Source of the DNA: Candidatus Latescibacterota bacterium
GTDB lineage: Bacteria; Latescibacterota; UBA2968; UBA8231
Direction of reading: 5' to 3'
Assembly: GCA_965206595.1 (NCBI GenBank)
Contig: OZ242214.1
Location: 4,640,001 to 4,704,000, forward strand
Length of the DNA stretch: 64,000 nt
Part shown: piece after piece, positions 1-64,000 of the stretch
Layout: each line of letters opens with the position of its first letter
Numbering within the stretch: position 1 is the first letter of the stretch
Translations under genes and position numbers: made by a program
Notes under the pieces: generated by a model
What the model saw: only the letters and a program-made list of their open reading frames with translations
What the model was told of the DNA's origin: nothing
Databases searched by the model: none

Positions 1-163
1 TACCCCTCACGGAGGAGGGGACCTCTATGACCGCCTTGTCGGTCTCGAGCTCGATGACCGGCTGGTCCTCCTCAAGGGAGTCGCCGACTGAAACGAGGAC
101 ATTGACGACCTCTCCCGCTTCGATGTTTTCCCCGAGGTCGGGGAGTTTGAATTCGGTCGGCAT
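1..163 (-). CDS. aceF: Pyruvate dehydrogenase E2, N-terminal lipoyl domain (runs off the window)
   Basis: Manual translation [50 protein letters not shown] has the lipoyl ETDKA motif; starts 4 nt after the aceE stop. Confidence 0.85.
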
Positions 164-167
164 CAGT

Positions 168-2828
168 TCACACGGTTACCGGGTTTGGTTTTTCCGGATC
201 GACATCGAGGTCCTTCATCGCTTTGGCAACCTCAAGCGCCTCGATCTCCCCCTCGTCGGCCAGGGCCTTCAGGGCCGACAGGACGATGTAGCGGGCATCC
301 ACTTCGAAGAAGTCGCGCAGGGCCTGGCGCCCCTCACTGCGCCCGAAGCCGTCGGTGCCGAGCGAAACCGGCGGCCTCGGGAACCAGCGCGCGATCGACT
401 CCGGCAGCGCCTTCACGTAATCGGAGGCGATGACGAACACCCCCCTTTCCCCCTCCAGGGCCTGTCTGACGTACGGCCACCGCGGCTCTTCGGTGGGATG
501 CATGCGATTCCACCGATCCACCTCCAGGCCGTCGGTGTGAAGCTGCTTGAAGCTCGTGATGCTCCAGACGTCGGCGGCGACGCCGTACTTCTCTTCCAGG
601 ATCACCCCGGCTTCGAGCGCCATGTTGACGATCGCCCCGCTGGCGAGCAGGTGCGCCTTCTTCGCCCCTTTCGCCGACGACTCCCGGAACTTGTACATGC
701 CGCGAAGGATTCCGTCTTCGCAGCCGTCCGGCATCGGCGGCATCACGTAGGGCTCGTTCTCCACGGTCAGGTAGTAGAAAATGCTCTCCTGTTCTTCGTA
801 CATGCGGCGGATGCCCTCGCGGATCACCACCTCGAGCTCGTACCCGAAGGCGGCGTCGTAGCTGAGCAGATTCGGGACCGGATAGGACAGCAGCAGGCTG
901 TTGCCGTCGCAGTGCTGCAGGCCTTCGCCGCTGAGGGTCGTGCGCCCGGCGGTGCCGCCGATCAGGAAACCGCGGCAGCGCATGTCCCCCGCCAGCCACA
1001 CGAGGTCGCCGATGCGCTGGAGTCCGAACATGGAGTAGTAGATGTAGAACGGGATGGTGTTGATGCCGTGGGTCGAGTAGGCGGTACCGGCGGCGATGAA
1101 GGAGGAAATCGCCCCCGCCTCGGTGATACCCTCCTCCAGCACCTGTCCGTCGGTGGCCTCCTTGTAGTATGAAAGAGTATCGCGGTCCACCGGTTCGTAC
1201 AGCTGTCCGACGTGCGAGTAGATTCCGAAGGGTCTGAACAGGGAGTCGAGGCCGAAAGTGCGCGCTTCATCGGGGATGATCGGGACGATCAGCCTGCCGA
1301 TTTCCTTGTCGCGCATCAGCTTGGTGAGGATGCGCCCGAAAGCCATGGTAGTGGCGGTCTCGCGGCCCCCGCTGCCGTCCTTGAACTCCTGGAAGAACTG
1401 CGGCGGGGGCGTGGTCAGCGGCTTCGCCCTGACGGCGCGCTGCGGAAGCTGCCCCCCGAGCGCATCGCGGCGCTCCCGCAGGTAGACGACCTCCGGGCTG
1501 TCGTCGGGAGGCCGGTAGAACGGGGCCTCGGCGACCTCGTCGTCGGAGATCGGGATGCCGAAACGGGAGCGGAAATGCCGCAGCTCGTCCTCGTTGAGCT
1601 TCTTCTGCTGGTGGGTGATGTTCTTGCCTTCTCCGGCTTCGCCAAGACCATACCCTTTCACGGTCTTGGCGAGAATAACCGTGGGCGATCCGGTGTGCTC
1701 GACCGCCGCCTTGTAAGCGGCGTACACCTTTTCGGGGTCGTGGCCGCCCCGGCGCATGCGCACCAGTTGCTCGTCGGAGTGGTTCTCGACCATCTCCAAC
1801 AGGCGCGGGTGGACCCCGAAGAAGTGCTCGCGGATGAAGGGGCCGTCGGAAACCGTGTATTTCTGGTATTCGCCGTCGACGACCTCCCCCATGCGGGCGA
1901 TCAGGGCCGGGTCGTCCCGTTCGAGCAGGGGATCCCAGTCGTCCCCCCAAATAACCTTGATGACGTTCCATCCGGCGCCGCGGAACGCCGCTTCGAGCTC
2001 CTGGATGATCTTGCCGTTGCCCCGGACCGGACCGTCGAGCCGCTGCAGGTTGCAGTTGATCACCCAGATCAGGTTGTCGAGTTGTTCCCTCGAGGCAAGG
2101 GTGATGGCCCCGAGGGATTCCGGCTCGTCGGTCTCCCCATCCCCGAGGAACGCCCACACCTTCGACTCGCGGGTGCTGGCCAGTCCGCGGTCCTGGAGAT
2201 ACTTGTTGAAGCGCGCCTGGTAGATCGACAGGATGGGGCCGAGGCCCATCGACACGGTCGGGAACTGCCAGAATTCCGGCATCAGCCAGGGGTGGGGGTA
2301 AGAGGACAGCCCACCCCCGTCGCGCAATTCGCGTCGGAAATTTTCGAGGTGGCGCTCGGTCAGGCGGCCTTCGAGGAAGGCGCGGGCGTAGATCCCTGGG
2401 GTTGCATGCCCCTGGAAGTAAACCTGGTCGCCGGAGAACCCCGGCTTGGGGGCGCGGAAAAAGTGGTTGAAGCCGACTTCGTAGAGGGTGGCGGCAGAGG
2501 CGTAGGTCGAGATGTGACCGCCGGGTGCCGCCTTGTCGCGGTTGGCGCGCACGACCATCGCCATGGCGTTCCAGCGAATCAGGCTTTTCAGCCGCCGCTC
2601 GATCTCCCGGCTCCCGGGGTAGTTCGGCTGCCTCGACCGGGGAATCGTGTTGACGTAGGGGGTGTTGGCGGTAAACGGAATGCCGGTGCTCTCGGCCTTC
2701 GCCAGCAGCCTGTTCAGCAGCGCCTGGACCTCCTCGGGGCTGTATGTGGCCAGGACGTAGTCGAGCGATTCCAGCCACTCCTGCTGCTCGACTTCGAATC
2801 CCTCTCTGTATTCTTCTGCCTGGATCAT
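168..2828 (-). CDS. aceE: Pyruvate dehydrogenase E1, homodimeric type
   Basis: 886 aa; [22 protein letters not shown] motif GDGE...[19 protein letters not shown]. Confidence 0.97.
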
Positions 2829-2972
2829 TTTCGAGATTCACCTGGGTGGCGCACCGATGGCTACCGGTGACCTTGCGGCGATGCGTTTGCGCGCGCAACC
2901 GGGCAGGCCGGTAGCCCCTCTGCCGTATGGCTCCTGAGGGCCACAGAATTTACGCGAATTCGGGATAACAAC

Positions 2973-3004
2973 CAGTTGCGATTGCCCGCAGTAGCGATTG
3001 CCCG
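2973..3004. repeat. Tandem 16-bp direct repeat in the divergent intergenic region upstream of aceE
   Basis: CAGTTGCGATTGCCCG (2973-2988) and CAGTAGCGATTGCCCG (2989-3004), 1 mismatch. Confidence 0.8.
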
Positions 3005-3067
3005 GCTTACTGCGGAAAGCGACCTTCAAAAGGACGACTCAACGCTCAACTTTTTTCTGCCACCGCA

Positions 3068-4840
3068 ATGCGACGACGACGCGATTCGATCATCTGGCCA
3101 TGCCTGATCATCTCTTTTCTGCTGCATCTGGTGGCGGTGAACTACATCGCCCTGTCCTGGCGCGAGGCGGAAGAAGCCAAGGCATTCAGGGCGAGGATCG
3201 CCAACATCCCTGCGAGGCGCTTCGAACCGCAACGGATGCGCGTCCCGGAACCCAAACGGCTGCCCGAGTCGAGGATGGAATACCTCCGTCAGGAAGCCGA
3301 GCCGGAGGCCATGACGGAGGAGGTCACCCGCACAGAGCTCGTGCCTCGGGCCCCGGAGGCGCCCGAGGTCGACATCGCCCTCCAGGAAATCGTTACCGGA
3401 GCGCCGCCCGAAACCCTGGCATTCGTCGAGGAGCGCATGCTTTCGCCTCACGAGTATGGCTGGGCGGACACCGCAGGGCGCAGCGAGGCTCTCGATCTGT
3501 TGCGCATGGAGGATCTCGCCCGAGCAGGGAAGGTTCCCGCCACCATCATTCCCGGCCTCCACAGCCGCCGGGACGCCAGGGGGTACATCAACATCCCGAG
3601 GCTGCACCTGTACGGGGCCGGAGCCCGCGGCTTCGCTCTCGACGCCCTGGCTCGCTACGCTCGCGACCGCACGAACATTCTCGTTCAGGTCGACCAGCAC
3701 CGGCACAGCTATTTCGACTCGGAATCCCTCCTCGACGACCCGATTCACTTCCTGTTCGAGGGCGGAGGAAACCCGGTCACTACCTCCGAATACCGGGTCC
3801 GATTCCACGACAAGGAGAAAGAGCTGCTTGCAGAATACATGCGCAGCGGCGGGCTGCTCTATATCGAGGGGGTCGAGGGTCGTTATCGCTTTCTGACCGA
3901 AATGGTCGACACCCTGAAGTCGATCCTGAAAAACGACGGCGGTATCGGTCCGATCGACGTCGATCACGACCTGTATCACTCCTTCTTCGACTTCTACACC
4001 GGTTTCCCTGGAGAGGAGGGCAAGGACGACCTTCTCGAGGTGTCGGAGGGATCGTGGTACTACCCCGGCTCGGAGCGCGGCGATGCGTTGCCACCGTCGG
4101 AAGAACCGTCTTCAGCAATTGAGGAGGACACTGTTCCCGGGCTGCCCAAACTGGGGCTTTGGGGCGTCCAGCTCGACGGCCGTCTCGTGGCCATCTTCAG
4201 CGACATAGCCCTTTGGCAAAAATGGGGAGGGATGTACGAGCTCGAGGAAGAGGCGTCGGCCGCCAGCGGGCCCTTCCTCCAGGCAGGCCTGAACATCCTG
4301 ATGTACGTCCTGAGCCGCGAGGACGGTCTCACACCGGTGCGCGTGCGTCCTGCCTGGGAGGTCACGCGTCCGCGGGTCGCCCCGCAGGAGGAACCGACGA
4401 CCAAGGTCGTGAGCCGCCTTGCCGCAGAGGAAACAGCCAGTCTCGACCGGCTGGCCGACCTCGACGGCTCCCTTGCCCTGCTGCAGTCACCCCTGGGGGC
4501 GGCCGTCGCCGAAGGGGGGGTCACAATCCGGCTCGGGGGGCGCTACACCATATCCTTGCTGCGGGGGGGTAACAACGGGATCCTCCTTCACAACGTCCCG
4601 GCCGGCAGCCACTGGGTCGAAATCGACTACGGCGGGAAGGAGCGGGAAATTGAGGTGGCCGTCGAAGGGGGGCGGGTGACGACGGTGACCTTCGGCATCA
4701 GCCGGTTGGCCTTCGTCAGGCGCCTGAGGCTGAAGGAGCAGTCGGACCGCGTGCCGTTGATGGACTGGATGCTCGGTTTTTCCGACCTGGAAATCGAGGA
4801 GATGTTCCTCGCCGAAGACCGGGACAGCCTGCGCGACTGA
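3068..4840 (+). CDS. Membrane-anchored DUF4159-like protein with C-terminal beta-sandwich
   Basis: N-terminal TM helix with S-x3-H (ISFLLH); GGLLYIE, HDLYHSFFDF, GVQLDGRLVAIFS and GLNILMYVL resemble DUF4159; C-terminal NVPAGSHWVEIDYGG is PEGA/carboxypeptidase-regulatory-like. Confidence 0.65.
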   Translation: MRRRRDSIIWPCLIISFLLHLVAVNYIALSWREAEEAKAFRARIANIPARRFEPQRMRVPEPKRLPESRMEYLRQEAEPEAMTEEVTRTELVPRAPEAPEVDIALQEIVTGAPPETLAFVEERMLSPHEYGWADTAGRSEALDLLRMEDLARAGKVPATIIPGLHSRRDARGYINIPRLHLYGAGARGFALDALARYARDRTNILVQVDQHRHSYFDSESLLDDPIHFLFEGGGNPVTTSEYRVRFHDKEKELLAEYMRSGGLLYIEGVEGRYRFLTEMVDTLKSILKNDGGIGPIDVDHDLYHSFFDFYTGFPGEEGKDDLLEVSEGSWYYPGSERGDALPPSEEPSSAIEEDTVPGLPKLGLWGVQLDGRLVAIFSDIALWQKWGGMYELEEEASAASGPFLQAGLNILMYVLSREDGLTPVRVRPAWEVTRPRVAPQEEPTTKVVSRLAAEETASLDRLADLDGSLALLQSPLGAAVAEGGVTIRLGGRYTISLLRGGNNGILLHNVPAGSHWVEIDYGGKEREIEVAVEGGRVTTVTFGISRLAFVRRLRLKEQSDRVPLMDWMLGFSDLEIEEMFLAEDRDSLRD

Positions 4841-4869
4841 CCGGCGCAGGCCATGGCGTAAAAAGCGGA

Positions 4870-6324
4870 CTACCTGTAGCGGGTAATCCGGCCCTCCTGC
4901 AGACGTTGCCAGTAATCCTGGAGACAGGCCTTGATTTGCGGGCTCAGGAGCACGCCGCCGAGGATGTTGGGGAAGGCCATGCCGAGGATCATCATGTCGG
5001 TGAATCCGATGATGTTGTCGAGAGCCGTCACACTGCCGAGGAAGACGAAAAGAACGAAAATGAAGCGGAAGAGGATAACCGTGGCGGGGCCGAAGAGATA
5101 TTCCCAGGCGCGTTCGCCGTAATACGACCAGGAGATCATCGTCGAATACGCAAACAGGGTGACAGCCAGGGCCAGAACGTATCGCGCCCCGGGGATGAAG
5201 GACTCGAAGGCCGCCGCGGTCATGCGCGCCCCCACGATGGAGCCCCCGGAGGACTGGAACTGCGGATCCTGGTAGACGCCGGTCAGCAGGCAGACAAGCG
5301 CCGTCATCATGCAGATGACGATGGTGTCGATGAAGGGGCCGATCATGGCGACGATCCCCTCCCGCGCCGCTTCGTTCGTCTTGGCAGCCGCGTGCGCGAA
5401 GGCCGCGGACCCGAGTCCGGCTTCGTTGGAGAAGGCCGCACGGCGGATGCCCCAGACCAGGGTGTAGATGAAGCCGCCGCCGACCGCGCGGCCTGTGAAG
5501 GCGTCTTCGATGATCAGGGCGATCATGCCCGGCAGCTCGCCGATGTGGGCGAGGATGATGAACAGGCAAACGGCGACGTACAACACGCACATTAACGGCA
5601 CGATCCGCGAGGTGACGCGGCCGATGCGGCGGATGCCGCCGATGATGACGAGGCCGACGAGGAGAGCCATGAGGAGGCCGACCGCCCAGTTGAAGTCGCG
5701 AAACCCCGGGTGCACGGTTCCCAGTACCTCGAGTGTCTGATTCGCCTGGAACATGTTGCCGCCTCCCAGGCTGCCGCCGATGGTCAGCACGGCGAAAAGC
5801 ACCGCCAGGGTACGTCCAAACTCCAGCCAGCCCTTGGCGCCGAGGCCCTGCTCCAAGTAGTACATGGGGCCGCCGGCGATACGGCCGCCGGGGTGGATAC
5901 GACGGTACATCACCGCCAAGGTGCAGGAGGCGAGCTTCGAGGCCATGCCGAAGAGGGCGGTGACAACCATCCAGAAGACGGCCCCCGGGCCGCCGACGCT
6001 GACGGCGATGGCAACTCCGGCGATGTTGCCGAGGCCGATCGTCGCCGACAGGGCGCTGGTCAGGGCCTGAAAGTGGGATATCTCCCCCGGGTCGGAGGGG
6101 TCGTCGTAGCGGCCGCGAATGACGTCGATGGAATGGCGAAAGGCGCGGATCGTCAGCCAGGAGAAGTAGAAGCTGTAGTAGATGCCGCCGAGTAGCAGGA
6201 CGGCGACGATAAGGGGCAGGCCGCTGCCGAAATCGGCGAACAGAAAGAGGTTGAGGACCTCGACGACACTGCCGAACAGGGTGTCGATGGCGGCGAGCTG
6301 CTCGTGAATCCAAGCGTTATTCAT
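4870..6324 (-). CDS. Alanine/glycine:cation symporter (AgcS family)
   Basis: HFQALTSALSATIGLGNIAGVA, GGPGAVFWM, RAAFSNEAGLGS, GPFIDTIVIC. Confidence 0.93.
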   Translation of the reverse strand: MNNAWIHEQLAAIDTLFGSVVEVLNLFLFADFGSGLPLIVAVLLLGGIYYSFYFSWLTIRAFRHSIDVIRGRYDDPSDPGEISHFQALTSALSATIGLGNIAGVAIAVSVGGPGAVFWMVVTALFGMASKLASCTLAVMYRRIHPGGRIAGGPMYYLEQGLGAKGWLEFGRTLAVLFAVLTIGGSLGGGNMFQANQTLEVLGTVHPGFRDFNWAVGLLMALLVGLVIIGGIRRIGRVTSRIVPLMCVLYVAVCLFIILAHIGELPGMIALIIEDAFTGRAVGGGFIYTLVWGIRRAAFSNEAGLGSAAFAHAAAKTNEAAREGIVAMIGPFIDTIVICMMTALVCLLTGVYQDPQFQSSGGSIVGARMTAAAFESFIPGARYVLALAVTLFAYSTMISWSYYGERAWEYLFGPATVILFRFIFVLFVFLGSVTALDNIIGFTDMMILGMAFPNILGGVLLSPQIKACLQDYWQRLQEGRITRYR

Positions 6325-6495
6325 GGTCCAACTTTAACCATGGACGCGGGTGATCACAAATCGGGATAAATCTCCGGGGATAGCAGACAGGGAGGGCGCT
6401 TGCAATCCCTGTTAGCAAATTGAAAGGCACTGCCCTGCTCCGGCTGACTCTGGCTCGCCAACGAGCTCCGGGGCCGGGAGACGCAAGGCATCCAC

Positions 6496-7212
6496 CTAAG
6501 GGCTTCTTCCTTCGGCAGGCATCCAATCGGGCAATCCGCCCTCGATCCTGACGGTGAGCCGTTCCGGCCTGGCGGCGTCGGGCTCGAAGGCGCGCTCGAT
6601 CACGAGCAACGCCATCGGGACGCGGTGCAGGCGCGCTTTCCGCATCGCCGCGAAGAAACGCAGGTTCTCGCGCTCGACCAGGTCCGGTTCAGGTGAGGTT
6701 CCGCTGCAGATCAGCAGGCAGACCTCGAGGCCGCGGCGCTCCGCCGCCTCGAAGGTGAGAGCGGTGTGATTCAGCGTCCCGAGGCCGGGACGGGCGACGA
6801 CGGCCAGGGCGGCGTTGAGGCGCAGGGCGAGGTCGGCGAAATCCCGCTTCTCATCGATCGGCACCAGAAGCCCCCCCGAGCCCTCCACCAGGGTGAGGTC
6901 GTGAGACGCGGCCACGGACTCGCACTGCCCCACCAGGGTCTCGAAGTCGAGCCGCAGCCCGGCGCGCCGGGCTGCGATCAGCGGCGCCAGCGGTTCGGGG
7001 AAAGAGGCCAGCGTCCCCAGGGTCACGTCCATTCCGTGGAGGGCGGCGCGGTAGAACGCCTCGTCGCCGTCGACCTCCGGATCGGCGCCGGTCTGGACCG
7101 CCTTAATCAGGGCAACCCTTCCCGCCTGCGACGCTTTCCACGCGAGCCAGGCGGAAGCGACCGTTTTGCCGACGCCGGTGTCGGTCCCGGTCACGAGCAC
7201 GACCCTACCCAC
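6496..7212 (-). CDS. bioD: Dethiobiotin synthase
   Basis: VTGTDTGVGKT P-loop, VEGSGGLLVP, LGTLNHT; last gene of the bio operon. Confidence 0.95.
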   Translation of the reverse strand: MGRVVLVTGTDTGVGKTVASAWLAWKASQAGRVALIKAVQTGADPEVDGDEAFYRAALHGMDVTLGTLASFPEPLAPLIAARRAGLRLDFETLVGQCESVAASHDLTLVEGSGGLLVPIDEKRDFADLALRLNAALAVVARPGLGTLNHTALTFEAAERRGLEVCLLICSGTSPEPDLVERENLRFFAAMRKARLHRVPMALLVIERAFEPDAARPERLTVRIEGGLPDWMPAEGRSP

Positions 7213-8386
7213 GGAAGGATTCCATCGCCGCCACGACCTGCTTCAGGTGCTCTTCTTCGTGAGCCGCGGTGACCCCGAAGCGGATCCGCGACGTCCCCCG
7301 GGGAACCGCAGGAGGCCGCACCGCCCGCGCCAGGATGCCGTGTGCCTTGAGATGCTCTTCGGCGGCGGCGGCGGCGGCTGGCCTGCCGAGGATCACCGGC
7401 ACGATCTGCGAGGTGGAGCAGGAGGGTGGGTAGCCGAGGCGCATCAGCCCGGAGCGCAAGGCCGCCCCAAGGTCGAGGACCCGCTTCCGTCGCCACGGCT
7501 CCTCCCGCGCGACATCGAGCGCGGCGCCGGCCGCCGCCACCGCCGACGGCGGCAGCGCCGTATCGAAGATGAAGGTGCGGGCGCGGTCGATGAGGAAGTC
7601 GACGAGGCCCTGGTCGCCGGCGACGAAGCCGCCGATCGAGCCCAGCGCCTTCGAAAGCGTACCGGTGACCACGGCCGGGACGTCGAGGTCGAAGCCCCCC
7701 AGGAGACCGGAGCCGCCGCCGAAAAGGCCGATGGCGTGGGCCTCGTCGACGACCAGCATGGCATGGTGGCGCGACGCCGTTTCTCCCAGGGCATCGAGGG
7801 GCGCCAGGTCGCCGTCCATGCTGAAGACGCTCTCGGTCACGACCAGGCGGCGGCGGGCAGGGGTCCGCCGCAGGAGATCGTCGAGGCGGCCGGAGTCGTT
7901 GTGCGGGTAGGGTAGGGCAGTCGCTCCCGACAACCTGGCGCCGTCGATGACCGAGGCGTGGGCGCGCTCGTCGTAGAAGATCGCGTCCCCGCTTCCGGCC
8001 AAGGCGGAGAGCAGGCCGATGTTGGCCATGTACCCCGAGCTGAACAGCAGGGAGGACTGCCGCCCTGTCATCCGCGCCAGCCGTTCCTGCAGGTCGTCGT
8101 GGAGGGGAGTGGAGCCGTGAAGTAGCCGTGCCGACCCCGCCCCGGCGCCGAATCGGCCGGCGGCCTCGCCGGCCGCTGCAGTCACCTCCGGGTGTGCCCC
8201 AAGCCCGAGGTAGTCGTTCGAGGTGAAAAGGACGCATTCGCGGCCGGCGAGGCAGGCCCGGACCCCGGTGCGGCTCTCCGGAGTCACCACCGACCGCCGC
8301 AGTCCGAGTCGCTCGAGACGGTTGCGTTCCGAGCGCAGGAAGTCAGCCCAGGGTCGAGGTGGACCGGGCGACGCTGTCGAGTCCAT
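7205..8386 (-). CDS. bioF: 8-amino-7-oxononanoate synthase
   Basis: SNDYLGL, SGYMAN, ESVFSMDGD, VDEAH, TLSKALG (PLP lysine). Confidence 0.95.
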   Translation of the reverse strand: MDSTASPGPPRPWADFLRSERNRLERLGLRRSVVTPESRTGVRACLAGRECVLFTSNDYLGLGAHPEVTAAAGEAAGRFGAGAGSARLLHGSTPLHDDLQERLARMTGRQSSLLFSSGYMANIGLLSALAGSGDAIFYDERAHASVIDGARLSGATALPYPHNDSGRLDDLLRRTPARRRLVVTESVFSMDGDLAPLDALGETASRHHAMLVVDEAHAIGLFGGGSGLLGGFDLDVPAVVTGTLSKALGSIGGFVAGDQGLVDFLIDRARTFIFDTALPPSAVAAAGAALDVAREEPWRRKRVLDLGAALRSGLMRLGYPPSCSTSQIVPVILGRPAAAAAAEEHLKAHGILARAVRPPAVPRGTSRIRFGVTAAHEEEHLKQVVAAMESFRG

Positions 8387-9695
8387 ACCTCACCGCCGCG
8401 CAGATCTGCGCGAGCTCGTTCTTTTCAATGGAAAGGGGGGGCATCAGCACCACGGTGTCCCCGAGCGGCCTCACGAATACTCCCCGGTCCCGCGCTCTCA
8501 TGCATGCCCGCCATCCCGCATGCTCCGAGGCGGGCAGCGGCCGCTTGGTGACGCGGTCGGCGACGATATCGACAGCGGCCATCAACCCCTGCTGGCGAAT
8601 CTCCCCTGCGAGGGGATGCTCGCCGAGCACTTCGCGCAGGTTCTCGCCGAGGAAGGAGGCGCGCCTGGCGACCCGGGCGAGGACGGGCTCGCGCTCGAAG
8701 ATATCGAGACTCGCCAGGGCCGCGGCGCAGGCGATCGGGTTTCCCCCGTAGGTATGCCCGTGGAAGAGCGTCTTGCCGTAATCGTGCGGGTCGTGGAAGG
8801 CGTCGTACACGCGATCGCTCGCCACCGTTGCCGAGAGGGGCAGGCAGCCGCCGCTGATCCCCTTGCCCAATACCATGATATCAGGGGTTACTCCTTCGAG
8901 GTCGCAGGCGAACATGGCGCCGGTTTTTCCGAAGCCGGTGGCCACTTCGTCGGCGATGAGCAGCAGGTCGTGTGAACGGCAGAGGTCGGCGACAAGGCGG
9001 AGGTGGCCTTCCGGGGCGACGATCATTCCCGCCGCACCCTGGACCCGCGGCTCGACGACCACCGCGGCGATCTCCCCGGCGCGCGCCGCGAGGAGACGCT
9101 CCAGCGAACCGACGCAAGCGAGGCTGCAGCCGCTTTCCGGCGAACAGAGCGAACAGCCGAGGGCGTGCGGATTGGCGAACCGCAACGGCTCGAACAGGGC
9201 GGCCTCGTACGGCTTGCGGAAGGGCCCGTCGCCCCCAAGAGACGCAGCACCGAGGGTATCGCCGTGGTACGCCATCTCCATTACGGCGAAGCGGCGGCGC
9301 TCCGGGCGGCCGCTGTTGACCCAGAACTGGAGCGCCATCTTGAGCGCCACCTCGACCGCGCTGGCGCCGTCGGAGCTGTAAAAGAAACGGTTCAATCCTT
9401 TGGGGACGTGGGCGGCGAGCCGCTCCGTGAGCTCGATCGCCGGGGTGTGCCCGGCGCCGAGAAGGGTGCTGTGTTGCAACCGCTCCGCCTGGCGCCTGAT
9501 CGCTTCGACGATGTGCGGATGCCCGTGGCCGTGAACAATCGCCCAGAGCGAGGCCACGCCGTCGATGTACTCACGTCCGTCCCTGTCGATGAGGCGGTTG
9601 CCCTCGGCTCGGTCGACGATCAGCCTTGGTTCGCTGTCGTAGCGAGCCATCGGGGTGAAGGCGTTCCAGATGCCAGCCGGGTGCTTTCGAGTCAC
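8343..9695 (-). CDS. bioA: Adenosylmethionine-8-amino-7-oxononanoate aminotransferase
   Basis: WNAFTPM, DGVASLW, AYHGDT, IADEVATGFGKTG, LGKGISGG, FHGHTYGGNP. Start set at GTG 9695 overlapping the bioB TGA; the track ORF to 10604 is over-extended. Confidence 0.93.
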   Translation of the reverse strand: MTRKHPAGIWNAFTPMARYDSEPRLIVDRAEGNRLIDRDGREYIDGVASLWAIVHGHGHPHIVEAIRRQAERLQHSTLLGAGHTPAIELTERLAAHVPKGLNRFFYSSDGASAVEVALKMALQFWVNSGRPERRRFAVMEMAYHGDTLGAASLGGDGPFRKPYEAALFEPLRFANPHALGCSLCSPESGCSLACVGSLERLLAARAGEIAAVVVEPRVQGAAGMIVAPEGHLRLVADLCRSHDLLLIADEVATGFGKTGAMFACDLEGVTPDIMVLGKGISGGCLPLSATVASDRVYDAFHDPHDYGKTLFHGHTYGGNPIACAAALASLDIFEREPVLARVARRASFLGENLREVLGEHPLAGEIRQQGLMAAVDIVADRVTKRPLPASEHAGWRACMRARDRGVFVRPLGDTVVLMPPLSIEKNELAQICAAVRYGLDSVARSTSTLG

Positions 9696-10684
9696 GCCTC
9701 TTCGACCTCGAACCCCATGTCCTCGATCATCTGCAGCGCCTCCCTGGTGCCTTGACCCGGGGTGGTGAGGTAACCCTCGACGAAGATTGAGTTCGCCGCG
9801 TATAGGGCCAGCGGCTGCAGCGACCGCAGATGCAGCTCGCGTCCGCCGGCGACGCGGATCTCCCGGTGGGGATGCAGCAGCCGCGCCAGGCAGAGGATCC
9901 GCAGGCAGTGGAGGGGGCTCAGCCTCCACGTCCCCTCGAGGGGTGTGCCGGAGATGGGATGGAGGAAGTTGACCGGTATCGACCGCGGCTCGAGGTCGCG
10001 GAGCGCCATGAGGACGTCGATCACGTCCTCGTCCGTTTCCCCCATACCGAAGATCGCACCGCTGCAGAGGTCGAGCCCGGCCTTGCGCGCGGCCTGCAGC
10101 GTCTTCACCCGGTCGTTGTAACCGTGGGTGGTGACGACGCTGGGAGTGAACCGCTCGCTGGTATTCAGGTTGTGGTTCAGCTGGTCGATCCCGGCCTTTT
10201 TCAGCGCCCTCGCTTTCTCCTCGTCGAGCAGTCCGACACAGGCGCATATCCCGATATCGACCTCCTCGCGGATGTTGCGCACGGCGTCGGCCAGGTATTC
10301 CACCTCGCGCCAGGACGCCCCCCGTCCGCTTGTAACGATGCAGAAACGCTTGGCCCGGGAGCGCTTGGCTGCCCGAGCCTCTGCGAGCAACTGCTCCTGG
10401 CTCACCATGGGGTATTTCTCGATGGCCGCCTCCGAGACCCGCGATTGCGAGCAGTAGCCGCAGTCCTCGGGACAGAGACCGCTTTTGGCGTTCATCAGGA
10501 CATGCAGGTGCACCTTGTCGCCACAGAAGCGGCGGCGCACCCGGTAGGTCTCGGCGAGCAGGGCGGGCACCTCGCTGTCCTGAGAGCCGAGAACCGCGGC
10601 GCACTCCGCGTGCGTCAGGGGCTCCCCGGCGATCGCCTTGTCGGCCAGGGCTGGGAAGCTGGGAATGGTGGAAGTCGTATTCAT
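9692..10684 (-). CDS. bioB: Biotin synthase (radical SAM)
   Basis: CPEDCGYCSQS radical-SAM motif, NHNLNTS, SIPVNFLHPI, EIRVAGGRE; start at MNTTSTIP. Confidence 0.96.
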   Translation of the reverse strand: MNTTSTIPSFPALADKAIAGEPLTHAECAAVLGSQDSEVPALLAETYRVRRRFCGDKVHLHVLMNAKSGLCPEDCGYCSQSRVSEAAIEKYPMVSQEQLLAEARAAKRSRAKRFCIVTSGRGASWREVEYLADAVRNIREEVDIGICACVGLLDEEKARALKKAGIDQLNHNLNTSERFTPSVVTTHGYNDRVKTLQAARKAGLDLCSGAIFGMGETDEDVIDVLMALRDLEPRSIPVNFLHPISGTPLEGTWRLSPLHCLRILCLARLLHPHREIRVAGGRELHLRSLQPLALYAANSIFVEGYLTTPGQGTREALQMIEDMGFEVEEA

Positions 10685-10731
10685 TCTATAGGTGTCCTGT
10701 TGGTAATGTTGCAGGATATGGCGGGATGCCT

Positions 10732-11967
10732 TCAGGGCGCGGGGGCGGAAAAGAGGAGGACGGCGTTGTGGCCGCCAAAGCCGAACGAGTTCGAAAGCAC
10801 CCGTGCGAGCGGCCTTCGGAGCACCTCGCCGCGCACGCAGGAGATGCCCATTTCGTCGATGCTCTCGCAGTTGATCGTCGGCGGGACGGACCCCGACTCG
10901 ACAGCCTTGGCCGCGGCGACCGCCTGGGCAGCTCCGGAGGCGGCGAGCATGTGGCCCGTCATCGACTTGATCGCGGTTACCGGAACGGGGCCCAGCGCTT
11001 CCCCGAGGGAGGCGCCCAAGGCGCGAACCTCGGCCTCGTCGCCTGCCCGGGTGCCGGCTGCGTGGGCGAATATCGCGCTGACCTCGCGAGGACCGGTGCC
11101 GGCCTTCTCCAGTGCCCGGGAGATGGCCTTCGCCGCGGCTGCACCGTTCGGTTCCGGCCTCGTTTCGTGCACCCCATCGGTCGTTGCGCCGTACCCGGAG
11201 AGCTCGGCGTAGACGCGGGCGCCCCGTCTTCTGGCATGATCCAGCTCCTCGAGAACGAGGACTGCGGCACCCTCGGCGAGCACGAATCCGTCCCGGTCGC
11301 GGTCGAAAGGGCGGCAGGCACGCTGCGGCTCGGCGTTGCGCCGCGACAGCGCTCCGAGAGCGTGGTCGCCGGCCAGGGTCAGCGGGGTTATGCAAGCCTC
11401 GGCGGCGCCGGCGACCATCACCTCGGCATCCCCCCTGCGGATGATCTCGGAAGCCTCGCCGAGGGCGTGGCCACCGGTGGCGCACGCGGAGGAGAGGGCG
11501 AAGCCAGGGCCGCGGAGGTCGAGCAGCATCGCGGCCTGGGCGGCGGCCATGTTGCTGAGCATGCGCGGGATCAGCAAGGGACTCGCGGCTTTTCGACCGG
11601 GGATCGGACCGAGGGCGGCGGCGGCCTGAAGGGCTGTGTTTTCGCCGCCGTGGCTGGAGCCCAGCACGATCCCCGAATCGTACGGATCGTGAGCTTCGAT
11701 TCCGGCGTCCTGCCAGGCCTGCAACGCCGCCCCGACTCCGAACAGGGCGTACCTGTCGAGGCGCCGGGCACGTCTGCGGTCGATTTCGGCAGGGAGCGTG
11801 AATTCCGTGACCTCGCCGGCGATGCGCACCGGGAAGGCGCCGGCATCGAAGAGAGTGATCGGACCGACCCCTGACTGCCCGGCGCACAGTCGGTCCCAGA
11901 AACGGGCGGCACCGGAACCAAGTGGAGTCACGGCCCCCAAGCCGGTGACGGCCACCCTCCGGCTCAT
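10732..11967 (-). CDS. FabF-like beta-ketoacyl-ACP synthase paralogue heading the biotin operon
   Basis: RRVAVTGLG, catalytic Cys in SSACATG, His in FAHAAGT and TGHMLAAS, NSFGFGGHN; start at MSRRV (411 aa). Confidence 0.9.
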   Translation of the reverse strand: MSRRVAVTGLGAVTPLGSGAARFWDRLCAGQSGVGPITLFDAGAFPVRIAGEVTEFTLPAEIDRRRARRLDRYALFGVGAALQAWQDAGIEAHDPYDSGIVLGSSHGGENTALQAAAALGPIPGRKAASPLLIPRMLSNMAAAQAAMLLDLRGPGFALSSACATGGHALGEASEIIRRGDAEVMVAGAAEACITPLTLAGDHALGALSRRNAEPQRACRPFDRDRDGFVLAEGAAVLVLEELDHARRRGARVYAELSGYGATTDGVHETRPEPNGAAAAKAISRALEKAGTGPREVSAIFAHAAGTRAGDEAEVRALGASLGEALGPVPVTAIKSMTGHMLAASGAAQAVAAAKAVESGSVPPTINCESIDEMGISCVRGEVLRRPLARVLSNSFGFGGHNAVLLFSAPAP

Positions 11968-11984
11968 GGTGTCACTGTCTTTGG

Positions 11985-12191
11985 TTCTCCCGGCCGGATG
12001 GGGCAACGGGAAAGCGAGGCGTGACCGCATATCGGTTCGCGCCGAAGCGTTTCAACGCCCTTCAGGAGGTACGCCTCCAAGGCAGAATTCCCGCGCCGCC
12101 CCGGATAGGCCGGGGGGCCGGAGCCCTGGCGGGGGAAGCCAGCGGAACTGCGGCCGCGGTTGCGGCCGCGAACTCCAGACCTGGGGAACCC
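11985..12191 (-). ncRNA. Candidate structured cis-regulatory 5' leader of the biotin operon
   Basis: Nested stems found by hand; two long-range stems need G-U pairs that form only on the minus (mRNA) strand. No known riboswitch consensus recognised. Confidence 0.45.
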
Positions 12192-12313
12192 TTTCATGGA
12201 TCGATCAGACCCTTTTACAGCTCGTTTTTTTGGTCATACCGAGAATATACACCGGCTGAAGGAGTCCCGTTCGCCGGCAAAACGGGAGCCGCCGGAGGCG
12301 CCGACCATCCTGC

Positions 12314-12342
12314 TTGACAGCCTGTCGATACCACCTTAGCCT
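12314..12342 (+). promoter_or_regulatory. sigma70-type promoter of the nqr operon
   Basis: TTGACA-17 nt-TAGCCT, ending 65 nt before the nqrA ATG. Confidence 0.6.
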
Positions 12343-12353
12343 GTAAGGCTTGA

Positions 12354-13759
<1,406 letters not shown>

Positions 13760-13760
<1 letters not shown>

Positions 13761-14971
13761 TGAAGCTGCTCAGAGACCTTCTCGACCAGGCGGCGCCGCT
13801 TTTCGAGCGCGGCGGCCGCCTCGAACGCCTCTACCCGGCGTACGAGGCGGGCGACACGTTCCTGTACACGCCTGGAGAGATCACCCGGGGTGCTTCACAC
13901 GTGCGCGACTCCCTCGACCTCAAGCGCATGATGATAACCGTCGTGGTCGCCCTGGTTCCCTGTATCTTCATGGCGATGTGGAACACAGGGTACCAGGCCA
14001 ACCTGGCGATGGCGGAGATGGGGCTGACCTCGGCGGGCGGGTGGCGCGGGGTCGTCATCGACGTCCTCGAGATCGGCTACGATCCCGGCAACATCATCGC
14101 CAACCTGTTCCACGGAGCCCTCTACTTCATCCCGGTCTTTCTCGTATGCAACATCGTGGGGGGTACCTGGGAGGCGCTGTTCTCGACCATTCGCCGCCAC
14201 GAGATCAACGAGGGTTTCCTGGTTACGGGGATGCTGTTTCCCCTGACCCTGCCGCCGACTATTCCGCTGTGGCAGGTGGCCATCGGCATCAGCTTCGGCG
14301 TCGTCATCGGCAAGGAGATTTTCGGGGGCACCGGCAAGAACTTCCTCAACCCGGCCCTGACCGCGAGGGCGTTTCTGTACTTCGCCTACCCGGTGGAGAT
14401 CACCGGCGACAAGATCTGGGTCGCGGTCGACGGCTACTCCTACGCGACCCCCCTGGGCAAGGTGCCCGCCGCCGGCATCGCCGCCCTGAGCGCGACGTCC
14501 CTGTGGGATGCCTTCCTCGGGACCATACCGGGATCGATGGGGGAGACCTCCTTTCTCGCCTGCGCCATCGGCGCCGCCATCCTGATCGCAACCAAGATCG
14601 GCTCGTGGCGCATCATGCTCGGAATGACTCTGGGCACCCTGGTCTTCGGCTGGCTGATGACGCTGGTCGAAAGCGACACCAACCCGATGTTCGCCATGAG
14701 CCCGCTGTGGCACCTCTTCCTCGGCGGTTTCGCCTTCGGTTGCGTGTTCATGGCCACAGATCCGGTGTCGGCGGCGTTCACGAACCGCGGCAAGTGGTTT
14801 TACGGCGGCCTGATCGGGGCGATGACGATTCTGATCCGCGTAGTCAATCCCGCATTTCCCGAGGGGGTGATGCTGGCGATCCTGTTCGGCAACGTGTTCG
14901 CCCCCGTAATCGACTATTTCGTGGTACAGGCAAACATCAAGCGGCGCCTGTTGCGAACGGCTGCCGGTTGA
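13760..14971 (+). CDS. nqrB: Na+-NQR subunit B
   Basis: [31 protein letters not shown]-Thr motif [17 protein letters not shown]; ATG overlaps the nqrA TGA. Confidence 0.96.
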
Positions 14972-14993
14972 GCCAGGGAGGCGAGCGAGCACC

Positions 14994-15773
14994 GTGCCCA
15001 AAGAGACCATCGGCAAGACCTTCTTCGTCGCCGCGGCCCTGTGCGTGATCTGCTCCGTTCTCGTTTCCACCGCGGCGGTTACGCTGCGTCCGACCCAGGG
15101 GGTCAACAAGCTCCTCGACAAGAAGCGGAACATCCTGACCGCTGCCGGCCTCTTCGACGAGAGCAGGCCGATCGACGAGCTGTTCGAGAGCATCGAGGAG
15201 AAGGTCGTCGATCTCGCCAGCGGCGAATTCGTCGACCTTGACCCGGACGAATACGATCAGCGCAACGCCGCCCGCGACCCGGACCAGAGCGTCGCCATCC
15301 CCGCCAAGCGAGACCCGGCAGGCATCAAGCGCCGAGCCAAGTTCGCCGCTGTGTACCTCGTGTACAGGAAGGGCGAGGTCGACAAGGTCATCCTGCCGCT
15401 ACATGGCAAGGGGCTGTGGTCGACCCTCTACGGTTTCCTCGCCCTCGACATCGAAGACGTCAATACCATTCGCAGTCTCGTCTACTATGAACACGGCGAG
15501 ACTCCCGGGCTCGGGGGCGAGGTCGACAACCCTCGCTGGAAGGCGCTGTGGAACGGCAAACGCGCTTTCGACGACGAGGGCAGGGTCGCCATTGAGGTGG
15601 TCCGCGGGCTGGTCGACGCCAACAGTCCGCAAGCGGTCTACCAGGTCGACGGGCTTTCCGGGGCGACGATAACCTCGCGCGGAGTGAGCAACACACTTAG
15701 GTACTGGTTGGGCGAGGACGGGTACGGCCCCTTCCTCGATCGCCTGAAGGAAAAAGGAGCTGCCCATGGGTAA
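14994..15773 (+). CDS. nqrC: Na+-NQR subunit C
   Basis: [20 protein letters not shown] motif [11 protein letters not shown]. Confidence 0.96.
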
Positions 15774-16392
15774 AGCCAGGGAAACGCTGCTGCATCCCGT
15801 ACTGGACGATAACCCGATCGCCCTGCAGATCCTGGGGATCTGTTCGGCTCTGGCCGTGACCAGCAAGCTCGAGACCTCGGTCACCATGTGCCTGGCGGTG
15901 ATCTTCGTCCTCGTGTTTTCGAATGCCGCAGTCAGCCTAATCCGCGCCTACATCCCGACCAACATCCGCATCATCGTTCAGATGACGATCATCGCCTCGC
16001 TGGTCATCATCGTCGATCAGTTTCTCCGCGCCTACGCCTTCGATATCAGCAAACAGTTGTCGGTCTTCGTCGGCCTCATCATCACCAACTGTATCGTGAT
16101 GGGCCGCGCCGAGGCGTTCGCGATGAAGAACGGCCTCTTCATGAGCATGCTCGACGGGCTCGGCAACGCCTTGGGTTACAGCCTCATTCTCCTGGTGGTC
16201 GGGGTGTGCCGGGAGTTGTTCGGCTCCGGCAAGCTTTTCGGAGTCGAGGTGTTCAGGCTCGCGACGGAAGGTGGCTGGTACGCCCCCAACGGGCTGATGC
16301 TCCTGCCTCCGAGCGCTTTTTTCATAATCGGCGTCTTCATATGGGTCCTGCGTTCGTTCAAGACCAAACAGATTGAGAAGGAGGGTTTCTGA
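15766..16392 (+). CDS. nqrD: Na+-NQR subunit D
   Basis: [34 protein letters not shown]. Confidence 0.96.
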
Positions 16393-17003
16393 TGCTCGAA
16401 GCCTACCTCAACCTGTTCGTGAAAGCGGTGTTCGTCGAGAACATCGCGCTCGCCTTTTTCCTGGGGATGTGCACCTTCCTGGCGGTGTCAAAGCGGGTCT
16501 CGACTGCGTTCGGCCTGGGGGTTGCCGTGGTCGTTGTTCAGGGCATCACCGTCCCGATCAACAACCTGGTTTACCAGCACATGCTCAAGGCGGATGCCCT
16601 GGCCTGGGCGGGGCTCACGGGAGTGGATCTCACTTTCGTCGGCCTGATCAGCTACATCGGGGTAATTGCCGCCAGCGTTCAGATCCTCGAGATGTTCCTC
16701 GACAAGTACGTCCCCTCGCTTTACAACGCCCTCGGCATATTCCTGCCGCTGATAACCGTCAACTGCGCCATCCTCGGCGGGTCGCTGTTCATGGTCGAGC
16801 GCGACTACGACTTCGGCGAAAGCGTGATCTTCGGACTCGGCTCGGGAGTCGGGTGGGCGCTGGCGATCGTCGCCCTGGCCGGCATCCGCGAAAAGCTCAA
16901 GTACAGCGACGTACCTCCGGGGCTGCGCGGACTGGGTATCACCTTCATGACGGTCGGGCTGATGGCGATGGCGTTCATGGCCTTCTCGGGTATTCAACTG
17001 TAA
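16392..17003 (+). CDS. nqrE: Na+-NQR subunit E
   Basis: [26 protein letters not shown]. Confidence 0.96.
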
Positions 17004-17039
17004 TGGAACCGACCTCTTTATTACGGACAGTTCGCAGCC

Positions 17040-18281
17040 ATGACTGAGATCGTCTCCGGGGCAGGCATGTTCACCGGCGTCGTCCTCGTGCTGGTGGGGA
17101 TCATCCTGATTGCCCGGTCGAAGCTCGTTGCCACCGGCGACGTGCGCATCCTGATCAACGACGACGAAGATCGCTCGCTCACCATACCGGCCGGCGGCAA
17201 GCTGCTCAACGTCCTCGCCGACAACGAGATCTACGTTTCCTCGGCCTGCGGCGGCGGCGGCACCTGTGCCCAGTGCCGGGTCAAGGTGCACGATGGAGGC
17301 GGGGAAATCCTGGCCACCGAGCTCGAGCACGTAACCCGCCGCGAGGCACGCGACGGGGACCGCCTCTCCTGCCAGGTCACCGTCAAGCAGGACATGAAGA
17401 TCGAAGTGCCTGCCGAGGTCTTCTCGGTGCGGCGCTGGGAGTGCGAGGTGGTGTCGAACGAAAACGTCGCCACCTTCATCAAGGAGTTCGTGCTGAAGCT
17501 GCCCGAGGGGGAGATCCTCGATTTCGAGTCCGGCGGCTTCATCCAGATCGAGGTGCCCCCGTTCGAGTGCAGCTTCCGCGAATTCGAGGTCGACGAGCGC
17601 TTCCATGAAGACTGGGACCGGTTCAACGTCTGGAACCTTCGCACCGTCAATCAGGACCCGGTCTTCCGCGCCTATTCGATGGCCAACCACCCGGCCGAGG
17701 GGAACATGATGATGCTCAACATCCGCATCGCCACCCCGCCTGTCGACCGCGCCACCGGAACCTGGGAAAAGGTGAATCCCGGTGTAGTATCGTCCTACAC
17801 CTTCAAGCTGAAACCGGGGGACAAGGTGACGATCTCCGGGCCCTACGGGGAGTTCTACATCCAGGATACCGACCGCGAGATGGTCTACATCGGCGGCGGC
17901 GCCGGCATGGCCCCGTTGCGCTCCCACATATTCCATCTGTTCCACACCTTGCAGACGAAACGCAAGGTCTCGTACTGGTACGGGGCGCGCTCGAGCAAGG
18001 AGCTGTTCTACGAAGAGCACTTCCTCGACATCGAGAGGAGCTTCCCGAATTTCTCCTGGCACGTGGCGATGTCGGAGCCTTTGCCCGAAGACAACTGGAC
18101 CGGGCACACCGGCTTCATTCACCAGGTGGTGCTCAAGGAATACCTGAGCAAACACCCGGCTCCCGAAGACGTCGAGTACTACCTGTGCGGCCCGCCGATG
18201 ATGTTGCAGGCGGTGCTGCGCATGTTCGATGATCTGGGCGTCGAAGAAGAAATGATCCGCTTCGACGATTTCGGTTCCTAA
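17040..18281 (+). CDS. nqrF: Na+-NQR subunit F
   Basis: 2Fe-2[43 protein letters not shown]. Confidence 0.97.
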
Positions 18282-18317
18282 GGAGCGGCTGCGCCCCGGA
18301 AAAACGAATTTGCCCGA

Positions 18318-18339
18318 CCCGGGCAGGCAACTGCCCGGG
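18318..18339 (+). other. GNRA-capped hairpin after nqrF
   Basis: CCCGGGCAG-GCAA-CTGCCCGGG; no U-tract, so probably an mRNA stability or pausing element. Confidence 0.45.
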
Positions 18340-18379
18340 CGGAAACGCCGCGTGCGTCCCGCCGCCGCAGGTGAGGTCG

Positions 18380-18619
18380 ATGGAAACATTCCTCTCAGCT
18401 CTCGTGGTTTTCACCCTCGTAATTTCCGCCATGGCGGTCGGGGTCATACTCGGCAACCGCGCCATCAAGGGTTCGTGCGGGGGCTTGGGCGCCCTGCGCG
18501 ACGAACTCGGACAGCCGATGTGCGAGTGCGGAGCCGGAGAAGGGGATTCCTGCGCCGGTGGCCGGGAAGGCTCCATGTACCGACCTCGGCTGGAGTCGGG
18601 AAAGGCGGTCGCTAGCTGA
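18380..18619 (+). CDS. nqrM: Na+-NQR maturation protein NqrM
   Basis: Single TM helix, then IKGSCGGL and further Cys residues (CECG, DSC); SD GAGGT before the ATG. Confidence 0.88.
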   Translation: METFLSALVVFTLVISAMAVGVILGNRAIKGSCGGLGALRDELGQPMCECGAGEGDSCAGGREGSMYRPRLESGKAVAS

Positions 18620-18802
18620 GGTGATCGCCGCGCGGGATCCCGCCGCGCAGCGGGAATCCGGTACGCATCGGCTGGGTCTCGGGCGCGATGGGAACGGCAC
18701 CCCGGAAGCGCCCCCCCGGATCCCACATCAGGCCGCAGATCAACCCTGTCGAAGGGCCGCATTCATCCCGCAGGCCCCTGCCCTCGCTGTGGATTCAGGA
18801 AT

Positions 18803-19093
18803 ATGACAGACTCGGACCCAGCCAGCCCGGATGAAAAGGGCCAGACTGGCAAAGCCCTCAGCTCCTTCGCGCAGGCCGGGGGCTACATCGGATCCGGCTT
18901 CCAGTTTGCCGCCGCGATTGCCGTCGGGTTGTTCGCCGGGTGGTGGCTCGACGCCAAGCTCGGGACCTCCCCGCTGCTGCTGATCGCCGGATGTCTGGCT
19001 GGCGCAGTGTCAGGTTTCTGGTACCTCGTCCGCAGTCTCGGCGGCAGCACCGGGAAAAAGGGCGGACACGGAAGAGGAGGGACCCCGCGCTGA
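18803..19093 (+). CDS. atpZ: ATP synthase accessory protein, AtpZ/AtpI family
   Basis: Two TM helices with GWWLDAKLGTSP; first gene of the atp cluster. Confidence 0.85.
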   Translation: MTDSDPASPDEKGQTGKALSSFAQAGGYIGSGFQFAAAIAVGLFAGWWLDAKLGTSPLLLIAGCLAGAVSGFWYLVRSLGGSTGKKGGHGRGGTPR

Positions 19094-19404
19094 TGTGGGA
19101 GAGTGTTCTCTTCGGCCTGGGGCTCGCTGCCGTCAACGCCGCCGCCGCGTGGCTGACGATACAGTGTTCGTGGAAGCGCAGCCCGGCCTTCCTCGTGCAG
19201 GCGTTCCTCGGGGGCATGTTGGCGCGTCTGCTGGCGATGGGCTTGGCGCTTGCCCTGATCTTCAAGTTTTCCGCCGTGGAAAAGGCTCCCTTCGTCGCCG
19301 CTTTCGCAGCGGCTTTTCTCGCCTTTCAGGTCGCGGAGATCGCTTTGGTAATTCGCAGGCGCGAAACCGAACGCTCCCGTCCAGAGGGCTTCGGCGGACC
19401 CTGA
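19093..19404 (+). CDS. ATP synthase protein I-like membrane protein
   Basis: 103 aa hydrophobic ORF (FLGGMLARL) starting at an ATG overlapping the atpZ TGA, in the usual atpI position. Confidence 0.7.
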   Translation: MWESVLFGLGLAAVNAAAAWLTIQCSWKRSPAFLVQAFLGGMLARLLAMGLALALIFKFSAVEKAPFVAAFAAAFLAFQVAEIALVIRRRETERSRPEGFGGP

Positions 19405-19550
19405 TTCCCAGGGTGGAGATTGCAGTCGAGGCCATTTGACAGAAGCGGTGGTCCCCTTAAGTTTACCCGGCTGAAAATCCCGCAGTCGAAGTATCCGATT
19501 CGTTTCCGCGAAAATAGTGCCGGTTCTGGTAGCCATCGAGTTGGGGTTGA

Positions 19551-20384
19551 ATGGCAAACGATGCGAGCGCGGCTGACGCCGCGGATGGGAAAATAGATAT
19601 CATCGGGCACGTCATGGATGCCAGGCATCTCGAGGTGCCCTTCATCAATGCCCACCACATTCTCGACGGTAGAATAGAGCTCCCCCAGTTCGAACCCGTT
19701 TTCGGCATAGACCTTTCCATAACCCGCCACGTCGTGATGATGTGGGTTGCCAGCGCCCTGCTGATCGCCCTGCTCCTCAGCGCTTTCCGCAAACCCGGGC
19801 TGGTTCCAGGCGGCCTCGCCAACTTTTTCGAAGCGATTATCCTGTTCATCCGGGACGAAGTGGTGCAACCGGTGATGGGGGATCACGGCCGGCCGTTTCT
19901 GCCGTTTTTCCTGACTCTCTTTTTCTTCATCCTGTTTCTCAACCTTCTCGGACTGATTCCCTACAGCGCCACCGCTACCGGAAACGTATCGGTCACCGCG
20001 GCTCTCGCACTGGTAACCTTCGCCATAACGCAAGTGGTGGGAATCGCCAACAACGGTCCCTTGGGTTACGCCAAGAGCCTGGTGCCGTCTGGCATGCCGG
20101 TCTGGCTGCTGCCGATCATGGTTCCCATCGAAGTGCTCGGCATGCTGGTCAAACCGTTTGCGCTGTGCATCCGCCTGTTCGCCAACATGATCGCCGGGCA
20201 CGTAGCTATACTGGTGTTCCTGGCGATGATCGTAATGTTCAAGAGCTATTTCCTCGCGCCGGTGTCGGTGGTTTTCGCCGCCGCGATATACCTGTTCGAA
20301 ATCTTCATTGCCTTCGTTCAGGCATTCATTTTTACCCTGTTGTCGGCGCTGTTCATAAACATGGCCGCTCACCCCGATCACTGA
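19551..20384 (+). CDS. atpB: F0 subunit a
   Basis: NLLGLIPY, KPFALCIRLFANMIAGH (essential Arg), FVQAFIFTLL. Confidence 0.96.
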   Translation: MANDASAADAADGKIDIIGHVMDARHLEVPFINAHHILDGRIELPQFEPVFGIDLSITRHVVMMWVASALLIALLLSAFRKPGLVPGGLANFFEAIILFIRDEVVQPVMGDHGRPFLPFFLTLFFFILFLNLLGLIPYSATATGNVSVTAALALVTFAITQVVGIANNGPLGYAKSLVPSGMPVWLLPIMVPIEVLGMLVKPFALCIRLFANMIAGHVAILVFLAMIVMFKSYFLAPVSVVFAAAIYLFEIFIAFVQAFIFTLLSALFINMAAHPDH

Positions 20385-20411
20385 CGGAGACCGCGGCCCC
20401 CCCCAAGCTGA

Positions 20412-20672
<261 letters not shown>

Positions 20673-20828
20673 GGCCGCCTGTTCACGCAGGAGTCCGCGG
20701 CGGACGATCGCCGGATCCGGGCCGTCGCCGGTCCCGAACCGGTTTACGAGACTCTACCCGCGCAGGACTCGTCGTGGGCTCAAGGCACCTGGCGGTGCGA
20801 AACCCGACCTAACCTGTAAGAGCGGATC

Positions 20829-21326
20829 ATGTTGCTGGAGCCTCACGCAGGCCTGATTGCCTGGACGATAATCACCTTCGCGGTGGTGCTGATTGTACTC
20901 AAGCGATTCGTGTGGACGCCCCTGCTCGAAGCCCTCGACGAGCGCCAACGCCGCATCCGCGAAGCCTTGGAAGGAGCGGAAAGGGCGCGCGACGAAGCCC
21001 GCGCCACCCTGGCCGAACACCAAGAAGCCCTCGCCGGGGCCGAAGCCGAAGCCCGGGACATCGTCGCGCAGGCGCGGGAAGCCGCCGAGCGGGTGCGTTC
21101 CGACCTGGTTTCCCACGCTCGCCAGGAAGCCGAACAGACACTGGAGCAGGCGCGCCGGACCATAGAGAGCGAAAAGCTCGTCGCCTTGGGGGAGCTGCGC
21201 CGGGAAGTCGCCGACCTCGCGGTGCGTGCGGCCGGGGAGATCCTCAACGCCAATCTCGACGACAAGCGCAATCGCCGTCTCGTCGACGACCTGATCGCCG
21301 ATGTTCCCGACAATCCCTCAGGATGA
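20829..21326 (+). CDS. atpF: F0 subunit b
   Basis: N-terminal TM helix (GLIAWTIITF...WTPLL) followed by a coiled coil. Confidence 0.95.
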   Translation: MLLEPHAGLIAWTIITFAVVLIVLKRFVWTPLLEALDERQRRIREALEGAERARDEARATLAEHQEALAGAEAEARDIVAQAREAAERVRSDLVSHARQEAEQTLEQARRTIESEKLVALGELRREVADLAVRAAGEILNANLDDKRNRRLVDDLIADVPDNPSG

Positions 21327-21365
21327 CGGGAAGGATCTGAAAGCAATGCGGGGTGGTTCGCACTC

Positions 21366-21908
21366 GTGAGAGCCCAGGAGGTCGTCTGCAGGTACGCCGT
21401 CACGCTACTGGAGGCGTTGGAAGAGAGGGGTGTCGGCGAGGCGGAGATGCGCCGGGACATGGAGGGGCTGGATGCTGCGCTGCGGAGTTCGGCGGAGCTG
21501 GTGGAGTTCCTGCGGAATCCGCTGCTTCAGCTGGAAGCCAAGCGCTCCGGTCTCGAAGCGTTGTTCACCGGCAAGGTTCAGCCGTTGACCCTCAACTTTC
21601 TCAGGCTGCTGGTGGAGCGCCGCCGCATCGGCTTGCTGCCGGAAATCGCGCGCGGGTTTCTCGACCTCCTCGACCGGCGGTCGGGGGTGGCCACGGCGCA
21701 GGTGACCTCGGCGGTGGCGTTGACCACGGATCAGGAAGAGCGCCTGCGGACGCGGCTGGCCTCGTTTACAGGACTGCAGATCCGCCTCGACACGAGCGTC
21801 GATCCCGACCTCGGGGGAGGGCTGGTCGCACGAGTCGGCGATCTCGTGTTCGACGGCTCAGTGGAAACTCAGCTCGAGCGTCTGCGCGTACGATTGATGG
21901 AAGCTTGA
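21366..21908 (+). CDS. atpH: F1 subunit delta
   Basis: RYAVTL, NFLRLLVERRR, VDPDLGGGLVARVGDLVFDGSV. Confidence 0.93.
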   Translation: MRAQEVVCRYAVTLLEALEERGVGEAEMRRDMEGLDAALRSSAELVEFLRNPLLQLEAKRSGLEALFTGKVQPLTLNFLRLLVERRRIGLLPEIARGFLDLLDRRSGVATAQVTSAVALTTDQEERLRTRLASFTGLQIRLDTSVDPDLGGGLVARVGDLVFDGSVETQLERLRVRLMEA

Positions 21909-21951
21909 TTCTCTCGTAAAAACCCTACGTCCCCAGAATGCCCGGTTTGTT

Positions 21952-21999
21952 ATACAACATATAGTGTATGCCTTGTCTTAGTTGGCCAATATATAGTGG
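21952..21999. promoter_or_regulatory. Tandem NrdR-box-like operator pair inside the atp operon
   Basis: ATACAACATATAGTGT (21952-21967) and GGCCAATATATAGTGG (21984-21999) against the consensus acaCwAtATaTwGtgt; 32 bp start-to-start. Confidence 0.7.
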
Positions 22000-22120
22000 C
22001 GCTCTAGTGTGCTGAATCGCTGAACATCCTGAAAATGGGGTTAATACGAAGGAGTCAAGCTTGATCAAGGCAGTGGTAGCACATACCGAATTCGATACGG
22101 AGCGCAGGAGGATGTAGGCG

Positions 22121-23647
22121 ATGCCCGCAGAGGCAATGGTGCAACCTGACGAGATATCCCGGATACTCAAGCAGCAGCTGTCGGGATTCGAAAAGGAAAT
22201 AGATGTTTACGAAACCGGGACGGTCCTGTACGTCGGGGACGGGATCGCGCGCGTGCATGGATTGTCCAACGTGCGCGCTACCGAACTCGTGGAGTTCCCG
22301 CACGGCATCATGGGCATGGCGCTAAACCTCGAGGAGGACAACGTCGGCTGCGTGCTCTTCGGCGACGACACCCTGATCAGCGAAGGGGACCAGGTGAAGC
22401 GCACCGGACGCATTGTCGAGGTGCCGGTGGGGGAAGAGCTGCTCGGGAGAGTCGTCAACCCCTTGGGGCAGCCGATCGACGGCAAGGGAGAGGTCAACGC
22501 CGGCCGTACGCTTCCCGTCGAGCGCAAGGCCCCCGGGGTCATCGAACGCCAGCCCGTCCACGAGGCCCTGCAGACCGGTATCAAGATCATCGATGCGACG
22601 GTTCCGATCGGCCGCGGACAGCGCGAGCTCATCATCGGGGATCGCCAGACCGGAAAAACGGCGATCGCCGTGGATACGATCATCAACCAGCACGACCAAG
22701 ACGTGAAGTGCATCTACGTCGCCATCGGGCAGAAGGCGTCGACGGTAGCGAAGGTCGTCGCCGAACTCGAGGCCAACGGAGCCATGGAATACACCGTCGT
22801 GGTGTCGGCGACGGCCTCGGACCCGGCGCCGCTGCAGTTCCTGGCTCCGTACGCCGGGGCCTCGATGGGGGAGTATTTCCGAGACAATGGGCAGCATGCC
22901 CTGATCATCTACGACGATCTCTCGAAACAGGCGTGGGCGTATCGAGAGATGTCTCTCATTCTGCGGCGCCCACCGGGCCGCGAAGCCTACCCGGGCGACG
23001 TCTTCTATCTGCACTCGCGGCTGCTTGAGCGCGCCGCGAAAATGAGCGATGAAAAGGGGGGCGGCTCCCTGACGGCGCTTCCGGTGATCGAGATTCTCGA
23101 GGGGGACGTTTCGACTTTCGTGCCGACAAACGTCATCTCGATCACTGACGGCCAGATCCTGCTCAAACCGGAGCTGTTCTACAGCGGCAACAGGCCGGCC
23201 ATGGATGTCGGCGCCTCGGTGTCGCGCGTCGGCAGCGACGCCCAGACTAAGGCGATGAAGGCGGTTGCGCGCTCGATCAAGGGGGACATCTCGCGATACA
23301 ACGAGGTGAAAGCGTTCGCCCAGTTCGGGACCTCTGATCTCGACCAGTCGACGCGGAACCTGCTCAACCGCGGCGAGAAGCTCATGGAGATCCTCAAACA
23401 GGGGCAGTACTCGCCGCAATCCCTCGAAGAGGAGACCGTGGCCCTGTCCGCCATCGATCACGTGCTCGATCTGCCGACCGCCGACGTGATGCGCTTCGAG
23501 CAGGAGCTGCTCGCCCACATGCGCGACCGCCAGCCAGACCTGATGCGGGAAATCGGGGAAAGCCGCGATCTCGAGGACGAGACGAAGGAAAAGCTCGCCG
23601 CGGCCATCGAGGAATTCAAACGCGGCTTTCGCCCCTCGGAGGGCTGA
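22121..23647 (+). CDS. atpA: F1 subunit alpha
   Basis: [31 protein letters not shown]; SD AGGAGG. Confidence 0.98.
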
Positions 23648-23663
23648 GGGCGGAGACTGATCG

Positions 23664-25992
<2,329 letters not shown>

Positions 25993-26012
25993 TGAGCGAG
26001 GCGAGCTCCGGC

Positions 26013-26414
26013 ATGGCTGCCTACCAGTTGGAAATCGTCACTCCGTCCGGGACCGCCTACTCCGGTTCCGTGGAGAGCTTGCAGGCTCCCGGAAGTCAGG
26101 GCTCGTTCGGCGTGCTCGCGCGGCACGCCCCGATGATCGCCGGGATGACGACCGGCCCCCTCGCCTTCACGGAAGCAGGGGCCGAGGGGCGAGTCATGGC
26201 CTGCAGCGGCGGCTTCGTCGAGGTGCTCGGCGACCGGGTCACGGTGCTCGCTGAGGCCGCGGAATTCGGTGACGGGATTGATCTCGCCCGCGCCGAGGCA
26301 GCACGCGACCGCGCCCGTCAGAGACTCGCCCAAAAGAGAGATGTGGATCGGGTTCGGGCGGAGGCAGCCCTTGTGCGAGCCCTTGTCCGAATCCAGATCG
26401 CCGGCGGGGCCTGA
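26013..26414 (+). CDS. atpC: F1 subunit epsilon
   Basis: LEIVTP, GVLARHAP, SGGFVEV; alternative GTG start at 25992. Confidence 0.94.
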   Translation: MAAYQLEIVTPSGTAYSGSVESLQAPGSQGSFGVLARHAPMIAGMTTGPLAFTEAGAEGRVMACSGGFVEVLGDRVTVLAEAAEFGDGIDLARAEAARDRARQRLAQKRDVDRVRAEAALVRALVRIQIAGGA

Positions 26415-26415
26415 A

Positions 26416-27474
26416 ATGCCCGGTTCGAAGCTGTCCCCGGAACTGCAGGATTTTCTGCGGCGTCACGTGCCTCTTATAGAAGAGGAGATGTTCTCCTTCC
26501 TGCCAGTGCAGGAGCCGGAGGAGTTCATGTACCGTCCGATGCGCGACTACCCCGAACGCGGGGGAAAGCGCCTGCGGCCGACCCTGGTCCTGCTCGCCTG
26601 CGACGCTCTGGGCGGCGACCTGCACAAAGCGGTCCGCACCGCCTCGGCGTTCGAGATGTTCCAGTCCTTCGCCGTCATCCACGACGACATCGAGGACGAC
26701 TCGGAGTTCCGCCGGGGAAAGCCGTGCATCCACAAGCTCTACGGCATTCCCTTGAGCATCAACGTAGGCGATGCCCTCTACGCGAAGGTGTTCGAGATCC
26801 TGTGCGCGAATCGCAACCTCCTGGGCTGCCAGAAAAGCATGGAGCTGATCGACGAAATGATCCGCGGGTCCAAGCAGACCTTCGAGGGCCAGGCGTACGA
26901 CATCGGCTGGATCCGCAAGCAGCATATCCCCACGGAAGAAGAGTTCATGGTTATGGTGACGAAGAAGACGGGATGGTACACCGGCCGGGGACCCTGCACC
27001 GCGGGAGCGATCGTTGCCGGCGCCGGGGATCGCGAGCTCCGTCAGATAGGGGATTTCGGCGAAGCGATGGCAATCGCCTTTCAGATCAGGGACGACGTCC
27101 TCAATCTGCTGAGCCCGGCGCAGGACGAAGAAGAAGCACCCGGATTGACTTCGGGCGGTTACGGCAAGGAGCGCGGAGGCGACATCGCCGAGGGCAAACG
27201 CACCCTGCTGGTTATCGACCTGCTGCGCAATTGCACCGCAGAGGAGCACGCCGAGGTCCTCGAGATCCTCAGCCTGCACCGCGACCTGACCACGCAGGAC
27301 CAGATCGAGCGGGTCATCGGTCTCATCGAGTCGTACGGTTCGCTGCAGTACGCCGACGAGGTCGCTACTCGAAAAGCGGACGAGGCGCTGGCCCTGCTGG
27401 AACGGACCCAGCCAAGCGCAGCCCGAGATCTCCTGAAGGAGATGCTGGAGTTTTTCGTCCAGCGCGCTTTCTAG
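26416..27474 (+). CDS. Polyprenyl diphosphate synthase (short-chain, GGPP-type signature)
   Basis: GGKRLRP, first Asp-rich motif FAVIHDDIED...RRGKP, second motif FQIRDDVLN, DIAEGK; starts 1 nt after atpC. Confidence 0.92.
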   Translation: MPGSKLSPELQDFLRRHVPLIEEEMFSFLPVQEPEEFMYRPMRDYPERGGKRLRPTLVLLACDALGGDLHKAVRTASAFEMFQSFAVIHDDIEDDSEFRRGKPCIHKLYGIPLSINVGDALYAKVFEILCANRNLLGCQKSMELIDEMIRGSKQTFEGQAYDIGWIRKQHIPTEEEFMVMVTKKTGWYTGRGPCTAGAIVAGAGDRELRQIGDFGEAMAIAFQIRDDVLNLLSPAQDEEEAPGLTSGGYGKERGGDIAEGKRTLLVIDLLRNCTAEEHAEVLEILSLHRDLTTQDQIERVIGLIESYGSLQYADEVATRKADEALALLERTQPSAARDLLKEMLEFFVQRAF

Positions 27475-28108
27475 CCATGGGCCGGGCCGGCGCCAGCTGG
27501 CCGATCACTTCCTCCGCCAGGGGACGAAGATTGCGCTGCAACCTGCTTCGCCCCCGGTTGACCCGCGACTTCACCGTGCCCACGGGACATTCGATGATCT
27601 TGGCGATCTCTTCGTACGAGAGGCCATTCATGTCCCGGAGCAAAACAGCGTCACGGAACTCGTCCGGCAGGGTCTGAATGGCCGTCTCCACGGACTGGTG
27701 GACGGTGTTGGTGTCGGTCACTTCACCAGGCAGGGCCTCGCCATCCACCGGCTCGAAAAACGGGGTGCGCTCCTCATTTTCCGAGGGACCTGTGGGCACC
27801 CAGTGCCAACGCTTGCGGCGTCTGAGCTCGGTCTTGGCCAGATTGCCGGCGATGGTGTACAACCAGGTCGACACCTGCTCGATGACGGGGAACTGCTTGC
27901 GGTGGCGCAGGCATCTCAGAAAGGTTTCCTGAACGATGTCCTCCGATGTTTCCCGGTCACCGACGAAGCGATTTACGAAGTTGTGCAAAGGGACGCGGTA
28001 GCGGCGCACCAGAATCGCCAGGGCGCTCGAGTCCTTCACCGCGGCCATCAGCACCGCCTTGTCGGATAGTTCTTCGGTTCGATCCTGGTCCACGGTGTTT
28101 GCTTTCAT
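27365..28108 (-). CDS. ECF (sigma24-type) RNA polymerase sigma factor
   Basis: EDIVQETF, STWLYTIAGN, GLSYEEIA...GTVKSRVNRGR; SD GGGGAAG before MKANTV. Confidence 0.9.
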   Translation of the reverse strand: MKANTVDQDRTEELSDKAVLMAAVKDSSALAILVRRYRVPLHNFVNRFVGDRETSEDIVQETFLRCLRHRKQFPVIEQVSTWLYTIAGNLAKTELRRRKRWHWVPTGPSENEERTPFFEPVDGEALPGEVTDTNTVHQSVETAIQTLPDEFRDAVLLRDMNGLSYEEIAKIIECPVGTVKSRVNRGRSRLQRNLRPLAEEVIGQLAPARPMARKRAGRKTPASPSGDLGLRLAGSVPAGPAPRPLFE

Positions 28109-28169
28109 CGCTGCTTCCCCCTTTGTCTGCCGCCGCGAATCCGGTTTCGGGGTGGCTCTAAGAAGAGCA

Positions 28170-28185
28170 AGCAATCGCCGTACCA
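28170..28185 (-). promoter_or_regulatory. sigma54 (-24/-12) promoter of the ECF sigma gene
   Basis: Minus strand TGGTACGGCGATTGCT, GG-N10-GC, 61 nt before the ATG. Confidence 0.7.
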
Positions 28186-28855
28186 TTTTCACCGGGATGG
28201 AACACAGGCCCCGTGATTGTCCCCGCATTGCCAGGCGAACACGCGCAAAGCGACCTTTTTCCGGCCCTTCGGGATCTTTCGGGGTTTGCCTGGTGGCGAG
28301 GGTGGGCGGGTAGTCGAATTTCCCTCTGATCCCGCTCGTGAAAGCGCCCGATTCCGGAGATTTCACAAGCTGTTCCCAATGAGCTGTTCGTCACCCCGCC
28401 TGCTGCAGACCGTCGGTCCGGATTTTCGTTTTGGGATCTGTCGGGAATCACGCCAAAGGAGGCGAAACCTCCCGGACTGCCCGTGGTTTTGCCGCAGATC
28501 AACTCAGTAATCTGAGGCTCCTCAACAATCTGATGCCCACAGACGCATTGCGCTTGAACTCCGACCGCTTCGTTTTGACGGCTTCTCCGGTTTGCGCCTA
28601 TCCTTCCCGAATCGCTGATCAAAACAACCCGCTGAAAAAGCCGTCCGGGCTGAGCCCGGTCCGGACGGCCGCGAATCCTCCGGGTTTGTGTCGGGGGCGG
28701 CTTGGCAGTTCCCTGACACTAGGAAGAGCGTTCCGCAGCCGGCGTTGCGCTCCCTCCCCGAATTCCCTGCGCATCCGACTCGGTCGCACGCCTCGTTTTG
28801 GGCTACCATGAATCGGCCTCGCCTGCAGAGCAACTGTCAATGAGCTGAAAAGGGA

Positions 28856-29620
28856 GTGCGCGTGGAAGAATCGCAGGACAGACTGGAAGAATTTTGCGCT
28901 GCCCACGGCATCGAGCGCTTTTCGCCGGCGGAGATCATCGAGCTCCTGGAGGATGGCGAGGAGGTCGGCTGGATCGTCGAGCAGGTTGCCGCAGGTGCGG
29001 ATGCCTCCGGCCAGTTGGCGAGCCTACTGACGGAAATCGCCGCGGAGACGGCCCCCTCTACGGAAGCGATGGCTCCTTTTTCGGAGGTGGAGTCCTCCGA
29101 TCTCGAGGAGGTGGGCTCTTCGGGGCGAGAGGCTGCCGCAGCGGCCGAGGCTTGGGATGAAGCTGCGACAGCCCCGGCGGATGAACCCGGAGCGCCCCCG
29201 ATGCCGGCCGCAACCGCAGGCGATCTTCAAGCCGGGAGTCTTTCCGATCTCGATGCTCTGAAGGATATCGAACTGCCGGAAGGCATCGACCGGGGGCAGG
29301 TCGAGCAGTTGCTCTCCTCTCCGCAAGGGGCCTTGCTGGCCGATTTCGGACTGTTTTGTCAGGAGAAGGGGGTTTCCCCGGATGAAGCCGCGGCGATGGG
29401 GAAGAAGGAGGGAGGACCAATGGCAGAGCTGCGCGAGGAATGGCTCACAACGCCGCGCGCATCGCTCGACGGGCGCAGGCCTGCCGATCTGCTTGAGGAA
29501 GGTGGGATGTTCGGCAAGGTCGGGACCTACCGGCGCGAAGTTCCGAAAATCGGCCGCAACGACCCGTGTCCGTGCGAAAGCGGGAAGAAATACAAGAGAT
29601 GTTGCGGCAAGGGAGAATAG
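28856..29620 (+). CDS. Acidic SEC-C motif protein
   Basis: C-terminal [21 protein letters not shown]; also [14 protein letters not shown]. Confidence 0.8.
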
Positions 29621-29624
29621 AGGG

Positions 29625-30170
29625 ATGAAACTGCGGCCCTCCGATAAGATAGACGGGGTGGCCATCGCGGAGCTGGAGGCGTTCGGGGACGAGCGGGGTT
29701 GGTTCGCGGAATCCTTCCGCAGCGAGTGGTTTCCGGACATCTTCTGGGCCCAGCTCCAGTGCAACCGTTCCGAATCCAGGGCGGGAACCGTGCGGGGGCT
29801 GCATTACCATCACCTGCAAGTCGACTACTGGCAGTGCCTCGCCGGAAGCCTGCGCGTCGGCCTCTACGACCTGCGGCGCTCCTCTCCCACCCGCGGACGG
29901 GGCGAGATTCTGCATCTTGATCATCGGCAGCCGCAGGGGCTGTTCATTCCCTCCGGCGTGGCGCACGGCTTCCTGGCCCTGGCCGACGTCACCCTGACCT
30001 ACGTGGTCAACCGCTACTACGACGACGGCGCCGACGAGTTCTCCCTCGCCTGGGACGACCCGGACCTGGGGTTTGCGTGGGACGTGGGGGAAGCGGAGGT
30101 CATCGTCTCGCCACGGGATGAAGCCAGCCCGCGGCTCGGTCAGCTCGAAGAGGCGGACCTGCCGGAGTAG
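29625..30170 (+). CDS. rmlC: dTDP-4-dehydrorhamnose 3,5-epimerase family protein
   Basis: DERGWFAESFR, VRGLHYH, DLRRSSPT, IPSGVAHGF, WDDPDL. Confidence 0.88.
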   Translation: MKLRPSDKIDGVAIAELEAFGDERGWFAESFRSEWFPDIFWAQLQCNRSESRAGTVRGLHYHHLQVDYWQCLAGSLRVGLYDLRRSSPTRGRGEILHLDHRQPQGLFIPSGVAHGFLALADVTLTYVVNRYYDDGADEFSLAWDDPDLGFAWDVGEAEVIVSPRDEASPRLGQLEEADLPE

Positions 30171-30180
30171 GGGATTCGAA

Positions 30181-31059
30181 GTGGTGGAGCGCAACGACAG
30201 CTGCCGGGCAAACCTGATCGAGCAACTGATCGGTCGCCATGCCCTGCGCATAGCCCCTGCCGGAGAGGTGTACTGGTACACCTCGGGCACCGTTGGACCG
30301 TACTACATAAACACCCATTACCTGTTCGGCGGACCTGATAAAGCCGGGGAGCTTCTGGCCTTCATCGACGCCGAGAAGGAGAACGTCGATCGCTTCCTCC
30401 CGGAGCTGTCCGCTCGATGCCGCGACATGTACGGCAGCGACCCGGTCTACGAGAACGTGGTCGACTGTCTCGCCGCGACTCTGAGGCCGAAGAGGGCATC
30501 GTTGGCGATGATTTCCGGTGGCGAGCGCCGCGACTGGTTTTTCTCGGTTGCGGTCGCGCATCAGCTCGACCTGCCCCATCTCTACCTCTACAAGGACCAG
30601 CGGGGGTTTCTTGTCGGGAACGGAGCTGCGGTCGAGGCGAGGGACCTTGCCGGAAAACGCTCCGCTCATGTCGCCGACCTGGTCACCGAGGCGTCGAGCT
30701 ACTGCAATGCTTGGGTGCCGGCGCTGCGCAGCCGCGGGGGGTATCTCGCCTGCGCAGCGAACGTCATCGACCGCGCCCAGGGAGGCGCGGAGGTTCTGAA
30801 ATCACTCGGGGTCGAGGCCTGGAGCCTGCTGCGGGTGGACGAAGAGCTGTTCGCCGAGATGCTGCGGAAGAACCTGATCGATGCGGATCAGAAGTCTGCC
30901 CTGGAGGCCTACTGCCGCGACCCCCACGGGGCGATGCGCCGCTTCCTCGAGAGCCATCCCCGGTTTCTGGAGGCGGCCCTGGACAGCGACGATCCCCGCA
31001 CCTCGGAACGGGCCAGGCTGCTGGTGAAGCAGGACATCTACGGGCTCCACTCCTCCTGA
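30181..31059 (+). CDS. Type I phosphoribosyltransferase, orotate PRTase-like
   Basis: YTSGTVGPYYIN, PRPP loop HVADLVTEASS, VIDRAQGG. Confidence 0.75.
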   Translation: MVERNDSCRANLIEQLIGRHALRIAPAGEVYWYTSGTVGPYYINTHYLFGGPDKAGELLAFIDAEKENVDRFLPELSARCRDMYGSDPVYENVVDCLAATLRPKRASLAMISGGERRDWFFSVAVAHQLDLPHLYLYKDQRGFLVGNGAAVEARDLAGKRSAHVADLVTEASSYCNAWVPALRSRGGYLACAANVIDRAQGGAEVLKSLGVEAWSLLRVDEELFAEMLRKNLIDADQKSALEAYCRDPHGAMRRFLESHPRFLEAALDSDDPRTSERARLLVKQDIYGLHSS

Positions 31060-31076
31060 GGACGCCGCGCGGGCTT

Positions 31077-34000
31077 TCAGCCCGCGGCCTCTCCGAGAGC
31101 TTCCGGTTCCATCTGCACAGACACCATCTGCGAGACACCCTCCTCCAGCATGGTAACGCCGTGGAGGGTGTTGGCCGCCGACATGCTGAGCTTGTTGTGG
31201 GTCACCAGGATGAATTGCGTCGACTCGGCGAACTCACTGACCACGCGGATGAAGCGGCCGATGTTGACGTCGTCGAGGGGGGCGTCGACCTCGTCGAGGA
31301 TACACCACGGACTCGGCTTCACCTGGTAGATGGCGAACAGCAGGGCGATCGCGGTCAGGGCGCGCTCGCCACCCGACAGCAGGGCGATGCTCTGCAGGCG
31401 TTTTCCCCGCGGGCGGGCGGTGATTTCGATGGCCGCTTCGAGCGCGTCGACGTCAGGCTCGAGTGCGAGATCGGCTTCGCCTCCTGGAAAAAAGCGGCTG
31501 AAGGTCTCCTTGAACTTTCCGCGGATCTCCTCGAAGGTCTCGCGGAACATGCGGCGCGCAGTGCGGTCGATCAGCTGCAGAGTCTTGCGCAGGTCTGCGG
31601 CGGCGGCAAGCAGATCGTCGCGGTGTTGAACGAGGAAATCGTAGCGCTCCCGCTGCTGCTCGTACTCCTCGATGACCCCGACGTGTACCGCGCCAAGGCG
31701 CTCCAGTGAACGCCTCACCTGTTCGAGCCGCTCCTCGGTCGCCTGCGGATCGAACTCCTCCTCGACGACGGGTCCCTGCGGCTCGACCTCGACCTTCACC
31801 TCTTCCCGGAGTCGCTGGCGAATGCGCTCGGCGTCGTTCTGCAGCTCCGCGAGCCGGAGTTCGAGCTCGTGGCGCCGCTCTCGCTCCGCGGAAAGCGCTC
31901 TTTGCAGTTTGCCTATTACCCCTTCCAAGTCGCGGGAGCGGGTGACGACATCCTGCCAGGCCAGCTGGCTCTCGTCGCGGTTTCCGGCAAGCTGCTCGCG
32001 CTGCTGGTGCAGGCGGCGGATTTCCACCTCTGACCGCTCTTCGGTGGCCAGCAGTTGGTCGCAGTCCGAACTGGCCTGTTCAATCTCGGCGGTCAGCCGC
32101 TCGATTTCCCGGTTGTGGCTCTGGCCGATCTGGTCGAGCCTGAGCCCATCTTTGCGCAGGCTGTCCACCTGCTCGACGGCGCGAGCGCGTTCGACGCGCA
32201 AGGCTCCAAGTGTCTCGGAGGCGCCGCGGCGGTCTGCTTCCGCGGCTCGCATGTTTTCTTCGGCCTCCTGGATACCGGCCTCCGACTCGGAGACATCCGC
32301 ACCCAGTTCGCCAAGGCGGTCCCGTTCGGAAGCCAGCGTCGAAGCGAGGCTGGCAAACTGCCCGGCCAGCGATGCTGAGGTTTCCTCGACCTCGGACTTC
32401 CGCGCTGCGGTCCGTTCGTTCTCCGCTCCGATCTCCTGGAGTCGCAGTTCACATCTGCGGACCTCTCCCGTCGATTCGCTTGCGAGAGCCCCGAGCTCCG
32501 TGGTGTAGCGGATCAGGACCTCACGCCGCGACTCGGCCGCCGAGCGGGCCAACTCGGCGCCGGCGAGCCTGGCCCTGTCGCGGGCAATCTCCCGGCGCAG
32601 GCGGTCGATTTCAGCGCCGCGGCCGAGGAGCCCATAATCATTATCTGTGGAGGTGCGGCCACCTTTAAGGCAGCCGAAACAATCGATCCCTTCGCCAGCG
32701 GCAGTCACCAGCCGGACAGGTTGTGACATCCCGGGCAAAGCCGAAAAAGCCGGGGAGTCGATCCGGTCGATCAGGAAGGTGTTGTGCAGCAGGCGATCGA
32801 CCAGCGGCCGGATTTCCTTCCCGGCGCGCACATGAGCTGACAGCGGGCCGAGAACACCGGGAAGATTCTCCACGACGACCGCGGGAGAGGGCGGGAAGCT
32901 CCAGTTCAGGGGAAACACCCCGGCTCGCCCGGCGCCGTCGCGCAGGCGGCGGATCGCTTCCAAGGCCAAATCCTCGCTGTCGGCCACCAGCGCGTGCAGG
33001 GCATCTCCAAGGGCGGTCTCAACGGCCTGGTAGTACTCGGGTTCTACCTCGATGAGATCGGCAAGCACCCCCCGGAAGAGCTCGCGTGCCTCCAGATCCA
33101 GCATGAGGCTCCGCACACCCTGGGAGTACCCCTCGTACCCGGATCTGACTGTCTCGAGTACTTGGAGGCGGGCTGCGTTCGCCTCCAGCGATCGCAGCGA
33201 GGCCGCTCGCTCTTCAACAGCCCGCCCCAGCTGCCCCTCGGCTTCCTTCAGGCGCTGCTGGGCGGCGGCGAAATCTCCCTCGACCACGTCCAGCCGCGTT
33301 TCCAGCTCCGCCTGCTCCTGCTGCGCTGCGGCCAAAGGCTGCGCCTGCCCCTTCAAGGCTGCGCCCAGTTGGGTCTGTTCCGAGGTGAGTTGCCCCCGGG
33401 TCCGTTCCAGCCCCGCGGCTTCCGCCTGCAGCCTCTCGACGGTGCGGCCGCATTCCTCCCTGACACTCAGGGCGGCGCGAAGCCGCACGTTGGCTGCTTC
33501 TAGGGCGCTCTGCCGGCGTTGCCAGACAGCTTCCGCGCCGGCCAACGCCTCTTCCTGGGAGCGCAGCCGGCCTGCATCCGAGCGCAGCCTGCCTTCCGCA
33601 TCCGCGCGCGCGCGGAGGGTCTTCTCACGCTGCTGCCGGGAGGAGTCCAGTTGCTCCTGCTGCCGGTCACGCTCTGCGGCGGATCGTTCGATGAACTGTT
33701 CCCGCGCCCCCCGGCGCTCCCGCACCGCGACCAGGGTTCGCTCTCGCTCGTGCAGCTGCTCGACGCATCGCGTCAGCTCCACCCCCACGACCTGGAGGGT
33801 TTTCTCGGCGGTGGACACAGCGAGCCTGCGCTTCTCCAGCTCGGCTTCCTGCGCGGTAAGCTCGGTGAGTCCCGAAACCGCTTTCTTCGACAGCTCGTCG
33901 AACTCTTGCCGCAGCGGCTTCAACTGTTCCTGGATCTCGAAGAAACGGTGGCGGCCGAACAGCAGCTCGAGTTGTTCCCATTCCTGGCGCAGGGTCTGGT

Positions 34001-34643
34001 ACCGCTTGGCGCGGCCGACCTGACGGCCAAGGTAGTCGACCTGCCGCTTGACCTCGCCGATGAGATCATCGAGCCGGGTAAGGTCAGCCTGCGTCGATTC
34101 CAGCTTGTTCCAGGTCGAGCGCCTGCGGGCTTTGTATTTCGTAATCCCGGCGGCCTCCTCGAGAATGCGCCTCCTGTTTTCGGTGCGTTCGCTGATGATC
34201 TCGTCCACCATTCCCTGCTCCATCACCGAGTAAGCGCCCGGACCAAGGCCGGTGTCCATAAGCAGGTTCTGGATGTCGAGGAGCCGGCAGGGAACCTTGT
34301 TCAGTAGGTAGTCGCTTTCGCCGGAACGGAACAACCGGCGCGTCACCGTAACCTCGCTGAATTCGATCGGCAGGGAGTGGCTCGAGTTGTCGATCGTCAG
34401 CGATACTTCCGACATCCCGAGCGGCTTGCGATGGCGCGTCCCGCTGAAGATCACGTCTTCCATTCGGTGGCCGCGAACCGCTCCGGCCCGCTGCTCCCCG
34501 AGAACCCACCGGATCGCCTCGACAATGTTCGACTTGCCGCAGCCGTTGGGGCCGACGATGGAGGTGATCCCACTGCCAAAGGGGATCTCAACCTTGGTCA
34601 GGAACGACTTGAAGCCGAAAATTTCGACATTCGTCAGCCGCAC
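31077..34643 (-). CDS. smc: Chromosome segregation protein SMC
   Basis: GFKSF, GPNGCGKSN, long coiled coils with a hinge, LSGGE, ILDEVDAPLD. Confidence 0.97.
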   Translation of the reverse strand: MRLTNVEIFGFKSFLTKVEIPFGSGITSIVGPNGCGKSNIVEAIRWVLGEQRAGAVRGHRMEDVIFSGTRHRKPLGMSEVSLTIDNSSHSLPIEFSEVTVTRRLFRSGESDYLLNKVPCRLLDIQNLLMDTGLGPGAYSVMEQGMVDEIISERTENRRRILEEAAGITKYKARRRSTWNKLESTQADLTRLDDLIGEVKRQVDYLGRQVGRAKRYQTLRQEWEQLELLFGRHRFFEIQEQLKPLRQEFDELSKKAVSGLTELTAQEAELEKRRLAVSTAEKTLQVVGVELTRCVEQLHERERTLVAVRERRGAREQFIERSAAERDRQQEQLDSSRQQREKTLRARADAEGRLRSDAGRLRSQEEALAGAEAVWQRRQSALEAANVRLRAALSVREECGRTVERLQAEAAGLERTRGQLTSEQTQLGAALKGQAQPLAAAQQEQAELETRLDVVEGDFAAAQQRLKEAEGQLGRAVEERAASLRSLEANAARLQVLETVRSGYEGYSQGVRSLMLDLEARELFRGVLADLIEVEPEYYQAVETALGDALHALVADSEDLALEAIRRLRDGAGRAGVFPLNWSFPPSPAVVVENLPGVLGPLSAHVRAGKEIRPLVDRLLHNTFLIDRIDSPAFSALPGMSQPVRLVTAAGEGIDCFGCLKGGRTSTDNDYGLLGRGAEIDRLRREIARDRARLAGAELARSAAESRREVLIRYTTELGALASESTGEVRRCELRLQEIGAENERTAARKSEVEETSASLAGQFASLASTLASERDRLGELGADVSESEAGIQEAEENMRAAEADRRGASETLGALRVERARAVEQVDSLRKDGLRLDQIGQSHNREIERLTAEIEQASSDCDQLLATEERSEVEIRRLHQQREQLAGNRDESQLAWQDVVTRSRDLEGVIGKLQRALSAERERRHELELRLAELQNDAERIRQRLREEVKVEVEPQGPVVEEEFDPQATEERLEQVRRSLERLGAVHVGVIEEYEQQRERYDFLVQHRDDLLAAAADLRKTLQLIDRTARRMFRETFEEIRGKFKETFSRFFPGGEADLALEPDVDALEAAIEITARPRGKRLQSIALLSGGERALTAIALLFAIYQVKPSPWCILDEVDAPLDDVNIGRFIRVVSEFAESTQFILVTHNKLSMSAANTLHGVTMLEEGVSQMVSVQMEPEALGEAAG

Positions 34644-35026
34644 CTATCGAACTCCTTTCTGCGTCGGCGATACGAGGCGCGGAAAGCCCCGCGGCGGCAG
34701 AGCTTTTCGGGATCGTCGGACGAGGTGGGTGATGAAAGAAATTATGCCGGCGAAACGTCTTGGGGAGAGAGCTCTGACAGTGGGGAAGAGAACGGGGGCA
34801 CTACTCGTTGTGGGTCGGACAACTGCACAACAATTGGTGCTGACAGTCGAGAATGATACCATATGTAGAAGTTCCGGTCAAGACATTGGCCGGCTGGGAG
34901 CGAAGCGAGCGGCGAGGTGGAGTTTAGTTTCTGCTTGCGTAAGTAAGCGGCAGGATTCACGCAGAATTGCGCGCAGGAAACAGGGCTGACCGAAGCTTGG
35001 ACCGGCGAGAGACATCGCCGCGTCCG

Positions 35027-35509
35027 TCAGGTCGGATCGACGTCGTCGTTCCGTCCCATCCCGATGATTTGCTCAGCCTGGATCTCCCGCCTGCCTGCGT
35101 AGCCGCCGTCCAGCTCGTGCCAGAAGCCGACCTCCGGCTCGCCGCGCTGCCAGCATATGAAGACCCAGCGCCCTTCGAAGACCGTCGGAAAATCGATGAG
35201 CCCGCGATCAAGTCCACCCGGCGGGAAACGCATGCCACGCCCGAGAATCTCCCGCGACACGACCTCGTTCAGGTCGCGTATGAGCCCCTTGGCCGAGGCG
35301 GTGTGCCGTTCGTAGGCGGCGTGGTCGGGGTTGGTTTCGGCGGCGAGTCGCTCGCCCCACATCACTTCGAGGATTTCGATCTGCCTGCGGATGTCGAAAA
35401 GCTCCTGTTTTTTGCCGTCGAGCTGCTCGAAAACCGCGTTGAGGATCGGCAGCGAGGCATTGGCCTCCTCGACGGTGAACGGCCTGTGTCCGGGATCGTG
35501 TGTGGCCAT
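35027..35509 (-). CDS. DUF2203-family protein
   Basis: FTVEEANASLP, GLIDFP, ICWQRGEPEVGFWHELDGGYAGRR. Confidence 0.85.
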   Translation of the reverse strand: MATHDPGHRPFTVEEANASLPILNAVFEQLDGKKQELFDIRRQIEILEVMWGERLAAETNPDHAAYERHTASAKGLIRDLNEVVSREILGRGMRFPPGGLDRGLIDFPTVFEGRWVFICWQRGEPEVGFWHELDGGYAGRREIQAEQIIGMGRNDDVDPT

Positions 35510-35676
35510 GAGTCGGGGCTGGGGTTCGGGTTGCGGGGCGCGGGAGTATACCGAAGCGGCTGTACCCTTGCAATCCATGAATCGGCGTGGACCCCTGAAG
35601 CAGGTTTGCCCCACCATGGTCGATGGGGCATATTAGGGCGGTCTGGAGCGAGGAGGACTGCGAGGGCCAGCGGCGG

Positions 35677-35964
35677 ATGGCGGTAACGGAAGATGACGTC
35701 CGCAGGGTGGCGGACTTGGCACGGCTGCAACTCTCCCACGAGGAGAAAGTCCTCCTCACCGAAGAGCTCAACAGAATTCTCTCCTACATGGAGAAGCTCG
35801 ACGAACTCGACACCCGGGACGTCGAGCCCACCTCCCACGTCGTCCCTGTCAGCAACCCCTTGCGCGCGGACGAGGCGGAGGTATTCCCCAACCGCGGCGA
35901 AATTCTGGCGTTGGCTCCGGATGTCAAGAACGGCTATTTCAGGGTCCCGAAAATCATCGAGTAG
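35677..35964 (+). CDS. gatC: Asp/Glu-tRNA amidotransferase subunit C
   Basis: VADLARL, LDTRDVEPTSH, LRAD, GYFRVPKIIE. Confidence 0.93.
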   Translation: MAVTEDDVRRVADLARLQLSHEEKVLLTEELNRILSYMEKLDELDTRDVEPTSHVVPVSNPLRADEAEVFPNRGEILALAPDVKNGYFRVPKIIE

Positions 35965-35969
35965 GCTAT

Positions 35970-36002
35970 CGGCGGCAGCAGCGATGTCGCCGCTTCTTTT
36001 TT
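35970..36002 (+). terminator. Intrinsic terminator after gatC
   Basis: CGGCGGCA-loop-TGTCGCCG followed by CTTCTTTTTT. Confidence 0.6.
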
Positions 36003-36071
36003 GTGGTGGCCGGCCGATTTGTCGCCGGAAATTACTGGGCGTTGCAAAGCATTCCCGAGAAGGCAAACGCA

Positions 36072-37853
36072 GTGACAGGTGAGTACGGGGGGCCGAAGTT
36101 CGTCGTCGTCGCAGGGGGCGTGATGAGCGGGGTCGGCAAGGGCCTGACTACCGCGTCGATCGGGCGAATTCTCTCCGAGTACGGATACCGCACGACAGCG
36201 GTCAAGATCGACCCCTACATCAACTACGACGCCGGCACTCTGCGTCCGACCGAGCACGGCGAGGTCTGGGTTACCGACGACGGCGGCGAAATCGATCAGG
36301 ATCTCGGCAACTACGAGCGCTTTCTCGGACTCGACCTGCCGCGCCAGAACAACCTGACCACCGGCCAGATCTACCACAGCGTGATCGAACGCGAGCGGCG
36401 CGGCGACTACCTGGGGCATACGGTGCAGCCGATTCCCCACGTAACCGATGAAATTCAGCGCCGCATTCTCGATGCCGTCGAGGGGTACGACGTCGGCCTG
36501 ATCGAGATCGGGGGCACCGTCGGTGACTACGAGAATGAGCCGTTTCTGTTCGCTGCGAAGGCACTTGAGCGCGAAATCGGTGAGGAGCACTTCGTGTTCG
36601 CCCTCATCACCTACCTGCCGGTTCCTCAGCACGTCGGGGAGATGAAGACCAAGCCGACGCAACAGGCGATTCGTATGCTCAGCGAGCACGGGATATTCCC
36701 CGACTTCATCATCTGCCGGGCCGAGACCGGACTCGACGACGTGCGCAAGAAAAAGATCCAGGTCGGCGCCAACGTCCCGGCGGATCACATTATTTCCGCT
36801 CCGGATATGGCGACCATCTACGACATTCCACTGCGGCTCGAGGAAGAGAATCTCGGCGAGAAGCTGCTCGCAAAGCTCCAGCTCGAGCCGCGCCGGAAAC
36901 CGGACTGGTCGCATTGGCACCAGCTTCTGCGGCGCAGCAAGGAGCCGCGCAAGACGGTTCGGGTGGCCATGGTCGGCAAGTACGTCGAGATCGGAGACTA
37001 CCAACTGACCGACTCGTACATCTCGGTCAATCAATCGCTGCTGCACGCCGGCGTCGGCCTCGACGCGCGCGTCGACATCACCTGGGTGGACGGCAGGAGG
37101 TTCGAGACCGGCGAGAGGGAGCTGGAGGAACTCGAGGAGTTCAGCGGCATCATCGTCCCCGGGGCGTTCGGAGGAGGGGGGGCCGAAGGGGTGATCGCCG
37201 CCATCCGTTACGCCCGGGAACAGGACATTCCGTTCCTCGGGCTTTGTTACGGATTGCAGCTGGCCGTGATCGAATACGCCCGCAATGTCGCCGGCCTCGA
37301 GAAGGCGACTTCGGCAGAGTTCGAAGAGAATTCCCCATGGCAGGTCGTCTGCGTTCAGGAGACGCAGAAACAGGTGCTCGAGGAGAGCCGCTACGGCGCC
37401 AGCATGCGGCTGGGGGCGTACGCCGCGGTGCTCAGAAAAAACAGCCGTGTGCTTCAGCTCTACGAAGAGTCGGGGCGCCTGTGCGAAGACCGGGAGCGCA
37501 TCGAGCAGCTGCTGGCGATGCCGGATCAGGCCTTCCGCGTCGGCCAGGTCATGCTCGACCGCGACAAGGTCGTACTCGAACGCCACCGCCACCGCTACGA
37601 GGTTTCGCCGCGGTTCGTCGAGCTCCTCGAGGAGGAGGGCCTGGTTTTCTCGGGGCACCACCGCAGGGTGGACGGGACCCGGCTGATGGAGTTCATCGAG
37701 CTCCCCGGTCACCGGCTTTTCGTCGCCACCCAGGCTCACCCCGAGTTCAAGTCACGCATGGATAACCCCGCCCCGCTGTTCTCCGGTTTCGTCGGCGCCG
37801 CTCTCGCCTTCCAGCAGGAGCGGCTGTCGAATGCGAAGGCAGTCGCTTTGTAA
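36072..37853 (+). CDS. pyrG: CTP synthase
   Basis: GGVMSGVGKG, KIDPYIN, KTKPTQ, GLCYGLQ (catalytic Cys), ERHRHRYEV, QAHPEF; GTG start inferred. Confidence 0.95.
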   Translation: MTGEYGGPKFVVVAGGVMSGVGKGLTTASIGRILSEYGYRTTAVKIDPYINYDAGTLRPTEHGEVWVTDDGGEIDQDLGNYERFLGLDLPRQNNLTTGQIYHSVIERERRGDYLGHTVQPIPHVTDEIQRRILDAVEGYDVGLIEIGGTVGDYENEPFLFAAKALEREIGEEHFVFALITYLPVPQHVGEMKTKPTQQAIRMLSEHGIFPDFIICRAETGLDDVRKKKIQVGANVPADHIISAPDMATIYDIPLRLEEENLGEKLLAKLQLEPRRKPDWSHWHQLLRRSKEPRKTVRVAMVGKYVEIGDYQLTDSYISVNQSLLHAGVGLDARVDITWVDGRRFETGERELEELEEFSGIIVPGAFGGGGAEGVIAAIRYAREQDIPFLGLCYGLQLAVIEYARNVAGLEKATSAEFEENSPWQVVCVQETQKQVLEESRYGASMRLGAYAAVLRKNSRVLQLYEESGRLCEDRERIEQLLAMPDQAFRVGQVMLDRDKVVLERHRHRYEVSPRFVELLEEEGLVFSGHHRRVDGTRLMEFIELPGHRLFVATQAHPEFKSRMDNPAPLFSGFVGAALAFQQERLSNAKAVAL

Positions 37854-37854
37854 G

Positions 37855-39816
37855 GTGAACCCGCCAGGAAGCGGCGCAGTCGGAACGGCTGCGCCGCTTC
37901 CTGGCGGCGTTTTCACGCCCCTCCGCAAGCTGCTCCATTACTCTGTATTCCCGCTCGCCTTCGCCGCTTCGAGCTGCGCGGCTCCCGAGAGTGACTCCCC
38001 GGTCCCGACCCCTCCGGAGGCTGACCGGGAGACCTGGGGCGCATCCCTGCAGCTGCGCGGGCCCGGCGGCGATGCCTTGATCCGGGCCTCCTACCTGCAG
38101 GACTTCAGCGAGCGGCAGACGGCCGTTGCCCGGGACGGCGTCGAGATCGCCTTCTCCGATTCCAGCCGGCCGCTATCCACCTCGGGTCTGGCAGCGGAGC
38201 GGCTCACCATCGACTACCGCGCCTCCCGCCTCGGGATGGGGGGCGACGTGATCGTCCGCGCTGCGGGTGCCGGGGGCGATAGCTTGAGCCTGCGCGCCGA
38301 CACCCTGGAGTGGGTCCAGGCAGCGGGTGAGCTGAATGTACACGGTACCGCGTCCCTGACCTCGGCGTCGGGAGGAACCCGGGGAAGGGACGTGGTTGCC
38401 AGGTTCGACCTTTCTCAATGGTCGCTGAGCGACGTCGAAAGCAGGTGGGTGCACCGGCGGCCTTCGGGCGAGGAATTCGAGGTGGCTTTGTCGGCTGCCA
38501 GGGAAACCGGGTCGAGGGGGGAACGAGGTGTCCTCGCGGAGTACGAGAAGCCCCGGATCCGTTTCGAAGGTCGCCGGCTGCAGAGCGGCCGCGGGACTTG
38601 GGAGGAGAATCGGGGGCGCCTGCGCCTCGAGGAAGAGGTCGTGGTAAGGGATTCGTTCCGCACCCTGCGCGCCGGGGAAATCGACATCGAGCTCGACAGC
38701 GGCAACAGCATTGCCCGCGGAGCCGTCGTCGTCGAGCAGGATTCCACCCGCCTGACCGCGGCCGAACTCGCCGACTTCGATGGTGGACGCCGCTGGAAAG
38801 CGACCGGTCAGCCCCTGGAACTGCGGGATGGGGGGCGCAGCCTGTCGGCAACTCACCTGATTCATCGCCGCGAAGAGGACAGTTTCCTCGCGACAGGCCG
38901 GCCGCGCTTCGCCGCAGGAGAAGACACCCTTTACGCGGACAGCCTCGACTTCCGGCGAACCGGCGAGCACCTGACCGCGGCGGTTTCGGTTCGGCTGTCG
39001 ACGGGTTTCGGCGCCACCGTAACCGCGGCGAGGGCGGACCTCGATCTGTCCCGGGAGCTGATTATTCTTGAGGGGGGCCCGCGGTTCTCGCAGGCGAGGG
39101 AGAGTTCCCTCGAAGTCGCCGCGGCGAGTATGTCGATCGACCTCGGGGCGCGCAGCCTTTCCGGAGAGGGTCGGTTTCGCATCGGCACCGACGGCGTGCA
39201 CCTGAGCTCCAGCCGCGGCGCTTACGACGCAGGCACCGACACCGCCGTCCTCGGGGGACAGGTCCGTATGGAGATCCTTGGCCAGAGGAACGCCGCGACG
39301 ATGACGGCGGATTCCGTGCGCGTCGCCATCGGCGACATGGGTGTCGGTGCGATCGAGGTTCCCGCTCCCCTGGCAGGATCGATCTCGGCCGATGGCGAGA
39401 CCGGCAGTTGGCTCCAGGCCGGAAGCGGCATCCTGGAGCTGGAGAGCGGCCGCCTGACGCGGGTGCAACTAGCCGGAGAGGCCGATGTAACCCATGTCGA
39501 TGCGGGGTCGCGCGATGCCAGCCGTTTCCGCTCCGACAGCATGGTTCTCGATTTCGACTCGACAGCTGTCCTCAGGCAGGTGTCGGCGCGGGGAAACGCC
39601 CTGGTCAGGACGCGCCTGGGAGATCGGAGCGAGAACGGCCTAGCCGGGGGAATCGACAGCAATGAGCCGGATGCCTCCACCCAAGGGGACGGCGCCATGA
39701 ACGAGGTGAGCGGCGAGCAGTTGGAGATCTTTCTCGACAGCACCGGCGCCGTAGCGGAGGTCAGGATCAGCGGCGCTGTCGACGGCCGTTACGCACCTTT
39801 CGCGGAGGAGAAGTAA
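37855..39816 (+). CDS. Long LptC/LptA(OstA)-like beta-jellyroll protein, probable lipoprotein
   Basis: Hydrophobic leader ending FAASSC; repeated units such as LRADTLEW, LYADSLDF, MTADSV, FRSDSM, VSGEQLEIFL; sits between pyrG and lptB. GTG start follows the pyrG TAA (TAAGGTG, same junction as at lptB). Confidence 0.7.
   Translation: MNPPGSGAVGTAAPLPGGVFTPLRKLLHYSVFPLAFAASSCAAPESDSPVPTPPEADRETWGASLQLRGPGGDALIRASYLQDFSERQTAVARDGVEIAFSDSSRPLSTSGLAAERLTIDYRASRLGMGGDVIVRAAGAGGDSLSLRADTLEWVQAAGELNVHGTASLTSASGGTRGRDVVARFDLSQWSLSDVESRWVHRRPSGEEFEVALSAARETGSRGERGVLAEYEKPRIRFEGRRLQSGRGTWEENRGRLRLEEEVVVRDSFRTLRAGEIDIELDSGNSIARGAVVVEQDSTRLTAAELADFDGGRRWKATGQPLELRDGGRSLSATHLIHRREEDSFLATGRPRFAAGEDTLYADSLDFRRTGEHLTAAVSVRLSTGFGATVTAARADLDLSRELIILEGGPRFSQARESSLEVAAASMSIDLGARSLSGEGRFRIGTDGVHLSSSRGAYDAGTDTAVLGGQVRMEILGQRNAATMTADSVRVAIGDMGVGAIEVPAPLAGSISADGETGSWLQAGSGILELESGRLTRVQLAGEADVTHVDAGSRDASRFRSDSMVLDFDSTAVLRQVSARGNALVRTRLGDRSENGLAGGIDSNEPDASTQGDGAMNEVSGEQLEIFLDSTGAVAEVRISGAVDGRYAPFAEEK
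37861..37907. repeat. 22-bp inverted repeat
   Basis: CCGCCAGGAAGCGGCGCAGTCG-GAA-CGGCTGCGCCGCTTCCTGGCGG (one G-U pair on the plus strand). Confidence 0.85.
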
Positions 39817-39817
39817 G

Positions 39818-40555
39818 GTGCCGCTGCGCATCGATCATCTGGTGAAACAGTACGGCCGCCGGCGGGTAGTGGACGACGTGAGCCTGCTCGTCGAAGCGGG
39901 TGAGATCGTCGGCCTTCTCGGCCCGAACGGCGCCGGCAAGACGACCACTTTCTACAGCATTGTCGGTTTCGTGCGTCCCGACGGGGGCTCCATCACCCTC
40001 GACGGCGACGACATCACCGATCTGCCGATGTACCGGCGCGCCCGCCGCGGCATCGGCTTTTTGCCTCAGGAAACCTCGATTTTCCGCGGCCTGACGGTAG
40101 CCGACAACATCACCGCGGTGATGCAGGCGCGCGGGGTCTCGGCTGTGGCCAACAAGGATCGCCTCGGTGAGCTTCTGGATGAGCTCCACCTGACGGCGAG
40201 AGCCCATCAGCGCGCCGACACCCTTTCGGGAGGGGAAACGCGGAGGGTGGAGATCGCCCGCGCCCTGGCCACTGAACCGCGCTACATCCTGCTCGACGAG
40301 CCGTTCACCGGTATCGACCCGCGCACCGTCGAGGACATCCAGGCGATCATCGCCGGACTGCGGAACAAGGGGCTGAGCATCCTGATAACCGATCACAACG
40401 TGCGCGAAACGCTGCGCATCACGAACCGCGCCTACATCATGGTCGACGGGCGCATTCTCGCCTCCGGCTCCGCTCGCGAACTGACCTCTCACGAGCAGGT
40501 TCGCCGCCGTTACCTGGGGGAACGTTTCGAGATGGACTGGCGAGCGGAAGAGTAA
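39818..40555 (+). CDS. lptB: LPS export ABC ATPase
   Basis: [42 protein letters not shown]; upstream of rpoN. Confidence 0.95.
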
Positions 40556-40566
40556 CCAGCCTGCAA

Positions 40567-40617
40567 AGCAAATGCCGTACCCCGCTGCTTGACACTGCCC
40601 CGGAACCCGAATATATT
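40567..40617. promoter_or_regulatory. rpoN sigma70 promoter with an adjacent inverted sigma54 site
   Basis: Plus strand TTGACA (40589)-17 nt-TATATT (40612); minus strand GGGTACGGCATTTGCT (40567-40582), GG-N10-GC. Confidence 0.7.
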
Positions 40618-40694
40618 AGTGGGCGAAATGTCCCTAACTTACTTCAGGACTTTCAGTTATCTCGTTTTTCCACCTCTGGCAATCGCATCGGGAA

Positions 40695-42161
40695 ATGCTG
40701 GGTTTTTCGCACAATCTGAGCCTCCAGCAACGGATGGCTCCCCAACTCATCCAGTCGCTTCAGCTGTTGCAGATGTCGACCCTCGATCTCGAGCTCGAGA
40801 TTCAGCAACAGATGGAGATCAATCCACTCCTCGAAGACACGCTGGAAATCGAGGAGGAGACGGATGAGGGAGCAATAGCGGAAGAGGGCCTGAAAGAGGA
40901 AGCGGAGCTGCCCGGAGGCTCCGACGAAGTAGACTTCGACGCCCTCCTCGGAGATTCCTTCGAACGGAATTCATACAACAACGAGGCCAGCGAGTACGAC
41001 CCCGACTGGGAACAGGACCGCGAGCCGCGGGAGAACCGCATCACGACGGTGCCGCCGCTGCTCGATCAGTTGCTCGAGCAATTGACGGTCGCAGAACTGG
41101 AAGGCCGCGACGTCGAGATCGCCGAGTTCATCATCGGCAACATCGACGACCGCGGGTACCTCACCTGCGCGGCCTCCGAGATCGCCGAGGATATTCAGGT
41201 ACCCGAAGCGGAGGTCGAGCGCGTCCTGGGGGTGATCCAGGGTTTCGAGCCGCCCGGAATCGGTGCCCGGGACCTGCGCGAATGCCTGCTGATTCAGCTC
41301 GAACAGCGCCGCGGAGAAAAGGGCGCCGAGGTGGCCCTGAAAATGGTCCGCGAACACATGGAGGACCTGAGCAATCGCCGCTTTTCCCGCATCCTCAAGG
41401 GGCTCGACATATCCAACGACGACCTGAGAACCGCGATGGAGCTCGTCGAAAAACTGCACCCCGCGCCGGGGGTCCTCACGGGGACGAGCGACTATTCCGG
41501 GCTGTTGACCCTCAACACCGACGATCCCTACGTGATCCCGGACCTGATTGTCGAAAAGTCGGGCGGGGACTGGGTTGTCAGTCTCACCGACGGCAACCTG
41601 CCCTCACTGCGGATCAACAGTTCGTACGCCGGACTGCTCGGAAGCGGCAGGAGCCAGGCCAAGGACGAGCTGCGTACCTACGTATCCAGGAAGCTGAACG
41701 ATGCGCGCTGGCTGATAAACGCCATCAACCAGAGGCGGGCGACGATGCTCAAAGTCGCCGAATACATCGTGCGCGCCCAGCTGCCGTTCTTCGAGAGCGG
41801 ACCGGGCCATCTCAAGCCGATGGTCCTGCAGGACGCGGCCGACGCGGTGGAGATGCATGTGTCGACCATCAGCCGGGTCAGCAACGGCAAGTACATGCAG
41901 ACCCCCCAGGGCGTGTTCGAGCTCAAGTACTTCTTCGACGGAAGGGTGCACCGCGAAGACGGCGAGGACGTGTCGGCGCGCAGCGTCAAGGAAAAGATCG
42001 CGGCCCTGATCGACGAAGAGGACAAGGCCGAACCGTTGAGCGATCAGGAGATCGCCGACAAGCTCGCCGGCGAGGGATTGCAGATCGCCCGACGGACAGT
42101 GGCGAAGTACCGCGATCAACTCGGAATCAATCCGCAGCGCTACCGCAAGAAGGCTTTCTGA
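40695..42161 (+). CDS. rpoN: RNA polymerase sigma-54 factor
   Basis: PQLIQSLQLLQ, HVSTISR, RpoN box ARRTVAKYR. Confidence 0.97.
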   Translation: MLGFSHNLSLQQRMAPQLIQSLQLLQMSTLDLELEIQQQMEINPLLEDTLEIEEETDEGAIAEEGLKEEAELPGGSDEVDFDALLGDSFERNSYNNEASEYDPDWEQDREPRENRITTVPPLLDQLLEQLTVAELEGRDVEIAEFIIGNIDDRGYLTCAASEIAEDIQVPEAEVERVLGVIQGFEPPGIGARDLRECLLIQLEQRRGEKGAEVALKMVREHMEDLSNRRFSRILKGLDISNDDLRTAMELVEKLHPAPGVLTGTSDYSGLLTLNTDDPYVIPDLIVEKSGGDWVVSLTDGNLPSLRINSSYAGLLGSGRSQAKDELRTYVSRKLNDARWLINAINQRRATMLKVAEYIVRAQLPFFESGPGHLKPMVLQDAADAVEMHVSTISRVSNGKYMQTPQGVFELKYFFDGRVHREDGEDVSARSVKEKIAALIDEEDKAEPLSDQEIADKLAGEGLQIARRTVAKYRDQLGINPQRYRKKAF

Positions 42162-42189
42162 AGGGACCCCGGCGAATCGCGACAGCTGC

Positions 42190-42756
42190 CTAACCTGCGA
42201 GGGCGGCGCGCAGCCGCTGGGCCCGTTCCCGAATCGGCCGGCTCGGCCTCGGCACCGGCTCCACGGCGGGCTCGATTTTCCACACGAACACCGCCGGCCC
42301 TTCGGCGGTGAAGTGCAAGGGCAGCTTGGCGTCGAAATCGGTCTCGTCTGCTAGGGTGTGGACCTGCGTCAATCCGGCACCGCGCGCGATCGCCTCGTAG
42401 TCGACGGTTCCCGCCCCGGGCACCGGCTGGTTTCCGGTGACTTCGTAGGTTCCGTTCTCGGTTATCACCAAGGTGTAGTTCGGAGCCGGCTGTTGCGACA
42501 GCGTCACCAGGGTTCCTAGGCACATCAGGGTGCTGCCGTCGCCGTTGAGCGCGATCACTCGGCGCCGGGGCTGGGCGATGGCCAGTCCGTAGGCGAAGTC
42601 CGCGGCGTGCCCCATGGCGCTGTCCACGGAGGCGAAGTCGAGCGGACCGCCGGAAATACCGGCCCAGGGAGAAGCGACGGACATGGTAGTCACGACCACG
42701 TCCCCGGGACCGCGGCGTGCCGCAAGCTTTTTCAGGCATTCGTACTTGTCGAGCAT
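42190..42756 (-). CDS. TPP-dependent decarboxylase beta subunit (sulfopyruvate/phosphonopyruvate decarboxylase-like)
   Basis: SAMGH, TPP motif GDGSTLM...ENGTYEVTG; start at MLDKYE. Confidence 0.82.
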   Translation of the reverse strand: MLDKYECLKKLAARRGPGDVVVTTMSVASPWAGISGGPLDFASVDSAMGHAADFAYGLAIAQPRRRVIALNGDGSTLMCLGTLVTLSQQPAPNYTLVITENGTYEVTGNQPVPGAGTVDYEAIARGAGLTQVHTLADETDFDAKLPLHFTAEGPAVFVWKIEPAVEPVPRPSRPIRERAQRLRAALAG

Positions 42757-42767
42757 GGTACGCGGCC

Positions 42768-43265
42768 TTATCCGGTGTCGGTGCCGAGAAGGACGGCGGC
42801 CGGCATAGAGGTCGACTCGGCCTGGGAGAAAGCAGAGCGCAACTGCGGCTCGACTTCGGAGTCTTCGAACAGGACGGAGTAGGGTATGTTCCAGGCTTTG
42901 AGAGTCGGCTCGAAAAAGGTCGCGGCCGTATCGACCCGCTCCGCCCCGGGAGTCATGGTCCCGTAGCCCCGGTACCCGATGGTCATCACCAAGGGAATTT
43001 CCATGTTGTACGCCGTGCCCCGAAAGGCGTCGCCGGTTTCGAGAAACCCGGTGTTCTGGATGGCGACGAGGGGTTTGCGGCCACCGAGGTAGAGACCGGA
43101 TGCCAGCGCAAACGCCTCCCCCTCGCGGCTGACGTTGATGACGTCGATCGCCGGCTCTTCCCACAGGGCTTCGAACAACGCCCGGGATCCGTTGTCCGGC
43201 AGACCGACGACGTGAGTCACCCCGTGAAATTTGATCTGGTTCAGAAGCAGCGCGGCGCTGAGCAT
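42768..43265 (-). CDS. TPP-dependent decarboxylase alpha subunit (ComD-like)
   Basis: GLPDN, VSREGEAFALASG, IQNTG, IGYRG; alternative TTG start at 43349 overlapping the birA stop. Confidence 0.82.
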   Translation of the reverse strand: MLSAALLLNQIKFHGVTHVVGLPDNGSRALFEALWEEPAIDVINVSREGEAFALASGLYLGGRKPLVAIQNTGFLETGDAFRGTAYNMEIPLVMTIGYRGYGTMTPGAERVDTAATFFEPTLKAWNIPYSVLFEDSEVEPQLRSAFSQAESTSMPAAVLLGTDTG

Positions 43266-43345
43266 CTTCCTTCTTTCGCCAAGTGGGGCCTGCGGGGATG
43301 AGACGGCCGGCGGGGCAGCACAAACTACCGGGGCGCCGTTCGCCG

Positions 43346-44332
43346 TCAAGCGGCGTGGGCGGCCGAAGTCACGTCGCCGCTGAGCAGGCGATGACGGGCG
43401 CCGTCGTCAGTTTCGAGCACGAGGCTGCCGTCGGCGTGGAGATCGGTCGCCGTTCCCGTCACACTTCCCGCTTCCGTCGAAACCGTGACCCGGCGCCCTA
43501 TGGTGATCGACAGCTGCCGCATCCGCTCCACCGATTCTTCGGGACCGGCCTCGGAGGCGCGTCCGTATTCCACTTCGAGCTCCCTCAGAATCTGTTTGAG
43601 GAGCTGGTTGCGATTCCAGAATCGACCGCTTAACTGGCGCAGGGACACCGCAAGAGGCAGGTCCGCGGGAAACCGCTCCTGGTTGACGTTCAGACCTACG
43701 CCGGCAATCCCCGCCCGGTTGCGCAGCTCGCACAGCACCCCTCCCAGCTTGCGTATCCCCGAATCCTCGCTTTCCGGGGAGGGAACCCCGGCGACTACAA
43801 GGTCGTTGGGCCATTTTAACCGGACCGGGATTCCGCAGTGCCGGATCAGGGCTCTCGCGACAGCCCCGGCTACCAGCAGGCTGTGCGCGATCGTCGGAGC
43901 GGCTGGAGGCAGGATCAGGGAAAACAGGAGACTGCTTCCGGGTTCGGCCAGCCACCGGCGGCCGCGGCGCCCCCGTCCCCGGGACTGCGATTCGGCGGTG
44001 ACGACAGTGCCGGCCGGGAGGGTGGCGGCGAGTTCCGCGGCGGCGTCGTTCGTCGAGGCAACGCGGTCCACCACCACTGCGCGGCACCCGAAGGTCCCGG
44101 TTCCTAGACGATGGCGAATCTCCACCGAGGCCAGCCGCTCCGGAATTTCGGTAAGTCGCATGCCCAGTCCGGGATCGGCGGCCACCATTACACCCGTCTT
44201 TCCCAGGGTTTCGAGCATGCCCTCGAGCTCCCTTGGAGTACAGGCCAGGCGAGCGCGGATATCATCGGCAGGGCAGTACTCGCCGGGACGGTTGCGCAGC
44301 AGATCGTACAGCTTTTGTGAATCGGCGCTCAT
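43346..44332 (-). CDS. birA: Biotin-protein ligase with N-terminal winged-helix-like extension
   Basis: STND, QSRGRGRRGRRW, KWPND, KLGGVL, GVGLNVN, SGDV. Confidence 0.92.
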   Translation of the reverse strand: MSADSQKLYDLLRNRPGEYCPADDIRARLACTPRELEGMLETLGKTGVMVAADPGLGMRLTEIPERLASVEIRHRLGTGTFGCRAVVVDRVASTNDAAAELAATLPAGTVVTAESQSRGRGRRGRRWLAEPGSSLLFSLILPPAAPTIAHSLLVAGAVARALIRHCGIPVRLKWPNDLVVAGVPSPESEDSGIRKLGGVLCELRNRAGIAGVGLNVNQERFPADLPLAVSLRQLSGRFWNRNQLLKQILRELEVEYGRASEAGPEESVERMRQLSITIGRRVTVSTEAGSVTGTATDLHADGSLVLETDDGARHRLLSGDVTSAAHAA

Positions 44333-44404
44333 CCCGACTGCTCGATGCGTTTCCGGGCCCCGGAGCGTGGACGGGCATCCGCAAGGGGTTTACAATTCGC
44401 CGGC

Positions 44405-45079
44405 ATGTGTACCTGCGTCATCCTGTTCGCGAAGCTCCCGGTCCCAGGGGAGGTAAAGACGAGGCTGCAGCCGCGCCTGAGCGCGTCGCAGGCAGCCGAT
44501 CTCTACCGGTCGTTCCTTCTCGACTGCGCCGCGGCCGCGGCCGCTACAACCGCTGCGAGGAAGGTGATGGCCTATTCACCCGCCGGGGCAGCGGAGGCCA
44601 TCCGGGAGATGCTCGGCTCTCCGGCCGTGGCGTTCGATTTCATTCCCCAACCCGACACCGACCTCGGAAACCGAATGGAGGTCCTGTTCGAGCACAGCTT
44701 CGCGCGCGGTGCCGAGCGGACCGTAATCGTCGGCTCGGACAGTCCCTCCCTGGGGCCGGAGCGGATAGACGAGGCGTTCGATCTGCTGCGGAGTCGAGAG
44801 CTCGTGCTCGGCCCGAGCAGCGACGGCGGTTATTACCTCATTGGACAGCGGCAACTCCAAAGGGCCCTGTTCCGCGGCATCGAATGGAGCAGCAGCCGGG
44901 TCTTTCGCCAGACCTTGGAGGCCGCAGCAGGCCTCGACCTGGCGCTGCTGCCCCCCTGGTACGACGTCGACACCGCCGCGGACGCGGCATTCCTGCGCGA
45001 TCATCTCGAGGCCCTCGAGCGCACCGGCAGGCGGTGGGGATTTCGCAGTCTCCAGCAGCTGCGAGCGCTCGATCTGTAG
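44405..45079 (+). CDS. DUF2064 / TIGR04282-type glycosyltransferase-like protein
   Basis: FAKLPVPGEVKTRL, DLGNRM, VGSDSP, GPSSDGGYYLIG, YDVDT. Confidence 0.85.
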   Translation: MCTCVILFAKLPVPGEVKTRLQPRLSASQAADLYRSFLLDCAAAAAATTAARKVMAYSPAGAAEAIREMLGSPAVAFDFIPQPDTDLGNRMEVLFEHSFARGAERTVIVGSDSPSLGPERIDEAFDLLRSRELVLGPSSDGGYYLIGQRQLQRALFRGIEWSSSRVFRQTLEAAAGLDLALLPPWYDVDTAADAAFLRDHLEALERTGRRWGFRSLQQLRALDL

Positions 45080-45163
45080 CGGGAAAACCGGTGGAAATCC
45101 ATGCGGGCAACGTCCGCAGCCCTGGGCTGCTTGTATCAAGGGAGTCCGGAACGGGCGCCGGTG

Positions 45164-45931
45164 CTAAACCCCCATGATGCGGTATCCGCCGTCTACGTAG
45201 AGCACCTCTCCCGTGATGCCGCGGCTGAGGTTACTGCACAGGAAGAGGGCGGCGTCGGCTACCTCCTCGACCTCGGTGTTGCGCCGCAGCGGGGCCCGCT
45301 CCGCGTGCGCCTGGTGCATGAGGTTGAAGTCGCGGATGCTTCGCGAGGCCAGCGTCTTGAGCGGGCCCGCAGAGAGCCCGTTGACGCGGATGTTCTTCTC
45401 GCCGAGCTCCGACGCCAGGTAGCGAATCCCGGATTCCAGCGCCGCCTTCGCCACTCCCATGACGTTGTAGTTGCGCACAGCCCGCTCGCTACCCAGGTAG
45501 GTGAGGGCCACCACCGCCCCTCCCGAAGCCATCAGAGGCTCGGCACCCCGCACCAGGCAGTTCAGCGAATAGGCGCTGACCTCGAGGGCTAGGCGGTAGC
45601 CGTCCCGCGAGGTGTCGGTATATCGGCCGTCGAGATCCTCCTTGTTGGCAAAAGCGATGCCGTGAACGAGGAAGTCGAGCCTGCCGACCTCCTCTCCCAC
45701 CTGGGAGAAGGCGGCGGCCACCGATGCGTCGTCGCTGACGTCGCACCGAACGAGGACCGGAGGGGTGGACAACTGGCCTGCGACCTTTTCGATGCCTGCG
45801 CGCTCCCGTTCGCCGAGGTAGCCGAGGACCAGCCGGGCACCCTCGCGGTCAAGGGCCCGGGCTATCGCCCAGGAGATGCTGCGGTGGTTGGCAACGCCGG
45901 CGACGAACCCGGTCTTGTCCGACATCATCAT
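45164..45931 (-). CDS. fabI: Enoyl-ACP reductase
   Basis: GVANHRSISWAIA, YNVMGVAKAALE, AGPLKTLA. Confidence 0.95.
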   Translation of the reverse strand: MMMSDKTGFVAGVANHRSISWAIARALDREGARLVLGYLGERERAGIEKVAGQLSTPPVLVRCDVSDDASVAAAFSQVGEEVGRLDFLVHGIAFANKEDLDGRYTDTSRDGYRLALEVSAYSLNCLVRGAEPLMASGGAVVALTYLGSERAVRNYNVMGVAKAALESGIRYLASELGEKNIRVNGLSAGPLKTLASRSIRDFNLMHQAHAERAPLRRNTEVEEVADAALFLCSNLSRGITGEVLYVDGGYRIMGV

Positions 45932-45956
45932 GGTTCTGCCGTCCTCTCCATCGTTT

Positions 45957-47816
45957 TCATGCCCGACTCCCGGTCAGCTTCAGACCGCTGCTGTTGAGCC
46001 GGAAGTCGACAACCCGGCTCGCGGCGAACGAGCTCCGGTCGCGCAGCTTCCCCAGTTCCCGCTTCAGGTCCCCGGCGGCGCCGTCGGCCGCTACCAGAAG
46101 GGCGAACCCCCCCCCGCCTGCGCCCGTCAGCATGCCGCCGCTGCACAGCTCGGAGACCGCCGATCCCTCGAACAGGTGATGCAGGGTCGCGCTGGTCGCT
46201 TCGGGATCGAGAATGCAGCGCAGTTCCCAGTAACGCGTCGCCATTTTCCCCAGGGCGTCGTAGTCACCGGCGCGGAGCGCGGTCACCATGTCGTCGTGAA
46301 GCGCCAACGACTCGCGCAAGGCGAAATAACGATGGCGGTCCCTTTTCAGGTATGCGGCGAGAATGACGTTCAGTCCGCGCGAAGCAGCGCGCGAAATCCC
46401 GGTGTCGAACAGCACGATGCGCTCGGCGAAACGGTCGGCGTCCACCTCGACGAAGGCGATGCCAGGTACCGGCGGACCGTCGGTGGGGAGAGCGTACAGA
46501 TCCTTGGCGGCGCTGGCGCCGCCGCGGGCACCCCGCGCGTCCTGCCAGCCGGAGTTGAGCCCGAGGCTCTGCTCGAGCAGAACGCTCTGGTCGTACAGCT
46601 CCGGGTATTCACCTGCGTCGGTGCCGGCGGAGTGACCGGTAAGCCGGTAGAAGACCTTCAGGATGGCTGCTGCGAGGATGCTGCTGGTCCCGAGTCCGGA
46701 TCCCTGTAGAACGGCGCTGGAGGTGACGACTTCGAGCCCGCCGCCGCGGGTGAAGTTCGAAATGTCGCCGACCACGTCCCTGGTGCGCGCCGAGATGATC
46801 CCGCAGTGGACGAGCGCCTCCTTGACCATGCGCAGGGACTCGTCGCCGCCGCGGCGATAGGCGAAGAACAGGTCGCTCTGCACCGCGGGTGCTCCGCGCG
46901 CGTTGGCTTCGAATTCCGCTTCGAACCCCTTCGAAAGTGAGCGCAGCCGGAGGAGCGGTTTCTCGAGCCTCCGCGCCGTCACCGTCAGAGGAGATCTGCA
47001 TTCGCCCGAGTCATCGGTGCACAGATCGATCCCCGCGTTGAGCGTCTTGCCGCCCTGCTCCTTGGTGCGGATGTGGTTGTCGGAGGCGTTGGCGCTGGAA
47101 ATCCCCAGCCGGAGGGGGGAGACGACGGTGAAAAGCTTGTCGAAATCCTCCCGGGCCATGGGATCGGTCCGCGAATTCCGTCTCGAGGGCCTCCGGGTGC
47201 CGCGGAGGCCAACCGTCATGTCGCGGCGCTGCAACTCCACGATAATCCCTTCGTAGGCGTCGGGAAGCTCTGCGATCCTCTTCTGTTCTTTCAGGGACGC
47301 GATGGCGCGATCGTCGAGGCAGAACGCAGGCACCTTTCTCCTCCACCAGATTTTCGGATCGGACAACATCCGGTAGACGTCTGCATGCACGCAGACCGCC
47401 CGCATTCCGCGCAGGTAACGCGTTATCTCGTCGAGCCCGACGAGATAACTGTCGAGCTTTTTCAGGATGTCGACGAGCGTCTTCGGGTCGCTGCTGAGAC
47501 GGAGCGCCTGGGCGTGGCCGACGTCGGCGATGGTGTCGATCATCTCGACGACGACCTCGGGCAACACCCTGGCAGCCGCTTTGCCGAAGGCGGCCGACCA
47601 CTCGTCGGCCGCCACCTTCGAGAGCAGCAGATCGATTGCCTCCGGGATCTGGAGCTTCGCCTGCAGGGGCTGATTCAGCAGCAGCCGGCGGATGAAATCT
47701 CCCCGCTCTTCGTCGCTCAAGCGGTCGCGGCGGCTGGCGGTGACGACGGTATCGATCAGCGACCCGGCGTCGGACAGGGATTGGATCTCGTCGCGTCTGC
47801 CGGCCGGTTCGCTCAT
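45957..47816 (-). CDS. GHMP-family sugar kinase (fucokinase/HddA-like) with an unknown N-terminal domain
   Basis: QGSGLGTSS, SGWQD, GAGGGGF. Confidence 0.75.
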   Translation of the reverse strand: MSEPAGRRDEIQSLSDAGSLIDTVVTASRRDRLSDEERGDFIRRLLLNQPLQAKLQIPEAIDLLLSKVAADEWSAAFGKAAARVLPEVVVEMIDTIADVGHAQALRLSSDPKTLVDILKKLDSYLVGLDEITRYLRGMRAVCVHADVYRMLSDPKIWWRRKVPAFCLDDRAIASLKEQKRIAELPDAYEGIIVELQRRDMTVGLRGTRRPSRRNSRTDPMAREDFDKLFTVVSPLRLGISSANASDNHIRTKEQGGKTLNAGIDLCTDDSGECRSPLTVTARRLEKPLLRLRSLSKGFEAEFEANARGAPAVQSDLFFAYRRGGDESLRMVKEALVHCGIISARTRDVVGDISNFTRGGGLEVVTSSAVLQGSGLGTSSILAAAILKVFYRLTGHSAGTDAGEYPELYDQSVLLEQSLGLNSGWQDARGARGGASAAKDLYALPTDGPPVPGIAFVEVDADRFAERIVLFDTGISRAASRGLNVILAAYLKRDRHRYFALRESLALHDDMVTALRAGDYDALGKMATRYWELRCILDPEATSATLHHLFEGSAVSELCSGGMLTGAGGGGFALLVAADGAAGDLKRELGKLRDRSSFAASRVVDFRLNSSGLKLTGSRA

Positions 47817-48149
47817 GTCATCGGGATAAACGGTGAGCGGCAGCGGTGTGATTCGCTGCTACGAGGATCCCATCCTGGCGGTTTGGTTCAAACGAAAACA
47901 TCCGGTTTGCAAGGGAGGGGATGCGCTGCCTTGGTCCGCCCGCCCGGAGGGCGGAGTGCCCGTCGAGTTGGCGACGGAGGGGACCTGTCCGTCGTCTCTA
48001 CTAGCCTTCGACAGATCCTGGTCGACCGGGAACCGAGCTTCTGTTTCAGGGGCGAGAAAGTAGCCCGCCGCAGGCCGGAAATCAATGTCGGGGGAACCGG
48101 CCGGGTCAGGACGGGTGCCCCGGGATATCTGCAGGAGTGGGGATCCTTG

Positions 48150-49601
48150 TCAGCCGCTGGGATGGGCGGTCAGGTGCTCACCGCGGCCGTTTTCGTCGAC
48201 TGCGACAGCCGATTTGCAGCTCTCCTTGGAGGCGTCCATGGCGCCGTACTCGTGGAGCTTGTTGCGCAGGGTCCGGGTGCTGATGCCGAGCTGGGCAGCG
48301 GCATCGGTGCGGTTTCCGCCGAAAGTCTCCAGCGTTCCCAAGATGAGGCGGCGTTCCATCTCGCGGACCGTCAGGCCGACCTGCAGGTTTTCGCCCCCTC
48401 GCTGGGGGCCTCCCCGGTCGAATTTTTTAGGGAAGTCGGCGAGGTCGAGCATGGGCAGGCGCGAGACCACCACCGCCCGCTCGATCTGGTTCTCCAGCTC
48501 GCGCACGTTGCCGGGCCAGTCGTACTGCATCAGCAGCTCGAGGGCTTCTTCGGATATCCCCTCGATCCGCTTGCCGTTGTCGTCGTTGAAACGCTGGACG
48601 AAGTGGCGTGCGAGAGCGGCGATTTCCTCCTTCCGCTCCCTGAGAGGGGGCAGGCTGATCTCGATCACATTGAGGCGGTAGAAGAGGTCCTCGCGGAAGT
48701 TTCCCTCCTCGACCTCCTTGACCAGCTCGCGGTTGGTCGTCGCCACGATGCGGACGTCGACCGCGATCGTCCGCGTGCTGCCGATGCGCTCGAACTCCCG
48801 TTCCTGCAGCACGCGCAGCAGCTTGGCCTGCAGGGAGAGGTCGATTTCGCTGATCTCGTCGAGCAGCAGGGTGCCGCGGTCCGCCATCTCGAAGCGGCCC
48901 CGGGTCTGCCTGATCGCTCCCGTGAATGCCCCCTTTTCGTGGCCAAACAGCTCGCTTTCCATCAGGTCCTTGGGCAGGGCGGCGCAGTTGAGGCGAATGA
49001 AGGGGCCGTTGCCGCGGCAGCTGTTGTAGTGCAGGGCTCTGGCGACCAGCTCCTTGCCGGTTCCGCTCTCCCCGGTGACGAGGACGGTGGCGCGGCTGTC
49101 GGCCACAGTGCCGATCAGGTCGACGACCTGTTCCATGCCTTGGCTGTTGCCGATCATGCCGCTCACACCACTTAAGCTGTACCTGTCCTGCAGCTCCGAG
49201 CGCAGGCGCCGGTTCTCGCGCACCGTCTCCTGGAATCGCAGCGCGCGTTCGACGACGATTTCGGTTTCGGAGGTCGTCGACTCCGAGCCCTTCTCGATGT
49301 AGTCGTAAGCCCCCTTTCTCATCGCCTCGACAGCGTCCTCAACCGTGCCATAGGCCGTCATCAGGATGACGTGCATATCGGGCCACCTCGATTTCACCTG
49401 TTCGAGCAGTTCGAGCCCGCCCATGCCCGGCATCTTTATGTCCGACAGCAGGAGGTCGTATTCGACTTTCTCCAGGCGCTCCAGAGCCGACCTCGCGTCC
49501 GAAGCCGTGTCGACGTCATAGCCCTTGCGAATCAGTATTTCCTCGGTCGCTCCGCGGACGTACGAGTCGTCGTCGACTACGAGAATGCGTTTGTCAGGCA
49601 T
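48150..49601 (-). CDS. sigma54-dependent response regulator (NtrC family)
   Basis: Receiver VVDD...[31 protein letters not shown], Fis-type HTH. Confidence 0.95.
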
Positions 49602-50875
49602 CGTCTTTCCGGTCGGTTAGTGGGAAGGGTGATGGTGAAGCACGTGCCCTCGCCGGGATTGCTCCGGAAGGTGATTCGCCCGCCGTGGGCTTCGACGATT
49701 TTCTTCGACGTCACCAGCCCGAGTCCGGTGCCGTCCTCCTTGGTCGTGAAGAACGGCGTGAACAGCTTTTCCCGGACTTCGGCATCGATTCCGGGTCCCT
49801 CGTCGCGAATGCGGATCTGCGTTTCCTCGGCATCGGTTTCGCGCAGCACCTCGAGGCGGACAACGCCGCCGTCTGGCATCGCCTGGGCAGCGTTCAGCAG
49901 CAGGTTGAGGACGACCTGGTGGACCTGCTCCGTATCCAGTGCGACCACCAGCGGAGTCTCGGGATACGAGCGCTCGATCACTACTTCCCCGGATCCGCCT
50001 TCCGGATCGACCTCGAAGAAGGAGGCGGCCTCCTCGACGATTTCGCGGACATCGGTTTTCCGGGTGTTGAGGTTCAACGGCCGGGTGTAGCTCAACAGGC
50101 TCGAGACTATGCGGTTGAGACGGGCAACTCCCTCGGTGATTTTGCTCACCATCCGTCGGTTCGGGTCGCCGGCATCGAGGTCGCGTTTCAGCAGGTTGGC
50201 GAAGCTGGCGATGCCGCCCAGGGGGTTGCGGATCTCGTGGGCAACGGTCGCCGCCATCTCGCCGAGGGCAGCCAGGGTGTGCATGCGCCGAATCTGAGCC
50301 TCCAGGCGCTTCACCTCCGTGAGGTCGTTGAATGCCTCAAGGGCGCCCAGAATCTCGCCATTGTGATCCTTGACCAGGGAAGAGCTGAAGCCGAGGGGGA
50401 TCGTGCGCCCATCGGCGCGCTTCAGCTCTTTCTCCCGCGTCTGCAGGCCGGTTCCGGATTCCAGCGTGTAAAGGGCGGATTTGTCCCCGTCTGCGTCCTT
50501 CCCCATGACCTCTTCGTAGCGGCAGCCGAGCACCTCTTCCTGGGAACGGCCGGTGATCTCCTCGGCCGCCTGGTTGAACAGGGTGATTCTGCCCTCGAGA
50601 TCGAGGACGAGGACGCCACCGCTCATGCTCTCGAGGATGTTGTTCAGGTATTTGCTGACGCGGTCTTTCTCCTCGAGGCTCTGCCGGAGCTGGTTGTTGG
50701 TCTCTTCGAGCTTTGCGTCGAGGTATTCGAACTGTTCCTCGAGTTGCTTGTAGGCCTGGACGTATTTGCGTGCGGTCTCGTTGAAGAGGAGATACGAATC
50801 GGGAAAACTCTCTTCGAGTTCGCCTGCTTCCCCGAGTTGGATGGCCGGTTCCGGTACTTGCCGAGAAGAGGTCAT
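49577..50875 (-). CDS. Soluble PAS sensor histidine kinase
   Basis: Coiled coil, PAS (FNQAAEEITG), HEIRNPL, NAAQA, DEGPGI, FFTTK, GTGLGL; no TM helix; start at MTSSRQ inferred. Confidence 0.9.
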   Translation of the reverse strand: MTSSRQVPEPAIQLGEAGELEESFPDSYLLFNETARKYVQAYKQLEEQFEYLDAKLEETNNQLRQSLEEKDRVSKYLNNILESMSGGVLVLDLEGRITLFNQAAEEITGRSQEEVLGCRYEEVMGKDADGDKSALYTLESGTGLQTREKELKRADGRTIPLGFSSSLVKDHNGEILGALEAFNDLTEVKRLEAQIRRMHTLAALGEMAATVAHEIRNPLGGIASFANLLKRDLDAGDPNRRMVSKITEGVARLNRIVSSLLSYTRPLNLNTRKTDVREIVEEAASFFEVDPEGGSGEVVIERSYPETPLVVALDTEQVHQVVLNLLLNAAQAMPDGGVVRLEVLRETDAEETQIRIRDEGPGIDAEVREKLFTPFFTTKEDGTGLGLVTSKKIVEAHGGRITFRSNPGEGTCFTITLPTNRPERRCLTNAFS

Positions 50876-51171
50876 GTAGGGCTTGCTTTCCAAGGGCGGG
50901 GGGAGTCCCGGTGCGGAGGTCGCCGGGATCTGTGCGGAAACGATACCTCGACCGAGGAGGATGGTTCCGCGGGGCCGAATCGCAACGCCTCTGTGAAAAG
51001 AGGCGGTATGTCCGGAGGGGGGGGAGGAGACTGAGGCGGCCGGGGTGGCCGCGCAAAAGGAAAGAATTCCCGCTGGCGGAATCTTCTCGAAATATAGCAA
51101 AACGGCGCCTTGGCTGCCGAAGCGCATTCCCCGCCGCCGGACAGGCGGGGTATAGACAGGATCGAAGGGCC

Positions 51172-51822
51172 TTACGGGGGCGGTTTGGGGTAGGCCTTTT
51201 CTCCGGCGGTCACCGGAAAGGGGAGCCTGTTCCGAGGCGGCGGCATCGGGCATATGAAAGCCCGGCCGTCGTAAGCGCAGTACGGATTGTAGGATTCGTT
51301 GAAATCGATGACGCAGCGCCCCCCCTCTCCGCAGTAGACCGGTACGTAGCGGCCGCCGTCGTAGGTCGACTCGCCGTTGGTGGGATCGGTGAAGAAGACG
51401 GCGAGCTCGTCCGTTCCCTCGGTATGGTAGATCTCCAGCCAGAACGGTTCACCTGCGAACTCCGAGACAAAGCGGCCGTAACGCACCACGGGCAGCAGGG
51501 AGTCGGTGTTGGTGGCGGTGAGCAGCCGGCGGCGGCGGCCGTAAAGATGGAGGTCCCCCTCGATGAGAAAGCCGGCCTGCGGAGGGAAATAGCTCAGCCC
51601 GGCGAACGACCCGCGCTCCTTTTGCGGAATCGGCGAGCCTTCCTCTAGCAGCAGGCTGTCCTTGACGGCGCGGATGTGGCGCACTCGTTCGTGGTAGCCG
51701 GTGGTCTCGGCGGAGGCGCCTTGAAATGGCTGCGCCGCTGCCGGGACCCCTGCGCTGGCCAGCGCGAGCCCGGTTAGAGCCAGCGGGGGGAGGATTGCAG
51801 TCAGGCCAGGACGTGTTGACAT
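51172..51822 (-). CDS. DUF1684-family exported protein
   Basis: Signal peptide; FTDPTNGESTYDGGRY, DFNESYNPYCAY, CPMPPPRNRL, AGEK. Confidence 0.88.
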   Translation of the reverse strand: MSTRPGLTAILPPLALTGLALASAGVPAAAQPFQGASAETTGYHERVRHIRAVKDSLLLEEGSPIPQKERGSFAGLSYFPPQAGFLIEGDLHLYGRRRRLLTATNTDSLLPVVRYGRFVSEFAGEPFWLEIYHTEGTDELAVFFTDPTNGESTYDGGRYVPVYCGEGGRCVIDFNESYNPYCAYDGRAFICPMPPPRNRLPFPVTAGEKAYPKPPP

Positions 51823-51905
51823 CGATTTTCGCGGCCGGTTACCTTGCAAACCCGTTTGCAGCGAGACATCACCGGGACAGTCGAAACATAACACAGGAGT
51901 AAGGG

Positions 51906-52679
51906 ATGGTTCTCAAAGGTCGTACCGCTGTCGTGACCGGGGGAAGCTCCGGTATCGGGCGCGGGGTCTGCATCGAGTTTGCCCGCGAAGGAGCCAACGT
52001 CGTCGTGGCCGACGTTCAGGAGGCCCCCAAACGCGGCAGGTATCACGAGCAGGATACCCTAACCCCTACCGCGGAGGAGCTGGAGAAGCTGGACGTCAGG
52101 GGGCTGTTTGTCCAGGTCGATATAGCGAAAGATGAGGAGGTCCGGCAGCTGATGACCGCGGCGGCTGCGGAGTTCGGCGGCGTCGATATCCTGGTCAACA
52201 ACGCCGGCATATTCACCCTCGGCAACAGCGAGGAGCTGCCGGTGTCGGAGTGGGAGCGGATTATCGGCATAAATCTCAAGGGGGTGTTTCTGACCACGCG
52301 GCACGTCCTGCCCCATATGCGCAATTCGCGGGCGGGGCGGATCATCAACATCGCATCGGTGCACGCTTTCGGCGGCGGCGGCGGCCCTGCCTATGCGCCG
52401 GCAAAGGCCGGTGTCGTCAACCTCACCCGGGATACCGCCCTGGAGGTCGCCGCCGACAACATCACCGTCAACGCGGTCTGTCCCGGATACATCGAAACGG
52501 CGATTCAGGATTACCTGACGCCCGGGCAGATCGAGGAGTGCCTCCAAAAGACCCCGCTGCCGCGGCTCGGTTTGCCGAGGGACATCGGCAGGGCCTGCGT
52601 CTTTTTCGCCTCCGACGACGCTGCCTGGATTACGGGAGTGGCCCTTCCGGTCGACGGCGGCTGGCTGGCGCCGTTGTGA
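51906..52679 (+). CDS. Short-chain dehydrogenase/reductase
   Basis: TGGSSGIG, NNAG, YAPAK, VDGG. Confidence 0.92.
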   Translation: MVLKGRTAVVTGGSSGIGRGVCIEFAREGANVVVADVQEAPKRGRYHEQDTLTPTAEELEKLDVRGLFVQVDIAKDEEVRQLMTAAAAEFGGVDILVNNAGIFTLGNSEELPVSEWERIIGINLKGVFLTTRHVLPHMRNSRAGRIINIASVHAFGGGGGPAYAPAKAGVVNLTRDTALEVAADNITVNAVCPGYIETAIQDYLTPGQIEECLQKTPLPRLGLPRDIGRACVFFASDDAAWITGVALPVDGGWLAPL

Positions 52680-52683
52680 TTCT

Positions 52684-53874
52684 TCAGTGGTGAAACAGCC
52701 GGATGCCGGAGTGGACCATCACCATTCCGCAGGCATCGGCGGCCTCCGTCACCTCCTGGTCCATGGTCGATCCCCCGGTCTGCACGATGAACTCGACGCC
52801 GCTGCGGCTGGCCCGGTCGATGTTGTCGCGGAAAGGGAAGTAGGCGTCCGAGCTCAGGGCCACCCCCTTGAATCCCGCCAGCCATTCCCCCTTTTCCTCG
52901 GCGGACAACGGATGTGGAACCCTCCTGAAGTTGCGCTCCCAGGAATGTCGCTCCGCCGCCGAAATCGCTCCCTGCGCTAGCTCGTCCTGCAGGTACAAGT
53001 CGATGGCGTTGTCGCGGTCAGGGCGCCTGATGCCCCTGCGAAACTCAAGAGCCAGCACACGCGGATGCTGGCGCAGGTACCAGTTGTCGGCCTTGCCCGC
53101 GGCCAGCCGCACGCAGTGAATGCGCGACTGCTGGCCCGCCCCGACCCCGACAACCTGCCCGTCCCTGGCGAGACAGACGGAATTCGACTGGGTGTACTTG
53201 ACCGCGACGGTGGCGACGATGAGGTCGCGCACCGCCCTCTCGTCCAAGTCGCGTCGCCTCGTAACCACGTTGCTCAGGAAGTCCTCGCCGGGCACGAAGT
53301 CGTTGCGGCGCTGTTCCATCGACAGACCGAATAGCTGGCGCGTCTCCACCGGGCCCGGCCGGTATTCCGGGTCGATGCGCAGCACCTTGTAGCTCCCCCC
53401 CCGCTTACTTCGCAGAATGGCGAGCGCCTCGGGGTCGTAGTCCGGAGCGATGACCCCGTCCGACACCTCGACGCGGATCAACTCGGCGGTGGTGACGTCG
53501 ACCGCGTCGCTGAGGGCGATCCAGTCCCCGTACGAGGCGAGGCGATCGGCGCCGCGTGCGCGGGCGTACGCGCAGGCCAGCGGGGTAAGCCGGTCAGCCG
53601 GGGGCGCGAAAAGGGCGCGGCGCAGCGGTTCCGGCAGCGGGATTCCGACCGCCGCCCCGGCCGGGCTGACATGCTTGAACGACGCCGCGGCCGGCAGTCC
53701 GGTAACCTGCCTGAGCTCGCGGACGAGCTGCCAGGAGTTGAGTGCGTCCATCAGGTTGATGTAGCTCGGGGCGTCGTTCAAGGCCTCCAGGGGCAGCTCA
53801 CCTCCTGGCAGGTGACAGCGCGCCTGTCGCTGGTGCGGATTGCAGCCGTAGCGCATGGCCACTTCCGTCGTCAT
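52684..53874 (-). CDS. AICAR transformylase lacking the IMP cyclohydrolase domain
   Basis: Begins at RYGCNPHQ; SFKHVSPAG, KYTQSNSV, GQQSRIHC, SDAYFPF, RLFHH. Confidence 0.9.
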   Translation of the reverse strand: MTTEVAMRYGCNPHQRQARCHLPGGELPLEALNDAPSYINLMDALNSWQLVRELRQVTGLPAAASFKHVSPAGAAVGIPLPEPLRRALFAPPADRLTPLACAYARARGADRLASYGDWIALSDAVDVTTAELIRVEVSDGVIAPDYDPEALAILRSKRGGSYKVLRIDPEYRPGPVETRQLFGLSMEQRRNDFVPGEDFLSNVVTRRRDLDERAVRDLIVATVAVKYTQSNSVCLARDGQVVGVGAGQQSRIHCVRLAAGKADNWYLRQHPRVLALEFRRGIRRPDRDNAIDLYLQDELAQGAISAAERHSWERNFRRVPHPLSAEEKGEWLAGFKGVALSSDAYFPFRDNIDRASRSGVEFIVQTGGSTMDQEVTEAADACGMVMVHSGIRLFHH

Positions 53875-53987
53875 CTGCATCTCCTGGTCGCTCGGAGTTT
53901 TGTTGACACTGGGAGAGAGCGGCTTGTTAATTATGCCGCCGGGGCGCAAAGGAACGCACGCAAAAAGTTGCAAGCAAAGGTGCAGGA

Positions 53988-55025
53988 ATGTTCAAGGGTG
54001 GATACACTGCAATCGTCACGCCGATGAAGGAAGACGGCAGTGTCGACTACGACGGACTCGATCGCCTTCTAGATTTCCAGATCGACAACGGCATCCAGGG
54101 GATCATCGCCGTGGGGACCACGGGCGAAAGCCCGACACTTCTTTGGGAAGAGCACAACGAGGTCGTCGAGCGCACCTGCAGCAAAACGCGGGACCGCTGC
54201 ATTGCCGTCGCCGGTACGGGGAGCAACTCGACCCGCGAAACTCTGGAGGGAACCGCCCACGCCGCTCATAACGGAGCCGAGGCGGTGCTTCTGGTCGATC
54301 CTTACTACAACGGCCCCAGCTCGGTCGAGATCCGCCGCGAATACGTCGAGCCGGTTGCCAGCGGGTTCCCCCAGCTTCAGGTGATTCCCTACATCATCCC
54401 CGGGCGCACCGGAACGATGATGCACGCCGAGGATCTGGCGATCCTGTCGCGGCAGTACGGAAACGTCTCCGCGGTCAAGGAAGCGACGGGGGATTTCGAC
54501 AACATGGCCAAGACCCGGCGGCTGTGCGGCGACGGCTTCGGCATACTGTCCGGGGACGACGACAAGACGGTCGAGATGATGAAGCGGGAAGACATCAAGG
54601 CCGCGGGTGTGATTTCGGTGATGTCGAACGTCGTCCCCGGAGGAATCCAGCGGATGACGGAGCTTCTCGGGTCCGGCGATCACGCCGGGGCCGACCGGCT
54701 GGCTGCCGACATGCAGCCATTCTTCGGCATGGTAGGCGTTGCCGTCGACGAGGCGACGGAACACGGGACGGTGCAGTGCAAGTTCCGCAATCCCCTGCCG
54801 GTAAAGACGCTGATGAACATCCTCGGCATGCCGGCTGGCCCCTGCCGCCGGCCTCTCGGAAAGCTCACCAGGGCAGGTCTCGACGTCGTAGTCGCTGCGG
54901 CGCGTCAGGTCTGGGAGAACGACCCCGGTCTGCTGGCACCGGTAGGGGAGTTCTTCGGCGTCGATATCGAAGCGAGGCTGCACGACAGCTGCCTTCACGA
55001 GTCGTTGATCTACAGCTCGTATTGA
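53988..55025 (+). CDS. dapA: 4-hydroxy-tetrahydrodipicolinate synthase
   Basis: TAIVTP, GTTGES, PYYN, VKEATG, LSGDD, NPLPVK; next to dapB. Confidence 0.92.
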   Translation: MFKGGYTAIVTPMKEDGSVDYDGLDRLLDFQIDNGIQGIIAVGTTGESPTLLWEEHNEVVERTCSKTRDRCIAVAGTGSNSTRETLEGTAHAAHNGAEAVLLVDPYYNGPSSVEIRREYVEPVASGFPQLQVIPYIIPGRTGTMMHAEDLAILSRQYGNVSAVKEATGDFDNMAKTRRLCGDGFGILSGDDDKTVEMMKREDIKAAGVISVMSNVVPGGIQRMTELLGSGDHAGADRLAADMQPFFGMVGVAVDEATEHGTVQCKFRNPLPVKTLMNILGMPAGPCRRPLGKLTRAGLDVVVAAARQVWENDPGLLAPVGEFFGVDIEARLHDSCLHESLIYSSY

Positions 55026-55059
55026 GACGATTTGAAAGTTTGAAGCCGGGTCGCGAAGA

Positions 55060-55863
55060 ATGATCAAGGTAGCAGTCGATGGCGTCGCGGGACGGATGGG
55101 GCAGCGGTTGGCCCACTTGGTCCTCGAAAGCGACGACCTGACCCTCGTCGGGGCGAAGGAGCATCCCGATCAACCCGCCATAGGCGCCGACGTCGGCACC
55201 GTAATCGGCACTCCGGATGTCGGCGTGCAAGTGGGCTCCCGGGCCGGAGACCTGGTCGCAGCGGCCGAGGTCGTGGTGGCGTTCACGGCACCCGAGGCGA
55301 CCGTCGAGACCGCGGCGGCCTGTGGAGAGCATGGTACCCCCCTGGTAGCCGGCACAACGGGCATGTCGGATTCCCAGCTGGCCGAATTCAGGAGCGCCGT
55401 AACCCCGATTCCTTGTGTATTCGCCCCCAATTTTTCTACCGCCATGAACGTGCTGTTCCGGCTCGTCGAGGAAGCGGCGCGCATTCTCGGCGACGACTAT
55501 GACGTCGAGGTCGTCGAGGCTCACCACCGCTACAAGGCGGATGCACCAAGCGGCTCCGCCCTGCGCCTTGGGGAGCGCGCCGCGGCAGGCCTGAACCGCT
55601 CGCTCGACGAGGTGGCAGTCCACGGCCGCCGGGGGGCGGTCGGAGAGCGCACCCGCAGTGAGATCGGTGTGCACGCCGTACGTCTCGGCGATCTCGCCGG
55701 CGACCACTCGGTCTACTTCGGCGCACCGGGGGAGTACCTCGAACTCAGGCACCACGCCACCAGCCGCGATTCCTTCGCGCTGGGGGCTCTGAGGGCCGTG
55801 CGCTTCGCGGCCTCGGCACCGGCCGGACTGTACGATATGGGGGATGTGCTGGGCTTGAAGTAA
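55060..55863 (+). CDS. dapB: 4-hydroxy-tetrahydrodipicolinate reductase
   Basis: GRMG, GTTG, EAHHRYKADAPSGSA. Confidence 0.95.
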   Translation: MIKVAVDGVAGRMGQRLAHLVLESDDLTLVGAKEHPDQPAIGADVGTVIGTPDVGVQVGSRAGDLVAAAEVVVAFTAPEATVETAAACGEHGTPLVAGTTGMSDSQLAEFRSAVTPIPCVFAPNFSTAMNVLFRLVEEAARILGDDYDVEVVEAHHRYKADAPSGSALRLGERAAAGLNRSLDEVAVHGRRGAVGERTRSEIGVHAVRLGDLAGDHSVYFGAPGEYLELRHHATSRDSFALGALRAVRFAASAPAGLYDMGDVLGLK

Positions 55864-55877
55864 CCCGGCCCGGAAGA

Positions 55878-56657
55878 TCAGGTCAGGCTGGAGCGCTCGG
55901 GGCTCGGGCCCTTGAGAAAGGGTCGCATGGTGCGCAGCTTGTCCCGCAGGCGGGCGGCCTCTTCGAAGTTTTCCGCCTCTACCGCTACGTTGAGATCCCT
56001 TTCGAGCTGTTCTCGATGCGAGAGCGGCCGCTCCTTTTCCAGCTCTTCGTGCCAGTCGCGGAGGAAGGAGAGTTCGGGGAAGTCCTCTTCGAGTGTCTCG
56101 CCCTCCCACTCGGCGATGAAACCCTCGATGCGCTCGATTCCGCGCTCGACTTCGCGCAGGGCGGAGCGGTAATCCTCTCTGTCGAGGGCCAGCATCGCCT
56201 TGGCCCTCGCCTGCATCATGATGGCGTGCGGGTAATACTGCTCGAAGTACCACTTGACCTCGTCGCTTGCTGCCCGCTGTTGGACAAGGTCGAAGATATC
56301 GAGGTTGTGCCCGGTGTCTTCGACTACCCCGGCATAATCTTCGAGGTAGAAGAGACTGAGATAGCGCTGGTAGTACTGCCACGCCTCCTGGAACAGTTCT
56401 TCGCAAGCCTCGTCATCCAACTCCGGATTGCCTGCTCCGGCCTCTTTGCCGGACCCGTTCCCGTAATGCTCGAGAAGGGAGACCGAGCCGAAAGGCCGTT
56501 GGCCGTCTGGACGTCCTGCTACTTCGAGCTGAAGCATGCCCATGTCGATCCGGATCTGGATCTTTTCGGAGCCGTCTCTGGCGATAATCCTGCGCGCGAT
56601 GAACTCATCGGGGTCAAAGGGCCAACTGTTCAACAGGTCACCGATGTCGTATTTCAT
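55878..56657 (-). CDS. Conserved protein with C-terminal UvrB/UvrC motif
   Basis: QIRIDMGMLQLEVAGRPDGQRP, QYYQRYL, AVEAENFEEAARLRD. Confidence 0.82.
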   Translation of the reverse strand: MKYDIGDLLNSWPFDPDEFIARRIIARDGSEKIQIRIDMGMLQLEVAGRPDGQRPFGSVSLLEHYGNGSGKEAGAGNPELDDEACEELFQEAWQYYQRYLSLFYLEDYAGVVEDTGHNLDIFDLVQQRAASDEVKWYFEQYYPHAIMMQARAKAMLALDREDYRSALREVERGIERIEGFIAEWEGETLEEDFPELSFLRDWHEELEKERPLSHREQLERDLNVAVEAENFEEAARLRDKLRTMRPFLKGPSPERSSLT

Positions 56658-56834
56658 CTCTGTTCTGACCTTCGCGCCTTGCGTGGATTTTCGCCACACA
56701 CAGTGGCTGGAAAAATTTCAGCTGAATATAGCGTACGCTCCGGTGCCACGCTACGATGCAGTCCCTCGATTTCCCCGGGGGACTTTCTCGAAATAGCGTC
56801 TGCAAAAGGTGGGCGTGGACAGTTATTACCCGGC

Positions 56835-56863
56835 TTTCTAACGCGGAAAGATCCCTCTATAAT
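56835..56863 (+). promoter_or_regulatory. Possible sigma70 promoter of the Gfo/Idh/MocA gene
   Basis: TTTCTA-17 nt-TATAAT; perfect -10, weak -35. Confidence 0.4.
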
Positions 56864-56919
56864 AAGTCGCCGACGCAGCGCCGCTGCCGTGGGAATTTCG
56901 TCTGCTCCGAGGAGATAGG

Positions 56920-57978
56920 ATGGCAAGGGAGATTGGATTCGGTGTGGTCGGCCTGGGTATGGGCCGCCACCACTGCACCGCGATCAACAGGGCTGAGGGG
57001 GCTAGGCTCGTCGCCATTTGCGATGCGGACGAGAAGCGTCTGGAAGCCGGCACCGAAGAGTATGGATGCCGGGGTTACACCGACTACGAAAGCTTCCTTG
57101 GCGACGAGGATGTCGAGGTCGTCAATATCGCCACCCCTTCCGGGTCCCACACAGAGTTGGCTATCCCGGCGGCAGGGGCCGGCAAACATCTGGTCGTCGA
57201 AAAACCGGCGGACATCACCATCGAGCGGGTCGACGCGATGATTGCCGCCTGCGCGGCGAACGGCGTCAAGGCCGCCGGGATTTTCCAGGCCCGTTTCAAC
57301 GCCCTGAACATCCGCATACGGGAAGCGGTAGCCGCAGGCCGACTCGGCAGGCTGATCGGCGTGCACGGACACCTGCCATGGTACCGCACCGGGGAGTACT
57401 ACGGAGGAGCCCACGGCTCGTGGAAGGGCACCTGGAGGATGGACGGAGGGGGGTCCCTGATGAACCAGGGGGTCCACACCGTCGACCTGCTGCAGTGGTT
57501 TGCCGGAAAGGTCGAAAGCGTGTTCGGGCGGTTCGGCATCTTCGCCCACGATATCGAAGCCGAAGACCAGGTAGCCGCGGTGCTCCGTTTCGCCAACGGC
57601 GCCCTGGGAACCCTCTACACGACGACCTGCTGCTACCCCGGATACGATCAGCGGATCACCCTCTACGGCGACCGGGGTTCGATCATCAAGGAGGAGGGAA
57701 CGCTGGTGAGCTGGAAGATCGCCGACGACCCCGACGGTGCTGAAGAAGCCGAGCTTCTCGGACGGTTCGGAGCCGATGCCGGCAAGGGCAGCGGGGCGGC
57801 GGATCCGATGGCGGCCAGCTTCGATGGCCACACGGAGATCGTGGCCGACATGGTCGCGGCGATCCGCCAGGACCGCTCTCCTGCGATCTCCCTGGCCAGC
57901 GCCCGCCACGCCGTGGAAGTCATCAACGCCGTTTACGACTCGGGCCGCGCCGGAGCGCCGGTCACGTTGGGAGACTAG
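56920..57978 (+). CDS. Gfo/Idh/MocA oxidoreductase
   Basis: VVGLGMG, TPSGSH, VEKP, GGGSLMNQGVHTVD. Confidence 0.92.
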   Translation: MAREIGFGVVGLGMGRHHCTAINRAEGARLVAICDADEKRLEAGTEEYGCRGYTDYESFLGDEDVEVVNIATPSGSHTELAIPAAGAGKHLVVEKPADITIERVDAMIAACAANGVKAAGIFQARFNALNIRIREAVAAGRLGRLIGVHGHLPWYRTGEYYGGAHGSWKGTWRMDGGGSLMNQGVHTVDLLQWFAGKVESVFGRFGIFAHDIEAEDQVAAVLRFANGALGTLYTTTCCYPGYDQRITLYGDRGSIIKEEGTLVSWKIADDPDGAEEAELLGRFGADAGKGSGAADPMAASFDGHTEIVADMVAAIRQDRSPAISLASARHAVEVINAVYDSGRAGAPVTLGD

Positions 57979-59141
57979 TGTGGCGTCCGAGAAATGGGTT
58001 GCATTAACTGATTTCCCCCGTATTATCTTTCCGGTATGGCCCGACCCATCTCCAAAGTGGACCTTACCGAACCGGAAAGACAAGCGCTGGAAGGCCGCGT
58101 CAAAGCGTCGACCGCGTCGCCGCGCGATAGCCTGCGCGCGGCGATTATCTTGCGTCGCGCCGAAGGGATCAAACAGGCGCAGGTGGCCCGGGAGCTTGGG
58201 GTCAGCGTGGCGTGTGTGAACAAGTGGTCGCAACGCTTCGAACGCGACGGTTTGGACGGGTTGCAGGATGCGAAGGGGCGCGGGCGACCGCCCTCTCTTC
58301 CCTCCGATAAGGTCGAGCAGGTCATCACCGCTGCGACGCAGCCGCCGAAACCGCGTACGCGGTGGACGGTTCGCACCATGGATCAAGCCGTGGGGATGTC
58401 GCCGGACAGCGTGCACCGCATCTGGAAGGCCAACGACATCAAGCCCCATTTGACCAAGACCTTCAAGGTGTCCAATGACAAGCGCTTTGAAGAGAAGTTT
58501 TGGGATGTGATCGGACTGTATCTCGATCCCCCCGAAAAGGCCCTGGTCCTGTGTTGTGACGAGAAGTGCCCGTGTCAGGCGTTGGAGCGCAGTCAGCCGG
58601 GCTTGCCTTTGGGCGTGGGGGAGCTTCGCACCAGGACGCACGACTACAAACGCCACGGGACGATCACCCTGTTTGCCGCGTTGAACTACCTGGACGGCAA
58701 GCTCATCGCGCGCACCGAGGAGCAGCACACCCACGTGGAGTGGCTGCGTTTCCTGAAACAGATCGACCGAGAAACCCCGAAGGAGTTGGATCTGCACCTG
58801 ATCGTCGACAACTACAGCACGCACAAAGAAGACAGGGTCAAACAGGGGCTGTCTCGGCACCGGCGCTTTCACCTCCATTTCACCCCGACCGGTTCGTCCT
58901 GGTTAAACCTGATCGAACGCTTCTTCGGCGAACTGACGCAAGACGTGATCCGCGATGGCAGCTTCTCCAGCGTCAAAGCGCTGGTGAAAGACATCGAAAG
59001 CTATCTGGCCGAGAGGAACCGGAACCCCAAGCCCTACAAGTGGAAGGCGCGAGGCGAGGACATCCTGCGCAAGATCCAACGCGCCCGGCAGGCGCTGGAA
59101 GCCGAGCGGGGTTAATTCCTTCCATTTAACGGACACTACAC
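57978..59141 (+). mobile_element. IS630-family insertion sequence (1164 bp) with TA target duplication
   Basis: Left end GTGTGGCGTCCGAGAAATGG and right end reverse complement GTGTAGTGTCCGTTAAATGG match at 16/20; TA at 57976-57977 and 59142-59143 (CTAG target). Confidence 0.93.
58036..59115 (+). CDS. IS630 transposase
   Basis: N-terminal HTH, DDE triad CCDEK / IVDNYSTHK / SSWLNLIERFF, HDYKRHGT. Confidence 0.95.
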   Translation: MARPISKVDLTEPERQALEGRVKASTASPRDSLRAAIILRRAEGIKQAQVARELGVSVACVNKWSQRFERDGLDGLQDAKGRGRPPSLPSDKVEQVITAATQPPKPRTRWTVRTMDQAVGMSPDSVHRIWKANDIKPHLTKTFKVSNDKRFEEKFWDVIGLYLDPPEKALVLCCDEKCPCQALERSQPGLPLGVGELRTRTHDYKRHGTITLFAALNYLDGKLIARTEEQHTHVEWLRFLKQIDRETPKELDLHLIVDNYSTHKEDRVKQGLSRHRRFHLHFTPTGSSWLNLIERFFGELTQDVIRDGSFSSVKALVKDIESYLAERNRNPKPYKWKARGEDILRKIQRARQALEAERG

Positions 59142-59146
59142 TAGCA

Positions 59147-60070
59147 ATGGCTCATCATCAATTCACCCCCGACCACTATCACACGGCCATAGGCAGCCAT
59201 GAACCGGTTCTCGAAATCGCGCCGGGCGACAGCGTTTCGACGACGACGGTCGACGCCAGGGGAGGGGATGCGAGCGGCGCAACGGTAACCGAACGCGGAA
59301 ATCCGCAGACAGGCCCTTTCTACATTATCGGTGCGGAACCGGGGGATACTCTGGCCATCACCCTCGACGAGCTGCGGCCTAACAGACCGACAGGATTCAC
59401 CGGCCTGCGCATCGCCCCCAACGTGCTCGACCACGGCTACATTCCGCAGTTCGGCGACGGCATCGATGGCGGCACCGCACAATGGGCGGTAGACACGGAA
59501 AGGGGCACTGCGCGACTGCTGTCGCCCGAGGGGCCGTTGACGGGAATCGAGCTCGAACTCGACCCGATGATCGGCTGCTTCGGGGTGGCCCCCCCTCGCC
59601 GGCAGGCGATCTCGTGCGCAACCTCGGATACCCACGGCGGCAACATGGATTATCGGGGCTTTCGCCAGGGTGTGAAGGTCTACTTTCCCGTTGCCGTCGA
59701 GGGCGCCCTGTTCCACATAGGGGACGGCCACGCCCTGCAGGGGGACGGCGAGATCGTCGGCACGGGCATAGAGATCTCCTTCGACGTCACCTTCACTGCA
59801 GATCTCATCAAGGACAAACGGATAGGCTGGCCGCGTGCCGAGAACGACGACTACCTGATGGCGGTCGGCAATGCCCGGCCCCTCGACCAGGCACTGCAAC
59901 ACGCTACGACCGAGCTCGTCGAGTGGCTTCAGGCCGACTTCGGAATCGACCCCCGCACCGTTCACATGCTGCTCGGCCAATGTGTGGAGTACGACGTGGG
60001 GAACGTCTACGATCCGGCTTACACGATGGTGTGCAAGATCGCCAGGAAGTACGTCGAGCAGTTGTCGTAG
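59147..60070 (+). CDS. Acetamidase/formamidase family protein
   Basis: TGPFYIIGAEPGD, HGGNMD, GDGHALQGDGE. Confidence 0.9.
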   Translation: MAHHQFTPDHYHTAIGSHEPVLEIAPGDSVSTTTVDARGGDASGATVTERGNPQTGPFYIIGAEPGDTLAITLDELRPNRPTGFTGLRIAPNVLDHGYIPQFGDGIDGGTAQWAVDTERGTARLLSPEGPLTGIELELDPMIGCFGVAPPRRQAISCATSDTHGGNMDYRGFRQGVKVYFPVAVEGALFHIGDGHALQGDGEIVGTGIEISFDVTFTADLIKDKRIGWPRAENDDYLMAVGNARPLDQALQHATTELVEWLQADFGIDPRTVHMLLGQCVEYDVGNVYDPAYTMVCKIARKYVEQLS

Positions 60071-60122
60071 ATCGAGAGAAGACGGAATGACAGGCGGCGC
60101 GTCTGTCTGAACCTCCGCCGTC

Positions 60123-62207
60123 CTAGGCCGATTTCTTGCGGCCGGGGACCTCCACCACACCGCCCCGGGCGATCTCCATCAGGGAATCCTGGAAGCTGAG
60201 AGCCGGCTCGCCAGGAAGCGGCTCGAGGCGCAGGTAGGAACCATCGGACTGCAACAGCCGCGCCTTGACGCGATCGCTCAGGCAGAGTTGCAGCTCCTTG
60301 TAGAGACGGTCCTTCAGCCCCGGGTCCTCTACAGGAAAGACCACCTCGACCCGTCCCCTGAGATTGCGGTTCATCCAATCGGCGCTCCCCGCCCAGACCT
60401 CCGCGTCGCCGCCGTTGTGGAAATAGAATACGCGGCTGTGCTCGAGATAGCGCCCGATGATGCTGTACACCCGGATGTGCTCGCTGATGCCGAGCATGCC
60501 TGGGCGCAGGCAGCAGATTCCCCTGACCACCAGGTCGATCTCGACGCCGGCGATCGAAGCGGCGTAGAGCTGGCGGATGATCTCGGGGTCCACGAGTCCG
60601 TTCATCTTGGCGATGATGCGGGCAGGCCTGCCCTCGCCGGCGAACTTCGCCTCGCGCTGTATGCGCTCGACCATGCCGCTGAGAAGGGTCGTCGGCGCGA
60701 CCAGCAGCTTCTGAAACCTCTCCGTCGATCTCGCGGTCAGCAGGTTGAACACCTCGGCGACCTCGCTGTTGAGATCCTCGCGGGCCGTCAGCAGTCCGAG
60801 GTCGGTGTAGAAGCGGGCGGTCTGGTGATTGTAGTTCCCCGTTCCCATGTGGGCGTAACGCCGCAGCCGGTCCTCGTCCCGCCGCACGATCATCGACAAC
60901 TTGCAGTGCGTCTTCATGCCCAGCAGCCCGTAAACGACGTGGACCCCGCACTCTTCGAGTTGCTTGGCCCACTCGATGTTGGAGGTTTCCTCGAAGCGCG
61001 CCTTCAACTCGATCAGAGCGGTCACTTCCTTGCCCTGCTCCGCCGCCTCGATGAGGGCCTGCACCACCTTCGAGTCCTCGCCGGTCCGGTAGAGGGTCTG
61101 CTTGATAGCCAGTACCCGGGGATCGGAGACCGCCATGCCGATGAAATCGATGACGGTGTTGAAGGAATCGTAGGGATGGTGGAGGAGGATGTCGCGAGAA
61201 CGCAGCGTCTCGAAGAACTGGTCGGGATCCCTGGGCAGGTTGAGCTCCACCGGTGTGTAGGGGGGAAACTTCAGGTCCGCCCGGTTGACGACGTCGTAGA
61301 TGGTGACGACGCGGTTGAGATTCACCGGCCCGTCGGCGAAGTAGACCTGGTCTTTGTCGAGCCCGAACTGCCTCCTGAGAAAAGTCACCAGGCGCTCCGG
61401 GGCGCCGGCTTCGATCTCCAGGCGGACCGGATCCCCCTTGCGGCGGTTTTCCAGCGATTCGGCGATCTCCTCGAGCAGGTTGTCCGCTTCTTCTTCGTTG
61501 ACGTAGAGCTCGCTGTTGCGGGTGACGCGAAACGCCGCCCACCCGGTCATCTCGTACCCCTCGAAGAGCTCGTTGAGGTGGTGGGCGACGATGCCGGCAA
61601 GGGTCACGAGGTGCACGGAGTCGCGATCGGTGTCGGGGAGCCGGAGAATCCTCGGCAGAACCCGGGGAACGGTGACGACGCCGATGGCGGTGGTGCCGTT
61701 CGACTCCAACAGCACCCCGTGGCAGAGAGCCTTGTTGAGGACCCGGGGAAAAGGATGAGCCGGGTCGATCGCTATCGGGGTGAGGATTGGTTCAAGCTCT
61801 TCCTTCCAGTAGCGCTGGATGAAGGCGCGCTGCTCGCCGGTCAGGTGGTTGACTTCCCGCAGGTGGATCCCCTCCTCGGACAGCGCCGGAAGCAACTCGT
61901 CGTTCCAACAGGCGTAGTGGGAGCGGACCAGCTTGTGCGCCTTGGCGGAGATCGCCTGGATCTGTTCGTCGGGGTTGAGTCCGTCGGCTCCACTGACGGC
62001 TGCCCCGCTGTCGCGAAGCTGCAGGAGGCCGGCGACCCGTACTTCGAAAAACTCGTCGAGGATATCGGCGACGATCCCCAGAAAGCGCACGCGCTCCAGC
62101 AGGGGGTTGCGCCGGTCGCGCGCTTCTTCGAAGACCCGGCGGTTGAAATCGAGCCAGGAGAGCTCGCGGTTGATGTAGTATTCGGGGCGTCGCAGGTCGG
62201 TCGCCAC
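60123..62207 (-). CDS. ppk1: Polyphosphate kinase 1
   Basis: NRELSWLDFNRRV, HPFP, LLHHPYDSF, ELKARFEE, GTGNYN, RYLEHSR, GSADWMNRN. Confidence 0.97.
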   Translation of the reverse strand: MATDLRRPEYYINRELSWLDFNRRVFEEARDRRNPLLERVRFLGIVADILDEFFEVRVAGLLQLRDSGAAVSGADGLNPDEQIQAISAKAHKLVRSHYACWNDELLPALSEEGIHLREVNHLTGEQRAFIQRYWKEELEPILTPIAIDPAHPFPRVLNKALCHGVLLESNGTTAIGVVTVPRVLPRILRLPDTDRDSVHLVTLAGIVAHHLNELFEGYEMTGWAAFRVTRNSELYVNEEEADNLLEEIAESLENRRKGDPVRLEIEAGAPERLVTFLRRQFGLDKDQVYFADGPVNLNRVVTIYDVVNRADLKFPPYTPVELNLPRDPDQFFETLRSRDILLHHPYDSFNTVIDFIGMAVSDPRVLAIKQTLYRTGEDSKVVQALIEAAEQGKEVTALIELKARFEETSNIEWAKQLEECGVHVVYGLLGMKTHCKLSMIVRRDEDRLRRYAHMGTGNYNHQTARFYTDLGLLTAREDLNSEVAEVFNLLTARSTERFQKLLVAPTTLLSGMVERIQREAKFAGEGRPARIIAKMNGLVDPEIIRQLYAASIAGVEIDLVVRGICCLRPGMLGISEHIRVYSIIGRYLEHSRVFYFHNGGDAEVWAGSADWMNRNLRGRVEVVFPVEDPGLKDRLYKELQLCLSDRVKARLLQSDGSYLRLEPLPGEPALSFQDSLMEIARGGVVEVPGRKKSA

Positions 62208-62305
62208 GCGGATCTCCCGTCAGGGGCGAAGGTTGTGCGAAAACTTACGCTGAAACCTGAACTTACCGTGAATATTGAAGTTATGCATTCTTTTGCCGGA
62301 TCAAG

Positions 62306-63171
62306 TCAAATCGCGCTCCCCGGGGAAGTGTCCCTCCCCCAGACCTTGAGTACGAAGTCGCGGTCGCGGCTCGCATTGCCGAGGACCTCGCGCAGATCGA
62401 GGGGGGCGTCTCCGGGAGGAGCGATGCCCGCAGGGAACTCGAGGCAGGCGATGCCGTCGAAGGCGGCATCTCGGACGTGCGCGAGGAAGCGGCGGTAGTC
62501 GATCCAGGTGCCTTTCTCGAGGAGGCAGAAGTCGCGGTCCCTTCGATTCTGCAGGTGCAGGTGGCGGATGCGGCTGTGAAGGCGGTCGAAGGCGAAGACC
62601 GCCGCCTCCGTGTCGTCCCCGGTGAACGGCTGAAAACAGACGCCGGCGTTGTCGTAGGAACCACCTAGTTCCTCCAACAACCGGCAGGTGGCGTCGAGAG
62701 TGTCGCATAAAGTGCCGCCGTGGGTCTCCCCAGGGTGAGGGCGATTCCGCGTTCCCCCAGGCAGTCGGCGAGCCGCCTGATGCGCTCGAGCGACAACCGG
62801 GGCACCACGGCATCGGCGTCGGCGCTGGCGACGCGGCCGGGGAAGATCTTGAAGGTCGTGCAGCCGAGCAGGGCGGCGTAATCCGTCGCGGTAGCGAGCA
62901 GCCGCTGCTCGGCCTGCGCTTCGCTCCCGGAAAGATGCAGCCGCGGGTAGGCCCCGGCGGCAGAAGCGCGCATTCCGAGGTCCCGCATTCTTCCCGCCAG
63001 GTCTTCCACGTCGGAGCGGCTCAGACCGGAGATGTGGTACTGCCAGATCTCCAGGTCGCGGAAGCCCGCCCGGCGAATCGGCTCGAGCAGGGCTTCGAGG
63101 GGCAGCGTCAGTCTGCCGGGGGCCGTCCACCGGTTCGGCTCCAGCATGATTGTGTTGAAAAGGAGCTGCAC
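62306..63171 (-). pseudogene. Frameshifted sugar-phosphate isomerase/epimerase (xylose isomerase-like TIM barrel)
   Basis: N-terminal half (GFRDLEIWQYH...RGIALTL) and C-terminal half (ETHGGTL...HLHLQN...CLEF) lie in different frames, joining at a G4 run (62728-62731). Confidence 0.75.
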
Positions 63172-63284
63172 CTCGGTCTTCCTATGGTCGAAGGAGACTG
63201 TGCGAGCCCGGGCACCTTCGGAATCGACCCGCGCCCCGAGTTGGTGAACCCGTTGAGACCCGGAGGGTCGTCCCTCTGTATGCC

Positions 63285-64000
63285 TCAGACGAACGTGGCA
63301 CCGAGTTTTACATTCGCTCCGGGGTCGGTGGCGATCTTCGGGTACTCTTCGGCGAGGTCGTCGAAGGGAACGACAGGTTGCACGACCGCCTCGGTTTCGA
63401 TTCCCCCGGAGGCCAGCCGCCGCCAGGCCTCGCCGATCAGGCGCTCGTGGTTCCAGTTGGGATGGTCGGGATTCGGGTCGCTGTTGGAGCGGCTGAACAG
63501 GAGCCGGGGCCGGTTCATGTGCGCTTCGGCACCGAGGTCGAGACCAGCTGCATAGGGACCCGGGAAAGCGCCGGCGACCACCGTGCCGTTGTAGGCGACG
63601 CTGCGCAGCGCGCCCTGCAGACCGGAGTGATGGCCGCTGTAGTCGATGCAGACATCGGCGCCGCGCTGTCCGGTAAGCTTCCTGATTTCGAGACCGGGAT
63701 CGCAGGCGGCCGGGTCGAGGGCGACGTCGGCCCCGCAGGTGCGGGCGACCGAACGCCGCAGCTCGAGGGGGTCGACGGCGATGACCGGATGAGCCCCTGC
63801 GAGAAGGGCGAACTGCACGACCATCAGGCCGATCGCCCCCAGTCCGAATACGGCAACGGCGTCGCCTATGCGGACGTGGCCGTCGCGCACGGCACCCAGT
63901 GCGAAATCGGCCGGGTCGAGGCAGACCGCAGCCTGCCAGGGCAGGCCGTCGGGAAGCCGCCGAACCGTCTCCGGCCAGCAGTGCTCCTCGCGGAACGGCG
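63285..64000 (-). CDS. Zinc-binding/medium-chain dehydrogenase (N-terminus beyond the window)
   Basis: AVCLDPADFALGAVRD, VFGLGAIG, GADVCIDYSG. Confidence 0.85.
   Translation of the reverse strand, partial: PFREEHCWPETVRRLPDGLPWQAAVCLDPADFALGAVRDGHVRIGDAVAVFGLGAIGLMVVQFALLAGAHPVIAVDPLELRRSVARTCGADVALDPAACDPGLEIRKLTGQRGADVCIDYSGHHSGLQGALRSVAYNGTVVAGAFPGPYAAGLDLGAEAHMNRPRLLFSRSNSDPNPDHPNWNHERLIGEAWRRLASGGIETEAVVQPVVPFDDLAEEYPKIATDPGANVKLGATFV

What the first reader, a model, noticed from the sequence alone, without database searches (positions are those of the whole stretch)
6496..11967. Biotin operon led by a FabF paralogue with a polar acyl pocket: candidate alternative route to the pimeloyl precursor
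Seen: the operon is fabF-like, bioB, bioA, bioF, bioD, with no bioC, bioH, bioG, bioW, bioI or bioZ in it. The FabF keeps the Cys-His-His triad, but the usual acyl-channel motif GSGIGGL reads GSSHGGE, the next helix has an Arg (PRMLSNM), and NAHGTST reads FAHAAGT. Established: the Ile of GSGIGG (I108 in E. coli FabF) lines the acyl pocket and limits chain length. BioZ, a FabH-type enzyme, makes the pimeloyl precursor from glutaryl-CoA using an Arg to hold the free carboxylate. Inference: this KAS-II-type enzyme may elongate unmasked dicarboxylic acyl chains, removing the need for BioC/BioH. Caveat: I recall fab paralogues in bio operons being predicted in some deltaproteobacteria, so the gene association may not be wholly new.
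Basis: partly seen in the sequence, partly recalled or inferred. Interest (0 to 1): 0.85.

Follow-up and report, generated by a model that had tools for sequence, protein, structure and literature searches.

The report
Biotin-operon ketosynthase with a polar pocket
A biotin operon begins with a special copy of the fatty-acid chain-extending enzyme FabF whose fatty pocket has been made polar, and it probably makes the seven-carbon biotin precursor by a route that has not been tested at the bench.

Summary
On the minus strand lie a KAS-II paralogue ("KASb", 10732-11967), then bioB, bioA, bioF and bioD.

The 7.05-Mb genome has a separate housekeeping fabH-fabD-fabG-acpP-fabF cluster. It has no BioC, BioH, BioG or BioW above threshold.

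KASb belongs to a monophyletic subfamily: 84 of 112 full-length database hits, SH-aLRT 100. The subfamily keeps the Cys-His-His triad and both gating loops. It replaces both FabF "back-gate" residues, I108 to His and F202 to Asp, and adds Glu109 and Arg135.

In 9 of 10 distinct lineages KASb lies next to bioB, in two gene orders and two phyla. Only 1 of 80 ordinary FabF loci does. No ACP, FabG or FabZ travels with it.

Within its own family, KASb genomes lack BioC and BioC genomes lack KASb. The operon looks horizontally acquired.

Best reading: KASb is a dedicated condensing enzyme that makes pimeloyl-ACP from unmasked carboxy-acyl chains, with housekeeping FAS doing the reductions. The idea is already known from the Desulfovibrio bio-fab cluster. 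The ketosynthase-only form and the residue signature appear to be new. There is no biochemistry yet.

The parts
10732..11967 (-). KASb: a 411-aa beta-ketoacyl-ACP synthase II paralogue and first gene of the operon. A longer ORF starts at 12030, but homologues align from 11967.
   Evidence: PF00109 plus PF02801; TIGR03150 446.6 bits, below 493.75. Cys162/His302/His339, Lys334, the GFGG loop and the Asp264-Asn401 pair are kept; clade-specific residues are His106, Glu109, Arg135, Cys192, Asp201, Glu268, Arg270, Lys288, Phe300, Ala303 and Gln348. AlphaFold2 pLDDT 92.4, and TM 0.96 to solved FabF structures.
9692..10684 (-). bioB, biotin synthase
   Evidence: TIGR00433 389.3 bits against a cut-off of 225. 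Radical_SAM plus BATS domains.
8343..9695 (-). bioA, adenosylmethionine-8-amino-7-oxononanoate transaminase. The GTG start at 9695 overlaps the bioB stop; an alternative ATG lies at 9650.
   Evidence: TIGR00508 487.7 bits against 405.
7205..8386 (-). bioF, 8-amino-7-oxononanoate synthase. It consumes the pimeloyl thioester and L-alanine.
   Evidence: TIGR00858 405 bits, just under its 426.45 cut-off but the best family by more than 80 bits.
6496..7212 (-). bioD, dethiobiotin synthase
   Evidence: TIGR00347 123.2 bits against 83.3.
4870..6324 (-). Downstream same-strand gene for a 484-aa membrane protein that I read from memory as an alanine/glycine:cation symporter (it was not scanned against any family library). 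It may be co-transcribed.
   Evidence: ORF; the same neighbour follows bioD in 5 of the 6 related genomes examined; in the sixth the contig ends inside bioF; the only terminator-like hairpin on this strand outside a coding region lies after this gene, at 4890-4866; two weaker matches fall inside genes. Its membership of the unit is an inference.
11968..12407 (.). Intergenic region between KASb and the divergent nqrA. It presumably holds the promoter.
   Evidence: no operator-like element is conserved between the two genera that carry the operon; no sigma-70-like match.

Best explanation
KASb is a dedicated condensing enzyme that supplies the pimeloyl-ACP used by BioF, in place of the BioC/BioH methyl-ester trick. 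It is a complete, ACP-dependent KAS-II. The catalytic triad, the catalytic lysine and both front-gate loops are intact. The hydrophobic acyl pocket has been rebuilt. The two back-gate residues that sit at about C7-C8 of a bound chain in E. coli FabF, I108 and F202, are His and Asp. Nearby L111 is Glu and S136 is Arg. Inferred mechanism: an acyl-enzyme that ends in a free carboxylate (glutaryl, about as long as a C6-C7 chain) places its carboxylate against the His/Asp(/Arg) cluster. KASb condenses it with malonyl-ACP to give 3-oxopimeloyl-ACP. Housekeeping FabG, FabZ and FabI reduce this to pimeloyl-ACP. The closed polar gate also works as a ruler: ordinary long acyl chains are excluded and elongation stops at C7. 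My preferred sub-variant is that KASb also performs the first round, malonyl plus malonyl-ACP giving the C5 chain, so that three malonates yield pimelate with no extra gene. What is shown: gene order, the conserved signature, linkage to bio genes, and absence of the known pimelate genes. What is inferred: the substrates, the role of each residue, and the use of the housekeeping ACP and reductases.
For: (1) Operon: KASb is followed by bioB, bioA, bioF and bioD with gaps of 47 nt or less.

(2) The own genome (one 7.05-Mb contig) has no BioC (best 61.6 bits against 185, partial), no BioH (37.9 against 207), no BioG and no BioW. It has a canonical fabH-fabD-fabG-acpP-fabF cluster whose FabF scores 607 bits.

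(3) Signature in 85 clade sequences against 30 other KAS sequences: His106 84/85 against Ile 30/30; Asp201 84/85 against Phe 28/30; Glu109 85/85; Arg/Lys135 80/85; Gln348 84/85 against Glu 30/30. The one member with Arg106 has His201, a paired change that fits contact between the two positions.

(4) The review PMC9006962 (passages) places I108-F202 as a gate at about C7-C8. It notes that glutaryl-ACP methyl ester equals roughly a C7 chain.

(5) The clade is monophyletic, SH-aLRT 100 with a stem of 0.45, in a 70-row tree.

(6) Linkage: all 7 in-phylum carriers have KASb-bioBAFD. Three Chloroflexota genomes (G551, G267, G1090) have bioB next to KASb; in G551 and G267, where longer contigs allow it, the full order is bioF-bioA-bioD-bioB-KASb. 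Seven of 8 metagenome loci also have bioB directly upstream of KASb. By contrast 1 of 80 ordinary FabF loci has bioB nearby, while 51 of 80 have acpP.

(7) The only neighbours conserved across 9 loci are the four bio genes.

(8) Complementarity in family f1 (76 genomes). A full-length BioC-like gene (113-141 bits, below the curated BioC cut-off) occurs in 36 genomes, none of which has KASb. It sits inside the bio cluster in the one such genome examined. KASb occurs in 7 genomes, none of which has BioC-like. In genus g18 bioB is present in exactly the 4 of 10 genomes that have KASb.

(9) In the Chloroflexota order of G551 (39 genomes), 3 of 3 KASb genomes have bioB against 3 of 36 others, and none has BioC. 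One KASb-less bio operon there carries an AMP-binding ligase after bioD instead.

(10) E. coli FabG, FabA and FabI convert free-carboxyl 3-ketopimeloyl-ACP to pimeloyl-ACP in vitro (PMC7645780 and PMC12625853, passages). Only the condensation step therefore needs a specialist.
Against: No biochemical or genetic test exists for any member of this clade. No coordinates of the model were available, so the geometry of His106, Asp201, Glu109 and Arg135 rests on homology to E. coli FabF, not on measurement. Two acidic residues at the pocket floor could repel a carboxylate as easily as position a His or Arg. One lineage (G419 and its metagenome twin L158) has KASb with no bio gene within 10 kb, although bioB is elsewhere in that genome. 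Nine bioB-positive genomes of family f1 have neither KASb nor a BioC hit at E<=1e-20, so complementarity is not perfect; the two of these examined do carry a BioH-like hydrolase in the bio cluster. The genome holds one cytochrome P450 of unassigned function, 370 kb away, and BioE could not be searched because I had no family accession. The genomes compared are kin, so the counts overstate independence. The source of a C5 primer is unknown.
Confidence: 0.6

Rival explanations
1. BioZ-like single step. KASb performs only the last condensation, taking glutaryl-CoA or glutaryl-ACP made elsewhere (for example by lysine catabolism) and malonyl-ACP to give 3-oxopimeloyl-ACP. It does not start from malonate.
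For: The remodelled back gate sits where a C5 dicarboxylate would end, not a C3 one. BioZ shows that this logic works with housekeeping reductases. No other pathway gene is conserved beside KASb.
Against: KAS-II enzymes normally take ACP-bound primers delivered through the gating loops, and those loops are intact here. No glutaryl-supplying gene is linked in any of the 9 loci compared. Whether carriers have a lysine-to-glutaryl-CoA route was not tested.
Confidence: 0.22
2. Masked-substrate route with unrecognised partners. KASb elongates a methyl-ester or otherwise masked malonyl-ACP made by a methyltransferase that is not a recognisable BioC, and an unrecognised esterase then unmasks it.
For: The genome has 16 generic class-I methyltransferase hits to the BioC model (best 61.6 bits) and several alpha/beta hydrolases. 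BioH-replacing esterases are notoriously diverse (PMC12704756 passages).
Against: None of these genes is linked to the operon, in this genome or in any of the 9 loci compared. A masked substrate is handled by ordinary FabF or FabB, so no dedicated KAS with a polar pocket would be needed. Relatives that do use BioC keep BioC and the hydrolase inside the bio cluster and have no KASb.
Confidence: 0.07
3. KASb works with the genome's second FAS-like cluster as a dispersed version of the Desulfovibrio-type dedicated pathway. That cluster (C1:2691328-2695990) encodes an SDR, a FabH-like enzyme, two FabA/FabZ-like dehydratases, a KAS, an ACP and a PlsC-type acyltransferase.
For: The cluster holds the same enzyme types as the Desulfovibrio insert: ACP, reductase, two dehydratases and a KAS (PMC10102598).
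Against: Its KAS is present in 14 of 76 family genomes, and 7 of those lack both KASb and bioB. It ends in a lipid acyltransferase. The Chloroflexota-type KASb loci have no ACP, FabG or FabZ nearby, and their genomes were not searched for this cluster.
Confidence: 0.04
4. KASb is not a pimelate enzyme. It is a fatty-acid or secondary-lipid paralogue that merely travels with the bio genes, and pimelate comes from another or unknown source such as a P450, a BioE-like enzyme or uptake.
For: One lineage has KASb unlinked to bio genes. One P450 exists in the genome. BioE could not be searched.
Against: Linkage survives a change of gene order and of phylum. KASb and bioB are gained and lost together. 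The pocket changes remove the hydrophobic gate needed for long chains. A housekeeping FabF already exists.
Confidence: 0.07

Closest known systems
Desulfovibrio-type extended biotin cluster (DVU2558-DVU2565). Predicted by Rodionov et al. 2004 (PMC545781); supported by transposon fitness data in Trotter et al. 2023 (PMC10102598). Passages of both were read.
   Same: A FabF-annotated KAS sits inside a bio cluster in genomes without bioC or bioH. [quoted passage not shown]
   Different: That cluster also encodes its own ACP, a 3-oxoacyl-ACP reductase and two FabZ-like proteins, and it needs a nitroreductase-like gene. It was reported only from anaerobes of Desulfobacterota and Chrysiogenetes. Here only the KAS accompanies bioBAFD in all 9 loci compared, and the hosts are another phylum and Chloroflexota. 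Whether KASb is an orthologue of DVU2563 could not be tested, because no Desulfovibrio sequence was reachable.
BioZ, a KAS-III-type enzyme of alpha-proteobacteria (PMC7645780, PMC8024396, PMC12625853)
   Same: It is a condensing-enzyme paralogue encoded in bio operons. It accepts a primer with a free omega-carboxylate and hands 3-ketopimeloyl-ACP to housekeeping FabG, dehydratase and FabI. It replaces BioC/BioH.
   Different: BioZ is FabH-like, with a Cys-His-Asn triad and a CoA primer. KASb is FabF-like, with a Cys-His-His triad and gating loops for ACP-bound primers. In BioZ the carboxylate is held by two serines. KASb offers a His/Asp/Glu/Arg cluster at the back gate.
Housekeeping FabF (KAS II), as used by the E. 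coli BioC-BioH route
   Same: The fold is the same (TM 0.96, rmsd 1.7 A), as are the triad, the catalytic lysine, the GFGG loop and the Asp265-Asn404 pair. Identity to E. coli FabF is 42%.
   Different: It scores below the equivalog cut-off. Both back-gate residues I108 and F202 are replaced, together with about ten further co-varying positions. It is encoded in a bio operon rather than a fab cluster. The genome has a separate true FabF.
BioI-BioW and BioE routes, which cleave long acyl chains oxidatively or activate free pimelate
   Same: They supply the same product, a pimeloyl thioester, and also sit next to bio genes.
   Different: The chemistry and protein families are unrelated. BioW is absent from this genome. 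BioE could not be searched.

Membership tests
FabF / KAS II (NCBIfam TIGR03150 equivalog) | Two-domain thiolase fold (PF00109 plus PF02801) superposable on solved FabF structures | tested here: met
   pLDDT 92.4; TM 0.96, rmsd 1.7 A to P. aeruginosa and E. coli FabF.
FabF / KAS II (NCBIfam TIGR03150 equivalog) | Cys-His-His catalytic triad, catalytic Lys, GFGG gating loop and the Asp265-Asn404 pair | tested here: met
   Cys162, His302, His339, Lys334, Gly396-Phe397-Gly398-Gly399, Asp264 and Asn401 are invariant in the 49-sequence clade alignment.
FabF / KAS II (NCBIfam TIGR03150 equivalog) | Score at or above the curated equivalog cut-off | tested here: not met
   446.6 bits against 493.75. 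The broader subfamily NF005589 is met (433.5 against 387). The genome's other FabF scores 607 bits.
FabF / KAS II (NCBIfam TIGR03150 equivalog) | Hydrophobic back gate Ile108-Phe202, described as conserved and typical of FabF | tested here: not met
   His106 and Asp201 in 84 of 85 clade members; Ile in 30 of 30 and Phe in 28 of 30 other KAS sequences.
FabF / KAS II (NCBIfam TIGR03150 equivalog) | Encoded with acpP, fabG, fabD and fabH | tested here: not met
   no such neighbour at any KASb locus. By contrast 51 of 80 ordinary FabF loci have acpP nearby.
Desulfovibrio-type dedicated pimeloyl-ACP pathway | KAS gene inside the bio cluster, in a genome without bioC or bioH | tested here: met
Desulfovibrio-type dedicated pimeloyl-ACP pathway | Dedicated ACP, 3-oxoacyl-ACP reductase and FabZ-like dehydratases in the same cluster | tested here: not met
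   none was found in the flanks of the loci compared, using tblastn with E. coli AcpP, FabG and FabZ at E<=1e-5. The same method finds AcpP in 51 of 80 control loci.
Desulfovibrio-type dedicated pimeloyl-ACP pathway | KAS orthologous to DVU2563 | not testable with these tools
   No Desulfovibrio or Desulfobacterota sequence could be reached.
BioZ | FabH-type (KAS III) enzyme with a Cys-His-Asn triad | tested here: not met
   KASb is KAS-II type with a Cys-His-His triad. The genome's only extra FabH-like gene lies in the unrelated second FAS-like cluster.
BioZ | Condenses a free-carboxyl glutaryl primer with malonyl-ACP | not testable with these tools
   This needs an enzyme assay.
BioC-BioH pathway | BioC methyltransferase and a pimeloyl-ACP methyl-ester esterase in the genome | tested here: not met
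   best BioC hit 61.6 bits against 185 (partial), best BioH hit 37.9 against 207, BioG none. Relatives that use this route score 113-141 bits full-length for BioC; in the one such genome examined, BioC and a hydrolase sit inside the bio cluster.

The most novel reading that the evidence does not exclude
A single remodelled KAS II is sufficient, together with the ordinary fatty-acid ACP, reductases and dehydratase, to turn three malonyl units into pimeloyl-ACP with no masking group. Its His-Asp back gate acts as the omega-carboxylate anchor and as the C7 chain-length ruler. That would be a one-gene, horizontally portable route to the biotin precursor, distinct from BioC-BioH, BioI-BioW, BioZ, BioE and the multi-gene Desulfovibrio system. 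It would also be a direct demonstration of the old three-malonate proposal.
Probability: 0.35. Interest if true: 0.85.

Novelty: new variant of a known kind. Interest (0 to 1): 0.72.

Why it matters
How bacteria obtain the pimelate moiety is the variable part of biotin synthesis and is still incompletely mapped. A December 2025 paper counts four established routes, and none of them is FabF-type (PMC12704756, passages).

Fatty-acid enzymes have been thought unable to tolerate a free carboxylate, which is the accepted reason for the BioC methyl ester (PMC7645780). This clade offers a concrete, one-gene test of whether remodelling the pocket of the ketosynthase alone removes that need. The candidate specificity residues are named: His106, Asp201, Glu109 and Arg135.

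If true, it would fill a gap in pathway annotation for genomes that look like biotin prototrophs without a pimelate route. It would give a compact part for engineered biotin or pimelate production. It would also show how a KAS chain-length gate can be converted into a polar ruler.

Tried and rejected
- The scan of genome contigs with the full clade alignment was swamped by the generic GFGGHN pattern. None of the 80 loci returned carries the clade motif. I reused them as a control set of ordinary FabF loci.
- The search of protein representatives with the clade profile returned mostly giant multi-KS polyketide synthases. It gave no usable census.
- The protein-atlas search returned only generic KAS clusters.
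- No operator-like element conserved between the two carrier genera was seen upstream of KASb. No sigma-70-like promoter was found.
- No RNA holder was listed for the operon.
- Clade-level hits were not found in 301 sampled genomes of the phylum of G573 (Actinomycetota by its record title) or in 201 of the phylum of G575 (Armatimonadota). These were samples in which only part of the candidates was scored, so the clade is not shown absent.
- I considered the second FAS-like cluster as a partner and rejected it on its distribution.
- I considered the second FabH-like gene as a BioZ and rejected it on its context and distribution.
- BioE could not be searched because I had no family accession. 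BioI cannot be told from other P450s with the libraries at hand.
- The supplements of PMC10102598, which list further clusters, could not be seen. They might include KAS-only operons.
- Complex prediction and docking were not attempted. No model coordinates are exposed, and carrier-enzyme pairs are poor targets for that tool.

Full report
**What is there.** The window is G000:C1:4640001-4704000 of a 7.05-Mb single-contig genome. Five genes lie head to tail on the minus strand:
- a 411-aa beta-ketoacyl-ACP synthase II paralogue, here called KASb, at 10732-11967;
- bioB at 9692-10684;
- bioA at 8343-9695;
- bioF at 7205-8386;
- bioD at 6496-7212.

KASb and bioB are 47 nt apart, and the other gene ends overlap. 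KASb scores 446.6 bits on the fabF equivalog model, below its cut-off of 493.75. A membrane-transporter gene follows at 4870-6324. I read it from memory as an alanine/glycine:cation symporter; it was not scanned against any family library. The only terminator-like hairpin on this strand that lies outside a coding region comes after that gene. nqrA is divergent upstream.

**Rest of the genome.** A canonical fabH-fabD-fabG-acpP-fabF cluster lies at 6.803-6.808 Mb, and its FabF scores 607 bits. No BioC, BioH, BioG or BioW reaches threshold:
- BioC: best 61.6 bits against 185, a partial match;
- BioH: best 37.9 bits against 207;
- BioG and BioW: no match.

One P450 of unassigned function lies 370 kb away. 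A second FAS-like cluster at 2.691-2.696 Mb encodes an SDR, a FabH-like enzyme, two FabA/FabZ-like dehydratases, a KAS, an ACP and a PlsC-type acyltransferase. Its KAS occurs in 14 of 76 genomes of the family, and 7 of those have neither KASb nor bioB. I therefore treat it as unrelated to biotin.

**KASb belongs to a distinct subfamily.** The database search listed 120 hits, of which 112 are full length (at least 380 aa). Eighty-four of those share the signature down to 49% identity. One more is frameshifted, and 27 are ordinary FabFs. In a 70-row maximum-likelihood tree the 46 signature-bearing rows form one clade (SH-aLRT 100, stem length 0.45). They sit beside FabFs of Chloroflexota type.

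I mapped KASb onto E. coli FabF, taken from NC_000913. The mapping is justified by an AlphaFold2 model with pLDDT 92.4 that superposes on solved FabF structures at TM 0.96. The following are kept: Cys163, His303, His340, Lys335, the GFGG loop, the Asp265-Asn404 pair and Pro272.

The clade-specific changes, in E. coli numbering, are G107S, I108H, L111E, S136R, A193C, F202D, M269E, S271R/H, D289K, Y299A, N301F, G304A and E349Q. Counts in 85 clade sequences against 30 other KAS sequences:

| Query position | Clade | Other KAS |
|---|---|---|
| 106 | His 84/85 | Ile 30/30 |
| 201 | Asp 84/85 | Phe 28/30 |
| 109 | Glu 85/85 | Ile, Val or Leu 30/30 |
| 135 | Arg or Lys 80/85 | Met 23/30 |
| 348 | Gln 84/85 | Glu 30/30 |

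The single member with Arg at 106 has His at 201. Positions 268 and 288 co-vary (Glu/Lys, or Val/Gln in three members), which suggests a structural salt bridge rather than substrate contact.

According to the review PMC9006962 (passages read), I108 and F202 form the back gate of FabF at about C7-C8 of a bound chain. The I108F variant restricts elongation, and glutaryl-ACP methyl ester is equivalent to about a C7 chain. In this clade, then, exactly that gate has become a His/Asp pair.

**Linkage to biotin genes.** In the window's phylum (168 genomes held), clade-level scores above 640 bits occur in 7 genomes. These are all 3 of the window's genus and 4 of 10 of genus g18. The next best score, from housekeeping FabF, is 508 bits. 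Five of the six relatives show the full KASb-bioB-bioA-bioF-bioD order between nqrA and the transporter gene. In the sixth the contig ends inside bioF.

In 401 sampled Chloroflexota genomes three carry the clade. Two have the order bioF-bioA-bioD-bioB-KASb. One (G419) has KASb alone, with bioB on another contig. A fourth carrier, G1090, has bioB next to KASb.

A metagenome scan with a clade-specific 54-residue alignment gave 8 loci. Seven have bioB directly upstream of KASb. The eighth matches the G419 type. After collapsing near-duplicates, I count 9 of 10 lineages as linked.

The control set is 80 ordinary FabF loci: 1 has bioB nearby and 51 have acpP. Across 9 KASb loci the only conserved neighbours are the four bio genes. 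No ACP, FabG or FabZ was found in any flank.

**Phyletic pattern.** In family f1 (76 genomes) bioB is present in 51. A full-length BioC-like gene scoring 113-141 bits, below the curated BioC cut-off, occurs in 36 genomes (31 of 31 in genus g12 and 5 of 5 in g15). In the one such genome I examined, it lies inside the bio cluster next to a weak BioH-like hydrolase. None of these 36 has KASb, and none of the 7 KASb genomes has the BioC-like gene. In g18 the four bioB-positive genomes are exactly the four with KASb.

Nine further bioB-positive genomes have neither marker at the thresholds used. The two of them that I examined carry the BioH-like hydrolase in the bio cluster.

In the Chloroflexota order that holds G551 and G267 (39 genomes), bioB occurs in 6. 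All 3 KASb genomes have it, against 3 of 36 others, and none has BioC. One KASb-less operon there, bioB-bioA-bioF-bioD, is followed by an AMP-binding acyl-CoA ligase. This suggests that the slot for the pimeloyl supplier can be filled in different ways. BioC and BioW are also missing from five other carriers that I tested. All these genomes are kin, so the counts are descriptive, not statistical.

**Origin.** The window's BioB is 57-66% identical to BioB in the Chloroflexota-type operons but 38-41% identical to the BioB of its own family. BioA, BioF and BioD show smaller gaps in the same direction. The operon's G+C content is 68%, against 63-65% in the flanks. In the tree the window's KASb is nested inside the clade. 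I infer that the whole KASb-bio operon entered the lineage leading to genera g1 and g18 by horizontal transfer. That lineage otherwise lacks bio genes. This is an inference, and the direction of transfer was not tested.

**Mechanism.** These points are shown:
- KASb is an intact, ACP-type condensing enzyme.
- It has a conserved, polar replacement of the FabF back gate.
- It is co-inherited and co-located with bioBAFD.
- Its carriers lack the known pimelate genes that could be searched.

These points come from the literature:
- E. coli FabG, FabA and FabI reduce free-carboxyl 3-ketopimeloyl-ACP (PMC7645780 and PMC12625853, passages).
- The need for BioC methylation is attributed to hydrophobic active sites.

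From these I infer the following. KASb accepts an acyl chain that ends in a free carboxylate, anchors it on the His/Asp(/Arg/Glu) cluster, and condenses it with malonyl-ACP. The housekeeping enzymes complete the cycle. The closed polar gate prevents elongation beyond C7 and excludes ordinary fatty acyl chains. Whether KASb performs both rounds from malonyl-ACP or only the glutaryl-to-3-oxopimeloyl step is open; I favour the former slightly.

**Comparison with what is known.** The concept is not new. Rodionov et al. 2004 predicted a fab-like pimeloyl route in Desulfovibrio, and Trotter et al. 2023 showed that those genes are needed for biotin-free growth. Trotter et al. also speculated about less hydrophobic active sites.

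That system has its own ACP, reductase and two dehydratases, and was reported only from anaerobic Desulfobacterota and Chrysiogenetes. The present clade is KAS-only, and I found it in another phylum and in Chloroflexota. I could not fetch DVU2563, so orthology is untested.

Five full-text searches found no paper that describes a bio-linked KAS II outside the Desulfovibrio type, or the His/Asp back-gate signature. The library lacks most subscription journals, and supplements were closed.

**Verdict.** I rate it a new variant of a known kind, with interest 0.72.

Noticed in passing
G000:C1:2691328-2695990 (locus L162, about 8314-12990, minus strand); outside the window: A second, self-contained FAS-like cluster: SDR, FabH-like KAS III, FabA-like and FabZ-like dehydratases, a divergent KAS (285 bits on fabF), an ACP and a PlsC-type acyltransferase, followed by a DDE transposase. 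Its KAS is present in genera g1, g14 and g18 only. It probably makes a special lipid rather than biotin.
   Followed up: partly
window 4870-6324 (-): A 484-aa transporter gene follows bioD on the same strand in 5 of the 6 related genomes examined, and the only terminator-like hairpin outside a coding region lies after it. I read it from memory as an alanine/glycine:cation symporter; it was not scanned against any family library. BioF consumes L-alanine, so co-transcription might be functional or might be mere synteny.
   Followed up: partly
window 6001-12000, compared with loci L163-L167: The whole KASb-bio operon looks foreign. Its BioB is 57-66% identical to Chloroflexota-type BioB but 38-41% identical to the BioB of the same family. 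Its G+C content is about 68%, against 63-65% in the flanks. In genus g18 the flanking NqrA is only 65% identical while the operon proteins are 79-87% identical.
   Followed up: partly
L175 (G519:C19) 4624-10957: A Chloroflexota bio operon with the same order, bioB-bioA-bioF-bioD, lacks KASb and is followed by a 557-aa AMP-binding acyl-CoA ligase. This is a candidate pimeloyl-CoA synthetase of a type unrelated to BioW.
   Followed up: no
L165 6234-7109, L166 12594-13463, L167 5924-6607: The native bio clusters of the window's family carry a small alpha/beta hydrolase whose only NCBIfam hit is a weak partial BioH match (39-46 bits). It may be another BioH-replacing esterase type.
   Followed up: no
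G551:C43:23908-25140 (L143/L148): The KASb match in this Chloroflexota genome was reported with one in-frame TGA in the open frame. Whether it lies inside the gene was not checked. An identical full-length protein (P0060) exists in the database.
   Followed up: no
window 12408-15773 (+): ORFs that I read from their translations, without a family scan, as a Na+-translocating NADH:quinone reductase operon (nqrA, nqrB, nqrC and onward) run divergently from the bio operon.
   Followed up: no
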